From contig CDPCPM010000213.1 of NCBI GenBank assembly GCA_976551045.1, forward strand, positions 4,898,001-4,962,000: a stretch of 64,000 bases of DNA. Reading direction: 5' to 3'. Below are positions 1 to 64,000 of the stretch, one piece after another. The position numbers were made by a program, and so were the translations under genes. Below the pieces are notes generated by a model. That model was not told the DNA's origin. It made no database searches and worked only from the letters and a program-made list of their open reading frames with translations. Numbering within the stretch: the first letter of the stretch is position 1; the number at the start of each line of letters is the position of its first letter. The stretch is from Glaucostegus cemiculus (taxonomy: Eukaryota).

Positions 1-789
1 TGGTACATGATGTAGACAAGCCTTGTTTACTTTTGACAACATATACTCCTAAAGATGCCAAGAATTCCAATCACTCCATCGACAAGTATTTCTTTGTATC
101 ATACAGTTGTCTCCTTTATACCTGTCAGCACCCTAGACTTCCTGAGTGGGCTTAGATTGAAAGGTGGGTGGCCAACGTGATCAGTATACCATATCTGAGG
201 TCATATTTGTCTTGGGGAAAGGGCTGTCCCACCTATGGCTACAGAAAGTCTGTAGGTGCATCAATGTTTGGTACCTCTTCCAACGCCACTAAGTTTGATA
301 CCCTTGCTGTTTCAGCCATTCTTGCAGAAAATAAATGTCCTGGTGTTAATTATCTTGATACACAAGTATACTTAACTCTTCTGTGGTGAAAATATTGTTC
401 CAAATTCCCCCTATGTCGTAAATGAGGGCTTTGTGGTAGCCCTTTGCAGCAATAGCAGTGTGATCTGGGATAGTGGGTAATCGTCCTCCACCTCCAATTC
501 ATCTCTGTGAGGGAAGTGTAGCCCAGCTATCACCTGCTGTATTAATCAATAATACATTAAAATGGCAAGTTTGCTCAAGATACCCACCTGTTACCTTCAA
601 TGAATACATATAACAGCATCTACATGCTGGAATTGAAAACATCTGTTACCCATCTATCATGCCAATAAAGTGAAGGTTGTCCATCAGCAATCTTCCATCC
701 CCCACAATGGGATAAAAAGCACCTGTATCCCAAGAGAAAATAGGCTTCAGCCACCTCAACCAATCCCTCTAATGAGGCAGGCTCCCATT

Positions 790-1235
790 AGCTTGTTCCT
801 GCCCTTTGCCTCTTCCCCATGTCTTTGTCCTCTCATTCTGTTCAATTATCTGCTTTCATTCCATTCTCAGCTCCCTTCCAACCTCTCTTTATCCTTTTCT
901 TCTCTCCCTGTCCTACCCTTCCCCTTCCTCTTCACTCTCTGTCCTCCATTCCTGATCCATGTTCCATTATTCCTCTCACCGACACTTCCCTCCTCTGCTC
1001 TTGTTCTCCATCACTCCTCCACTGTTACCCCATTTTTCTTCTTCTCCTTTTCTTCTTTATCCCACTCCCTCTCTCGCCTCTTCACTCATTCACTTCCTGC
1101 TTCTCCCCTCACCTCTTTTCTCTCTCCAACTCTTCCCTTCTCATTCCTTGTTCACCTCACTTCTCTTTCCTCTCTACAGCTCCCCTCTAATGTCACGCCT
1201 GCCCCTTCTTCCTCAGTTCTCTGTACTCACCAACT
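790..1235. repeat. Long C/T-rich low-complexity polypyrimidine tract
   Basis: About 450 nt of nearly all C/T on the + strand; explains the S/P/L/F-rich ORFs in three frames at 670-1338. Confidence 0.85.
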
Positions 1236-2249
1236 TCTGCACAGAAACTCTAATAGGATCTTGACTACACTCGTGAGAGGGATATGGGATATGAATAGTG
1301 AGGCATTGATATGTGCAGCCAGTACATCAGGAATGTAAAGCAGTATTGGAAGCCTGGCAGCTTAAAAAAAAATCTGGCTTTGCCCTTGATCCCAAAACTT
1401 CACATTGTTCCATGTCTTATTTTAGCAATACACAGGAAACCTCAAAGGACCAGTAGTGCATTAAACAGCAAAGCAGTTCAGGCTTAAGCACGCTTTCCAC
1501 TGAAAACCGTTTTGGATGGAAAAACTGCATTTCAGAGGAAACATAAAACAGTTCATGAAAAAATTGGCCAGAAAATAGAATAGATGTTAATTAACAAAAA
1601 ATATTCTGTATAACTTGTGAGGTACAATAACCTTGAGGTGAGCCATTTCTAATGATTGTGTGAATCAAAGCACGTAAGTTACAAATCTATCCAGCAAACA
1701 CAATTCAAGGGCAGGATTTCTTGTAACAACAGTGACAACAACAACTTGCACCACAACACAGCAGCTTTAATATTGGAAATGTCCTAAAGTTTTGAATGGA
1801 TGTAAAATCAAATTAAAGTGGATGCTCACTCAAAGCAGGTGCTAGGAAAGGTTTGAAAAAAATAAATGTTTGAGGTGGGTTTAGTAAAGGTCTTAAATAA
1901 AGAAAAGGGGAAATGAAGGGGTTTTGGCCAGAATTAGAGATTGTGGGGACATGGGAGTGGAAGGTCAGAGTCAATGTTAATGAGACAAAGGGATTGATAT
2001 GAGCTGGAGGCTTAGAGTTCTAGAGTTGGGTGTATGGAGAGGATTCAAGTCATGAAAGGAGTTATAAATATTGATGAAGCTTTTAAATTGGAGGTGTCCA
2101 GAGGTCTGGTTCTTGTTTAATTGCACAGCCCTAATTACCGGCTTCTCTCTCCTTCTGGCAAAGAATGAGGGAAACTTCATCCAGTGAGGATTAATTTGTC
2201 ATAACTCTCCCTGCTCCACTGAAACCATTGTTCTCCATTAATGGGATGT

Positions 2250-2600
2250 GAATAGTTCTGGCAAGGTCGGTATTTATAGACTGTCCGTAATTGGTCTTGA
2301 GAAGGTGGTGGTAGGCTGCAGTCCTGGTGACGAGGCTCCTCCCATGGTGGGTTCAGGTGTTCCAGGGTTTTGACTCAGTGGTGGTGCAGGATCAACAGTA
2401 AATGAGCGTAGGGTATGGTGTTTCTATCACATGGGAGAGAATGTTTGAGGTGATTGCTGGGTGCTGCCAATCACATGGGCTGTTCCATACTTCTTGGCTT
2501 CAAGCTTCTTGAGTGTCATTAGAGTTGTACTTACCCAGGTAAGTGGAGAACTAAACTATAATCCTGAATTGTGGAGAGGCTTTGGTGAGTGAGAAGGTGA
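2250..2600 (-). mobile_element. Degenerate CR1/L2-clade LINE 3' fragment
   Basis: 'ggtcttgagaaggtggtggt' and flanks resemble 60520-60650 and the reverse of the 3' end of the 6260-7340 LINE ('ctcaccaccatttttcaag'). Confidence 0.5.
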
Positions 2601-4009
2601 ATCACTTGCACCACCACCCCCCACACCTCCCACACAGCATACATTTCACATGTCCTTTGGCATATAAATTGGGAGACATGGACATGGTGCACCTAATGGC
2701 CTCCTTGTGCCCTGTAACTTTCTATGATTATGCATTCCTCTGGAAATCATGTGATGACAAAAATTCAAGTCACGTGACACAGCAGAAACATGGCCAGCAT
2801 ATATTCCAGAAAAGACTGAGAATGAAGTTTATTAATCTGATAACTTGTGGAATTCTTATATTTTTGCAGGACATTTCCCACCATTATTAACTTTGATAAC
2901 CTTTAAGTAATTGAAGACATTTTTAATTTCTTTAAGTGAGAAGGTGTAACTATGGGAATACTAATTATGAAAAATTTAAAAATGAAATTCCAAAATGAAA
3001 ATAGATGGCAATTATAATTTCAAAATTTTTATCTCATGCATTGAATATTCAGGCATAAAAACAGCTTGTAAAAATCTGTGTGAGATACAGGAGGAGTGGG
3101 GGGAGTGAGGGAAAGATTTTTCTCATCGCCCTTTGTCCAAGGTATTGCATGTTTTTTACAAATAGTCCCAGTTGTTGCCAGTGTGGACAACCACTTGTGA
3201 AAAATCTTGTAGAGCCAAACTTGTAATTTAAACACAAACTACCAGCCTTGCATTAAAGATCACAATCATTTGAATTTGTTTAATTGCCTACAATTGGGGA
3301 TGTAAATCTTAATCCAAATAAAATTCTTTACTTGACGGACAGGGTTCAACAAGAAAAGGGTAGTTGAATTATTGGCTTTATAAGATTCAAATAAAATGTA
3401 ACTTTGCCCTACTCTTCACAGTTCTTGACTTGCTGGTTTTCTGAGGTCTTTTGGTGTATTTGTTCTTTTCTGTGGACTAGTTAGGTACATCTCTTTCAAC
3501 AATTGTACAAATCTTTTGGAGGTACCTGTACATTGAGACAATGGATTGTAAGATTATTAAAGTATAGGTAGCCATATTGTAACACAACATATAATGGTGA
3601 CCGGTCATTAAAACATTGTGTAGAGTTTTGTCTTCTGGGGCAGGTAGGACAAAGGCAGCATCTCTGATAGGTGAGCTGAGGGTTGCCATTGGGACAAGTT
3701 GTAGTGGTCATCCAGTCAATGGATTAATTAGTTAGAGGTAGGAGGGAGAAAAAGGAACAAAGCTATGAGATCAGGGTAAAAGAATGGGAGAATGCAGACA
3801 AAGAAACATGGAAAGATCAGGAAGTGCTGAGAGAGAGAAAAATACTGAACCAATATCACAGATAGATGACTGACGGCAGAAATGGCCAGTTCTGATACAG
3901 AGAAAGCAAGTTAGGCGAAATTGTGGAATTCGGTATTGAGTCTGTAAGGTTGCTATGTGTCTATTCGGAAGATCCATTTCTCTTCCATCTTCTCTGCAGC
4001 TTAAAACCA

Positions 4010-4125
4010 GCCTGTTTTCTCTCTTTCACAATTCTGACAAAGGGTCTTTGATCTGAAACATTAACTCTTCTTCTCTCTCCACATATTACCTGACCTGAGC
4101 CTTTAAAGTGTTTTCTGTTTTTATG
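4010..4125 (+). mobile_element. Penelope-derived short element, decayed hammerhead-like core
   Basis: ttCTGACAAagggtctttgatctGAAAcattaactct...cctgacctgagc...ttttctgttttta; same layout as the other copies. Confidence 0.55.
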
Positions 4126-6259
4126 ATAAACAGATGTGGTCTAATGTGATTTTTAAAAAATGTGAACATATTTTTATTCGTGATACTTGTGTCACAATTC
4201 TTTCTTGCTCATGGCTCAGAACAGAAATGAAAGCAAGACTTTTTTTTCCAATCAATCAACTTAATCCAATTGCCAACTATGCAATGTCAGAGTAATTATT
4301 TTCATTTAAGCATGACAGCATCATATATTCATTTCATGCAATGTGCATTTAAAATTAAATTTTAAAAGTTTTTAGTTACAGGTGGGAATGGTAAAATGTC
4401 TTTTATTGCTCTGAAACAATAAATCATTGGTCTGCTGATTACGATTATATTTCCAGTGGAAATGTAATTTAAACAGATGCTGAAGACAGCAAACAACTAT
4501 TTTTCCACTTATTTATTATTAAAATCCACACCTGAATTAAATGTTAGAACAGATCCTGTGTTAGCCTTGCTGATGCTTAAAATAGGACATGTAAATAATT
4601 GATGGTGAGTTGTGAAACTAGTGTGGAAGGCGTAAGCACCTGTGGCTCCAGAGGACAGGTGCCAAGATGTTTCGGTCTGTCTAGTTGAATGGTCTGTTGT
4701 CTTCTGCATTCATTCACAGTTCTCTGACCTTAGAGGAAGTGAAAATGGAGCTACCAATATGTAAACAGATGTGCAAAATTACTTCTGGAAACACAAGGCA
4801 TTCTGATGCTGAGATTTCAATCCCCATTTTAAATTGTATGAACAGAAACTGAAAAAGTTTCCAAATCTTGCTGACCTTATCACAATAAGGTCCTGGAGAA
4901 TTCATTCTTATGCCTATCCTACACTCACATAGCCAGGTAGTCAGCTGACAACATTAGAAGGATGAAAGGGTGCAGGAGACTGCACTGGGGACTGGAGGAA
5001 TCTTCCCTGGCGCACAGAGCTGAGGAAATGGAGACTCCCCAGGTCAAGGAGAGTGAAGAAACAAACAAACTATTTTGCTTCTATGGATTTCACTTCCCAT
5101 GTGGGACGTCTCTTTTGCTGCTTTCTACATGGTCAAGTTCTGCAGTTGGTGCCAGAAATGAGCTCCTGGAATGCAGCACTCCAGGCTGTAAGGAAAGGAG
5201 AAGCAGGCAAAGACGAGATGGACTTCTAGACTTAGTTTTCCCTGAAAGTCCTTGAAACTTCAGTAGTTTTTGTAAGTTAATAGAGATTCCACACACATGC
5301 AATCTACAGAACTCTCAGTTATGATGAATGGGAACATGAAGGTCCATTCATTTCTATTGGCCAGAGTTCCCCTGAATAATTTTTTATTTGATTTCTGTCC
5401 ACTGGCCAAAGTTTAGCTCAAAGAACACCTTCACCTCTCCCTACCATCAAATTATTGCCTAAACGAAGCATATTCACATCCCTCTTGCCAAGTTCTGGGA
5501 CAGCTGTACCAAACTGTAGTATCAGTGCTATCAAAACCCCAGGGCTATTGACAAGTGCACCCACACCACCAGACTAAGTCCAGGAGAGCTAACTCACTCC
5601 TGGCTCCCCTATGTTTCTGAAATACCTCTCCCTAGCTATTCCATTTTTCAAACTTTTTGGGAATGGACTTTGTGAATATATGGGTTTATAAACTAAAGAA
5701 TCCTCATTTACATAATGCTGAATGAAAAATGCAAGATTTTGAAATTCATTTCCCAAAGTATGAGGTAAAGACCCAAAATACTGTGTACGGCAATAAATGT
5801 TTATGTTCAGTCTCTGTAAGGGAGTGGCCTTGCTGCATAGTATTGGCACCTCGATGACAATAAAATGGTAAAAATTAATTTATTTCAAATTAATCTTGAA
5901 TGAGAAGCTGACATTAATGCGAATCATGAAACTACTGATTTGTCTGAAGAAGTAACAGGAAAATCTACTGTCCTTGAGTTGGCCTATATGTGGCTTCAGA
6001 CTGGCCCAGTGTAGCCCAGCAAGCTACTCAAATGCAACAAAACCTCTATCAAAATATATGTCAATAAGATTGAAAGCATCACAGCAACTTAGCCTGGACC
6101 TCGGTTTGAATATTCCAGTGGACCTTCGAAAGTCTTTTCCACTTGGAAGGGTACCAAAATTAAGAGAGCAGTAATGCTTTCTGCCATCAGCCTAGATTAT
6201 TGGATATGTTTGCAGGAGGCGTTGGCATAGTGGCGTTAGAATTTCTCAACCCTGAAGCT

Positions 6260-7340
6260 GAACCTCATTAAACAAGGTGAAACATCAGCGAGGGTTGTTG
6301 GTGATGAAGTTGGTTGAAGGTGAAACATCATGCTGGTTTTCACCTTCTGCCCACCGTCAATTTTTGAACTCCACTGGGAAGAGTCACTGAGAGTGGTGAG
6401 GAGACGTGTTGTACAGGTAAGGAACTTCATTACCTGTCGGCAAGAGTGGCATCACTCCTGACCGGACTCCTCAGGGTAGTGTCCTACCTGTGGCCATCAA
6501 CACCTGATAACTCAATGACCGTTTTTCCATCATTACGTCAGAAGTAGGGTGGTTCACTGATGATTAGACAACGTTTAGCATCATTTGCAGTCCTCGCGGT
6601 TATGTGCCCATTTGCAGCATAACATGTGTAGCTTTCAGCCATGGATAGATAAGTAGCATGTAATATTTGTACCACACAAGCTCTAGGCATTGACCATCTC
6701 CAGCAAGAATGTAACCCTTTCCTTTTGCCATTTACCTAGATCACTGTTGTCAACTCATCAGTTAACAATGTCTTGTTGACTACTATTAGTCAGAGGCTTT
6801 ACTGGGCCAGCTACATTAATACTGTGGCTGAAGCAAAAGTCAGAAACTGGGTAGGTTGCAATCTGTGACTAATCTCCTGACTCCTCAAAGCAACGTCATT
6901 GTTTCAAATTACAAATCAGGGCTATGTAAAAACTGTCAAAAATTGAGTGCAGTTTTAACGATGTTCAAGAAACTCAGTACTATTCAGGTCAAAGCAGCCA
7001 TTTGGTTGGCATCTGATATCCCTCCCTAATCATTCACACCTTCTAATTCTGACGGACTGTGGTTGCAGTGTGCACCACCCACAGAATGCACAGCAGCAAC
7101 AGGCTTTCTTCCGTACTGTTTCTCAAACTCACAAGCTTTGTGCCCAGACGGACAAAAGCAGCAGGTAGAACTAATCCTTACTGAGATATGTATTGGCATT
7201 CCTTCATCATCTTCGAGTCAAAATGCTGGAAATCCCAAAATGCCTTCACCAGAGAGACTGTAGCAGTTCAAAATGGATGCTCACCACCATTTTTCAAGTG
7301 CAGTTAGGAATTCCCAAGAATGCTGCTCTTCCTGATATCG
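6260..7340 (+). mobile_element. Degenerate LINE reverse transcriptase and 3' end (CR1/L2 clade)
   Basis: cctcagggtagtgtccta reads PQGSVL and ttcactgatgat reads FTDD (the FADD catalytic motif); frame broken. Confidence 0.7.
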
Positions 7341-7977
7341 TGCAGTTGAATAAGTATAAAAATAAGTGTTTGTTTCTTAAAAGTCTGTGGAAACAATTTG
7401 TGGCAGCTGGGAACGGTCCTTCACAACAATTACACTGGATGTTCTGGTCGACTGTCTGATGTATTATAAAATCCAATTACATTTCTGCAGATTCTGATAG
7501 CAACAAAACTGCTGAGGAACCAATCTCCATAAAATCAGTTTAAAAAATATACTGAAATGTGGGATGAGATAATGGGCATTCTGTTTCTGGGATATTTATT
7601 TAAGGCAAAGTGTCTGCTTAACTGTGAGTTCATTGACAGTTCATTTTGTTTATCAGTGACTGGATCAAGAAAATGTTGGTCAGTACACAGCCTTCCACTA
7701 AAGAAATTTCTACTATCTCCTTTGCTTCTGGAATTAGTTTGTTTTTCTCTGTTCCTGCCCCAGTAGAGATGCTATTTAGCAGCCCACCACTTCCTGCTGG
7801 CTGACCAGATGGTAGAGTAGAACATTAAAGCTTCAGTCTGTGCTTCTTTGAATAAACCGTAAGGCCCTGGGCATTACTGCAAGTTATTTGTTTCCGAATA
7901 TGGATGTAACCAGTTGTTACAAAGTGATCCTTGGCAAGAATCGATACTGAACCGAAGTTTAAGGAAACATGAATATC

Positions 7978-8380
7978 AGAGAAACAAGGGACTGCAGGTT
8001 CTAGAATATGGAGCAAAAAAAAATAAAGTGCTGGAAGAATTCATTGGATGATGCAGCATCTGTGGAGGCAAAAGAGATGTGTCAGCTTTTCAGGTCTGAT
8101 GCTGGGCCTCGACCAGAAACAGCATCTCATCCCTTTTGCCTCGACAAATGCTGCTTGGCCTGCTGGTGTTTGCTTAAATCAAAACAGTTATGGAAATACT
8201 CAGCAGTTCAGGAATTATTTGTGAAGAAAGAACCTGAATTACTGTTCCATGTCAATGATCCTTCATTTATTATTGACCTTAAATGTTGATTGTGTTTCTC
8301 TCACCATGGATGCTGCCTGACCCTGACTATTTCCAGCATCTTCTAATTTTACTTCAGATTTGTAGTACTTTGCTTTTTTC
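7978..8380. mobile_element. Two adjacent palindromic Penelope-derived elements
   Basis: Arm gcagcatctgtggaggcaaaagagatg pairs with catctcatcccttttgcctcgacaaatgctgc around CTGATG...GAAAC; second element ends gatgctgcctgaccctgactatttccagcatc. Confidence 0.65.
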
Positions 8381-9339
8381 ATAGCCAGGGAATGTGACTT
8401 GAAATGTATTTGAGTGAGATTACTTTATCTGCAGTGTTATTAAAGCCAGTTAACTCAGTTCATGTCCTTGTTAAAAAAGCAAGGTCAGTTCATGCAAATC
8501 TATTAACCCTATTATCATTTCCTTTCATTTTTAGATGAATTATTGGAGCAATCATCATGATTTAAGATATGTGCTATGTCAAAGCAATGTCTGCAAAATG
8601 TGCTTTGACTGACATTGTTTAAAATCCCTTGCCGTTTGGAGTGGATTACATGGCCAAAAGGAGACAATTATTGGGGATCCCAGCTGGCCTATTCACATCT
8701 AGAAAGACAAGACTGCTGACCATACACTGGGGGCTCAGCCAAGAAATTTCTACTTAAACAGCCTCTGCAAGGCAGTTAGCTGTGTCAGTTGTTAATGCAA
8801 CTAGACTTAATTTTGAAGAGAGGCAGGTTATTTTCAATATTTGGAAAAGGAGACAGGCTTTTCAATAAAATTAGGACTGTAAATGTTTGCCTGATTGCTT
8901 GGTGCTGAATCATCAAAGCGATCTTCTTAAACAATCGAGAAATGTATCAGATGAGAAAAGAGTGATTCAGGAAATCTGAACTGAACCTTGAGCAGGTAGG
9001 AGCAAAACAATTGAAACAAAATAAACTGGAGAAGGGATAACTATTCTTGAGGGGAAGAATCATAGATCAGAATTAGGGTACTAATAATGCATTAATCCTG
9101 GTCTGCAGTGCAAATAGGGAGAGGGGGAATGGGAATGATTGGTGTACTAGGAGTTGGCATTGACCTGATGGGTCAAGTGATGTTGGTAACTGCTGTAATA
9201 ATAAGTAAGTAAATACCTAGGTAAGAGCTCAGAAAATGCCAACACAAAAGAATGTTAAATTTAAATGCCTATGAAAGGGAGAGGTATTGGAGATAAGATT
9301 GGAAGCTGTCATGGGAAGAGAAGACTTTGGCAATGGTGA

Positions 9340-9882
9340 TATCATACCTGGGATATTATGTACAATTTTTTGGTCTCCTTGCTTGAATGGATCTGCTGGT
9401 TATACCGGGAGTACAGAGAGTGCATTCACCAGTTCCTAGGATAGCAGCTCTGTCATATGAAGAGGGATTGAGTAGGCTCAGCTTCTTCTCTAGAGTTTGG
9501 AGAATGAAAGGTGACCTCGTTGAAACATACCAAATTTTACAGGGCTTGACAGGGTAGATATGAGGAGAATGTTTTCCCTGACTGGGAAGTTATAACACAC
9601 AATCTCAAAATACGGGGTAGGCCACTTAAAGCGAAAATGAGGAGACAATTTTTTTTCACACAAGGAGTGTTGAATCTTTGGAATTCTCTGCCCTGGAGGG
9701 CTGTGGCTGCTTAATTGTAAATTGCATTGAAAACTGAGATTTTTGGATATAAAGCGAATCAAGGAATATGGGAATGGAGCAGGAAGTTGGTGTTGAGGAG
9801 AGAATCTGCTTTGGTTTTATTGAATAATGGATCAGGCTCGAGCAGTCAAATGGATGACTCCTGCACCTACTTTTAATGTTCC
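9340..9882 (+). mobile_element. CR1-type LINE 3' fragment
   Basis: Typical CR1 ORF2 C-terminus and UTR (gagaatgaaaggtgacctcgttgaaacatac; gggcttgacagggtagat; gaatctttggaattctctgccc). Confidence 0.8.
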
Positions 9883-9949
9883 CATGTGATGGGATATAAG
9901 AAATGTGACTAAACTCAGAGGATAGAAATCACTTTGTTAACCCCATGTG

Positions 9950-10700
9950 CAGAATGTTGAAAGAGATAGAAAAGCAGTTGGTTTTGCCTTGTGATAGAAA
10001 CAGGATGGAGAAAAAAATGAGGTTGGTCATTTTGGATGAGGTGATAAGATATAATAGGAACTTTTGTGTGCAGTTTTGAAAATTCAAGCCAACGTTAGTG
10101 GGATGTCACAGACCACCATGTCATCGTGAGAAATCTCCTCTGTGAAGAGGTAAAGGAGGGTGTGTTAGAATAGCAAAGTTATTTTAATTGGAGATTTCAA
10201 TCCACACACTATAAATGGGAAGCAGGCCAAGTGTCTAGATGACTCAGTGTAGGAGAGCCACAAGAGATAACCTTCATCCAGACTTCATGTTTGTTGATGA
10301 CCCTGATAACACACAGGAAGTGGAATTTATAACATCACAGGCACTGCATCACTCCGTGATGGAGCCTGACATGTTCTACAACCACAAACTAGAAACCACA
10401 TCGGTAACTTAGATAAGTGAACAAATCTATTATGTTGTTGAAGAAAGATCTATGTGGAAAAGATATTTGAAAATGTTTCACAAATAATGTTGTAAATTAA
10501 CTTCAAAGCTGTGGAAATTCAGGGCAGAATTTGATTACAGATAAATATAATTTGTAGACCAGAAAGCAATGACAGATGAGGGTATTTGCAGGGTAAAAGG
10601 AAACAATGAGCAAAGTCAACAAAGTCTCTAATGTATGGCAGTGACTTGGATTCAGAAGCTGAATGCTATCTGAAAATGTTACCAAGCTTGAAATTGAATG
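9950..10700 (+). mobile_element. Highly degenerate LINE endonuclease fragment
   Basis: gtgggatgtcacagaccacca reads VGCHRPP (YRPP motif) and aaagttattttaattggagatttcaat reads KVILIGDFN (APE endonuclease motif). Confidence 0.55.
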
Positions 10701-10994
10701 AGCCAGCCCAGATGTTACATACTGGTTGTGCCCAGCTTACGAACACCTGACTTGTCTACAGTTCGTACATACAAATGAGTGTTTAGGAGACCAACGGTAT
10801 GGATTTGCCCAGTGTTGTTAGCTGCCGCATTTCCGACTGTTCTTTTTATGAATGGTGTGAGGTTAATCCAGACAGGAGTAATGTAGTTAAGGAGGAGAAA
10901 TAGATGACATGGATTCTTAATCCAGAACACTGCCTTAAACCTTCCTCAGAGTAGGTCAAAGGGAAATACATATAAAGCACGATATATATAGAAG

Positions 10995-11367
10995 TTCCCC
11001 ACCCCACCTCCTTCCCTTTATTCCATGCTCCACCATGCTGTCCTGCCTGATTCCATCTTCTTCAGCCTTTTGTCACTTCCATCTATCACCTCCCAGCTTC
11101 TGACATCATTCCCACTCTCTTCCCACCTTCCTCTGAATATCACCCCCATCACCTGGGTGTACCTGGTACCCGCCGGGCTCTTGCTCCATGCCTTCCCTAC
11201 ACCTTTTTATGCTGGCTATCTCCCCTTGATGAAAGTTGAGACCCTTCATCTTTAAGAGTCTCAACTCAAAACGTTGACTGTCCATTTCCCTCCATAGATG
11301 CTGCCTGAGCCAGAGTTCCTCCAATGCCTTTGTGCATTGCTCCAGATTTCCAGCATCTGCAATCTTT
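10995..11367 (+). mobile_element. Penelope-like element terminal fragment
   Basis: Pyrimidine-rich segment, then gtctcaactcaaaacgttgactgtccatttccctccatagatgctgcctgag...ctccagatttccagcatctgcaatc. Confidence 0.7.
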
Positions 11368-12005
11368 ATATAAAGCAAGAGTTCATTTTAGAACTGATAC
11401 GATACTTTCTTCTTCATGAAGAGAGTAATGAATACTTGTATTGGACTTCCAGACATAATGAAATCAGTGGTGGAGTGCTGGGATCTTGGTATTAGATTTG
11501 GACAAAGTTTGCTTTTCATCCATGGGCATGTTGTAAAATATTGGAACTTGTTAGTTGCAGTGGTGCATCATATGGATATATAATGTGCCAAGGATTTCAA
11601 AGCCTCAGTTGAGTTTATCTCTGCCCAACAGCTTCCACCTCGGTATTTTGGCAGAAGTGCTGTCTGAGAGGCAGTATTTAAAACATGAGAAAACCTTCAG
11701 TGTTCCATCTGCACAAGTTCCTTCTTCTGTAGTGAGTGAATATAAGGTTGTAATATTTCCAAGCTGGTCCAACTGTATTCAGTTTGGCAGCACTGTTGAG
11801 CTGGAAGCAGGAGTGGAAATGCTTATGCTCTGTACCAAGAGTTGGGCCAAACCCTTCACTGTTCTATTTGTGTTTATGAGTAAAGTTACTCAAATGACAG
11901 TGGTTTGGGAATTTGCTTAAAAAATTAGCCCTTAAAAGCAAGCTTTGCAGTATTGGGAAATGGATTATAACCAAATATATTTACAAATTGTGACTTTGGT
12001 TTTAG

Positions 12006-12141
12006 GTTTTTGATTGGGCGGGAGAAGCCTGGAGAAACCAGTGAAGTTGCCCAGCTGATTCGTCAAACACTGGAGCAGGAGAGATGGCAGAGGGAGATGA
12101 TGGAGCAACATTATGGGCAATATGTTGATGACGATGAGGAG
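12006..12141 (+). CDS. PPP1R9B: PPP1R9B internal coding exon (end of PDZ domain and linker)
   Basis: Bounded by tttag| and |gtaagg. 136 nt (1 nt + 45 codons) encoding [45 protein letters not shown], matching recalled spinophilin [45 protein letters not shown]. Not in the ORF track. Confidence 0.95.
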
Positions 12142-12711
12142 GTAAGGTATATAATTCCTATGTTGTTGCTTTCGTTGTAGCAGTAATGGCACTTCAGAAA
12201 TGGTTCTTGATGAGATGTAGTAATGTATATCTTTCTTCATGGAACAAATTAAAACTTAAATGGGATTATTATCTGTTTTAATTTCATTGCCACAAGGTTC
12301 CACCCTGCATCATATTGAAGCAATAATCTGTTCCTCATACTGTTAGAAAACATACTTCTGAAAATGTTGCCCTAATGCTGCAGTCTGTTCCTCACGCATG
12401 CTCAACAAAAGGCTCCTTTTACCAGACCTCTTGTTAACAGATGTGGGAACATTGAATTTCTGTCATCTTTCCCTGGATTGGCCACTGAAGCTTTGGAATA
12501 TTAGTGGGAACTCTAAAGAAACAGTGTAGATGTTGTTTTCTGTATTGCTGTGAATTTCCACAGCCCTTCCAATGAAATTAAGATGGCCTTTTGGACCCCT
12601 ATCCAACCTTCCCCTACCGGCTGCCTAGTTCCAGCAGATTTTTTTTATTCATTAAAACCCAGTGTAACTGTGAAGCTGTCACTGGGTGAAGAGTCTCCAG
12701 CAACTATCATA

Positions 12712-12984
12712 CAGGTGGCCCCCACGTTACAGCTATTTGGGTAATGGAAATTCACCCTTATGATATTTACAAATTACTTACAAATTTACAAAACCCATAA
12801 ATTTGAGATATGGAATAAAATTTGCTCTCACAGAATTTATGTGGAAAAAAATGAAATGAATAAACAGAAAATCAGTTTTTTTCAACGTGCGTTTCATGAT
12901 GCATGCGCAGGTGACATGGCTTCATGTTGCAAACGCAGACCGTTTTCTAGGAACACAACCCCTCTATGACGTGGGGGTTGACTG
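12712..12984. mobile_element. Tc1/mariner (Tigger-like) non-autonomous element
   Basis: Left end ta-CAGGTGGCCCCCACGTTAC; right end reverse-complemented CAGTCAACCCCCACGTCAT; imperfect TIRs, right TA not retained. Confidence 0.5.
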
Positions 12985-13564
12985 CTTATTTTTTTCAGGA
13001 CAAGCACACAAATAAAGCTTTGCATTTTGGAATGTATGGTGACACCCATTACACATCTTATGTTCATGATGCAGCCACGTAAAATGAAAACTAAGTGGTC
13101 AAGAATAAACTGTGTGAGTATTCAAGGCACCAAGACACAATTAGAATTTAATACATGTATACTTTAGCCTGGCTGTGATCATGTGATATGCAGACAGGAC
13201 TGACTGTCTCTTGTATCCAACTTCATCATAATTGAATTTGCACTAATGTATCAGCATACACCAGAGTCCCAGGGTAGTTTGTATAATGCAGTCAGCAGGT
13301 CACGTTCACTGATGCACACAGTTCAACTGATCATGACTTGTGGTTCACAAAATACACAAATAAGGATCTGCTATACTGTGGTTTCCATTTTATGGAAACT
13401 AATCCAGACAAACAAAACAGGCCAAATAAATCATTGCTAATAAACTTGTTTGGTTAAACACAGTTGTCCGCATTGAGAAAGCTCCAGTCTCACTCCAGTG
13501 TCAGCTGTGGCTCCAGTTAGTAACATCTATTTGTGAATCACAAGATTGTGGGAACTCCCATTCT

Positions 13565-13890
13565 GGAGGCACAAGAAATTGCAGATGCTGGAATCTGGAG
13601 CAAAAAACAAGCTGCTGGAGGAACACAGCTGGTCAGGCGGCGTTTGTAGAGGGAAATGGACAGTCGACATTTCCAGTCGAGACCCTTCATCTGAACTGAA
13701 AGAGTTGAGGATAGATAGCCAGTATAAAGAGGTGAGGGGGAAGGGAAGGCCAGGAACTGGCAAGTGATGGGTGAATCCATTTGAAGGGGGGTTAATTGGT
13801 TGTTGGAGGAGGGAAGGATGGAAGTAGTGACAGAGGTGATGACTGGAGGAAAGGAAGGTGGAGCATGGAACCACATAAGGGAAGCTGGCA
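13565..13890 (-). mobile_element. Penelope-like element terminal fragment with hammerhead-like motif
   Basis: Minus strand reads cagtt-CAGATGA-agggtctcgactg-GAAA-tg-TC-gactg, followed by the shared ctccagattccagcatctgca tail. Confidence 0.75.
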
Positions 13891-14819
13891 GATGGGAACA
13901 GTGGCTGCAAAATCAAGGCTGTCTGTGTAGTGCTGAGGGAGGGCTGCATTCACCCAGGTGTAGTCATTTGGATGCAGTGGTAAACAGAGAACATTCTTGC
14001 TCTCTGAGGTAGATATGAGTAATCTTGTGGATTATGTTGAAGAAATCAGGTGTTCTGGCCAATATTAATTCCTCGCAAAACACACACATGTCTGATTGCT
14101 ATTTCAGTTATTTCAGTGCACTTTTCCCAAAGTGAAACGTGACAGTCATCATTTCTTTCACATCACTCTGGGAGTGCATCCAGCCGATTCTCAGCGTGAC
14201 TTGTGCTTCCTCATGTGATGCAGTTTAACATCAGACATGCATTAACTGACATCCTTCCCCATGCAAAGGCCCTTATGAAGCATTGCTTGGAAGATTAGAG
14301 CATGTGCTCAGATTGACCATTGTTGATTACTCCTGGAACAGTTGACTTTCATTAACAGTGTGCCAGACAGGGACATCATGAAAGTAAGTCCCATGCTTAA
14401 CCTCTGTGCTGGCCTCTTCCCCACCCTGATTGTTGCAATGGAGGCTCCAAATCCCACACCATGAGATTCCAATCCTCCAACAATTGACCCTCCTCTCCCC
14501 ACCTCACTCCACAGGACACTGAGAGCTACTGAAGTTTGCAGCAATGGACCCAGAACTGAAATCTTTGTTCGACTGCCGTGTGGTGTCCTTATAACATGTT
14601 GAATACATTGGGCTATAATTTCTCTGGTAATGCACCAACTCTACAATATTGGCCTTTCTGTCCATCCTTCCATACAGAACCTGCAGGAGCATAATTGATG
14701 GACAAAGGTTAGCATTGTGTTATAGGATTCATGGAGTCATTGTAGAACATAGAACAGTACAGATATCCTTTTGTTGGCTGCCTGTTCATGTGACCGTCAA
14801 AATACCTGTTAAGTATTGG

Positions 14820-15330
14820 TATTGTATCTGCTTTCACCACCTTCCCTGGTAGCATGTTCCAGGCACCTACCACTCTGTGTGTGGGGGGAAAAAACTTGTC
14901 TCACACACATATCCTGTAAAATTTCACCTTCATGTCTTAGACTCTAGTGTTTTACATTTCTGCCCTGGTAAAAAGACTCTATCTACCCTACCTATGCCTC
15001 TCATAATTTTATGTACTTCTGTCAGGTCTCTCCTCAGATTACAACCAGAGAAAACAACCCAAGTTTGTCCAACCTCTCCTTATAGCTATCTCTCTCTAAT
15101 CCAGCAGCATGCTGGTGAAACTCTTCTGTACCCTCTCCAAAGTCTCCACATCCTTCCTGTAATATGATGACTGGAACTGCATACGATACTCCGAATCTGG
15201 TCAAACCTGCCATGAAGGAACCGAGTCTAAAGCTTGACTAAAGCCCAGGTAGACAACATCCACTGCCCTATCCTTGTTAATCATCTTCACCATTGCTTCA
15301 AAGAAATCTCAATCAAATTTGTCACAGAAG
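14820..15330 (-). mobile_element. CR1-type LINE fragment
   Basis: Reverse CR1 ORF2 text (ttccaggcacctaccactctgtgtg; ctatctaccctacctatgcctctcataattttat; caacatccactgccctatc). Confidence 0.75.
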
Positions 15331-17119
15331 GGGGCTATTTGGATCATCAACTCAATCCCAGCTCTGGAGCACTCTGTAGAGTGTTTATTTAAGATTCTGT
15401 TTAGCTTTGGAGTACAACAGTTTAAGCAGTGATGTATGTCTTTGTGCTTTGAATACCGGGTTAGGTCTTAACTGGAGGATTGAGGCCTGGCCCAGTACTA
15501 GGCCCTGATTTCCCATCTGCTGCAAAACATCACTTAACCACAAATTGAATTTTCTGTTCTGGACTGTATTGTAGGATTTTGAACTATTCTCTTACAATAT
15601 GAACAACACAGAGAGCAATTTCTTCAACAGCAATAACAATAACAGCAACTGCTGCGCATTGGTAAAGGTTTGTTGCAATGGAGTGGTTTTGGATTTGAGA
15701 CGAGTGCATGGTGTGGGCTCTGTGTTGCCTTGCTTTGGCCAAATTTTTTTCTCTCTTCCATCTCTTTTAGTAAAGGCTAGACATTTCCATTTTGTTGGAA
15801 GGAGGATGGAAAGCCCCAGAAGTAAGTGGTGCAGCTGCCAAATTTAAACATAAGCGACCTTGTCATAGTTCCTGGGAAAAGCCTAGTGAGAGCCATTTTG
15901 ATGGGCTTCTGCCAGGGATCCTACCACCATCATGGACCTTCCTTTAGAAGAAGGGAGGACAACAACATCTGGGCTTGGCTAGTATAATCTATCCTGGGGC
16001 ATCTTCCTTCAGGGGGTGTGATGTGGATTGTCAGAATGATTAAAAAGCTTCATTATAGAGAGTGCAACCTATTCCCTCCATTGAGCACTGGACTCCCAAG
16101 AATTAATGGGAACATGGGATTGAAGGGGTTACCAGCCTGAAGGGTTTACCTCCTTTGGATGCAGATCTCTTCTTAGTGAAGACATGTGTGATAGAATATC
16201 TCAATGAGAAGAGAAAATAGACCAGCTCCCGGTGGTCCCTTTATCACCCTGGAACTGCACAAAGTCAGGTGGAAAGGCAGCAGAGAATCTAGCTTTAAAA
16301 GTCTCTTTTATCTAAAACGATGACTAGACTCTTAATTGACAGTAGAAGTCTTTATTTCACCCTCGAGGATCCTTATAAAAAGTGAGTTGAAAATATGTTT
16401 ATTGAACATTTTGTGGATAAACAGCAAATTCTAACATCTTTACCAGGGCAATTCTTTTAGAGAAATTATGCTTTAAGTCCTTAAGTTGCCAGAAAGCAGT
16501 CCAAGAAGCAGAACACAGTTGCTATTTTAGGAAACAGTGTGATCACGCATCGGACATGAGCAGGTCACAAATAATGTGGGTCAGGTGCAGAGTAAAGCTC
16601 CACTTTCCTAGTTTGGAACAAACTCAAATAAAAGTGATTCCCCATTTCCTACTTCAGACACTGATTCCTATTTTAATATCTGGACTGCACCTTTAGTCAG
16701 TTCAAAGACTGAAACTGCCGAACCTCACTCTAGCTTCTTCATTATGTATGGCAAAGGGGGAGAGGTCCAAGTTTCATACAAATCTAAATCCTTTACCCTC
16801 TTCAGTGCACCATTACCTATCAACTGGTTTTTCCTCCCAGCACTTGCCCCGTCCATCATAGCTGAGGAGCACAGTGTCAGATTTGGGGACTGCCCAAATT
16901 TCTCGGCAGGGTCTTAATCAGAAAGAGATTATTCCGGGCAGTGTGTTTTGTGGAGAAGTATGGTACCAGTGTAATATTGAGGGTACAGCCCATTTTATAT
17001 ACACTGAAGTCCATGGGTATAAATACTGAGGGGTGTAATGTGTGCAAACATCATTTTGACACCATTTCACAAAATCACGATTCAGCTCAATGAGAAACAA
17101 TCCTTTAGTATTAAAGTCA

Positions 17120-17460
17120 AAGAGTCTCACAGCTCGGAAACGAGCTTGTTGGCCAACCGTGTTTACACTGGACACCCAGCACTCATTTACAGTAATCCCA
17201 TTCTAAACCTATTTTATTCTCCACATGGTCCCACCAACTCCCCCCAGACGCTACTGCTCAGCTACACTCTAGGACCAACTTAGAGTGGCCAAATAGAGCT
17301 ACCAACCTCTGCGCCCTTGGGATGTGGGAGGAAATCACGCAGTCAAAGGGAGAAGATGCGAACTCCACACAGGCAGCAGCAGAGGTCAGAAGTGAACTTG
17401 GGTTGCTGGGACTCTAAGGCAGCCGCACTACTAGCTGTCCCACTGTGCTGCCCCTGTGTT
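17120..17460 (-). mobile_element. V-SINE/HE1-like tRNA-derived SINE
   Basis: ttgggatgtgggaggaaatc...gcgaactccacacaggcagc is the reverse V-domain; decayed tRNA-like head near 17400-17455. Confidence 0.65.
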
Positions 17461-18094
17461 GAGATAACGATGGGGAATTTGCTCAGTCAATGTTCACATG
17501 ATTTCCTAACACAATGACATACCAGATTACCCAGAACTGGGAAGGGAGCAGGGAGCTAGAAATATTTTTGGATGCAGAAATGGGTTTCACAGATGTCCTG
17601 CTGAAATTAATGGGACAGTGCCTTTTAAATATCACCAGTAGGATTTCTGCCTGCGACGTGCCAATAGTCTGGCGAGCCAGTAGCCAGGAAGAGGTTGTTT
17701 TGGAAGTCAGACGATGCAGAGTTGGATATTGGTAGATCACACATTCTGATGACATGGTTTAAGCTTTGTTGAGCCAGGGGAAGTTCACCTCCTGTCCCTC
17801 AGACAGCAACAGAAAGGCATTTACCTCACGGACCCAGCTCTTGTCACCCCCTTTTATCTGTTGGGATTTCCTAGAACTTAAGAATCCTGGTCCATATGCC
17901 TAAAAAAAACCTTTTAAAAAATGAGTTAAAATGGAGATACTGAGCCTACTTAACAGTGATATATTCACTTTCTGAGCACAGTGTAGAATTATGTAACTTC
18001 AAATTTTGACTGCTTACTAGAATAATGAAGAAAAGGCGAAATTGCGCAGTATCTGATGTCTGAAATGGTTTTAATATTCTAGGCAGTGTGTTGT

Positions 18095-18128
18095 TGCAGT
18101 GCATCTGAACACCAGCAGATGGTGCCAC
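18095..18128 (+). promoter_or_regulatory. CTCF-like motif with upstream TGCAG module
   Basis: TGCAGTgcatctgaacaCCAGCAGATGGTGCca resembles the CTCF core plus upstream motif; motif match only. Confidence 0.5.
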
Positions 18129-18679
18129 TGAGTGGAACTAGTATCTTTTTGATCATTGGCATGTTTCCCAATGTGGAACCTGTATCAGTGGAGCCCATTG
18201 TTTGTACACTGCACAACTTAGCAGGTTGGTGTCTCTGGCAGTAACTCATGTTGTGGTGCAAGTTGCACTGGGTGCTATACTCATGAGGGTGTTAAACCAC
18301 GTACAAACGCCTGCAAGAACTATGCAGAGCAGGCACATTGCAAGGTCAGTCAACATACAATGCTGATTTAACACTAGCAATGTCATTTCAAAGCTCAGAG
18401 CTTTTTACCACTGGACTTTCTTAAATGTACACATTTAAACAGCACTTTTAACCCCACTTCAGCTCATAAAAGCAACCATCCCTAATCTTCAGATCAGTTG
18501 TTGGTTGATTTCTTCTTGTTTCTGCTGCGATTCTACAAATGTTAGTTTACTTTTAGAGTTGTTTCAAGTTGCAGAGGTCTACAAATGGTGAAGGATTACT
18601 TGCCACTCTGAGCTGAGAGAATGAGTCTTGCAGCAGTGCTAAGTTTGGAAGAGTGCAGCAAGTCATGTGAGTGTTTGCC

Positions 18680-18900
18680 ATCAGATCTGATCGACAAGGA
18701 TTGGTGGTAGCTCGGTGATGTAGAGAATGGAGCAGTGCCTGAGGAGAGTGGTGCACAGTCTCTGAAGATCCATTCCAGTGATCTTGGCTGTGTAGGTGAG
18801 GTCATTGAGGTTTTGTAACACTGGAGTAATGTTTGACTTGTGCATTGGGCTCTGAGTGCTGGCTGTTCCTACTGCCTCTGGCTGTAGGTACTGAGTACCT
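18680..18900 (-). mobile_element. Degenerate L2 LINE fragment
   Basis: Minus-strand translation NITPVLQNL resembles the L2 HITPVLxxLHWLP motif. Confidence 0.4.
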
Positions 18901-19127
18901 CTCATCCTTGCTATGTCCAAAATTAAAGCTGCTATTGCAGCACCTCAACACCACAGACTGGGTCATCTCGGGCCTTGTGCCATTCCTCATTCATTCAGTT
19001 CTACTTCTAGGATCCATGCCACCACCTGCTACCTCCACAATGAACCCTCCTTTAAGCGGAATAGGCAAGCTTTAAGCATCGCAGGCAACTGGTACAAAAT
19101 ACAATGCTTGTAGGTCACCCTCTGATG

Positions 19128-19264
19128 CAGCCAATGAACAGTGAGATTAGTAATGACACATCACCCCAATTCTTACAATCCAGCCAATGAGCAGCACAGT
19201 TAGTAATGACACATCACCCCAATTCTTACAATCCAGCCAATGAACAGTGAGATTAGTGATGACA
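19128..19264. repeat. 53-bp tandem repeat, about 2.6 copies, each with a CCAAT box
   Basis: Unit cagccaatgaacagtgagattagtaatgacacatcaccccaattcttacaatc starts at 19128, 19181 and 19234. Confidence 0.92.
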
Positions 19265-21569
19265 GGTGAGTCAGGATCTTCCTTGGGGAGCTTGAAAGAC
19301 CCCTCCCCCTACCCACCCTACACCTTCTGCTTTTACAGAAACACACCAACTGGTGGTCAGACCTTTCCCTGAAACTCGGGAAGGGGCTCTGGGGTGAATC
19401 GGGGGAGCGGCGTAATGACATGTTTCTCTCAAATTTTGCGGCATTGGTTCAAGCCACAGGTCCTGATGGAGGTTGGCCGGGACGGGGGTTTGGTTTCTGG
19501 AAGAAGAGGAAGGATTTCTTTAAATCAGCCACATGAATACAGTGACAGTCATTCCCAGTGCACTGAGGGGAGTTCACAGATTGAATACACAAGGCATTGC
19601 CTCTCAGTTTAAAACTAATTCCATACTTAATCTCTTTTTCCCTTCCTTACACAACTGAGAACTGGATTATAGCAACATTGCAATATCCAACTGTGACAGG
19701 ACCTTACTCCATCACTGAGCAGCCACTTCTCCGCTAAAGCCGAGTGGATTCTCCTTAATTGAGTGCAAAATTCTCAGTGTAACTTGGATACTGAACAGTA
19801 CCATTGGCTTAAACACTAAAATCCCCTCTGCTGGAAGGTCATTAACCAGTAACACTCTGCTTCTTTTTCCACAGATGCTCCCTGATATTTTGTTTGTTTT
19901 TCTGATTTCTGGCATCTGAAGTTTTTGTTTGCTCTTTGATTGCTCGGTACAGGTCCGCCCCAGCTTATCAACATCTGACTTGTGTACAGCCTGTAAATAT
20001 GAACGAGTGTTTGGGAGATTGGCAGGATGGACTTGCCAGCTGTGGTGGGGCTGCAGGCATCTTCTGCCACGTGGAGAATCCATTCATGGCTGCGTTTCCG
20101 ACCTGCGAACTGTTGGGGTTACAAACAGTTCTCAGGAAGGGTACCTTTCCGTAATCTGGGGAGGCCCTGTAAATGGTTACACACCCATCTGTCTTCATGT
20201 GCAGAGCCGTAGTTCAATCCCAGTGTAGAACCACACATGAAATGTGCTCCTGAGCTCCAATGGGCACACTTCATGCACCGAGGCAGTGACTTGGACATCC
20301 TAAGACTGTGAACACTTTCCCAGGTGATCTTAAACTGTAGCAAATTATCAGGAGGAAAATACGGCCCTGCCCTTCCACAAAAGAGGCTGTGCCTAAAGCT
20401 TCCTCCAGGCAGCCATAGTGAGGATGCTCAGTGATACAACCTTGGAGCATAAACATCACACTCCACCTAAGAGGATTAGGAATCCTACATTCAGGATTTG
20501 GAGATCCAAAATGCAAGCCTTAAGAATCTGAAATTCCATTCAAAAGTTTCAAGTGAGTGGAAGGAGGCTGTACATCGGAACCCATACAAATGAGGAGCAG
20601 GGATTGGTACTCAGCCTGTCAAGCCTGCTCCACCATTCAGCAAAATCACACTGGCCTGACTGTCACCTCGGCTCCCTGTCCCCATCTATCCCCAGCCACC
20701 TCACTGCTTATCAGGAATCTATCCACCTCTGCCTTAAAAATATCCACAGATCTGCTGTTCTTTGAGAAAGAGCATTCCTTGAGCAAGTTACAGGTTGAAC
20801 CTTGTGTATATCCCCATCACTTTGCTTGATACACAATTGATTCAGCAATGTTAAAGGTGAGTCATTATAATGACAGTCGTCATGGTAGTCATTATATTGA
20901 CTCTTCTGAGTGAATCGCATTTAAGTGCCTGTTTTGCTCCATTTGTGTTTCTGGCCCTTACAGGCTTCAAAGAAGCTCAATCGTCAGCTATTGAAAAGGT
21001 GACTTCTTAAGAACTTGGTACTTGGTAATGTCAGTCAGTCACAGTCGGAAAGGTCTAGTCACAGCAGCTGTGTTATTGCTGTTACATGCGTGGATGAAGT
21101 ATTTCCATGGTAGGCAGAAAGGAAGAAGCAGTTGCGTCTGAGGCAATCATTTTATCCCCTTAAATCCAACCTACAGTCACTTTCCACCACAGTAATGTCT
21201 CTGTCTGCGACTGAAGCAGTTACCACAGCTCTTAGTCCCCACACCTGCCATTACCAAGTCAGCTTACTCTCTGTGTGCTGATGCAACAAACAAAGGGCAG
21301 AGGTCTTGGTTGCTGAGGAAACAGTTTCACCATCTTCCCCCATGAAGCAGACAGTAACACAAGAAGGGTTAGTACTTTGTTTCCAGATTCCTCAGGAGAG
21401 TGCAGATGTAGTGATGACACGACCCTGCTTGAATGAGCCTGGCCTCGCCGCCTCCTGCCATTACTACTTCAGCTGTCAGTCTAACCTCTGCAAGGTGACC
21501 ATGACCAAGCGCCCCTTTTCTCCTGGTGACTCCTGGGAATGTACGGCAGGAACTGTACATCGACCCACT

Positions 21570-21760
21570 GGCAGAATGCTGCACGTGCTGGAAATCTAAA
21601 TGCTGGAAACACTCAGCAGGTCAGGCAGGATCTGTGGAGAAAGAGGAACCCAGAGATCATTTTTTTAATTACAGCGTGGTTCAGGCCCTTTCGGCCCAAT
21701 GAGTCCGCGCCACCCATTTTAACCCCCCAAGTTAACCTACCCATACGTCATGTTTCAACA
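21570..21760. mobile_element. Penelope-derived fragment interrupted by a CpG-retaining SINE/CR1 3' tail
   Basis: tgctggaaatctaaatgctggaaacactcagcaggtcaggcaggatctgtggaga followed by ttttaattacagcgtggttcaggccctttcggcccaatgagtccgcgcc. Confidence 0.55.
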
Positions 21761-22674
21761 TTTACTGAGAACTCACTCTTATATTAATGCCTGATATCTT
21801 GATGACCTTCACTCTGTGCCCTTCCCAACATTACTTGCAAACGATGAGGCCCTGTCCAGAGTTCTGGTTGCAAAATGCAGAATACAATGAAGGCCACCCC
21901 CAGCAGAGTTCTGATGGGTTGTTCTATTCTAAGAAGGATTATTTGATTTTATAGATCATACAATTTTTAAATTGTTGTAAGCATTTCTAAAACGTGCACA
22001 ATTTCAAGGACAGTTTGCTGGAGGGACTCAGCAGCCTTGAGTCACAGTCTCTGTAGAAGGTTAAATGGGAGCAATGAATGGCCCAGTGATGGGGTCACTT
22101 CATTGCTGTTTCAGTACATGTTTCCGACATTCTCGATGGGACCAATTCACCCTGTGTAGCTGTCACCACATTGGCCATGGCAAAGGCACTTCTCCAGTAA
22201 TACATTACCAAATCCAACAACGGCCAGTTCCAGGCATTACAGGCATTTCCATCACTGAATTGTTAAACTACGGTTAAACTGTTATCCAAATGTGAGTCAC
22301 ATGATTACATTTACATGCAGTTTAAAGTTTTTCAGTCATTGCAAATGGATAGCAAGTCAAACTTATGCTAACCAGTAAAGCAAAAATTTAAGAGAATATG
22401 TACCACCAATCTATGGAGATTAAGTTAAAATAAATAAAATTACAGCAGATGTGAAACTGTGGTGACCATCAGGTATTTAACATAACCAAGGCAAGGCAAA
22501 GACACCCACTGTGATATTCATCACTCTCATTTCCTTTATTTCTATGTATTTCATAGATTTAAAGTATTTTGTACCCAAATATGAATTGTGGTAGCTACCA
22601 AGTGTACCTGGATTTTAAAGTCCAGGGAACAGCCTCTTCTGTAAAATGTGGTGTGCATTTCAAGAAGGAGCTCT

Positions 22675-22693
22675 TGCTGACACCTAGTGGTGA
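22675..22693 (-). promoter_or_regulatory. CTCF-like motif
   Basis: Minus strand tcaCCACTAGGTGTCAGCA resembles the CTCF consensus; motif match only. Confidence 0.5.
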
Positions 22694-23759
22694 AGTAAGG
22701 AACATTTTTCAGCCGTCAAATTGTCCAACGTAGTTTGATTGGGTACAATATGGGTATTGCTGCCCTACTTCAATTACCTGCAGTGACAACTTGATTCCCA
22801 AAACAGGCGACTAATTGGCACAGACTTCACTTGAAAAACACAATCCCTGTCCATAGAAATGCTTTGACAACCTGGTTAAGACATGCCTCCAGCTTACTGC
22901 CGTCAAAAGTATTGATACTCTTTTACAAACATTGGAATTGTATTAACAATTAAACATATCATGTAAAACTAAAATCTATTATAATGTTTAAGTTAATGTA
23001 TTTTTAAAAGATCATAAAATATTTTTTAAAAATTAGGAAACGAGAACAACAAAATGTGTTTGGGTTAACAATTGAATACTGTCTTTTCATAGAGCGATCC
23101 AGCAGGGAAACGAGCCGTTCAGTCCACCAAGTCCTTGCTGAGCTTCAATACATTTAATTTTATTCAATTAGCAAAAGAAAGTGTGAAGTACTTGAAATTT
23201 ACCCCTCTCCATTTCAGCCATTCCTCTCCTTTGAACTGAATAAAGGGTTGAGGACCCTCTGGATTGAACCTGTTGCAGGTTCAGTGGGAATGTTTCCTAG
23301 TGTGACCTTTGGGAGAGTGCAGGGAGATGGCAATCTGCAGCTGGATTCTACGGTGGCAGCGAGGACCTCTGAGGAACTTTAGAAACGCCACATCTGGGTG
23401 AATCAGTGTTTCATCATCGCACTGAGGGGAAACATTTGACCCAGATTCTAAAAAAAAATTGGAGTTGTCAATCTGCACCCCCATCCCCACCCTCTCCCCT
23501 TCCAAGAAATGTTTTGAACCAGTGGTGGAAAGATATGCAATTCTTCCTCATGCAAAACTTATTATAGGTAAAAGTTGCAAAAGACTGGTTAAAATTAAAA
23601 TATAATGCTGATATGGTTAAGTAGATAATCTTACCATATTTATTTCAAAGTCCTTCTTGCTGGAAATGAAGGATATGCATATGTTTCCTTGAATTAAATA
23701 CCAGGAAGACGAGCATGATAGTCTTCAAGGCCCATCACATCTTGTTCTGACGCACCTCT

Positions 23760-23880
23760 CAACACCAAACATTGCCGATTCCTCCCCCCGTCCCCCACAG
23801 GTGCTGCTCGACCCGCTGAGTTCCTCCAGCAGATTGTTTGTGGCTCCAGATTCCAGCACCTGCAGACCGTTGTGTCTCCA
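23760..23880 (+). mobile_element. Penelope-derived short element
   Basis: gtgctgctcgacccgctgagttcctccagcagattgtttgtggctccagattccagcacctgcagaccgttgtgtctc. Confidence 0.7.
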
Positions 23881-24049
23881 GCTCACATCTGTTCACCAAC
23901 CGCTTGCTGACTGGCTGCACCTTCCCCGTCCTGCCTGCTGAACCAAAGTGCTTGCCGCCTTCCTCTGTAGTTAAGCCAGAGCTGAGCTTCCCGCTCTGTG
24001 TTTCCACAATCAACATGCCACCAGTGTCCCCTTCTCAGGCCACGTGTCC

Positions 24050-24625
24050 TCAAAGTCCCCATCCACGTATTTGTTACTTCTGGACATGATTACCTCAGTA
24101 TTTTCCCATCCTGCTTCCAGTTCTCTACCTTCCTCACACCTAAGCTCATCCAAAAATCTGTGATGCTTGCAGGGTGTGCAGCCTTCATTGGTAGCTCCTG
24201 CTCCACCACTGCCTCAACATCCTCATGTTCAAATTCCTCCATAGTTTCGTACTTCAGTGTCAACCCTACCATCTTCCTAATACTCTGTGTTCCCCCAATA
24301 CTGGGCCATTGTATCAAGATGTTCTTTTGCTCTTCAATGTAGGTTAACTTTCTGCAATCCAGATCCAAGACTTTGGAGTGCCTTTCATAAACATCTCTAC
24401 TTCTTTAGAATGCTTCTTAAATTAAAGCTAAGCCCTTGCAACTAAGCTCTTTAGCCACCAGAAATAATAACTCCTTACAGTGTGTACTTTCATCAGGCTG
24501 TTGCTTAATAATACTCAAGTTAGGCACCCTGTTGTATCTCATTAATCATAACGTTGAAGTTACACCTTGTGGAGCATTTGAAAATATTACAGTTAATAAT
24601 ATATAAATGCAAGTTGTTGTTATAA
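24050..24625 (+). mobile_element. L2 LINE 3' fragment
   Basis: KLIQKSV resembles the L2 LQLIQNAAAR region; ends in an L2-type tail atataaatgcaagttgttgtt. Confidence 0.55.
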
Positions 24626-25529
24626 TACTGGCTGGTAGATCTGTGGGTGTTATAGTTATTGCCACTAGGTAAATACGAATGTGATTTGTTGTTATGATCT
24701 CCTTGTTTAATATACGGCGACTTCATTGTGTTATTAAATTCTTTTAAAGGAATCAGGTTATTGCTTCCTCTAAAATAATACAAACGCAAATAGTGTTGGT
24801 GTTGTAAAACATTACAGCACTTCAAAATATAATTCTAATCTGTATACACAGTAATAATTTTAAGACATTTCAATCAGCGAAAACCCATTTATTAAGATTG
24901 AATGATTGGTGTGTTTAAAATTGCAATTCCAGGCAACTGCAGCTTGATACCACTTGAGTGGGATATACCACAGTGAATTAAGCAAAATGCTGGGAATACT
25001 CGGGAGATCTGACAGTATCACTGAAGAATGAAACAGATTTAATGTTTCAAATCAATAATCTTTCATTGGAAAGATTAAATGTGTTTTTAATTTTGATACA
25101 TTAGAAATATATACAGAAGTTTCATAGAGTTGGATATCCACTGTAAAAATAAAATAAACTCCAGACAGCTTCTGATCAGGTAGCCAAAGAAACTTGCAAT
25201 CTTTACGGATTAAAATGAAAGATCTGCTTAGCAAAATAAGAAATGTTCTAAAAGTATGTGATGTGTTGAAATAATCTGAGTTTGCTGGTATTCTTTAAAA
25301 GGGGCCTGTCTATTCTTATTCTGTATGAAAAACAGAGGTGAAATATTCATCACAATTCTTGAATAAATCACAATGTTATGCTGGTGGCAATTTTGATACT
25401 AGCACAGTGTAGTGTGTGGTTTGTGGAGCAAAATAGGTAGGAATCATCTTTTCTTCCTGGAAATATTGGTGGAACAGTGACTTTGGAATATATGATCCCA
25501 AAAGATTGTAGAACAGGTCAGCAAGGTTG

Positions 25530-26135
25530 TTGTAAAGGCTTATGAGATGCTTTGCTCTATTAGCTGAGACATAATGGACAGCTTTATACAACCCCCTCAT
25601 AAGGTTCACTGATTGTGTTAAGCTGTTCATTAGTTTGAGTACTGCTTGCTCTCCTGGTCACCACATGACATGGTTGCATTGCCTCATGTGCGGAAGACAA
25701 TTACAAATATGTTGCCAGGACCGGAAAATTTTACTCTGAGGATGGATTGAATAAGCTGTGGTGTAGACCAGAGGAGGCTGAGGGAAGAATTAGTTGATGA
25801 AAGGAAGAGGTAGAGTAAATAATAAGGACGTATTTCCTCTCGCAGAGTGGTTAAAAGCCAAGGGCATAAACTTAAAATAATCGGGAGAAGGGGTGGAGGG
25901 AAGATGAGAAAAATAGTTTCACTGAAAGAGTGTAGGGGTGTGGAACTCACCACCTGGAAGGATAATGGAGGCAGAAATATTATACTTAAGTAGTACTTGA
26001 ATGTCTACTTGAAGAGCCATGGCCTGTAGGGCAATGCAGATAGTACTGGAAGGTAGTATTTGGCTTTTCCTCGACTGGCACAATGGGCTGAATGGTCTCC
26101 ATGTGTGTTGTAAATTTTCAGTTTCTATGACTTCC
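25530..26135 (+). mobile_element. CR1-type LINE 3' fragment
   Basis: ctggtcaccacat; gaggaggctgagggaagaattag; aatgggctgaatggtctcc; tail tttctatgacttc. Confidence 0.75.
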
Positions 26136-26555
26136 AAGCTGAAGAATACCATGGATTGGAGCAACTCCAATTAGTGACATTTGTTTGATATATTTCCTTT
26201 CACCTATAATATATCACACTGATGTCACTGGCACACTTTTATCTGGATGGGTGTGGAGTAAAAGCAGAAAGAAGGAAATAAAAACACAAGCAGTGTGCAG
26301 TAAATTCTACAGAACCAAAGCGTTTGATCACATCTTCTTGTGTTGTGTACTTTGTTAACCCTTGCTCTTTCTTTCCCTATTATCAAATTCATTTATCTTA
26401 AATTGGCATTGTGCCTGATGTGCTTTATAAAATATGTGCCTCGATATTAATATCCTTGATATTAATATATATTTCTCAGTAATCTTCCCTTGGTCTTTTG
26501 ACTGATTTTTATAGAAAATAAAACATGGCTCATGAAACATTAATGTCATCACCAG

Positions 26556-26711
26556 ACAGGGGAATATGCAACAGATGAAGAGGAAGAAGAGATGAGCCCC
26601 ATGTTCGCTAACAATGACATGGCAATCGAAGTTTTTGATCTAGCGGAGAATGAAGATATGCTTTCCCCGGTGGAAATGGATCCTGAAAAGCTGGTGCATA
26701 AGTTTAAGGAG
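26556..26711 (+). CDS. PPP1R9B: PPP1R9B internal coding exon (acidic linker into coiled coil)
   Basis: Bounded by accag| and |gtacga. 156 nt, phase 0-0, encoding [52 protein letters not shown]; spinophilin has [14 protein letters not shown]...[31 protein letters not shown]. Confidence 0.95.
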
Positions 26712-27059
26712 GTACGAAGGACTTATTAATTTAAGCATCCTGATGAATGTTCACCGTGCCTTTGTTTCAGTCATAAGTCCCCTTCACATGTTCTCCCTCT
26801 CTGCCACTTTATCTTTAAACCTGCGTTGATGTTGTATGGCTGCCAGCCCCTAGAGGGCTCAGGCAAGCGGTTGAGGATTACAGGCTGTCTAGCGCTCTCT
26901 AACTGGGGAGGAGGTGCTTTGTCTCCACACAGTGCCCCCCCAGAGTACCACAGACGAGATCAAGAAACTGTTGCGGAAGTGGACTGTGTCAGCTGCAGCC
27001 TGATAGAGCCCCAGTCACTGATGTACATAATCGGCTGATGTTAAGCTGGCAAATTGTGG

Positions 27060-27430
27060 AGGTTTGGCGAATCCTGTGTTGGTGTTCCTGAGCTACTGGG
27101 CTTGTAATCCAGAGAATTGGGCTAACAATCCTGATTTCCGAGTTAAAATCCCACTGCAGAAGCTGTGCAACTTTAAACAACTGGTCTTCGTAAGGAAGAA
27201 CACAGAAATTACGACTTGTTGGAAAAGGTCACTTTGTTTACTGATGTCCTTCAGGGGAAGAAATTTGTCACCCATACGCAGTGTGGCCAACATGTGACTC
27301 CATACCGGCCAATATACTTAACGGTTAAATGCCCTCTGAAATGAGCTTCCAAGCCCATCAGTTGTAGTCCAAGGACCATTATGGTTGGCAATAAATGTAT
27401 CAGATCCTGAAAAATTAATAAAAAACAAAA
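27060..27430 (+). mobile_element. SINE (same family as 59300-59812)
   Basis: Shares 'tgccctctgaaatg', 'catgtgactcca' and an A-rich tail with the 59300 copy. Confidence 0.6.
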
Positions 27431-29462
27431 AGTGGGAGGTGGACGATAATAGGCAGGGAGTTTATCCAATCTCAGTTAGGATGAGAAGAGTGCACTGCAA
27501 TTGATTGTCAGTGCTCGTCCTCGGGAGCGGAAAATTGACACAGATGGACTCCACGTTGTAGCACCTCTGTTGAACTGGGAGTGGCCAAGCTCTGTGTCAC
27601 GCTCAGCTGAGGAAAGGGTTCTCATCCTCAGTGCATGCCAGGATAAAAAGCCTTCAGCACAGGAGGTGAGTGGGTGAAGTAATAATACAGAGAAGTCCCA
27701 CACCTTGTCTGGGAGCAGATTGCTCTGTGGTCTGGAATGTGACCTCATACCTCGGAGTACTGAGTTACCACTTACCCAGTTGTTGCTCAGCTGTTACTAT
27801 CTTAGAAGCATCTGTGAAAGTGAAGAAACATTGCCTCAAACTTCATCCCAGTTAGTTGTGCTAAATGTGCTGTATGCTCACATATACTTGATTGCAGTGA
27901 AATGAATTTCAGAGATAGGGTAGAGAACACTGTTGCTACCGTGCACTGTGTTTAGAGCTATTGATGGAAATGAATTTCTGGCCGCATATTTCTCAGTTGT
28001 ACAGGGAGACATATATGGACTCTAATGGTACAATGATCAGAAAGACGTTTGCGGGATATCCATTCTCAGTAAGGAGGCGATCAGGCTCCAGATTCCACAG
28101 ATGAACAGACTGTGCATGCTGAAACATAGATTTTCTTGTTTGATTATTTGCCTTAGCAAGGTGACCATTACTCTGTGGAGAAGGTGACGGTACATAACGT
28201 TCTCAATCTGCGCCGTATGTGCAGTGAATATACTCCCATCACACTGCTTGGTGGAGAGTTCGAGCCTTCTCACCTGGCAGTGATGAGGGGAAGAAACAAC
28301 ATATGTCCGTGGTAGGAAGTAGGAGGTGACGATGTTCTCCAGCACCTGCTGCCCTTCACTTTCTAGGCGATGATGAACATATGTTTGAAGGCACTACTGA
28401 AAAAGTCTTGACAAATTGAGGGAGTGTACCCTGAAAGTAGTACACAGAGCTGGCAAGCTTTGTTGGTGGTGAGGGGTGGCAGGGGTCAAATCCACCAGAG
28501 GGCCATACCCTGAGAGGTTCTGCATCTCTCCTTTATTGTTATAGCTGAGCTTATTGGAATAAATGCAGAATATTCATTCGTCCCTGAAGTGCTGAAATTT
28601 ATATCAAATCACTGCCTGCACTGAATGCATTTGCAAAGTGTCGCAGAGCAGGCTAACTGACAGCAGTGTGGGATTGTGCACATTGAACTGCACATATGCT
28701 GGCTGCAGAAGTTGCCGTCAGTTTCACACATTAATGAAGCCAATTCCACTGTTACATATTTCAGGCCAATATTATTCCAAACACAGCACTCAGCACGTTC
28801 AAGAAAGACATCCATATTGACCAGCAGAGTTTGGAGGTTTTGCTGTCGATTTCTCTGGTGTGCTGTGGGGCTAATATCTTGAAAACAAAGTAGAAGAGTG
28901 CAATCATCTTTTGTCACAGTGACATGCAGTAAAGACCCAGTATATGACTGAAAATGATCAAATCTTACTGACTGAGGAAACCCTTTTAGCCTATTATGTC
29001 TGCTGGCTCCTTGAAAGGCAGCCTCATTCCCCACAGCTCTGCAAATAGTTCCTTGCCATTCGTATACTCTACACTCTTCTTAATGTTCTGAAATACGTTG
29101 GGACACCCCGAGATTTTGAAAGGCACTACATAAATGTATGTTCTTAATTCGCTTCTTGTCCTGTTATACTGTTGTGTTCCTTTACATCTTGCAGCAGAAT
29201 TCTATTACATAGTTCTGTTGAAAGATCTCTAAATCTTAATTCTGATACCTGGAACTCACCTAAAAATGTAATGAGATTACCCCAGAATTATGACGTGTGG
29301 GCATGTCTTGTACATTTGTTTTGTGGCCTGGAATTAAGAATAATTTATCATTTAAGTAAATGGTAAAGCCTATGCATTGTTAAGCAAGGGGATTGAGTAC
29401 CCAACTTCAAGACACCGTCTTGGTCCTATTGTGCAAGGATTAGGACCGAGCCTGTTTATGTA

Positions 29463-29500
29463 CCCGAATTTTACAAGGTCCCCGAATTTTACAAGGTCCC
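29463..29500. repeat. Perfect 18-bp tandem duplication
   Basis: cccgaattttacaaggtc at 29463-29480 and 29481-29498. Confidence 0.9.
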
Positions 29501-30222
29501 CTACCAGTGGCTGTTAGAGAAACCTTTCAAGACCTTCACCATGAAGGGAATCTAAAGCAATACATCTGATTATGGTGACTGGGTGTTGGAGGAATGCCAA
29601 AGATTCTTGTTGCTCCCCCCATTGTGCACCCTCCCACGCCCTCTCATCACCTCCCCACCAATCACTGGCCTCCTCTTCTGTCAGTTGCCTCTGATTCTCT
29701 TCATTTAGTTCCAACACTGGCTGATTAAGCATCCTTCCCCCCCCATTGCCTTCCTTCCCCAATGACCCTTAACCTCTGCCAAAGGCCTACCATTCCCATA
29801 ATTACGCTTCTTCCTCTGATTACCTCCCCCTCCCAACCGCCTCTTCCCACTCCCTCCCTCCCAAAACCCCTCTGCCGGTCACTTTCCCCTTCAGATCTAC
29901 TTCTACTGACAAACTATCTGGGGAAACTTGGCAGACTTCTGAAGTGCTCTGGCCTAACCAGTCCTTGCAGCTAGTTCACTCCAGCAGTCCAATGTCACCC
30001 CTGCCCCCTCCCAGCCCGTGCCTGAAATGGTAAAATGTTCTGTTCCTCAATGCGAATATTCCCTAGAACTGATTGATGTAAAAAATTGCACTGGCATCCA
30101 TTCCTTACACAGTATTAGTCTTAAATAACTGGGCAAATCGTACTGCTTGATGGGATGGAAGATGAATGAAGCAGAACATGCAGATCTCTGGTATCGATGA
30201 TAATGTTGTGTTTTATTGCCAG

Positions 30223-30276
30223 CTCCAGATAAAACATGCCGTAACTGAAGCAGAGATTCAGCAACTGAAAAGAAAG
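30223..30276 (+). CDS. PPP1R9B: PPP1R9B short coding exon (coiled coil)
   Basis: Bounded by ttttattgccag| and |gtatgt. 54 nt encoding LQIKHAVTEAEIQQLKRK, identical to recalled spinophilin; embedded in track ORF 30166..30363. Confidence 0.96.
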
Positions 30277-32088
30277 GTATGTTTGCTCCTTTCAGTGATA
30301 TTTACATTCATAGGAATTAGATTGTCTTTAACCTTTACAGATGAAGAGCTGGTTTGCATATAAAATCACACTTGGCACTTGATGAATTTTATCGAGATGG
30401 TTCAGAAATCTGTACAATACTTTGGTATGGTCTTGCATTGCACTTAGCCTGGAGATGATAAGAAAAGGTTTTGTTTCAACAACTGTATTATGATGTTAGA
30501 GTTTTGGATTTGTGGACATTGTCAGCGCTGATTTAAGGAGTTGAGCATTTTCAGACTGAATGATATACTTAAGATGCAACAAATACATTTCCATTTTGAA
30601 CAACTACATACTTCTGTCCCAGCATTATTGCCAGAATCTGCAAGTACAATGCAAATTATTCCAATTTATTAATTAATATATTGTGCCAAACACTTATTTA
30701 TTTCCAATGTATTTATTGGAAGCCTGACTTCACTAGTTATGTGTCCTCAATAAGAAAGTAGTTTGAAATGGATTAGAAATTCACTTGTAAAGCTCCTGTT
30801 TTTTTCATACCCAGCCCAGACTGGTCTTCAGAGCTGAGTTAGCAACAGCCATAGTTTCCTTGGCAGCTGTCAAAAAATGCACCATGATAGTGGCCATAAT
30901 ATTTGTGTTGATGGAGCTGCCTCTTTGGATGGTCTTCATAGGCTACACAATTTCTTGATGCAAGTTCAAGGTGGACTCCTCCATGCTTTGTGACATTGTG
31001 TGCTAGCTTACTGGCAGACTGCCCAGGGCACCAGGTATATGCTCACCAGCCTGTTTCATCAGGCTGAGTCATGAAGGCTATGTCTCATCCACCAACCATT
31101 GAGAGGTATGGCAGGGAATTTTGGTCTTAGGGCAGACACCTATCAGCTTCTACACAGACCTAGTGATTAACTGTGTGAAGAGGCCACGTACTTCTCATAT
31201 ATTTTGTGTAACGTAGAAGGCCATTCAGCCCATGAAGTCTATGCCAGTTCTCAGAGCATTCTTATCAATCCCATTCCCCATTTATTTTCCTGTCATCTAA
31301 TCTCTCACATTACCCATCAACTTCCAATTTTCCCACTACCCACTACACTAGAGGCAATTTACAGCAGCCCACTAGCTCTCCTAACCTTCCCAGCCTAACC
31401 TCCAAAGCATGTGCAGTGTAGCATCTGAAGATGACTGAATCTTCATGAAGACTAACCACCTCTTCCACTTCCGGGAGTCAAGTGTCCATTTTCATTTTCA
31501 ACACGTGAAGTGAAAGAGAGGTACGAGTTTCAGTGTTTCGATGCGAAGGGAGAACAGAGAGTAATGCAGATGATGAAAGTGACAGCTCAAGAGAGTGTTA
31601 GATTATTTGTCCTGGCTGATGCACTACAGCCAGTCAACCCATCAGCTCTACAGGTAAAATGGGAGTCAAAACATTCACAGGGAGATGTAAGGGTCACTTA
31701 CTATCACTCTTTAAGGAGGATTCTGCTACACTTGCTCTTTTTCCATTATCCTGTAGTTTATTTTCTGCTTAAAGATATACCCCATTCTCCTTTAAAGATT
31801 AAATCTGTATCTGGAGTCTTAATTAAATCTTTAACCAACCAGACTTTCAAGCAGAATCTCACAAATTCAACCACTCTTTGCACAAAAAAGTTTTTTTTTT
31901 CTTGCCACTTCTGTTTTTATTGCCAAACCCCTTAAATCTGTGATTGAATAAGTGATAGAGTTCTGAGTACATTTAGTTTATTTTAACTCTATTGTGTGTG
32001 AAGGCAACTATCTGGATGATTCACCGTACATTGCAGTGCTTCTGATTAAATGGTTTTTTTTCCAAACTGTATTTGTGTCTCTGTGCAG

Positions 32089-32318
32089 CTTCATTCAACA
32101 GAACAGGAGAAAATGCGTTGGCGAATGGAAAAAGTCCAGCTTGAGCAAAGTGTTGAGGAAAACAAAGAGCGGATGGAGAAGCTGGAGAGTTACTGGATGG
32201 AAGCCCAAACTCTTTGTCAGGCAGTGGATGAGCATCTGAAAGAGACACAGGCTCAGTACCAGGCCTTGGAGAGGAAGTACAGCAAAGCAAAACGCTTGAT
32301 TAAGGAATACCAACAGAA
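32089..32318 (+). CDS. PPP1R9B: PPP1R9B coding exon (coiled coil)
   Basis: Bounded by ctgtgcag| and |gtaaga. 230 nt, ends in phase 2, encoding [76 protein letters not shown](K). Confidence 0.97.
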
Positions 32319-33189
32319 GTAAGAAATACCCTCTGCAGTATCGGGGGAGATTTTCAACTTCATCCCCTGGGTGGTGATGTGCTGGAGTGGATCACTTCCC
32401 TTTGTAATATAGGCTCTGTTTTCATTCTGATAAATGGACTGATCATCAGGTGGGTTCATTATCAGGCAGGTGAGCTGCTCCAGCAAGTTATTGCCCAGAT
32501 GCTGAAGACAAAATTCTAACCTCTTAGTTCTCCACAGTAAGCATCATATGTAGCGAGCACTGGAGTTATCAAAAGGGTAAAATTTCTTTGTGCCAGTGGA
32601 ATTGACCTGAATGCAAAATTTAAAGAGCTCAATAATAAGTTGACTTTGCAAGTTTTCGAGCCATTTCAATATAAATAGGTTTCCCTTGAGAAAGAAATGT
32701 TAAAATATATTAAGCACATTTTCAGGAAATCACGGTTTTGTTCTGTGTGGTTTCTACAAGAGCATAAATTTTGTAATAATTGCTACAAAGAAGATCTATT
32801 GTGAACCAATTTGCAAGAGTCTGGAGCAGCTTCACAACCACACAATTATGTATCTCAAATCTACAAAAGTTGGCTAATTCTCCTGTGAATAATAGTTATT
32901 AGTTTGATGGAAGTGAAGTGCATAAAGGTCAGTGTTATGTTCATTACTTTGAACAGCTCTGGTGAAACAATCACTTCCAGGAGCAGTCATAGGTTTATAC
33001 AGTTAAGCAACAGCTACAACCTGTGGCACAATGAACTAGTTTATAAAGCTGAATAACCAGTCTAAATCAAGTCATGTGTGTGGGTGTAATTATTATTCTC
33101 TCATGCACAGGGAATGGCAGCTCCATGACTGAAAAGAATTGTTAATGCCCAATATGTGAATAGAATAATTTAAGTAGAATAATTTTGTA

Positions 33190-33530
33190 TTCAAAACTGT
33201 AAGAGGCATAAATAGGATAGAGAGTTGGGAACTTTTCCCTGTGGCAGAGGTGCCTTAGACCAGAGGATATAGGTTTAAAGTGACGATTAAGAGGTTTAGA
33301 AAGGATCCCAGGAATGTTTTCACCCCAAGGGTGGTTGGAATGTGGGATGCATTGCCTGAGGGCTTGGTGAAGGCAGGTACTCTCACAACATTTTAGAAGC
33401 ATCTGTATGAGCACTTGAATTGTCGGCTGTGTAGCAAATGCTGGTAAATGGGATTAGTACAGGTGGATACTTAATGGTCAACAAAGACATGGTGGGTCAG
33501 AGGGCCTATTTCTGTGCTATATGACTGTAT
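33190..33530 (+). mobile_element. CR1-type LINE 3' fragment
   Basis: ttttcaccccaagggtggttggaatgtgggatgcattgcctgag...gggcctatttctgtgctatatgactgtatga. Confidence 0.8.
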
Positions 33531-34980
33531 GAGAAGTACGAAATAATATAAGCCTACAGTATTGATGAAAAAAGCCATTCATTTTAATAAGGGTTGGAGC
33601 TGAGTGAATAATGTCCACAGTTTTTTTAATCAACTGCTTGTTGACACATTTAAGTGGCTAAAAATGTACTGTTTAGTATTAACTGCCTTTCGTTATCACA
33701 TGCATAATACATTGATTTCATGTGCTATACAAACTCACAAGAATTCAGAACCTGAGCAAATTCAAGAAGATATTTTAACAACACTGTAGTTGTGCAGTGA
33801 CGTGGACGAGCATGGTTTACTTTTGGATGTAAATTGATGGATATGTAACATATTCTTATTCAGTTACCCTGTCCATTATTTTAGCAATGCCATTAACCAA
33901 TCAAATAAGCAAACAAAGCAATTCTAGTCAATTGCACTGTGTGAATCATTTAAAAGTGCCAATCATAGATTGTAGGTTATAATTTCATACACCTTTGACA
34001 AATAGGATTGGACTATTACTTTAGTTTATCCTCAGATCTACTGGTGAGTACATTCATCAGCCAACTGCAACCTTTATGTTTCTGTGAGCAAGAGTGACTT
34101 GTTAGAAGATGGTGAGGTGGGGAAGAATTTCTCTTTACCCTCAATTATGGATGTATGTAACCAATTCTTTTCTGAGTTTCTGCAGTACTGTGCAGAAAAA
34201 TCTTCTTCTACATGAAGCAGGTGAAGTAAGCAAAATCAAATGAAGAGCAGCACCCTAAAAACTGAAGGAGGAAATTACCCTTTACATCAAGCTCAGAGAA
34301 TGAGACTCACCTGACTGCACTTTTATAATCCAACGTTCATTACTTTCACCAGTGTTGAAACAATTGAGTTGCTTTTGGTGATCACCACCAGCAACTAACC
34401 AGAGAGTTTAAATGCATTGCATGATGTCTTGTCCATTCACAATTGCAGATGCAAGTCACCATTGCATAAAATGCTAATTGCGTTGTATTCAGTTCTGCAG
34501 TCATACCAGTAGAGAGCAGATGTGGCATGCTTCTGACATTTCTCATATCACTGGCAACACAATGACAATCACTCTGATCTGTGCACAGTTCATTTCCGTC
34601 TGTGCACCTGAAGTTTTTGAGATGCCCTCCAAACAGCCAGCCCCTGCTCTGCCTCTCCTCGAGGAGAAGCATATCTGTATCGGTTCCCCCGATTCCATGA
34701 GAAGGTTGGAAAATACATTCTGTTGTGGCTATTAGTGCTGAGTGGAGACAGAATCGCTTTGTCTTACTGGAGAAAAGCATTTCCACAGTTGGTGGTTGGT
34801 TATGGTGATGCACTAGAACTACATAATCTTACATGATTGTTGTATGGAATTGCCCCGTTCCAATGTTAGGTTTATCACACTAATAGAAGTAGTGTTGTGG
34901 TTGTCTTCTCTAAGCCATTAAGTTCTATCTTGTGGGATGCCTCAAATGTTCTGACATCATCCTAGGACCTCTTCGCTACA

Positions 34981-35260
34981 GGCAACACGGTGGTGCAGCA
35001 GGTAACGCTGTTAGTGCTCAGCACCAACACCCTGAGTTTGATCCTGACCTCAGTTGCTGCCTTTGTGGAGTTTGCATGTTCGCCCTGTGATCACATGTTT
35101 TTCCCCCCTGAGAGCTACAGTTTCCCCCCTCATCTCAAAGAAGTTTCTGTAAGTTACCCATAGTGTAGGTGGGTGATGGGGGAATGAGTAATTGAAGGGA
35201 CTGTTCAGAGAGCTAGCATGGATTCAATGGGCTGAATAGTCTTCTAAGTGATAGGGAAAT
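34981..35260 (+). mobile_element. V-SINE/HE1-like SINE
   Basis: tRNA-like head ggcaacacggtggtgcagcaggta, V-domain tgtggagtttgcatgttcgccctgtga, CR1-like tail gatgggctgaat variant. Confidence 0.7.
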
Positions 35261-35929
35261 ATGAGAAAATGTAAATTAAGACCCAGTTTTATTCAGGTTT
35301 GTGCTGTGCAGCCTTTCAATTTTCACCAAATTTACAAAAGTTGAGGACGTTAGATATTCTCTCTTGGACCCCATGTCTTGCCCAACTCTGCAATTTCTAA
35401 CAATAGGGTGATGCATCGTGTTAGTGAAATCATTTCCCCATGCAAACCAGATAATAGCCTGGACTGTACAATAAGAATAATGGAGAGACAGTCAGATTTA
35501 TGAAAGTGACTTATTTGCAACTGTCTCATTAGGGATCACTCACTGCAGCTTGTTTGGCATAAATTCTTAATTCAAATCTGGGATTTTGGCGTGGTTACTT
35601 ACAAGCTGAAGCACTCTCATTTGTCTAAGCTTCCAGTATTAGGTCCAATGAACTGCTTAGTAGATCAGCAATAATGATTTCACATTGTGACATAACATTT
35701 CCTTCAGGTGTTCCTTAATCTCATTTCCCAATCTTATTTGGGTTAGACAAAATTGTCTCCTGGTCTTTTCCGTCACCACTCAAGTCAGGAGCAGTATAAT
35801 GAGTTGTCTTGTGTAGATGCTTGCAGCATTTAAACTATTACGGCTCATACAAAAAGCAATTAGGGCAGCCCTTGTGGATGGTGATCTTCAGTGGTCCATC
35901 ACTTGAAGGCAGGAGAGTAGGTAAAGAAA

Positions 35930-36170
35930 TCTGAAGGGAAATGTTGTTATATGGGGTGGTTGGAGTCTGGAATGTGTTGCCTGAAGAGCTGATGGAGGTA
36001 GATACTTCTCACTACACTTAGAAAGCATCTAGACAAGTAAATAAGTTGCAAGGCATAGAAGGCTATGGACATAATGTGGGTAAGTGGGATTAGTGTAGGT
36101 AGATACAATGGGTGGTATGGGCATGACAGGCTGAAGGTCCTGTTTCTGTATTGTACAACTCTATGTCTAT
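35930..36170 (+). mobile_element. CR1-type LINE 3' fragment
   Basis: Similar to 33300-33530; ends ggctgaaggtcctgtttctgtattgtacaactctatg. Confidence 0.75.
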
Positions 36171-37172
36171 TCAGCTGTAAATAATTAAGTGGATGGTTAA
36201 ATATAGCTCTGAGTGTTCAGCACCTTCAAGAAAGGAGCCCAGCTACATTTTTTCACTTCCCCTGCTCATCTATTTCCATAATATTTTTCAGTCAGCTTCC
36301 TATGGTATTGTGGTCAAAGGTAATTCTGTTCCCCATCCTTCCCCTTCCCCCGCTCCACTTAAGCCCCAATTTTAGGTAAAACTGTATGCATTTTATGCAC
36401 TGATTCCGAATGTGCCATCTTTATTCCTTCCCATATTGTTCGCCAGAAGGTCTGGTTCAAATGTGATCCTGACTAAATACATTAACAAGATTTTGTTGCA
36501 TCATAACAGAGTAATCACATTACAAGATGACTGTTCTTTAAACATAAATCATTCACTGTGCTCAGAGGATGTGAAGGGCTTTGCAGGTTTCTCTTACTTT
36601 TTACCTTTTGTAAAAATTGTTGGCAAGGTACAAATGAACAAAATGTAAATCTGCAGCATCATTTGTTACATTCAAGTGTATAGTTTCAGACTTCTGTATT
36701 ATTAAAAACCTGCCAATCTCTGATCTTTGTGTGTGGGTGGTATTTGCTTCTGAGCCTTCACTGAATAGACAGTTGCATTATGCTTACAGAAAAATTATTC
36801 AGCTCAGGCAATTACATGAACTTGTGTAATGGTGCAAATTTATCATATTACTCCTGTTGAACATTAAAAGGAACATATTTTGAAAGATGCTAGGATTAGA
36901 CTTCCAGTTTGTAAGGTTACATGCAAATATCTAATATGTTCATACTATGTCCCAGTGTGCACTATTTTTATATGGGCAGTAGTAGTATTTTTAATACTTA
37001 AGTTGCATTTGCATATAGAGGAATACAATATAAGCATATTAAAGTTCCATATATATCAACATTGCCAGTCAGAGATATTAATCATGGCGTGACTGAAAGA
37101 AATTTGTACTTTGTCCAGGGGTATCAAATTTGTAAATTATAATTTCTTTTTTATGGCTTTTATTCTTTTTAG

Positions 37173-37269
37173 GGAAATAGAGTTTCTGAAAAAGGAAACG
37201 GCTCAAAGAAGAACATTGGAAGAAACTGAAAATTCTCATAAAGAGGAGATTGAGAAACTTCAGAATAAG
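37173..37269 (+). CDS. PPP1R9B: PPP1R9B penultimate coding exon (coiled coil)
   Basis: Bounded by tattctttttag| and |gtatgg. 97 nt; the first G completes the Lys codon left by the previous exon; encodes EIEFLKKETAQRRTLEETENSHKEEIEKLQNK. Confidence 0.95.
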
Positions 37270-37439
37270 GTATGGCTGCAGACTGATTTCAGTGGAATAT
37301 CTACCAGTGAAATTTTTAATGCCTCTATAATAAAAAATTTATTGTAAATTGCCTTAAATATTTTTGTATTCCTCAATATTTTATATTTCAAATTACTTTA
37401 GTATGAAATTCTAATTGTTTAAAATATATTAAGCATATA

Positions 37440-37860
37440 AGAAAGACAAGTGGGTCCTCCAACCAATGATGCTGCTTCATCATTCAGTATCAGGGCTCAA
37501 CATCTGCATCAAATCCACATTATCCCAGTACCCCCTAGTTCCCCTCAATGGTGCCCTAAAATCTGTTGCTGTCAGCCTTGAATATACTTCTCAACTGACC
37601 CTCCACATCCCCCTGGAGGAGCAAATTCCAAAGGTCTCCACTCCTCTAGTTAAGAAAGTTACCCTCAAATTAGTACAAGATGATGACTCCTTAATCTGTG
37701 AACTGCCAGAGTAGACAACCTCTCGGTCTTTACAAGTTCAGTCCCTCAAAGAACTGTACAGGTTTGAGGGAAATCATCTGACTTGCGTTCTTCTAAACTC
37801 CATAGAACATTAACCAACACTACACAGTCTTGCCATGTGGGGCAGCCTTCTCATTCAGGA
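37440..37860 (-). mobile_element. Degenerate CR1-type LINE 3' fragment
   Basis: cctccacatccccctggaggagcaaattccaaaggtctccactcctct; ttcttctaaactcca. Confidence 0.6.
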
Positions 37861-37964
37861 GGACTCACTAGTTAGGGTTGAAATGCCTTATAGGTGTTAT
37901 CATATTGGCTACGTATGTTCAGTTTGGTATTCAGTTCTCTTTACCGAGGTTGAACACTTACAAT

Positions 37965-38124
37965 CCATCTATGGAGGGAAATGAACGGTCGACGTTTCGG
38001 GCCAAGACCCTGAGGAAGGTCAACTGTTCATTTCCCTCCATAGGTGGTGCCTGACCTGCTGAATTCTTTCAGCATTTTGTGTGTGTTGCTCTAGATTTCC
38101 AGCATCTGCAGTCTCTCTTGTGTC
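37965..38124. mobile_element. Palindromic Penelope-derived element
   Basis: Inverted arms 37965-37993 and 38019-38047; minus strand keeps gggtcttggcccGAAAcgTCgac. Confidence 0.8.
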
Positions 38125-38987
38125 TACAGTTTGTCATTTGGTAAGGGAGATCACTGAGGTTCTCTTTGTATTGAGAGAGGACTAGACCATTATCTCTAGT
38201 TAGAGAACAGATTCCCCAGTGGTGCAGGGTGCCACTGACCACCACCACGTTGTTTTGTGGGCACCACGTACCAACCTTGTCTTAAGCCAGAGGTGAAATA
38301 GATTTAACTCTATCCATTTCCAACCTTTGACAGCTGGCAATCCTGACAGCATTATGGTGCAATTATTGTGTGGCACTTTGCTCTGTTAGGGCTTTACAGC
38401 CACTACAGCAAATCAGAGGGTGGTAGTAGGGTAACTGAGGTTCTCCGGTGCATAAAAGGAAACATATGAGCAGTATGCACCTCCTCTTTAAGCAGTACAG
38501 GCTAGCTTTAAATAGTACCAGGCCCATTAATGGTATTCTCCCACTGAGACAGTAAGCCAGAGAACAGCATGGTTGATACTGGCTGGATACAGAAGTCTTC
38601 TGTTCAACAGTGCAGACTGGGCATGTTGCCTGCACTGCAGTCAGTGGACGAAATAATTGCACGTGGTGATGTTTGTGAGAACCACTGAGCTGAGCCCTCT
38701 TGCCATCCAGCCAATTCCAGAGGGCAGTGATCACCTATAGTGTTGTTCATCCTGGATGTCCTGCAGGTACATTCCAAGGTAAAGATGTATGATCAGATAA
38801 CTCCAACATTCAGAGTCCACAGTGTATATTAGAGGCTTCGGGACCTGCTGAAACCCAAAGATATATGAAGAAGATAAATATTGTATGCGATTGTTCATGG
38901 GTGCATGTTAACATAGAAGTATTCACTAACATAAAGATATTCAAAATATAGCCCTGGAGTTCCATTTGAAATTAATACAGATCTGTG

Positions 38988-39277
38988 GATAAGATTTCTT
39001 TATTAGTGACAGGTACATCGAAACACATAGTGAAATGCATCTTTTTATGTAGAGTGTTCCGGGGGCAGCCCGTAGGTGTCACCACGCTTCCAGCGCCAGC
39101 ATAGCATTCCCACAACTTCCTAACCTGTACGTCTTTGGAATGCAGGAGGAAGCCGGAACCCGGAGGAACCCATGCAGACATGGGGAGAACGTACAAACTC
39201 CTCACAGACAGTGGCTGGAATTGAACCCGGGTTGCCGGTGCTGCAAAGTGTTATGCTAATCACTACACTACTGTGCC
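38988..39277 (-). mobile_element. Full-length V-SINE-type tRNA-derived SINE
   Basis: Reverse complement of the 39519 copy: A/B-box head, V-domain, tail ending actaataaagaaatcttatc. Confidence 0.9.
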
Positions 39278-39518
39278 TACTGGCATCTTTGCAGAGATGC
39301 TGCCTGACATGCTGAGTGTCTAGAGCATTTTTTGTTCTTATTTCAGATTTCCAGTAGCTGCTCTTTAATGAGTTTAATTTATTGTAGAATCCCATTTGGC
39401 TTCTTCTGACTGGGAAACAGTGGTTTGCACTGTTTTGTTGGACTTTGGGCTAAAGTCACAATCAAGAGATTTCTTGTAAAATAAATACAAATTTCTGTTG
39501 TGTTCTCCTGTTTCTGCA

Positions 39519-39808
39519 GGCACGGTAGTGTAGTGGTTAGCATAACGCTTTACAGCACCAGTAACCCGGGTTCAATTCCCGCCACTACCTGTAAGGAGTT
39601 TGTACGTTCTCCCTGTGTCTGCGTGTGTTTACTCCGGGTGCTCCAATTTCCTCCCACATTCTAAAGACACACAGGTTAGGAAGTTATGGGCATGCTATGT
39701 TGGTGCCGGAAGCGTGGCGACACTTGCGGGCTGCCCCCCCGAATACTATGCAAAAAATGCTTTTCACTGTGTGTTTCAATGTACATGTGACTAATAAAGA
39801 TCTTATCT
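39519..39808 (+). mobile_element. Full-length V-SINE-type tRNA-derived SINE
   Basis: A-box gtagtgtagtgg, B-box ggttcaattcc, V-domain ggagtttgtacgttctccctgtgtctgcgtg, tail gtacatgtgactaataaagatcttatct. Confidence 0.9.
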
Positions 39809-42456
39809 GTGGAATGGCCCACTGGGAGGGCACTGAATATGGTTTCATTAGATGCCCTGTGGCCTTGTTTCCAACAGCAAGACATCTTATGTTGTTGAGA
39901 ATTCCAGTCTGGTCTCATTTCCTGCTAAGTTCTCGATAGTTTATCATTTATTTTTCTTGTTCTACTTTTACAAGAAGTCATGTTCATCAGTGCTTACCAG
40001 ATTTGCATTCCATTACAAATCCCTACCTGACATTCCCCTGGATTATTGCTTTTCTGAACAATTGGTCTTAGTTGTCTGTTCATTCCCTGGCATATAAATA
40101 AATTTGTATTGCTCAGAGTAGTAGATAATTAACTATTGGCCTGGATCAGGCTAATGTTCTTGCCAGTGGCTCTGTAGAGAACCAATCCTTCAGCCATGGT
40201 AAGGTTTGGAATTCAGCACACTGCAATTTTTTGCTGGAGTGTTTCAATTTCCATTGAACTTTTCAGAGTTGATTTTGCAAAAGCTCATACCCTAAATAAG
40301 GTGTTTATCAACAGTGTCTTGTCTTTCAGTATCTATCCTACAGTATTTTTGACCACTTGATCACCATCTAATTGTCCAAAAGCACTCAGCCAGGCTAAAA
40401 AGTTGCGATCTAAAGACAATTTCTGATTTATTTCTTCCATTTCCAAAAGCCAAAAAAAAAATAGTGAGAATGAAGAAGGATTTCATCTTTGGTTACCAGT
40501 ACCAGAACATTGGCCACCAGTTGTACTCAACTTCCAACAATTGGTTCTTCTGGGAGGTGAGGACAACCAGCAGCCAGTGCTCTGGCAAGTGTTTAAACTT
40601 CTCCCTCCAACACCAAGGGATTTCCGCTTTACAGGGTTGATCACCAAGAGAGATGAATGTGAAGAGTTAACCTGGCCCTACTCACATCAATATACATTTT
40701 GTATAAACCAAGGCCTACATCATGTGAGTCTGCCCTTTCCAATCCACTACATAGTCATACAGCACAGAAACAGGCCAGTCAGCCCACCACGTCCACACTG
40801 ACCAGTGGTACCCCTCCATATTACTTCCATCTTCCAACACTTGGCCCATAGCCTTCTGTGTCTGGGCAATTCAAATGCTATTTCATAATTGAAATCACAC
40901 TAATTGAAGTAACATAGCCGTATTATCTTTTGTTATCCTCACTGAAGTTGAAATAATTTCATTTCTGATTTTATTTCTTGCCATAAAAGGTTAAAAAGAT
41001 TACTGGAAATCAGTTGTATATCAAGGAAACGGGAATCAATGGGTGGAATTTAGAGTAGTTTGATGCGACATTTGGGTTAAACTAAATCTGTAGTCTGTGC
41101 TATTTCTAGTATTATATTTCTCATTGATTTATAATGCAAAAAGAGGCTATTTGGGCCATCAAGTTATTTCTTGCTGTCAATGCCACCCCATCAGTCCCAT
41201 TACCCAGACTTCCCTGTTACACTCTGGGCATTCTGCCACAAGAGGGGCATTTCAGCCGTGTGACAGGCAACACAGAATTGTCAGAGTGATGCTGGGACAA
41301 AAGGGTTAAACAATGGAGACAGATTGCAATCACGAGCCTTGTATTTTCTTGCATGTAGAATTCAAGGCATAACTTTTATTAAGGTGTTTAATTAAATGAT
41401 TAAATCATTAAGTTATTTCACAGCAGGGGTAGAAGCTATTTCCTGCTACAGGCACGTCCACAGCAAGGGACGTTACTGTAAAATTAGATCCTGACTCTTC
41501 AGGACCGAAGAATTTCTTCCCAGAAAGAGTGGTGGAAATCAGGTTAGAGTTTTGAGGAATATAGAAGCAAGGTGGGTTAAGATTCACATCACCCATGAAC
41601 GAATTGAAAGGCGGAAGAAGTTTGAGGAGCTAGAAGTACGGTGTTGCCTTGACGTTGATCAGTGCCCACAAATGCACATTAAGCAGTTGCAACGTGGCGG
41701 ACCACCAGATGTATGTATTGGCCCCACAGCTCAGAAATTCAATGGTGAAAGAGGCCAAGGCATTGTTTGCCACTGGGTGGCTTCCACAGGAATCCAGGGC
41801 TAAAGGGGTTTGAAAGTAAGAAGAGAGATAGGGCTGTGGGAGAGTGATTGGATTGGTCCAATAAGTAGGGAGATTGGGGCAGAGCTGAGCTATTGGAACA
41901 TGGTGGCTGTTGGGAGGGGTTGCATCAATTAGGAATGGGTTTGGGTAGAACAGTAGGCTGTGATCATCAGTTTGGGTGTTGGTCACTACCTTGGGGAGAC
42001 TACATGGGATCAAAAGAGAGTCAGATAAGTAAACTACTGAAACAGGACCTACCTGATCCCCTTTAAGATGCGAAGGTGTAGATGTCTCAGGCAATTTGAC
42101 ATCTTACTTCAGCAGGAGTAGTCTGCAGAAGGGTCCACTGAAGATCACAGAAGTGGTCTCCAGACATACCTTGCACATAACTGGAGCTACTGCACATGTC
42201 TGGAAGCCTCTGTACAATACAGATCAGGTGCATTGAGGACCCTGGAACAGAATATTGTGGACTTGCAATCCACTTAGTAAGTCCTGGATTTCCATTAGCC
42301 TTTTATTTTCTTATAAGTAGAATTGCATGGTACACAAAGAATGTGTTATTGGGCAAAATTATTTCTTGGCACACACATCCTATTTCTGTCAACAAGAGGA
42401 AAGCATATTATCCTGCAGGTATGTTCCTGCAAATGACCCATTAGAAAATGGCAGCA

Positions 42457-42507
42457 AATAATAATAAAATATAATAATAATAAAATAAAATAATAATAAT
42501 AAAAAAT
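42457..42507. repeat. (AAT)n/(AAAAT)n microsatellite
   Basis: aataataataaaatataataataataaaataaaataataataataaaaa. Confidence 0.85.
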
Positions 42508-42693
42508 AGAAGCAAATAACTGACAAGGCAAGGAGATCAGTCTAGGATGCAGAGAACAAGATCAAAGTCAGGGCCCTGCTGAAGGGAGGGTGATCTTCCA
42601 CAGGCCAGCTTCAGATGTATGATAACCTTGTCAACTTTTATCTCCTCCTTATACTTTCTGTTAACATAAGTACTTTCTATGTTCTTCATGCAG

Positions 42694-42747
42694 GTAACAG
42701 AACTGGAGACAAGTTTAGAGTCACTGAAGAATTCCAATGCAATTTAG
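42694..42747 (+). CDS. PPP1R9B: PPP1R9B terminal coding exon with stop codon
   Basis: gttcttcatgcag| then VTELETSLESLKNSNAI-TAG, matching spinophilin C-terminus ISELEGNLQTLRNSNST* in length and sequence. A stop here with no SAM domain distinguishes PPP1R9B from PPP1R9A. Confidence 0.88.
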   Translation, partial: VTELETSLESLKNSNAI

Positions 42748-43960
42748 ATGAGAAGACAGTGTTACATCACCTGTACTTAAAATAAACCTTCATGCAGGAG
42801 CAACAGGTCTTGAAAAATGGACATTTTCCTGTTTGTTTTCCTCTGAAAGGTTTGTACCAGTTGCACTCAGTGCAAGAGGTTGTGTTTAAGGGAATTTTTG
42901 CATTATTGTCTTACATATATACAGTTTGCCAAGTCACTTTCAAACAGATGGCCAAATTGAATTTGTCCAGTGAATTATGAATGGGCTGCAATGAACTGGT
43001 CTGCACTAGATTGGACTTGCTTCTCAAGCCACAGAACTAGTAATTTCCCATTCGGCTTATTTAGTTTTAATAATATCGAAAGGCTCGAACAAATGAATGT
43101 TCACCAGGGGCATCCTTATTACAAAAGTAAATTGCAAGGTTTCTGTTGCTCACAAGTCCTTGGTGACCTGTTGCTTAAGAATACCAAGAGGTCCAACCTG
43201 CCGTTACGTCATATGTGAGAAGGCACGTCTTTCTAATGACTGAAAACAAAGGCAGTGCATTTTTTTCTTGTTACATGTGTGATTTCTTTTGACAGATTGA
43301 TGTAAACAGTCATTCTTTTATCAATTCATTTTATTTTGTTCTGTAATTAAGAGCATTATGGCGCCACATTAACAATGCTGATGTCCTTTTATATCTGCAT
43401 AGTGTGAAGGTACCAGTACCTGTCTTAACAAAGATTGTCTTTAGATGTGTAATTTAAAGAAACTATAAACCAAATTTCATTAATTTGTTACTGAACAGGT
43501 GAACATGAAGTGGAATTAAACAACATGTATAGAAACCTCGGAATGGAAAGTTGAATAATGGTTATTGTAATGGACTAATGAAGTAGGTGGTTACGAAGTT
43601 AAAGATACTGAAAATGTTAAATTTTGCAGTTTTTCTATTGTATCTACTGTGATCTACCAGGCTTTATCATTCATTCCTATTGTTATTCATTGTGCCATAC
43701 TTGGTAGATCTTCCCACTTATTGCCATTGCATATGTACAGAAAAAAGTGGGTGTTTGTGTAGATGTTTGACTGAAGCCCATGTAATTTGTAGTATAAAAT
43801 GTAAGAACCAGACTGCACTGTAAAAAAAAAGAAATATTACATGGTCAGATCAGTTTCTGGAGCTGTGTATTACAGATGCTAGAGTCTGATGTTGTGATTG
43901 AATGAGTTCTCCACGGGATGGAGAATGCTAGTGCAAGGAATATACTTAATAAACCATTCC
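42748..43960 (+). other. PPP1R9B: Probable PPP1R9B 3' UTR (end uncertain)
   Basis: AT-rich sequence after the stop with no repeats I recognise; AATAAA at 42781-42786 and 43948-43953. Confidence 0.5.
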
Positions 43961-46900
43961 AGCAGAGAATATATTTAAGAATGAGATTTACCTCACTCTA
44001 CCCTTTTATCATCACAGGTTTATGCCCAAGAGTAAACTAGTTCTTCAGTTTGCCTGTTATTTCAAATGAAGTTGAGGTATCGCGACGACCTAGATATAAA
44101 CTTGACTCATATCATAAGGGAGAGCAATGCTTCTCCCTTTAGACACCGTAGTAACACTCAGGTTGTGAAAGACTTCACCCTTCTTTTTCCCCACTTCTTA
44201 GCATTGCCATGGAGAACAAAGGGGACACATTATAATGAATCTAACACTGGAGTATGTTTGACAAGGTGTAGGGGTGCTCACTGACGTTTGAATAGGGGGA
44301 TGTGCCATTTACACAGCTGCTTTTCCAATCTGTAATGTAGGCAGATGGGGACCATTCCACCCATTACCTGACAACGTTCCACTCAATCCCAGGACCATTG
44401 CGGTACTGGAACTTTAGCTTGTTTAGTCCACAACTCCACAGGATGTAGACTTAGTTGACATTGAGGCACTATCAACAAGCTGGTGGTCCATTGCCCAGAA
44501 ACACAATGCATAGTAGGGTTCCATATTAATAAGTATTCTAATTCTGTTGAAGGGCTACAACAAATGCTCAGCAATTTATCTTCCATGCATTGCATTAAAC
44601 TGTTATTTTAGTAGCACAAAGTATCATCACCATAAACACCATAAGGAAGTAGCATGTGGTATCAATAAATTGTTTTAGAGGGCCACCAAATGATTAATAA
44701 ATGAGGTAACATCTAAACTAAAGCATTTGCTACAGTGAAGAACTTGTTTCAATCACTTAAGTAGAAGAGTTAGTATCTCACCAGATGACCATTCAGGTAA
44801 CATTAAAGCTGTGTGGGCTGCAATTCCAGCAGAGTTATTCGTCAGTGGGCTTCACTAGTTGAGGCTTGCAGCCCTTAGCCATTCAATGCACCCTGATCCA
44901 GTGGCTTACAGAAAAACCCCTGGGATGTCTGCACACTTCACACAGGGTTTCCGAAATATCCAAATTAGGTACCATCTTATTTGAAGTGAATGCTGAAGAG
45001 AATCCATCTTTTTGTTGTTTTCTTCCAGCTGGTTATCCAGTTGTGTGTCACCTAACCCCACTGCCTGATGGCTCAGACCTACTCTGTGCCCCCAGCCACG
45101 ATACACCCACTGTCCCTATAACAAAATGGTCTTTGCCACACAGCCTGTAACTGGCTGCTGGTGCCCTGAATTTCAGTGTTGCCGGTCCCAGCAAGTTAGG
45201 TAAACACCTAACTTAATCCAACAAGGCCAGCTCAGTGGGTTCAGAAACTTGTTCCCATAGATCCCACAAGACCAACTGAAATGTTTGGTTGGTAAGGCAA
45301 GCATTAACTCTGGCAACAGGGTGCTGGACAAGTCATTGAAAACCCACTGTCAAGTGACATCTCATTTGTTCCACTGAGTAACTGAGTTTTCCTGGTGACT
45401 AGCTGAACCACAGCAGGAACCACATTGCTGTCTATTAATAATCCCCAGAAAAGCCAGCAACATGAGTTCTACCATAATCTGCTCAGTCTTCTGGATAAAG
45501 AAGGCAGACTGCCTGTGGGCAACAGGACAGGAGGGATGAGGATAATACGTTTCCCTTGAAATTCATCCCTGACTGGTGCTATATGTTGCAGTACATTGGA
45601 CTTTGCCTCTGAAATTCATTACATTGGCATCAACTCAACAGAACTGAATTTCCAAGGCAAGATGCAATGCACTGTCACGATCAAATGGTGCATTTAACAG
45701 GACCAAACAGGTAAGAATTTCTAGGTTCTCTTTAAAAAAACAAAATATATTAAAAGCTGCTACTTACAAAATGTGATTATTTTTCCATCTGTGGTATTTT
45801 GGAAGGGACTGTAGTGGACATTGTACTGACACACTACCCCTTCAACTCAGGAACTTGGTTTTGGAATCTTGCCTAGTCTGACGAAATGAAAATCTCCTTC
45901 CTTGCCTCCATGTGTCTGAAGGGAAATGACTTTTAGCCTTCTGAGTCCACTTCACAAGAAGCAAGAACCAACAAGAGTAATTATCATTAAATTAGAAATC
46001 ACAGTGTGAGGATAATCATGGAGGGGAGGGAAGGAAGGGTAGAACTTGGTGTAGGGTTACACATCAATGCAGTAAGGATATAGAGGAAGCATCTTGTTCA
46101 TCTCCTATGAATATTTAGTATTAATTTACCTTGCAAATGCTAGAAAAATTCCACATCCCTCACACTGACATCCCTCACTTTGATTAGCATAAAAATGGCT
46201 ATTATCCTTCCTGGATATTATAATGAACATTGGCAGACAAATGATTGCGTTGAAGCAGCAGGTTACACATCAAACGCAAATCTTGCTTTGACCTGCCAGT
46301 TACTCCTTTAGTTGTGGGGAAAGGTAGAAAACACTGAGCCATATTGGATTTTTGATAAATACTTTTATCATTGCAGATTGTTACAGTTTAGAGGTTTCAG
46401 TAGCCAACTGGTTTGCATAAGCCTTGTGCCCACTGTTTGAGATTGTATTGCAATTGGTTAATTTCACTTGTGTATGTGTGATAATTGTATTTGGTGAAAT
46501 GTATACAACTTCAGAAAAAGTTAACTTGTTTCTTTTATGGGTTTCAACCATGTTAGCTGAATGTTGATTAAATTTCCTGTTATAAGGTAAAATCTAGCTT
46601 ATATCAAGTTATTAATCTTCTGATACTTTTTAATTTGATTAAACTTGTCCAATAGATTCTTAAGTAGTGTAGTGAGGATCTTTTGAAGTATTTGACAGGA
46701 CCTAATGAATTTATAATGTCTGTAGCATGTTTTGCTAGTATTGGGTAGGCTTCTTATTGCTATTCCCCTCTGTGTTTAAATTAAATTATCCCTCAGAACC
46801 TACTTTATTTTGAATGTATATTGAGCATTTCCTCAACCATTATATCATATCTTTTAATGAGGTGTAGCATGAATTCATACAAAGCAGAATAAAATGGACA

Positions 46901-47289
46901 ATACCACTTTAATTTTAGGATGTTCCCTTTTAAGTTTATGTACAATGTTTGTCCTTATTTAGGTTCCTTTATTTTTCAGAAGTGACATACTATCGCTATC
47001 TGTAATGTCATTATACTAATGACAAGATCTGGATTTGGAAATTATTTTTGCATTAAAGTCATTACAGCAAATCCCTGCACAATACCAGTGAGCTCATGGG
47101 GCAGCACTGATTCATGCTGTGCTCTTGTAAGCAAAGGAGAATAGAGATCATCTCATTCTGCCTTATTCTGTTGCCCTTCTTCAGGTTTCTGCTGTATAGC
47201 TGCAGAAGTGTAGGCCAACAGGTACATCGCCTGCTCATCCTGCCGTCAGCAAAGGTCGTGTGTTGAGCTGAGCAGGAAGCCACATAGAA

Positions 47290-47520
47290 ACACTTATTTG
47301 ATAATGACCAGATAATCTGTTTTTGTGATGACAATTAAGAGACAAATGTTGCACAGGCTACCAGGATAACTCCCTTTCCCTTTCTCAGAACGGTGCAGAG
47401 ATTCTTTTACACATACCCAAGAAAGCAGATAGGGCCTCAATTAATACTCAATTAATGACCAAAACCTGCTGGCATCTCAAGTAATACAGCATTCCCTCAG
47501 TACTGCATTATAATCTAGTG
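47290..47520 (-). mobile_element. DeuSINE-like (SacSINE1/AmnSINE1-type) fragment
   Basis: cagataatctgttttt...ccaggataactccct...cagcattccctcagtactgca resembles the reverse Deu-domain as I recall it. Confidence 0.6.
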
Positions 47521-47809
47521 ACTTATTAAGGTCAAAGAGCTTTACTTCGCACTCGTCAAGCAAATCTACTACCCAAAATGATGTTAAGCAACACAGGTTG
47601 GAAAAACATCAGGATTCATTGCTGGTCTGGGAGGAGTTAACCATTCTTAGCCAATATTGGAATAGATAGACTATGACTGACCTGTGTTCTTGTAGGTTAG
47701 TGCTTGCTGCTAGTGAAGATGATTTTCTCTTGACATGCATTAACTTCATAAGACTAATGTGAGAACTTCAGACAAAATTTGCACGAGGAAGACTTACTTT
47801 CATGGTCTC

Positions 47810-48155
47810 GAGAAACAAAGCGCTTCACAGCCAATGAGGCATCTTTGAAATATGGTCATTGTTGTAAAACGGGAAACACTGTAGCCAATGTGTGCACAGC
47901 AAGATCCCAGAAACACCAGTATAATAATAATCAGATAATCTGTTTTTCGTGATAATGATTAAGAGATAAATGTTGTGCAGATTACCAGGATAACTCCCTT
48001 CCTCTTCCTCAAAATAGTGCCAAAGACTCTTTTTCACTCATCTCCAAGAGAGGAGATGGAGGATCAGTCAACTCCTCATTCAAAAGAAAGCACCTCCATT
48101 GTCCCATGTTGGCATCTCAAATACTTCATCACTCTTTCAGTACTGCACTGGAACC
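47810..48155 (-). mobile_element. DeuSINE-like SINE
   Basis: gcgcttcacagccaatga...tgtgcacagcaagatccca...aactcccttcctcttcctcaaaatagtgcca...cagtactgcactgg. Confidence 0.7.
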
Positions 48156-48575
48156 CAGTGGCTCATTTACAATAAGTAAAATGGTTTACTTGTCCAGTGG
48201 ACCCAGCTTGAAATAATCTGCCATTGTATTGTCAGCCCACTTGGTGTCATTGGTGCTCACTGTTTGAAGAAGACTGCAAATTTATTATTTATTAAAGAGC
48301 TCATGATTTCATTATAAATGATGGCCTAAGGAAGACTCCTCCCGCCCCCCCCCCCCCCATGTACTTATAATATTAACACACAGAGAAATAAAATGGAGTT
48401 GTCCTACTAATCACTATGCAGCGACACTTGATGGAGCATGTATCAGTGAAGGCCTGTTCTCCCCCTATACAAACACCCACTGATCAATGCTCATTGTTTT
48501 GGCTAACACAAAATAGCCATCTTATCTAGAAGCCGAGGGGCAGTTCAGAACCTTGGGAATGTAAGTTTAAAAAAT

Positions 48576-48810
48576 TTGCAGATGTGGGAAGTCTGAAATA
48601 AAAACAGAACATGCTGGAAACACACAGCAGGCCCAGCATCTGTGGTAAGGGAAATAGAATTAATGTTTCAGGTTGAAGATCCTTCATCAGATCTGGGAAA
48701 GAGGGAGAAAAACAAGTTTGTAAATTGTTTTGTTTTCCAGATCTGATGAAGGATCTTCAACCTGAAAGGTGAACGTTTCTCTTTGCAGAGATGCAGCCTG
48801 ACCTGCCAAC
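48576..48810. mobile_element. Palindromic Penelope-derived element with two opposed hammerhead cores
   Basis: Perfect 31-bp inverted repeat (48666-48696 and 48737-48767) containing CTGATGA-agg-atcttcaa-cct-GAAA. Confidence 0.8.
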
Positions 48811-48958
48811 AGAACATACACTGGGTGCAGCTCAGCAACTTCGGGAAAAGAGGAAGCAAAATGGCGGGTGGTGTCTTGGGGGGGAGGTTGTGGGTAAAAG
48901 CAACAAATAATAAATACAGAGCCGTGTTGTTCTGTCCCAGTCAGTTCAAATCCTGATG

Positions 48959-49185
48959 GAGACACTGTTGACTGCAGATGCTGGAACCTGGAGCAACACA
49001 CAAAGGTACTGGAGGAACTCAGCAGGTCAGGCAGCATCTATGGAGGGAAATGGACAGTTGACGTTTTGGGTCGAGACCCTTTATCTGGACTGGAGTTGCA
49101 TTGTTCCTTTTCACCCAAAATGTTGACTGTCCATTTCCCTCCACCAATGTTGCCCGACCTGCAGAGTTCCTCCAGCTTATCATTT
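48959..49185. mobile_element. Palindromic Penelope-derived element
   Basis: Left arm ctggaggaactcagcaggtcaggcagcatctatggagggaaatggacagttgacgttttggg; right arm cccaaaatgttgactgtccatttccctccacc...gagttcctccag. Confidence 0.8.
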
Positions 49186-49229
49186 GTTGATCTGAAAAAA
49201 GTACATTCAGTTCCTGTCTTTCATGCTTC

Positions 49230-49525
49230 CAGCACAGTGGTGCATCTAGTGGACATGCTGCCGCAACCTTGGCCTCTCGTCTTTGAACCTGTCCTCTGGT
49301 GCTGTCTGTGTGTAGTTTGCATGTTTTCCCTGTGACCAAATGTGTTACCTCCAAGTGCTCCAGTTTCCCTTCACGTCCCTGAGATGTGCAGATTAGTTAG
49401 TTAATTTGTCACTGTAAAATTGTCCCTAGTGGTGGGATTTGGGGTGAGTTGATAAGAATGCGGGGATGATAAAAAGTGTAAAATGGGCGTGGTTAGTGGG
49501 CTTTGCAGTGTGACTCTATATGACT
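49230..49525 (+). mobile_element. V-SINE/HE1-like SINE
   Basis: agcacagtggtgcatctagt head; tgctgtctgtgtgtagtttgcatgttttccctgtgacc V-domain. Confidence 0.7.
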
Positions 49526-51395
49526 ATTTCTCTGGACAGTTAGAGGGAGCTATTTATCCTTGGTCACTGACTAGGAAACACTTGAAGAATATTGGCATGA
49601 TTTGTATTCACTTCTGGGCATTTCAGTGGAACCAAAGTAGAGGTGAGTACAACCTATAACCAGTATTCTGTCAGACGTTCACCAAAACAAATTGCAGCCC
49701 CTGTAATCCAGTAAAGATTTTGAGTCCTGTTTCATGCAGCAGTATTGCATAATGCCAGGAAGGTCTGTAAATGTACGTGGTGACTACATTTTTCTACTGT
49801 AATCTGAACCTAATTTGCTATAACAGTGTAAGCATATTATAGAGGCAGCAGTTTGGATATTTCAAAAATTGGAAATCAGGCTTCTGGGTGGGGTTAATGT
49901 GATCAGAGATTTTGCAGTATTTATTTACCGATCTCATGCTACAATTTTAAGACTAAACTAGAGGCTTAAGCCAGAAATATTGTGTCATAAATGATTTTTA
50001 TATCAACTTGTAACAGTATAAACTTGAACTGATTGTGATGATCAGTTGTTTTGAGGAGCAAAGTGCTGCAAAAGATGAGCAATTGACTGGTAGAAATTCC
50101 ATAATGACTTTTCAGGCAATTCTGGCAACTGGCAGACACCAAGTTGCTTAATTATTTGGCAAAATAATTGATGAAATTCTGGAATTCTAGGAAGCACCAC
50201 CCTGTAAATATGCGTGTTAATGATGAATTGCATTGTAGCAAGCTAGAATTTTTATTTAACTAGTGTGGTCAGTAAGCGAGCCATTCTATGCTCAAGGCAC
50301 TGTAGGACTTTACTGCTTTATTGAGCCAATATTAGCCAATATTAAGTTTTGTATTATTTTTAATCTTGTGATATTCCTAATTGATAATTTTATGGTGCTG
50401 AGCAAATATAGCTATTGATCAATTGCTGTGTGTTTTTAATAGATTCTAACATTATAACACCACCTGTTATTATTGCTGCTGTACAGGACAGTAAAGTTAA
50501 AAGTGTGGACATGCATGACATTCATTTTTATGTCTGATTGTTCATAAATAGTTGGAGTTCAAACTTGATTAACATCTGTATTAATCTAAAGTTTATATGC
50601 CACCATTTTCATTAATCGACAGACGTTTCAGCACTTACAACCAGATGTTAACATTATGATGTCAAGTCCTTGTGAACATTATTAAAATGGGAATTGAATG
50701 ATTTAAGTCAGGGGGATCATAGTTAGATTACTTGTAAATATGAAAGACTGCAGCAAATTCCTCACTTCAAATTTGGCCCTAACTATACTGGACAACTATA
50801 TACCAACTATATGGACAAATTATAGCAAAAAGAAATGGCATCCTGTTGGGTTTAGGTGTGGACTTGATCGAATGATTGAAGTACATTATTTTGATGATGT
50901 AGGGAATCACACCAGACCCACAATATGTTCTAAGATCAGAAGTTATGTTCTGTTGCACCCCTTCCCTTCATATAAACCAGCACTTCCCCAGCAGACACTC
51001 ACTAGTTTAGTTGTATGTTTACATGTTTCACATTTGTAATCTCTAAAATATATTGTTCTGAAATTTTAATCCTTCCTGGTCTCTTACAGGACTTAATCCT
51101 ATAAAATTTTCATTACTATTTATTTTTACAAATCCCAACATGAAGCCAGTAGAACTTTTATATAAACTGCCCAACAGAAACCCATGGTGATTAAAATAAA
51201 ACATACATCAATGTTGAAGAGCTGCATAAGTGAAACATGGTGCTGAAAAGCTTCAGTACTGTGTACTTTAACATTTAAGTGGATTATTGAGAAGAGGAGG
51301 CCCGTATCTCAAAATGTTTGCATGCACTTGGATCACATATGTCTCAGAGTTGCTTGGTAACAGCAGTAGTCAAATGGATTTTTTATTCTAACCTC

Positions 51396-51413
51396 TGCCA
51401 CCAGAGGGAGTAG
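51396..51413 (+). promoter_or_regulatory. CTCF-like motif
   Basis: tgCCACCAGAGGGAGta; motif match only. Confidence 0.4.
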
Positions 51414-53093
51414 TTACTCAATGCAGAAGATGACCACATTGCCTGATTAATGTTCAGTCAACAACTTCCAACAGTGTTCAGGAGTGCAGTGACTCCCAGT
51501 CTTGTTGAATGAAAGCTCCACTCTTCAGTATTCATTCCCTCCCATAACTGGCTGATGATGTCACTACCCATTCCTTATAAGGATTTGGGGTGTACCAGAG
51601 ATTCCTGGGGAATGCTAATGGCTTTATGGCTGGCAACTTTTTATTTTGTTATTTTTATTTTACTTTTACTATTTTTGTGAACATTCTAGCTAAATTGCCT
51701 CAGTGTTGTTCATGGACCCCTTGTAACCTTTGGAGCCTCTTGATGGGGGGATCGTGCACCCAGGTTGGGAACCACTGATGTAGAGAACTTCACCATGTGA
51801 CATGGAGCACTTTCCCAGCTTGGACAACCTACATTATTTGGAGCCATTAACTTTGCCATCAGTTCATCTCTCTTAAATGAATCTGCAATTTTATGCCTAT
51901 GTTCCTAACAAAGAGACAGTCAAAAGATCTTCCAAGTAAATTCTCCCAATGTTAGTTTGACTTTAGGGCAGTTTCAATCTGTGCCTCTCTGTTCCAGTGG
52001 CCTGGTATTCTGTGAAGAAGTGCTTTGCCTACCTTGTCTTTGCCATCTAATGGCTTGTAGGCTGATATAATTTACCCTCTCAGTCACTTTCTTTCCAGAG
52101 TAAAAAGCTCCAATTTCTGTGGAGTATCGTTACAGCTCAATCATATAGCACGGAACCATCATCCAAGTCAGCATTGACCATCAACACCAAGGTACACTCA
52201 GCCTTTAGGGATCCTATTTTTTATTTAGTGTTTTGACACAGTGGAGTTAGGTATTGGGTTCTTCCTTACTTTGTGCATTTTTCTTGTATCTTAGTGAATG
52301 AACACAATATTCAAGGTCTGTCCACAGAATTTAACATGACATCCTCTCACTTATATCCAGCATCTTGATTTAAGATTCTGTTCATTTTGTTTATCAATTA
52401 GTAAACACTGAATCCAGTATCACCCCAAATCAATTTCCATTCACCTTTATCTATTTCTATTGTCCAGCTACATTTTTCTTTCCAGAGTTAACAAATGTCA
52501 GTTGCTGTTGATTTGTCTATTTGCATGTTTTATCTTGAGGTTCTTACTGCTTCCTCCACCTCACACGCTGAGCCTGCCATCTCGTTCAGTACGAGCTGGA
52601 CTATGTTCCTAAATGCTAGTCTACCACAAGAGAAGTGCTGGGAGACCCAGACACTGCTTCTGGAACATACCCGCTGCCTCATCTTGACACTACTCCCCCA
52701 ACAAGCCCCCATTACTTGCTGCCTTTCCTTCAGGTATTGCTTTATCTATATCTAAATTTCACTTAGAAATTTTGCTGTCTCCCAATTTCAGCAAGCCTTT
52801 TCTAAGGAAGATTATCAAAATCTGTTTAGAAGAATTTGTTTGATGTTATCCACTTTGGATTTCTCTTCTGAAAATTGACCAAAATGTCTCCTTCCTGGAA
52901 CCATCACTCTGCAATAGGTTACTCTTGATTGATGATTAAATATTTTACCAGATATTAATGGGTCTGTGGTTGCCTGTCCTTGAATGGGATGATTGCATTA
53001 GCTTGCCTCCCATCCAGTGGGGCATACTTTTGTTTGTGATGATCACAGAGATCATACCCTGACTCTACTCCCTTGCATAGATAGTGTTAATAT

Positions 53094-53255
53094 ATCAGAA
53101 TCAGTTATTATTGTCACAACCATATACATACATAGTATGCATAGGAGCAAGATACCGTCCTCCTCAGGTGCTCGTCCCATAAAATAACATAACAACCAAC
53201 AGAGACACACATACACACTTGACAGAATAAACATTACAAAACATTAGATATTAAA
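53094..53255 (-). mobile_element. Retroposon 3' tail fragment
   Basis: Minus strand ends gtgacaataataactgattctgat, a short-repeat tail typical of non-LTR element 3' ends. Confidence 0.45.
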
Positions 53256-56228
53256 AGCTATGGAAGTTAAAATTAAATTAGTATGCAGATTAAATTAAAA
53301 ATGGCCAGTAAATAAATAAATAGTTATTAAAGTGAACGGGCTGGTGTCGGGCATTTAAAGTGCAAAAGACCACAGGAACATTAAAATTATTGTGTAAGAA
53401 GGAAAAAAAATCTGTTACATCTGCAGCCATCCTGGTAGTCTCATGATACCACATGGAAAGAATTATTGATAAATCACAGTAATAAATCTTTTTATCATTT
53501 AGTCTACAACAGACAAGACAGGAGGCATAAATTATTCCACTAATGGAAGGCTTCGCAAACCATTGTTCAAAAATCATTTGTTCTTTCAAAGAATGCTGTA
53601 CATGTTCCATGTCTCAAATTATGCTCTGTCCCAAAATATCTTAACAAATCGGCTTCCCAATTCCCAATGGAGTTCATTTCATTGAATTCCCGCTTATTCA
53701 CAAAAATGGCATGAATTTCTTTCTAGTAATGCTGTACGTGCTGTTGTGGTCTTGTTAAGAAGTTATTCATTGACTGGATTGATTTATTCTGCATTGTTTT
53801 TCAATTTCACTCTTCATGTGAAATCTTTTCCTTCACTATCCGCTTGAAATGCAGTGCTTGAAGGATTCTATGTTCTGTAGCAGTAAACATTGCCAATTAT
53901 TTTTGCTCTCTGATCATCCCTTTGATCTTGTTCTTACATTTACTGTAATATTCCATTGATCCTTTCACTCTAGAGATGACCATATATATTCAGTATAACA
54001 CTTTTGATTGTCTTATGGGTGAACTTGACATTGTGTTTTCTGAAGCTTGGAGAATTTTCAGTAGGGTTTAAAACATAAATCATTCAATGCATTCCCGGGC
54101 ATTTATTCCCCATTTTGCCCGTGTGGAAAGTGAATTTCTTTGTTTGACCAAGACCTTGTCCTTTTCAAGTCAAATAACCTGAGACTGAGATCTGTGTACT
54201 TCAGCCAAGATTATCTGTGAATAGTTTAAATAAGATTGTACATTATAAATTGCATAAAAACATTCATAGTGACATTGTCATTTCCTGTAAATACAGACAG
54301 TGAAGGTATTGTGCTTCTTTGCAACTGTTTCTGTTAGCAATGTGCTCTGAATTTCTACCTATTGATCCAAGCAGTGTATTGTTTGTTTCAGTGAAATGGT
54401 AGAGTAATTCATATACACAATCGTAGGCCATGGTTGTATTATCTTCATATGGATGCACGTGTTAAACACTCTAATCATGCTGAATGGCTGAAGTGGACTT
54501 TATCTTAGAATGGAATTTTCACTAATTCAGGGGAGTGAGATACTGCACATAAGCAGCACTCCAAGATCTTCACAAGGCAGTGACCATTTGCTCAAATCAA
54601 ACCAATAAATTATGACCATGGCAAATAAAGAGAAACAGTTTGTCACTTTTCATTAATTATTAAGAATTTAGGTTTTGAAGTGATTTTTTAAATTTCCTTA
54701 TCACTCATGTTACTTTTGCAAAATTCATGAACCTTTATTAATTCCTACAATAATTTTGCTTCCTTGATGGAATTTACAGTCATTTACTATTAAATAATGT
54801 GATCAATAATTAGAACTTCCTTTAAACAAAGCTTTCTTTATATTTCTCTACAATTATTCACATACTGCCCAGCCAAGTGAAAAGGTTGTCTTTGGAATGC
54901 ATTTTATATTGCCCCTTTTACAAGAAAATTACTTTAGAAATCCCTCCAGATCCAGGGATCTGGCACTACAACAGAAGGGTTCGCTTGACCATGGATACAA
55001 CTTGGCAGGAGGACATCAGGTTGCCAAATATATAAAACTAAGCCTCTGTTCTGGATAGAATTTTGAAAAGAATCCAAACTATGTACATCAGCTATAGGAG
55101 ATCAAGGCACATCAACATAAATGGGCATACGAGCATTGAAGTCCTCGGACAGTTCTCTCAGCTGGTAGGGGGAAATAAAATAATTACAAAGCAATTTAGT
55201 TTAAGCAACTATTAGTTTAGGCTCACCAAGCCACATTTTAATTAACAAACTGTTTCCATGCTAAAAGTGTGAAAGAAGGTGTTACCTGCATTGCTGAAGT
55301 GATTGACAGTCTTCCACTCCCGAGGTTTTCTTTAAATGTTTTGAAAGAAGTAACTGACTTGTCCAGGTGTTACCAGGTGTAGGGAGATGTGCAAGAACAG
55401 GCCATTCGGGAGCCCCACCATAATCATTAATTATGTTAAGGACACACATATATGTATATTTATGTGTAATATGTTTAATGTTTACATTCAAAAATGGTCA
55501 GATCTATATTCCTGTCCCTGACCAGTTTCATGATCATTGAATTTTTTTTGCAAGGCTTTCACTTGTTGGCCACTTAGCTGACTGCTCAGATATCCTCTTC
55601 ATACTTGCCTACTAAGTTTATAAAAAATCAATAAGAAATGCAGTGCTTGGGTATGATCACAGTATAGGAGATTATTTTAAATACCTGCAATCAAAATTAC
55701 TACCTTCCAAGCTCTGACCTTTGAGATCTCTGAGAGCATTTATAATTCAGTATATTTGAATTGATTATCAATAAAGATGTGTATTTCCAGAGCTGATTGT
55801 GGTTAATCATCAAAAATCTACAATAAGAGAACCTGAATTGTTTATATAGTATAAACTGTATTACTAGTAGTGTCCATGTATGCACGGAGAATGGTAGTCC
55901 TTAATTAGTCAGCCTGCCATTTGATATATTCCTTATTTCATGAGTGAGTGATGAAATGTGACCTCCTTTGCTTTACTGGAAGCAAAATTATCAAAAGTCA
56001 ATGGTTATTTAAAAAAAAATCACCTCCACAACATTGAATGCTAGAATTCATTAATCCACTTCAAACTTACCTTTAAAGACATTATGAGATGACTTTGGAC
56101 TCAGCAGCAAAATAGCAAAATAACCCTACAAGCCATGGTGGAATGGCCTATACTATAGGTTTGTCTGCAAACTATACTAACTTGCAATTTAGCAAATCAC
56201 AACTTGCAGCTGGCCTGCAATTTTATTT

Positions 56229-56273
56229 TGTGTGTGTGAGTGTGTGTGTGTGTGCGCACATGCACATGTGCGT
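56229..56273. repeat. (TG)n microsatellite extending into alternating purine-pyrimidine sequence
   Basis: tgtgtgtgtgagtgtgtgtgtgtgtgcgcacatgcacatgtgcgta. Confidence 0.85.
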
Positions 56274-58530
56274 AAATTGGCATTTGACAGCAAAACTGCA
56301 AATGTATGAATACTCTTTTTGACCATTGTATCTATCCTCTGTAGTTAAATATTCATTCGTTAAAGTTGGTAGTAATGAATTATATCTGTCTGCAGAAACT
56401 TAATTTAATAAGTTGCATTAGTGTGTGAATTTCTGGAGTAAGGAAGTACCTTGAACGTCCTTTGCTGTAATGCGGAAAACTTGCAGTGTTTGTCTCGCAG
56501 CACAGCTCTGCATCCTGGATCATTTCACTGTTTATCCAAGACAGCAGCTCAGCCTTTAATTGCAGGTTTGCATTTTGCAAGCACTGGAGCGTGCTTTTAA
56601 TTAATTTGGCATGATGCTGACCTAGTTTAGTAGGAAAGGAGATCAGTAGGGTTGAAGGGCTTAATTATCTTGTGTTTATTTATTTCAGTCACTCATCAAG
56701 TAAAGCAATAAAAATGTATTTCTTTTGATGACATTGCAAAAATACACTGGTCTGATTTTTTTTTAATATGGGATAAAAAGGGAACATGCCCTCTGAGTCC
56801 TCAGACAATTCACACAAAAGAGAAAATGTCCTCTGATTGCTGGGTGTTAATGGCATCATAACCATAGTGGAAGGATAACCTTCAAGCAATATTATTACTG
56901 GAATTGCAAGCCTGTTTTTTTTAAAACACTTTTGATTTCCAAGTTCTTCATAATGTTGCTAATGCATTACAGTGGGATATATTCTACCACATTATTTTTG
57001 CTGTTAAATTATTATAGATTATCTGATTGGAGTCTTCACTGAATACTGCAGACAGTGGAAATACACTCATCAACTCTAATGTAATTTTGCTTTCTCTCCA
57101 TGTGGCCTTCTAAAAGCCAGCACCTCTAAATGAGGGCACATGCCTTGCATTTTTGAATAACTTGATCGTTAAATAAAAAATAATGTTTTAACTGTTACTT
57201 CCATTTGTAATTAAATATCAGAAGTTCACTGATTGTGTGAAATTTAATAATCTCCATGCAGGCTATGAATAGGTGACTGAAAGGTCAGTAATTCCTTTCT
57301 ACCATAACATAATATCAAAGCGTGCATGCAGAGATATGTCTGGAAAGTCGGCACTCAACAGGAGATTACCCACTTTCCACAACAAATTCCTGTCAGCATC
57401 AGGATTTGTTTTTTTCATTTTGTTTTAGTGATATCTTTATGTTTAAGCCCCTTGTCGAATAATTCTAGTGACACCAGCGTTACTTGGCTCACAGCTCGTC
57501 TTGTAACTCACTGTTGCAAAGCAAGAATCCTTACAAGAGCCATTCAGATGGCAATGATTCAAGAAGCAAACCTACCACCAGCTTCGAACAAGGCCACATC
57601 ATGCAAATGAATTAAACTTCAGTATTGAGGGTGAATATTGCCTTACAGACATTTATTGTGAATTCAGCATCACATGCTTGCAGATTTGAATTTAATCCTT
57701 GAAACATGAACAGTTCCAGTTTTCCTTTTAAAACAAAACTTTGATCTGCTTTATATTTTCTGAAAAGAGTACTATCTTCCTGCTATTCTTCCCCCTGTTG
57801 CAATACTGTTGAAGGTACATCCTTATAACATTGCTATAAATTCAAGCATTATATGTCACATTGTTTCAGTGTACTCATCTGTTGCTTTCCATTCCACGTG
57901 CTGTACATATCTTCGGGCTTCCATGTTAAATTTATATTCATTGCTAATATTGCTAAAGCATTTAACACTTGACTGTACAATTTTTGTGAAAAATAAGCAT
58001 TGCAGTAGCTGTGGATAATGATGGCATGTTTATCACTTAATACTGTTTCTTTCTCTGTTGCAACTCTGTATATTGTAATTTGTGTTGGTCTAATATAAAA
58101 AGATGAAACTTGATAGGGTTTTGAGCTTAACCTGCAGAAGCCCCTAGTTTGTGAGTGATAAAGGTCAACAGAAGCTTTGTAGCAAATCTGAATAAAATAT
58201 AATTCCTAATTGTAGTGTCCTAGTATTTGTATATCTTCTACTCGTTACCTTAAGTTGTCCAGCAAGGAAGGGAAAATATACTGAGATGCAGTTCTCTAGT
58301 TGCCAGCAGTTGTCCCGTAATTCGCTGTGAATTAGTGCTCATTGCTGAGCAGGAAGAATCTATTCACTGTTAAAGGCCACAACCAAGCCTCACTACAATC
58401 CTTCACCCAACTTTCATGTAGCCACCGTAGCGGGGGTCAATGTCTACCAATCAGCAACAAGAATGTTCCTTAGTTATTCCCACAACTCCAGCCTGGGCTG
58501 CTGAGTTCATTTCTACCACCAAGCCAGTAA

Positions 58531-58697
58531 AATGGAGACACAAGAGACTGCAGATGCTGGAATCTGAAGCAACACACAAGATGCTGCATTACCCTTTACC
58601 TGAAGGGTAAAGGGTCTCAACCCAAAACTTTGAGTGTCCATTTCCCTCCAGAGATGGTGCCTGACCTGCTGAGTTCCTCCAGCATTTTGTGTGTTGT
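58531..58697. mobile_element. Penelope-derived element flanked by 13-bp target-site duplication
   Basis: accaagccagtaa at 58518-58530 and 58698-58710; internal arms caacacacaagatgctg and cagcattttgtgtgttg. Confidence 0.85.
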
Positions 58698-59299
58698 ACC
58701 AAGCCAGTAACGATCATCAGAGATTAGGAAATGAACAAAGAATCCTTCTGGATCATATATCCTAGACTAAGACTAGGTAAATACAGAAAGTTATAGAGAA
58801 ACTTTCATAATGCTTTGTTACAGCTATCACTGATAAAAGAATAATGCTATTCATATCATGTTCCAGATTTAGTGATTTGTGTATTTTCTTTTAGTTTGTG
58901 AATACTGTCACAAGGTCAGGATCAGTTAATAAGGGGAAGATCATAATAAGCTAAGACAACACTTTCAGTGGGTAATTGGCCAGGTATAGGTTAATGTAGC
59001 TTTATTCCATCCAGCCTTATTAACATTACTGTCATTTTGATGTTACTTATAAATTTTGATAAAAAACACATGATCATACACTATACCTGGAACATAATGC
59101 AAATAACATAATCCTATTCTCAGTGTTAGTTATAACAATACATTACGAACACTCCTCAATCATCTTAGGGGGATTATAAGAATAATGGCAAATTATTGAC
59201 AAGAATGAATCAAGGAAAGAAACTGGAAAGGGTGATGTGTAAATGTCATGCTCCATTAGAATATATGCAACAGTTATCAGAAAGGCAAACCAACTAGAT

Positions 59300-59812
59300 G
59301 GGGTATGGTAGCAATGCGGTTAAATAACTGGACTAGTATCCTGCAGTCTGAACTATTTATCCACAGACATGAGTTCCATCATGGCTGCTGGAATCTTTAA
59401 ATCCAAGAAATTAAATAAATCTGGTGTAAGTATCAGTAATGGTGTTCAAGAAACCAACAAATGTAAAAACCCATGTGGTTCACTAATCTTTTTTCAGAAA
59501 AGAGAATCTTCCATTGTTCTCTCGTCTAGCCTGTCAAAAGGCATTTGGAGAAGTACATGGATGGGACAGGTTTAGGGGGATATGGGCCTAGTTTGGTGGG
59601 CATCATGGTGGGTATGGATGAGTTGGGTTGAAGGGCATGTTTCTGTGCTGTATTACTCTATGATTCTGTGTGTGAGTCCAGGTCCACAGCAATGTGATTG
59701 ACTCTTAACTGCCCTCTGAAATGGGAAAGCCTTTCAGTTTTGTTAGTAATTAGAGAAGGAAATAACTGTTGGCCTCACCAATGATGGCCACATCCTGTGA
59801 ATGAACAAAAAA
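59300..59812 (+). mobile_element. SINE interrupted by a nested CR1 3' fragment (about 59533-59668)
   Basis: SINE text breaks at tctagcctgt and resumes at gtgagtccaggtccacagcaatgtg; the insert ends gttgaagggcatgtttctgtgctgtattactctatgattct. Confidence 0.7.
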
Positions 59813-60142
59813 GGGGAATATTAGATTGTCTAAGAGCAGAATGAATTATAGATGAAAAGAGATTTTCCTGTCACTGAATGGAATGTTGATCAGAATATAC
59901 TGGGAATATTATGGAAGGTTTATAGCTGAACAGAAAAGAATGCAAATAACCAGATTAATGAAAAGGAAACTTGAGAATAAAAGTTAAAGGCTGATGCAAA
60001 AAATAAAATCATCCTTTCATTGACAAGGACATTACATTGTGAAATAGCTCACTGGGGAAGATTCTTACGGCAAATAGCAAATCTATTTTAAGATTAAATT
60101 GTATAAATAACTTGGAGGAAAATGTGCCATTGATACAAAATA

Positions 60143-60480
60143 AGAACATAAGAAATAGAAGCAGGGTTAGGCCAGTCAGACCTCAAACCTACTCCACCGT
60201 TCAGTAAGATCGGGACTGATCTCCTATATCAGTGCCACTTTCCTGTATCCCTTGAATCCTTTTTTAATCAAAAATCTATTACCCTCTACCTCACATATAC
60301 AGTGTATTGCATCAGAGCCCCGGAGTGCTCTTGGGTAACGAATTCCTTCATTACAATGCGTGAAGAAATCTCATTCTTGGCCTGAATGGTTGATCCCTTA
60401 TTTTGAGACTATGACCTTGCTTCTCAACACCCCAGGGAGGGAAAACACCCAATCAGTATCTACACTGTCAAGCCCTTTAA
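60143..60480 (-). mobile_element. CR1-type LINE 3' fragment
   Basis: Starts with the reverse tail aagaacataagaaatagaagcagg; cccttattttgagactatgacc. Confidence 0.75.
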
Positions 60481-63069
60481 TTCTTAATTTTTTTAAATTC
60501 ATTTTTTATATATTCACTTAAAGGATGTGGGTTTCGCAGGCTGAGCCAGCATTTATTTGCCAATCCCTAGGTGCCCTTGAGAAGGTGGTGGTGAGCTGCC
60601 TTCTTGAACTGCTGTAGTCCTCGAGGTGTGGGTCCACCCACAGTGTTGTTAGCTGAGAATATCTGCCTCCACTGTCTCTTAAGACTTGAAGAAAGGGTGC
60701 CTGAAACTACCTCTTCTTTTCTCCTGGGACTTTTCCACGTGAGTAAGAGTTTGTGGTCCTCGTGTTTTCTTATCTGGTCTCCAGATCATTGATGCAGAAT
60801 ATAACATCTGGGCCCCTAGCTCCATTTCCTGCAGCACCCACTGCTCACAGTCTAGTAACATGAAAGTGAACTGTTTATTGTACTTTTTGTTTCTGTCCGT
60901 TAACTGATTATAAATCAATGCAAGAAAATTACCCCAGCTACAGTATGTTCTTAAATGCATTGTACAATGAGAAGTGCTTGTACCTGCTAAATTCACCACC
61001 TCTGGTTTGTCTATTTCAGTCTAAGTACATTTTTTAATGATCCAGCCAATCTTAATTACTGCCATACAAACTCTCTTGCTTTGAAAGTGTACTTTTATCA
61101 GTGTTGAGTCACATTCTTTCAACCTGCAGTAGTTGGAGAATTTTAAAAAATGTTTAATTTTTACTTTCAATTTCTATTTCTTCCTCTCTCTAATCTTTTC
61201 TACTCACTTTTTCTCGTTTACTTGATGCTTAATTCAATATTCCAACCCACATCACTTTCTTCAAACACGTTGGTGGGAGTCAGACAATTTTTAAACTGAT
61301 TGGTTGTTATAAAGTCCCAGGTACTCTGGAGAAAGTGTAGTGCTATTTCCATCTCCCACATACAACATCTCACTCAGAGACAGCTCATAGATAATAAATG
61401 GATAAGAACATATGTAATGCATGATGTTCTCTGACTACATTATATTACTAGGAATTGCATTGAATATTTGGTACATATGTAGGCTATTCAGCTCAACTAG
61501 TTTGAGTTGCTATTTATGTGCTGTGAGTCTCTCTACATTCCATGAACCTCATTTCAGCTACTCACAGTATCTTTTCACTTTCTCTCATGCATCTCACCAG
61601 TTTTCTATTGATGACACCAAAGCTATTTTCTGTGGGAGCAAATTCCATGGCATAACCACTCTTTATGTAAACTCTATGTACTTTCCTATGTTTGCATTTG
61701 TCCAAAATCCATCATGCCATTAGGCAGTTGATGAACTAATATTGTTCTCCTTCCTTCCTTTCCAATAACTTAGTACAACAAGTATGAAGCTCACTCACCA
61801 ATAGAGAGTGAAACCTCTATTATGTGTGTTTGTGCATTTTTTAGTTACATACATTCCAGCCTGCAAACCATCCTTGCACATTGGATTAAGTGTCGATGGG
61901 ATGGCGGATAGGTTCAAATTCAATACTAAACCACTTGGGAATATAGATGTGATTTGACACACACAGAACATGGTCCTGAATTGTTGGGGAATGGATGGCA
62001 AATCGGAGTGACCTTGGCATAAACTGACAGAAGCATTGTTCATTATGTGCACACAGTAAGCCCAATTATTTACCCAGTTTCTAATTATTTTTTTAAATGG
62101 TAGTTTCTAATTTCAGAAGAGAAGCAAGAATTCCCTGTGATTAAAGAACCATTTAGTTAATAAACACTCTACCTTATGATTTTGACACATTAGAAGACAG
62201 GAATTTTACATTTGGACCCAAAGCGACCCCTAGAATTGGTGAACATTAGCAATTCATAGGTATCTACTTTGGTTCCAACACTGTTTCATTTACATTCATT
62301 TACCATGTGCGAGCACTGTATTACGGGCCTGTTATGAAACAGCTGCAATTTCCTACTGCACTGAGGAAAGGAAGAAGCTGAAGATCACGGCTGACAGAGC
62401 ACCTTCCCAGCCCTAGGAAACTCCAGGCTCATAACATAAAGAGATATTAAATGTCCGCAGGGACTGCTTTTGAGGTCTGTACATCTTGCCATAAAATCTC
62501 CTTGTCTCTTGTTTGGTGATGCTGAGATTTATTAGTTCTGGTACTGTGACAACAGAGCATCAAAGGCTCTATTTCCATTTGCCAGAATATGCTGAACACT
62601 TGATTGCTGAGCACATTAAATGACCTAAATTATTAATGCAATAATCATTGAAATTGTCCCAGAATTTACTACGCTGAACACATCTTTTGTTAATTTTGTT
62701 ACATTTTTACACATTTGCATTGATATTGATTTTGCATAAATGTGAGTTTTTTATATATCTGGCTGCTTGCAGAGCCATTGTACATCCAATGCAAATGATG
62801 CAGGTAATTCACTCTGAACTTTCTCAAGAATTATGTTCAAAAGTGCTCTTGCTCTCAGAGCCAAATGAAGGATTATGTAAATCAACAGGTGGCCTTAATG
62901 TTAATGTCTTAAAATGCAGCCATTCAGCATAAGCAGTGGTCTAAGAGAAACTTCCTGTCAATGCAATAATTCTAATTACACCCTCAATGAGTTGTGTTTA
63001 ATGTCTGAAGTTTAAATGTGCCACTCCTCCAGTGTAACATCACTAAGTAAAAGCCATGACGTCTTCTTC

Positions 63070-63480
63070 CATTTCTTTTTCTTCTTCTTAAACAGCACCC
63101 AGTTTGAGGATGATTTGCTTCTACTCTGGTTCTGTGGGTTCTGAGATAGAGCCCCACTTGGAGCCTGTATACTCTGCCACAGAAGCAGCAGGCAGTGCTT
63201 GATGTGACAGGTGTGTAGTTTGCTTGGGATGTTGTGTGCTTCTGCCTCTGCATGCCCCCAGTTAGGAGGTTCAACGTACTCAGTGCTTTCCCAGGTGCTC
63301 CTGAGCCCGCCCAGGAAAAGTCATGGGCCAGTGATTCCCAGAAGCTGTAAAGGATTTTACATCCTTCAAAAGATTTTGAGAGCTTCTTTGAGGTCTTTTC
63401 ACAGTGGACCTGGAAATTGTTTGCTGTGACTGAGCCTCAGGAGTATGCCTCAGTGTGTGCCTCAGGAGTGGCCCCAGCAT
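63070..63480 (-). mobile_element. Degenerate RTE-clade LINE 3' fragment
   Basis: Minus strand resembles RTE ORF C-termini (KRxKDxLKA..L; WESLAxD) and ends in an (AAG)n-like tail. Confidence 0.5.
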
Positions 63481-64000
63481 TGACCCTCAAGGAACATCAC
63501 TACCTACCTCCTTCCATTCTGAATAGCCACACTTCTCTGTCTTGAAGCCAATTAGCAATCTATTCCACTATTTGTACCCCAACTCTTCATTTCTGAAATT
63601 ATTTATTAGCCTTCCAAAAACTTAGATAAATTATTTAGATGGATGTCATTAGCCTTCTTTAAGGACCTTCCTATTTGTTAATGAACTCTAACCAATCTTT
63701 CTTTAATCTTTCCTCTCATGGACTCGTCTACTGTTTTTGTATGTAATGTATGCCTCTTTCCTTGCTGTCAATTGTCCCTACCTGTCCTTATTTATCTATG
63801 GAATCTCACGTGCTTAATGCACTCCTTCAGCAAAGTAGGGTTTTACTGCACTCTACGGAACACCCATTGTCATTCTACGTTGTGCTTTGGCAATATCTTT
63901 GCCCATGTTACCCATGTTCAATTCTCAACCCCATAAAATAAGCAATCTCGTAATCTGGTGCTCATCACACTTAAACCCTTCTCTGTTATCATCTTAAAGC

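Follow-up and report, generated by a model that had tools for sequence, protein, structure and literature searches.

Insertions of endonuclease-positive (EN+) Penelope-like elements (PLEs) display a characteristic layout, in which an inverted, 5'-truncated copy of the pseudo-LTR (pLTR) lies at the 5' end of the unit and a tail of 30-40 bp is found on one of its ends (described in parts of PMC8557442 and PMC3846280). The head-to-head junctions of such units have been interpreted as a result of self-priming (a section of PMC3846280), and the tail corresponds to two RT start sites (a section of PMC11167929).

The minimal type I hammerhead, whose structure is given in PMC4209133, is the ribozyme motif closest to the one considered here. 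According to excerpts of that paper intact minimal hammerheads showed no cleavage as monomers, and in the accessible text of PMC11167929 such intact motifs needed the PLE protein for cleavage. Dual motifs on opposite strands, 100-700 bp apart, are reported from Schistosoma in portions of the 2014 minimal-hammerhead paper. Besides, polymerase template switching has been found to homogenise the arms of short inverted repeats (excerpts of PMC8604942).

In the following we describe a palindromic locus at 48568-48806 of a window of 64,000 nucleotides, by which we mean the whole stretch of DNA that was analysed. A sequence-only reading had presented it as a fold-back derivative of a Penelope-like element with a hammerhead core on each strand. 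A literature search combining Penelope and hammerhead with inverted or palindromic returned only unrelated papers.

Results

Geometry of the inverted repeat

The perfect inverted repeat proposed earlier is exact: 48666-48696 is the reverse complement of 48737-48767 at 31/31 nt, and the match can be extended to 35 nt with one mismatch. Both arms contain the CTGATGA and GAAA boxes, and the letters that follow the boxes, GAAAGGTG on the plus strand and GAAACATT on the minus strand, were found as given for the cleavage flanks. The outer parts of the arms have indeed diverged: over 78 aligned positions, arm-to-arm identity is 0.87 in the inner half versus 0.67 in the outer one. The 40-nt centre is only partly complementary, with about 7 nt missing from the right arm. 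Within the 2.85-Gb genome the exact 31-mer occurs twice, namely as the two arms of this locus, while matches with one mismatch lie at 8 further places, each of them single. The letters common to both arms that break the hammerhead structure are located at 48741 (stem I), 48753 and 48759 (stem II), with mirror positions at 48692, 48680 and 48674. The left arm was assigned to subfamily 1, the oldest of four subfamilies.

Table 1. Parts of the palindromic locus and its neighbour, in window coordinates.
Feature	Position	Strand	Remarks
Left arm, almost certainly the 3' pseudo-LTR end of a Penelope-like element, long form with tail	48568..48716	-	profile match 48710-48568, positions 9-154 of 165; aligns to right arm from 48715
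Tail of ~35 nt, left arm only; approximate boundaries	48568..48600	-	bimodal arm ends and long/short pairs in the sample
Minus-strand hammerhead, stem III and cleavage site	48662..48665	-	15.2-16.2 is C-A (CpG decay), H17 is U
Perfect 31-bp arm, left copy	48666..48696	-	boxes and stem II of minus-strand hammerhead; CTGATGA from 48690
40-nt centre	48697..48736	none	two 5'-truncated arm starts head to head
Right arm, almost certainly the same pseudo-LTR end, without tail	48725..48806	+	profile match; recognisable to profile position 95 only
Perfect 31-bp arm, right copy	48737..48767	+	boxes 48743-48749 and 48764-48767
Plus-strand hammerhead, stem III and cleavage site	48768..48771	+	15.2-16.2 is G-G, position 17 is G, against the NUH rule
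Second, independent head-to-head pair of the same superfamily	48968..49212	none	160 bp away

The neighbouring pair at 48968-49212 belongs to another subfamily; its arms are 73% alike with a longest run of 18, and identity is 0.83 in the inner versus 0.62 in the outer half. A third decayed arm or micro-inversion considered at 48807-48880 was rejected, as this segment has no profile match and its alignment score was equalled in 67 of 500 shuffles. Upstream, the window also contains a repeat of ~250 nt in two diverged direct copies (47286-47527 and 47909-48167; 75-82% alike, spacing ~624-640 nt).

Penelope origin of the arms

A DNA search of the genome gave 3,650 first-look candidates. In two loci of the element's own subfamily (L017 and L029) a decayed GIY-YIG C-terminus lies ~300 nt upstream of the arm, and the endonuclease C-terminal motif, which in these four loci we take to be such from its familiar appearance, was also seen in L011 and L028. 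The corresponding C-terminal peptide yielded 34,082 first-look candidates in the genome, and a hammerhead-bearing end stood behind it in 19 of 20 fetched loci, the remaining locus (L051) breaking off. One further locus, L072, possesses an open frame of 476 aa whose nearest Atlas clusters comprise RVT_1, HTH_animal and GIY-YIG (score 0.95). A Pfam scan of this frame was weak, with RVT_1 only (E = 0.018), and a comparison with solved structures (PDB) gave 0 matches. One arm lies behind the frame, and direct as well as inverted arm copies lie upstream of it; L072:1621-5759 constitutes a near-complete PLE copy in textbook layout. L072 belongs to a younger sister subfamily, and among the loci examined no intact ORF of the element's own, oldest subfamily was seen.

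Because the arms trail the endonuclease C-terminus, and because of the arrangement of frame and arms in L072, we assign them to a PLE. To judge from these sequences, they are almost certainly the 3' pseudo-LTR ends of an old endonuclease-positive element (RT + GIY-YIG), and the Penelope origin claimed before is thus well supported. The look of the endonuclease end suggests a Poseidon-type element, which is presumably the appropriate label; a literature search on Poseidon in sharks and rays found nothing. The Penelope/Poseidon clade is told apart by its RT phylogeny and by the absence of the Zn-finger linker of Neptune and Nematis.

Head-to-head pairs across the genome

To place the locus in its family we sampled 1.73 Mb, namely 173 segments of 10 kb each that were taken at round coordinates; four of them flank the window. 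This sample contained 371 arms. Neighbours within 50 bp of each other were arranged tail-out in 51 cases, in tandem in 5 and tail-in in 1. A profile search of the 64-kb window itself revealed 20 arms, including 6 tail-out pairs, and extrapolation from the first 1.33 Mb of the sample leads to genome totals of ~84,000 pairs and ~600,000 arms. The ends of the arms are bimodal, at profile positions ~120-125 and 155-160, i.e. in two classes ~35 nt apart, and 43 of the 51 sampled pairs combine a long with a short arm. Both arms belong to the same subfamily in 46 of 56 pairs, against 35% expected; similarly, shared departures amount to 4.3% within pairs versus 2.9% across pairs (p = 1.8e-4).

Truncation points vary from pair to pair, ranging over profile positions 4-108 among those listed, and five other inverted pairs of the same subfamily were encountered among 29 fetched loci (L002, L004, L005, L006/7 and L022). 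Since junctions and truncation points differ between pairs, each pair was likely made at insertion, and there is no fixed fold-back family. Such a fold-back or MITE-like family would be expected to comprise numerous copies that all share a single junction and whose terminal repeats are equal; here truncation is variable and the 31-mer is twinned at this locus only. No target-site duplication, a feature that PLEs may or may not show, was detected at 48568-48806, the flanks sharing only two 6-nt chance matches. The element is almost certainly a head-to-head pair of truncated PLE 3' ends, which likely arose in one insertion event. This layout is already published for PLEs, and the element is ordinary in this respect; together with the variable junctions, this speaks against the distinct non-autonomous fold-back derivative that had been envisaged.

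Hammerhead motifs

The consensus sequences of the four subfamilies, from which the arms diverge by 10-20%, adopt the minimal type I fold, with both boxes, one unpaired base, a stem II of 5 bp and a stem I of 3-5 bp, and carry a CG palindrome plus U/C at the cleavage site. In the subfamily 4 consensus the first box ends in C where A is otherwise conserved (core position 9; e.g. L113:7740-7873 and L173:5812-5940). In the register common to all four subfamilies the 5-bp stem II follows one unpaired A. The stem II of 3 bp proposed originally results from a shifted register. In the present copy two of the five stem II pairs are broken, both arms showing A-C at II.3 and C-A at II.5, besides A-A at I.2.

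Covariation and structure were counted on the 73 gap-free arms out of 299. The first pair of stem I covaries (U-A in 25 arms, C-G in 22), a result matched by 1 of 2000 shuffles of these 73 arms and representing one event between subfamilies; the other 10 stem pairs do not covary above shuffles. The covariation looked for across genomic copies is accordingly present in one stem I pair and lacking in the remaining ten. The stem III pair is C-A in 26, T-G in 19 and C-G in 12 of the 73 arms, i.e. plain CpG decay, and H17 is U or C in 71. Conservation is 0.84 at core positions versus 0.81 at tail positions. Both boxes are intact on both arms of the element, a state found in only 10/73 other arms. 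A strict minimal-hammerhead test was passed by 2 of 159 arms, neither of which belongs to the element; the two are located at L144:4575-4710 and L152:9201-9325.

The identification as a minimal type I hammerhead is therefore upheld at the level of the family, by the consensus folds and the stem I covariation. For this copy the suspicion of inactivity is borne out: stems I, II and III are broken and the plus arm fails the NUH rule, so that both hammerheads appear, from their letters, very unlikely to be active. An Rfam scan of 44000-54000, a check suggested beforehand, contained no hammerhead among its 14 matches up to E = 10; these were sub-threshold hairpin (miRNA-type) matches and other weak ones only. 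The miRNA-family matches were dismissed as generic hairpin matches below the gathering scores.

Nor does one transcript contain two cores, as had been supposed, since any transcript holds one core plus its complement. The related idea that the core is sequestered by pairing agrees with the fold predicted for read-through RNA (48660-48775), in which the core lies in a long hairpin with a stem of ~35 bp and -65.6 kcal/mol.

The run of 31 identical bases

The one oddity of the element is that its arms agree in 31 successive bases. With an overall identity of 77% between the two, a run of this length has p = 0.00044 (200,000 within-pair permutations), the most extreme value among 57 pairs compared (6 of 63 pairs, with <24 shared columns, were left out). 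A run of 33 was seen in one further pair, which is young (arms 97% alike). Inside the 31 nt there are 5 shared departures from the subfamily consensus and 0 private ones (4 shared over the whole pair with the larger sample), whereas outside 12 are private and 0 shared (Fisher p 1.6e-4, or 0.011 counting only 2). Shared departures inside and private ones outside are, at the level of the alignment, the pattern that a copying tract would leave. The shared letters break stems I and II, and the A at 48741/48692, although rare in the family (5/120 arms), is found on both arms.

A general homogenisation of inner over outer arm parts could be ruled out by comparison with first 44, then 56 other pairs: no inner excess was seen (inner 0.67 versus outer 0.72), and only 2 of the 56 have p < 0.01. 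Homogenisation thus is not a trait of the family, as might have been assumed. A near-identical 31-mer matches 91 places in the genome with no more than one mismatch, and the present locus is the one place where two such matches form a twin pair. A variant present in 25 exact copies is only 2 letters away from the arms, and another, present in 6, only 1 letter, so most of the shared departures may stem from the source copy. With such an origin, the inner arms would have departed from the source less than expected under neutral decay, and chance or selection would fit this equally.

Related species and genomic context

Contigs of organism A (runs X1 and X2, from two studies) and organism C (X11) cover 48675/48678/48683-48766; their orthology rests on the unique centre and flanks, and each covers only part of the locus. 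In these centre contigs 1 other letter and 1 gap were counted in 83-91 nt, while contigs that run into the single-copy flank differ at 11/157, 16/208 and 19/222 positions. With 27 differences in ~350 in the flank of organism A, the Fisher test of centre versus flank gives p 0.025 (unchanged when the arms are counted once), and p 0.019 for organism C; since the runs were chosen for shared 31-mers and most differences are common to A and C, the two values amount to hardly more than a single comparison, and the flank stretch 48890-48960 is equally unchanged. In run X8 no orthologous record appeared among the pieces listed. The relatives carry nearly the same centre at a flank divergence of ~8%, so the arms were identical already before the split and the event is not recent, contrary to the earlier suggestion. 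Copying does not explain why the 40-nt centre has changed so little in these relatives.

Differences from the two other species cluster to the right of the hairpin, at 48767-48889 (~16-19 in 123 nt, inferred from piece totals), and then stop: the 71 nt of 48890-48960 are without a difference, the preceding 80 nt differing at 9-12 places. This stretch includes an AATAAA at 48909, followed by GT-rich sequence, a possible distal poly(A) site.

The gene upstream is neurabin-2 (PPP1R9B-like), with six exons at 11974-42744 on the plus strand of the window and three more upstream in L054 and L055. The exon at 32086-32319 encodes 62 residues that are 100% identical to neurabin-2 of four batoids, which makes a ray the probable host. 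The last coding exon ends at 42744 (+), and the hairpin is thus situated ~5.9 kb downstream of the stop on the same strand.

Discussion

We read the locus as a head-to-head stub of a PLE with broken and likely inactive hammerheads, whose arms were made identical by arm-to-arm copying long after insertion; the probability of this reading as a whole is, in our estimate, about 0.58. The literature and the statistics of the pairs suggest that an autonomous copy supplied the RT/GIY-YIG protein, that reverse transcription was confined to the final 100-150 nt of the element, and that a second copy in inverted orientation was left at the 5' junction, one of the arms having the tail. The stub would then have taken part in the decay of its family, which is seen directly as ~20% divergence from the consensus and includes the stem III CpG. 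Subsequently the inner arms could have become identical through conversion, or through an intrastrand switch of template, that spanned the 40-nt centre. This would have preceded the separation from the relatives, which are now ~8% diverged, and may have happened more than once. Read-through RNA is predicted to meet the antisense arm first, so that the core would be folded into the ~35-bp stem and no hammerhead would form. The conversion or template switch invoked at the outset is thus retained as the likeliest cause, on account of the permutation value and the pattern of shared departures; the arm identity most likely derives, as far as the letters tell, from an old copying event.

The same stub could also have identical arms by chance, the letters of the source RNA having been inherited and 62 sites having remained without mutation. 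Among ~84,000 extrapolated pairs ~37 would be expected at p = 4.4e-4; the source lineage may have carried most of the shared letters, other pairs show no general homogenisation, and a run of 31 occurred in 9 of 1,183 cross-locus arm comparisons at 75-80% identity. On the other hand, for 62 sites to escape any private change has a probability of only 4e-5 to 1.5e-3 (for 15-10% decay), the pair is the extreme of those compared, and the rare A at 48741/48692 sits on both arms; we therefore consider chance unlikely, albeit an explanation that deserves weight. Slightly more doubtful is a co-option, in which selection would have kept the ~35-bp stem as an RNA hairpin, either as a double-stranded element in an extended neurabin-2 3' UTR or as a small-RNA precursor. 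The centre is better kept than its flanks (p about 0.02), the predicted stem is stable at the energy given above, and the hairpin is downstream of the neurabin-2 stop, on that gene's strand, with the AATAAA of the unchanged 71-nt stretch 140 nt further on. Yet the contigs were picked for shared 31-mers, A and C largely share their differences, and one flank stretch is as unchanged as the hairpin centre. Seven other AATAAA lie between the neurabin-2 stop and the one at 48909, and the Rfam miRNA matches are far below gathering (51.7 versus 90 bits). At ~30 nt the loop region is rather large for a pre-miRNA, and inspection by eye revealed no CNNC motif. A literature search on chondrichthyan Penelope microRNAs found nothing. 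The fuller scenario, in which a dead Penelope stub acquired its perfect 31-35-bp stem by copying and rays then kept it near the distal end of the neurabin-2 transcript as an exapted hairpin, derived from two opposed hammerhead cores and serving as a double-stranded 3' UTR element or small-RNA precursor, seems slightly less probable again. Should the hairpin be under selection, it would exemplify how the end of a transposon can be recruited as an RNA structure in the neighbourhood of a gene for a synaptic scaffold.

That the locus is a separate fold-back element, non-autonomous and with functional hammerheads that silence each other, is highly improbable. Intact boxes on both arms and the five other same-subfamily pairs among the fetched loci would suit it, but every pair seen has its own centre and its own truncation points, all three stems are broken and a single transcript has one core only; moreover, even intact minimal hammerheads failed as monomers (excerpts of PMC4209133) or needed PLE protein (accessible text of PMC11167929). 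The variable junctions by themselves have already largely refuted it. The lowest probability of all we give to an artefact of assembly or polishing, or to a MITE of a DNA transposon. Polishing is able to homogenise perfect inverted repeats, and the outline, being palindromic, is like that of a MITE; against an artefact, the centre and the arm letters recur in independent contigs of two other species with no more than 1 difference, and a MITE was rejected because the arms are joined to the endonuclease end of a PLE and are unequal, and because most copies of the family stand alone (51 pairs among 371 arms).

The head-to-head stub with later copying, as we prefer to see it, combines a known PLE insertion layout with a known ribozyme motif in decayed form, and as found is ordinary. 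The sample shows that inverted arms which are short and old have usually escaped homogenisation. The ~84,000 extrapolated stubs make this genome a large natural sample for the mechanism of PLE inversion and tail formation.

Comparison with known systems

The locus resembles EN+ PLE insertion units (Fig. 2 legend of PMC8557442; parts of PMC3846280) in its head-to-head pseudo-LTRs, the tail of 30-40 nt on one arm, the strong 5' truncation and the link to RT plus GIY-YIG at the C-terminus. Compared with the units described there, it has no ORF between the arms, no target-site duplication was found, the right arm ends early, and the inner 31 nt are identical despite the age of the pair.

At the family level, the motifs are like the minimal type I hammerheads of PLEs in the published excerpts, with both boxes, an unpaired base before stem II, a short stem I and a palindromic 15.2-16.2 without loop III. 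They differ from these in that the element's own subfamily closes stem II with G-U instead of G-C, and that this copy has broken stems and no NUH triplet on the plus arm.

With regard to the homogenisation of arms by template switching (sections of PMC8604942), the locus shares short, non-identical inverted arms, a short spacer and a tract made identical; that work showed the process in yeast with a phylogeny, whereas here it is deduced from one locus without an ancestral state. Finally, animal (non-LTR) retrozymes, in the parts of bioRxiv 10.64898/2026.07.22.740005 at hand, are likewise non-coding and PLE-derived, carry a type I hammerhead and are also reported from a chondrichthyan. Unlike the present element, those retrozymes form tandem arrays, whereas a single inverted pair makes a tandem dimer impossible.
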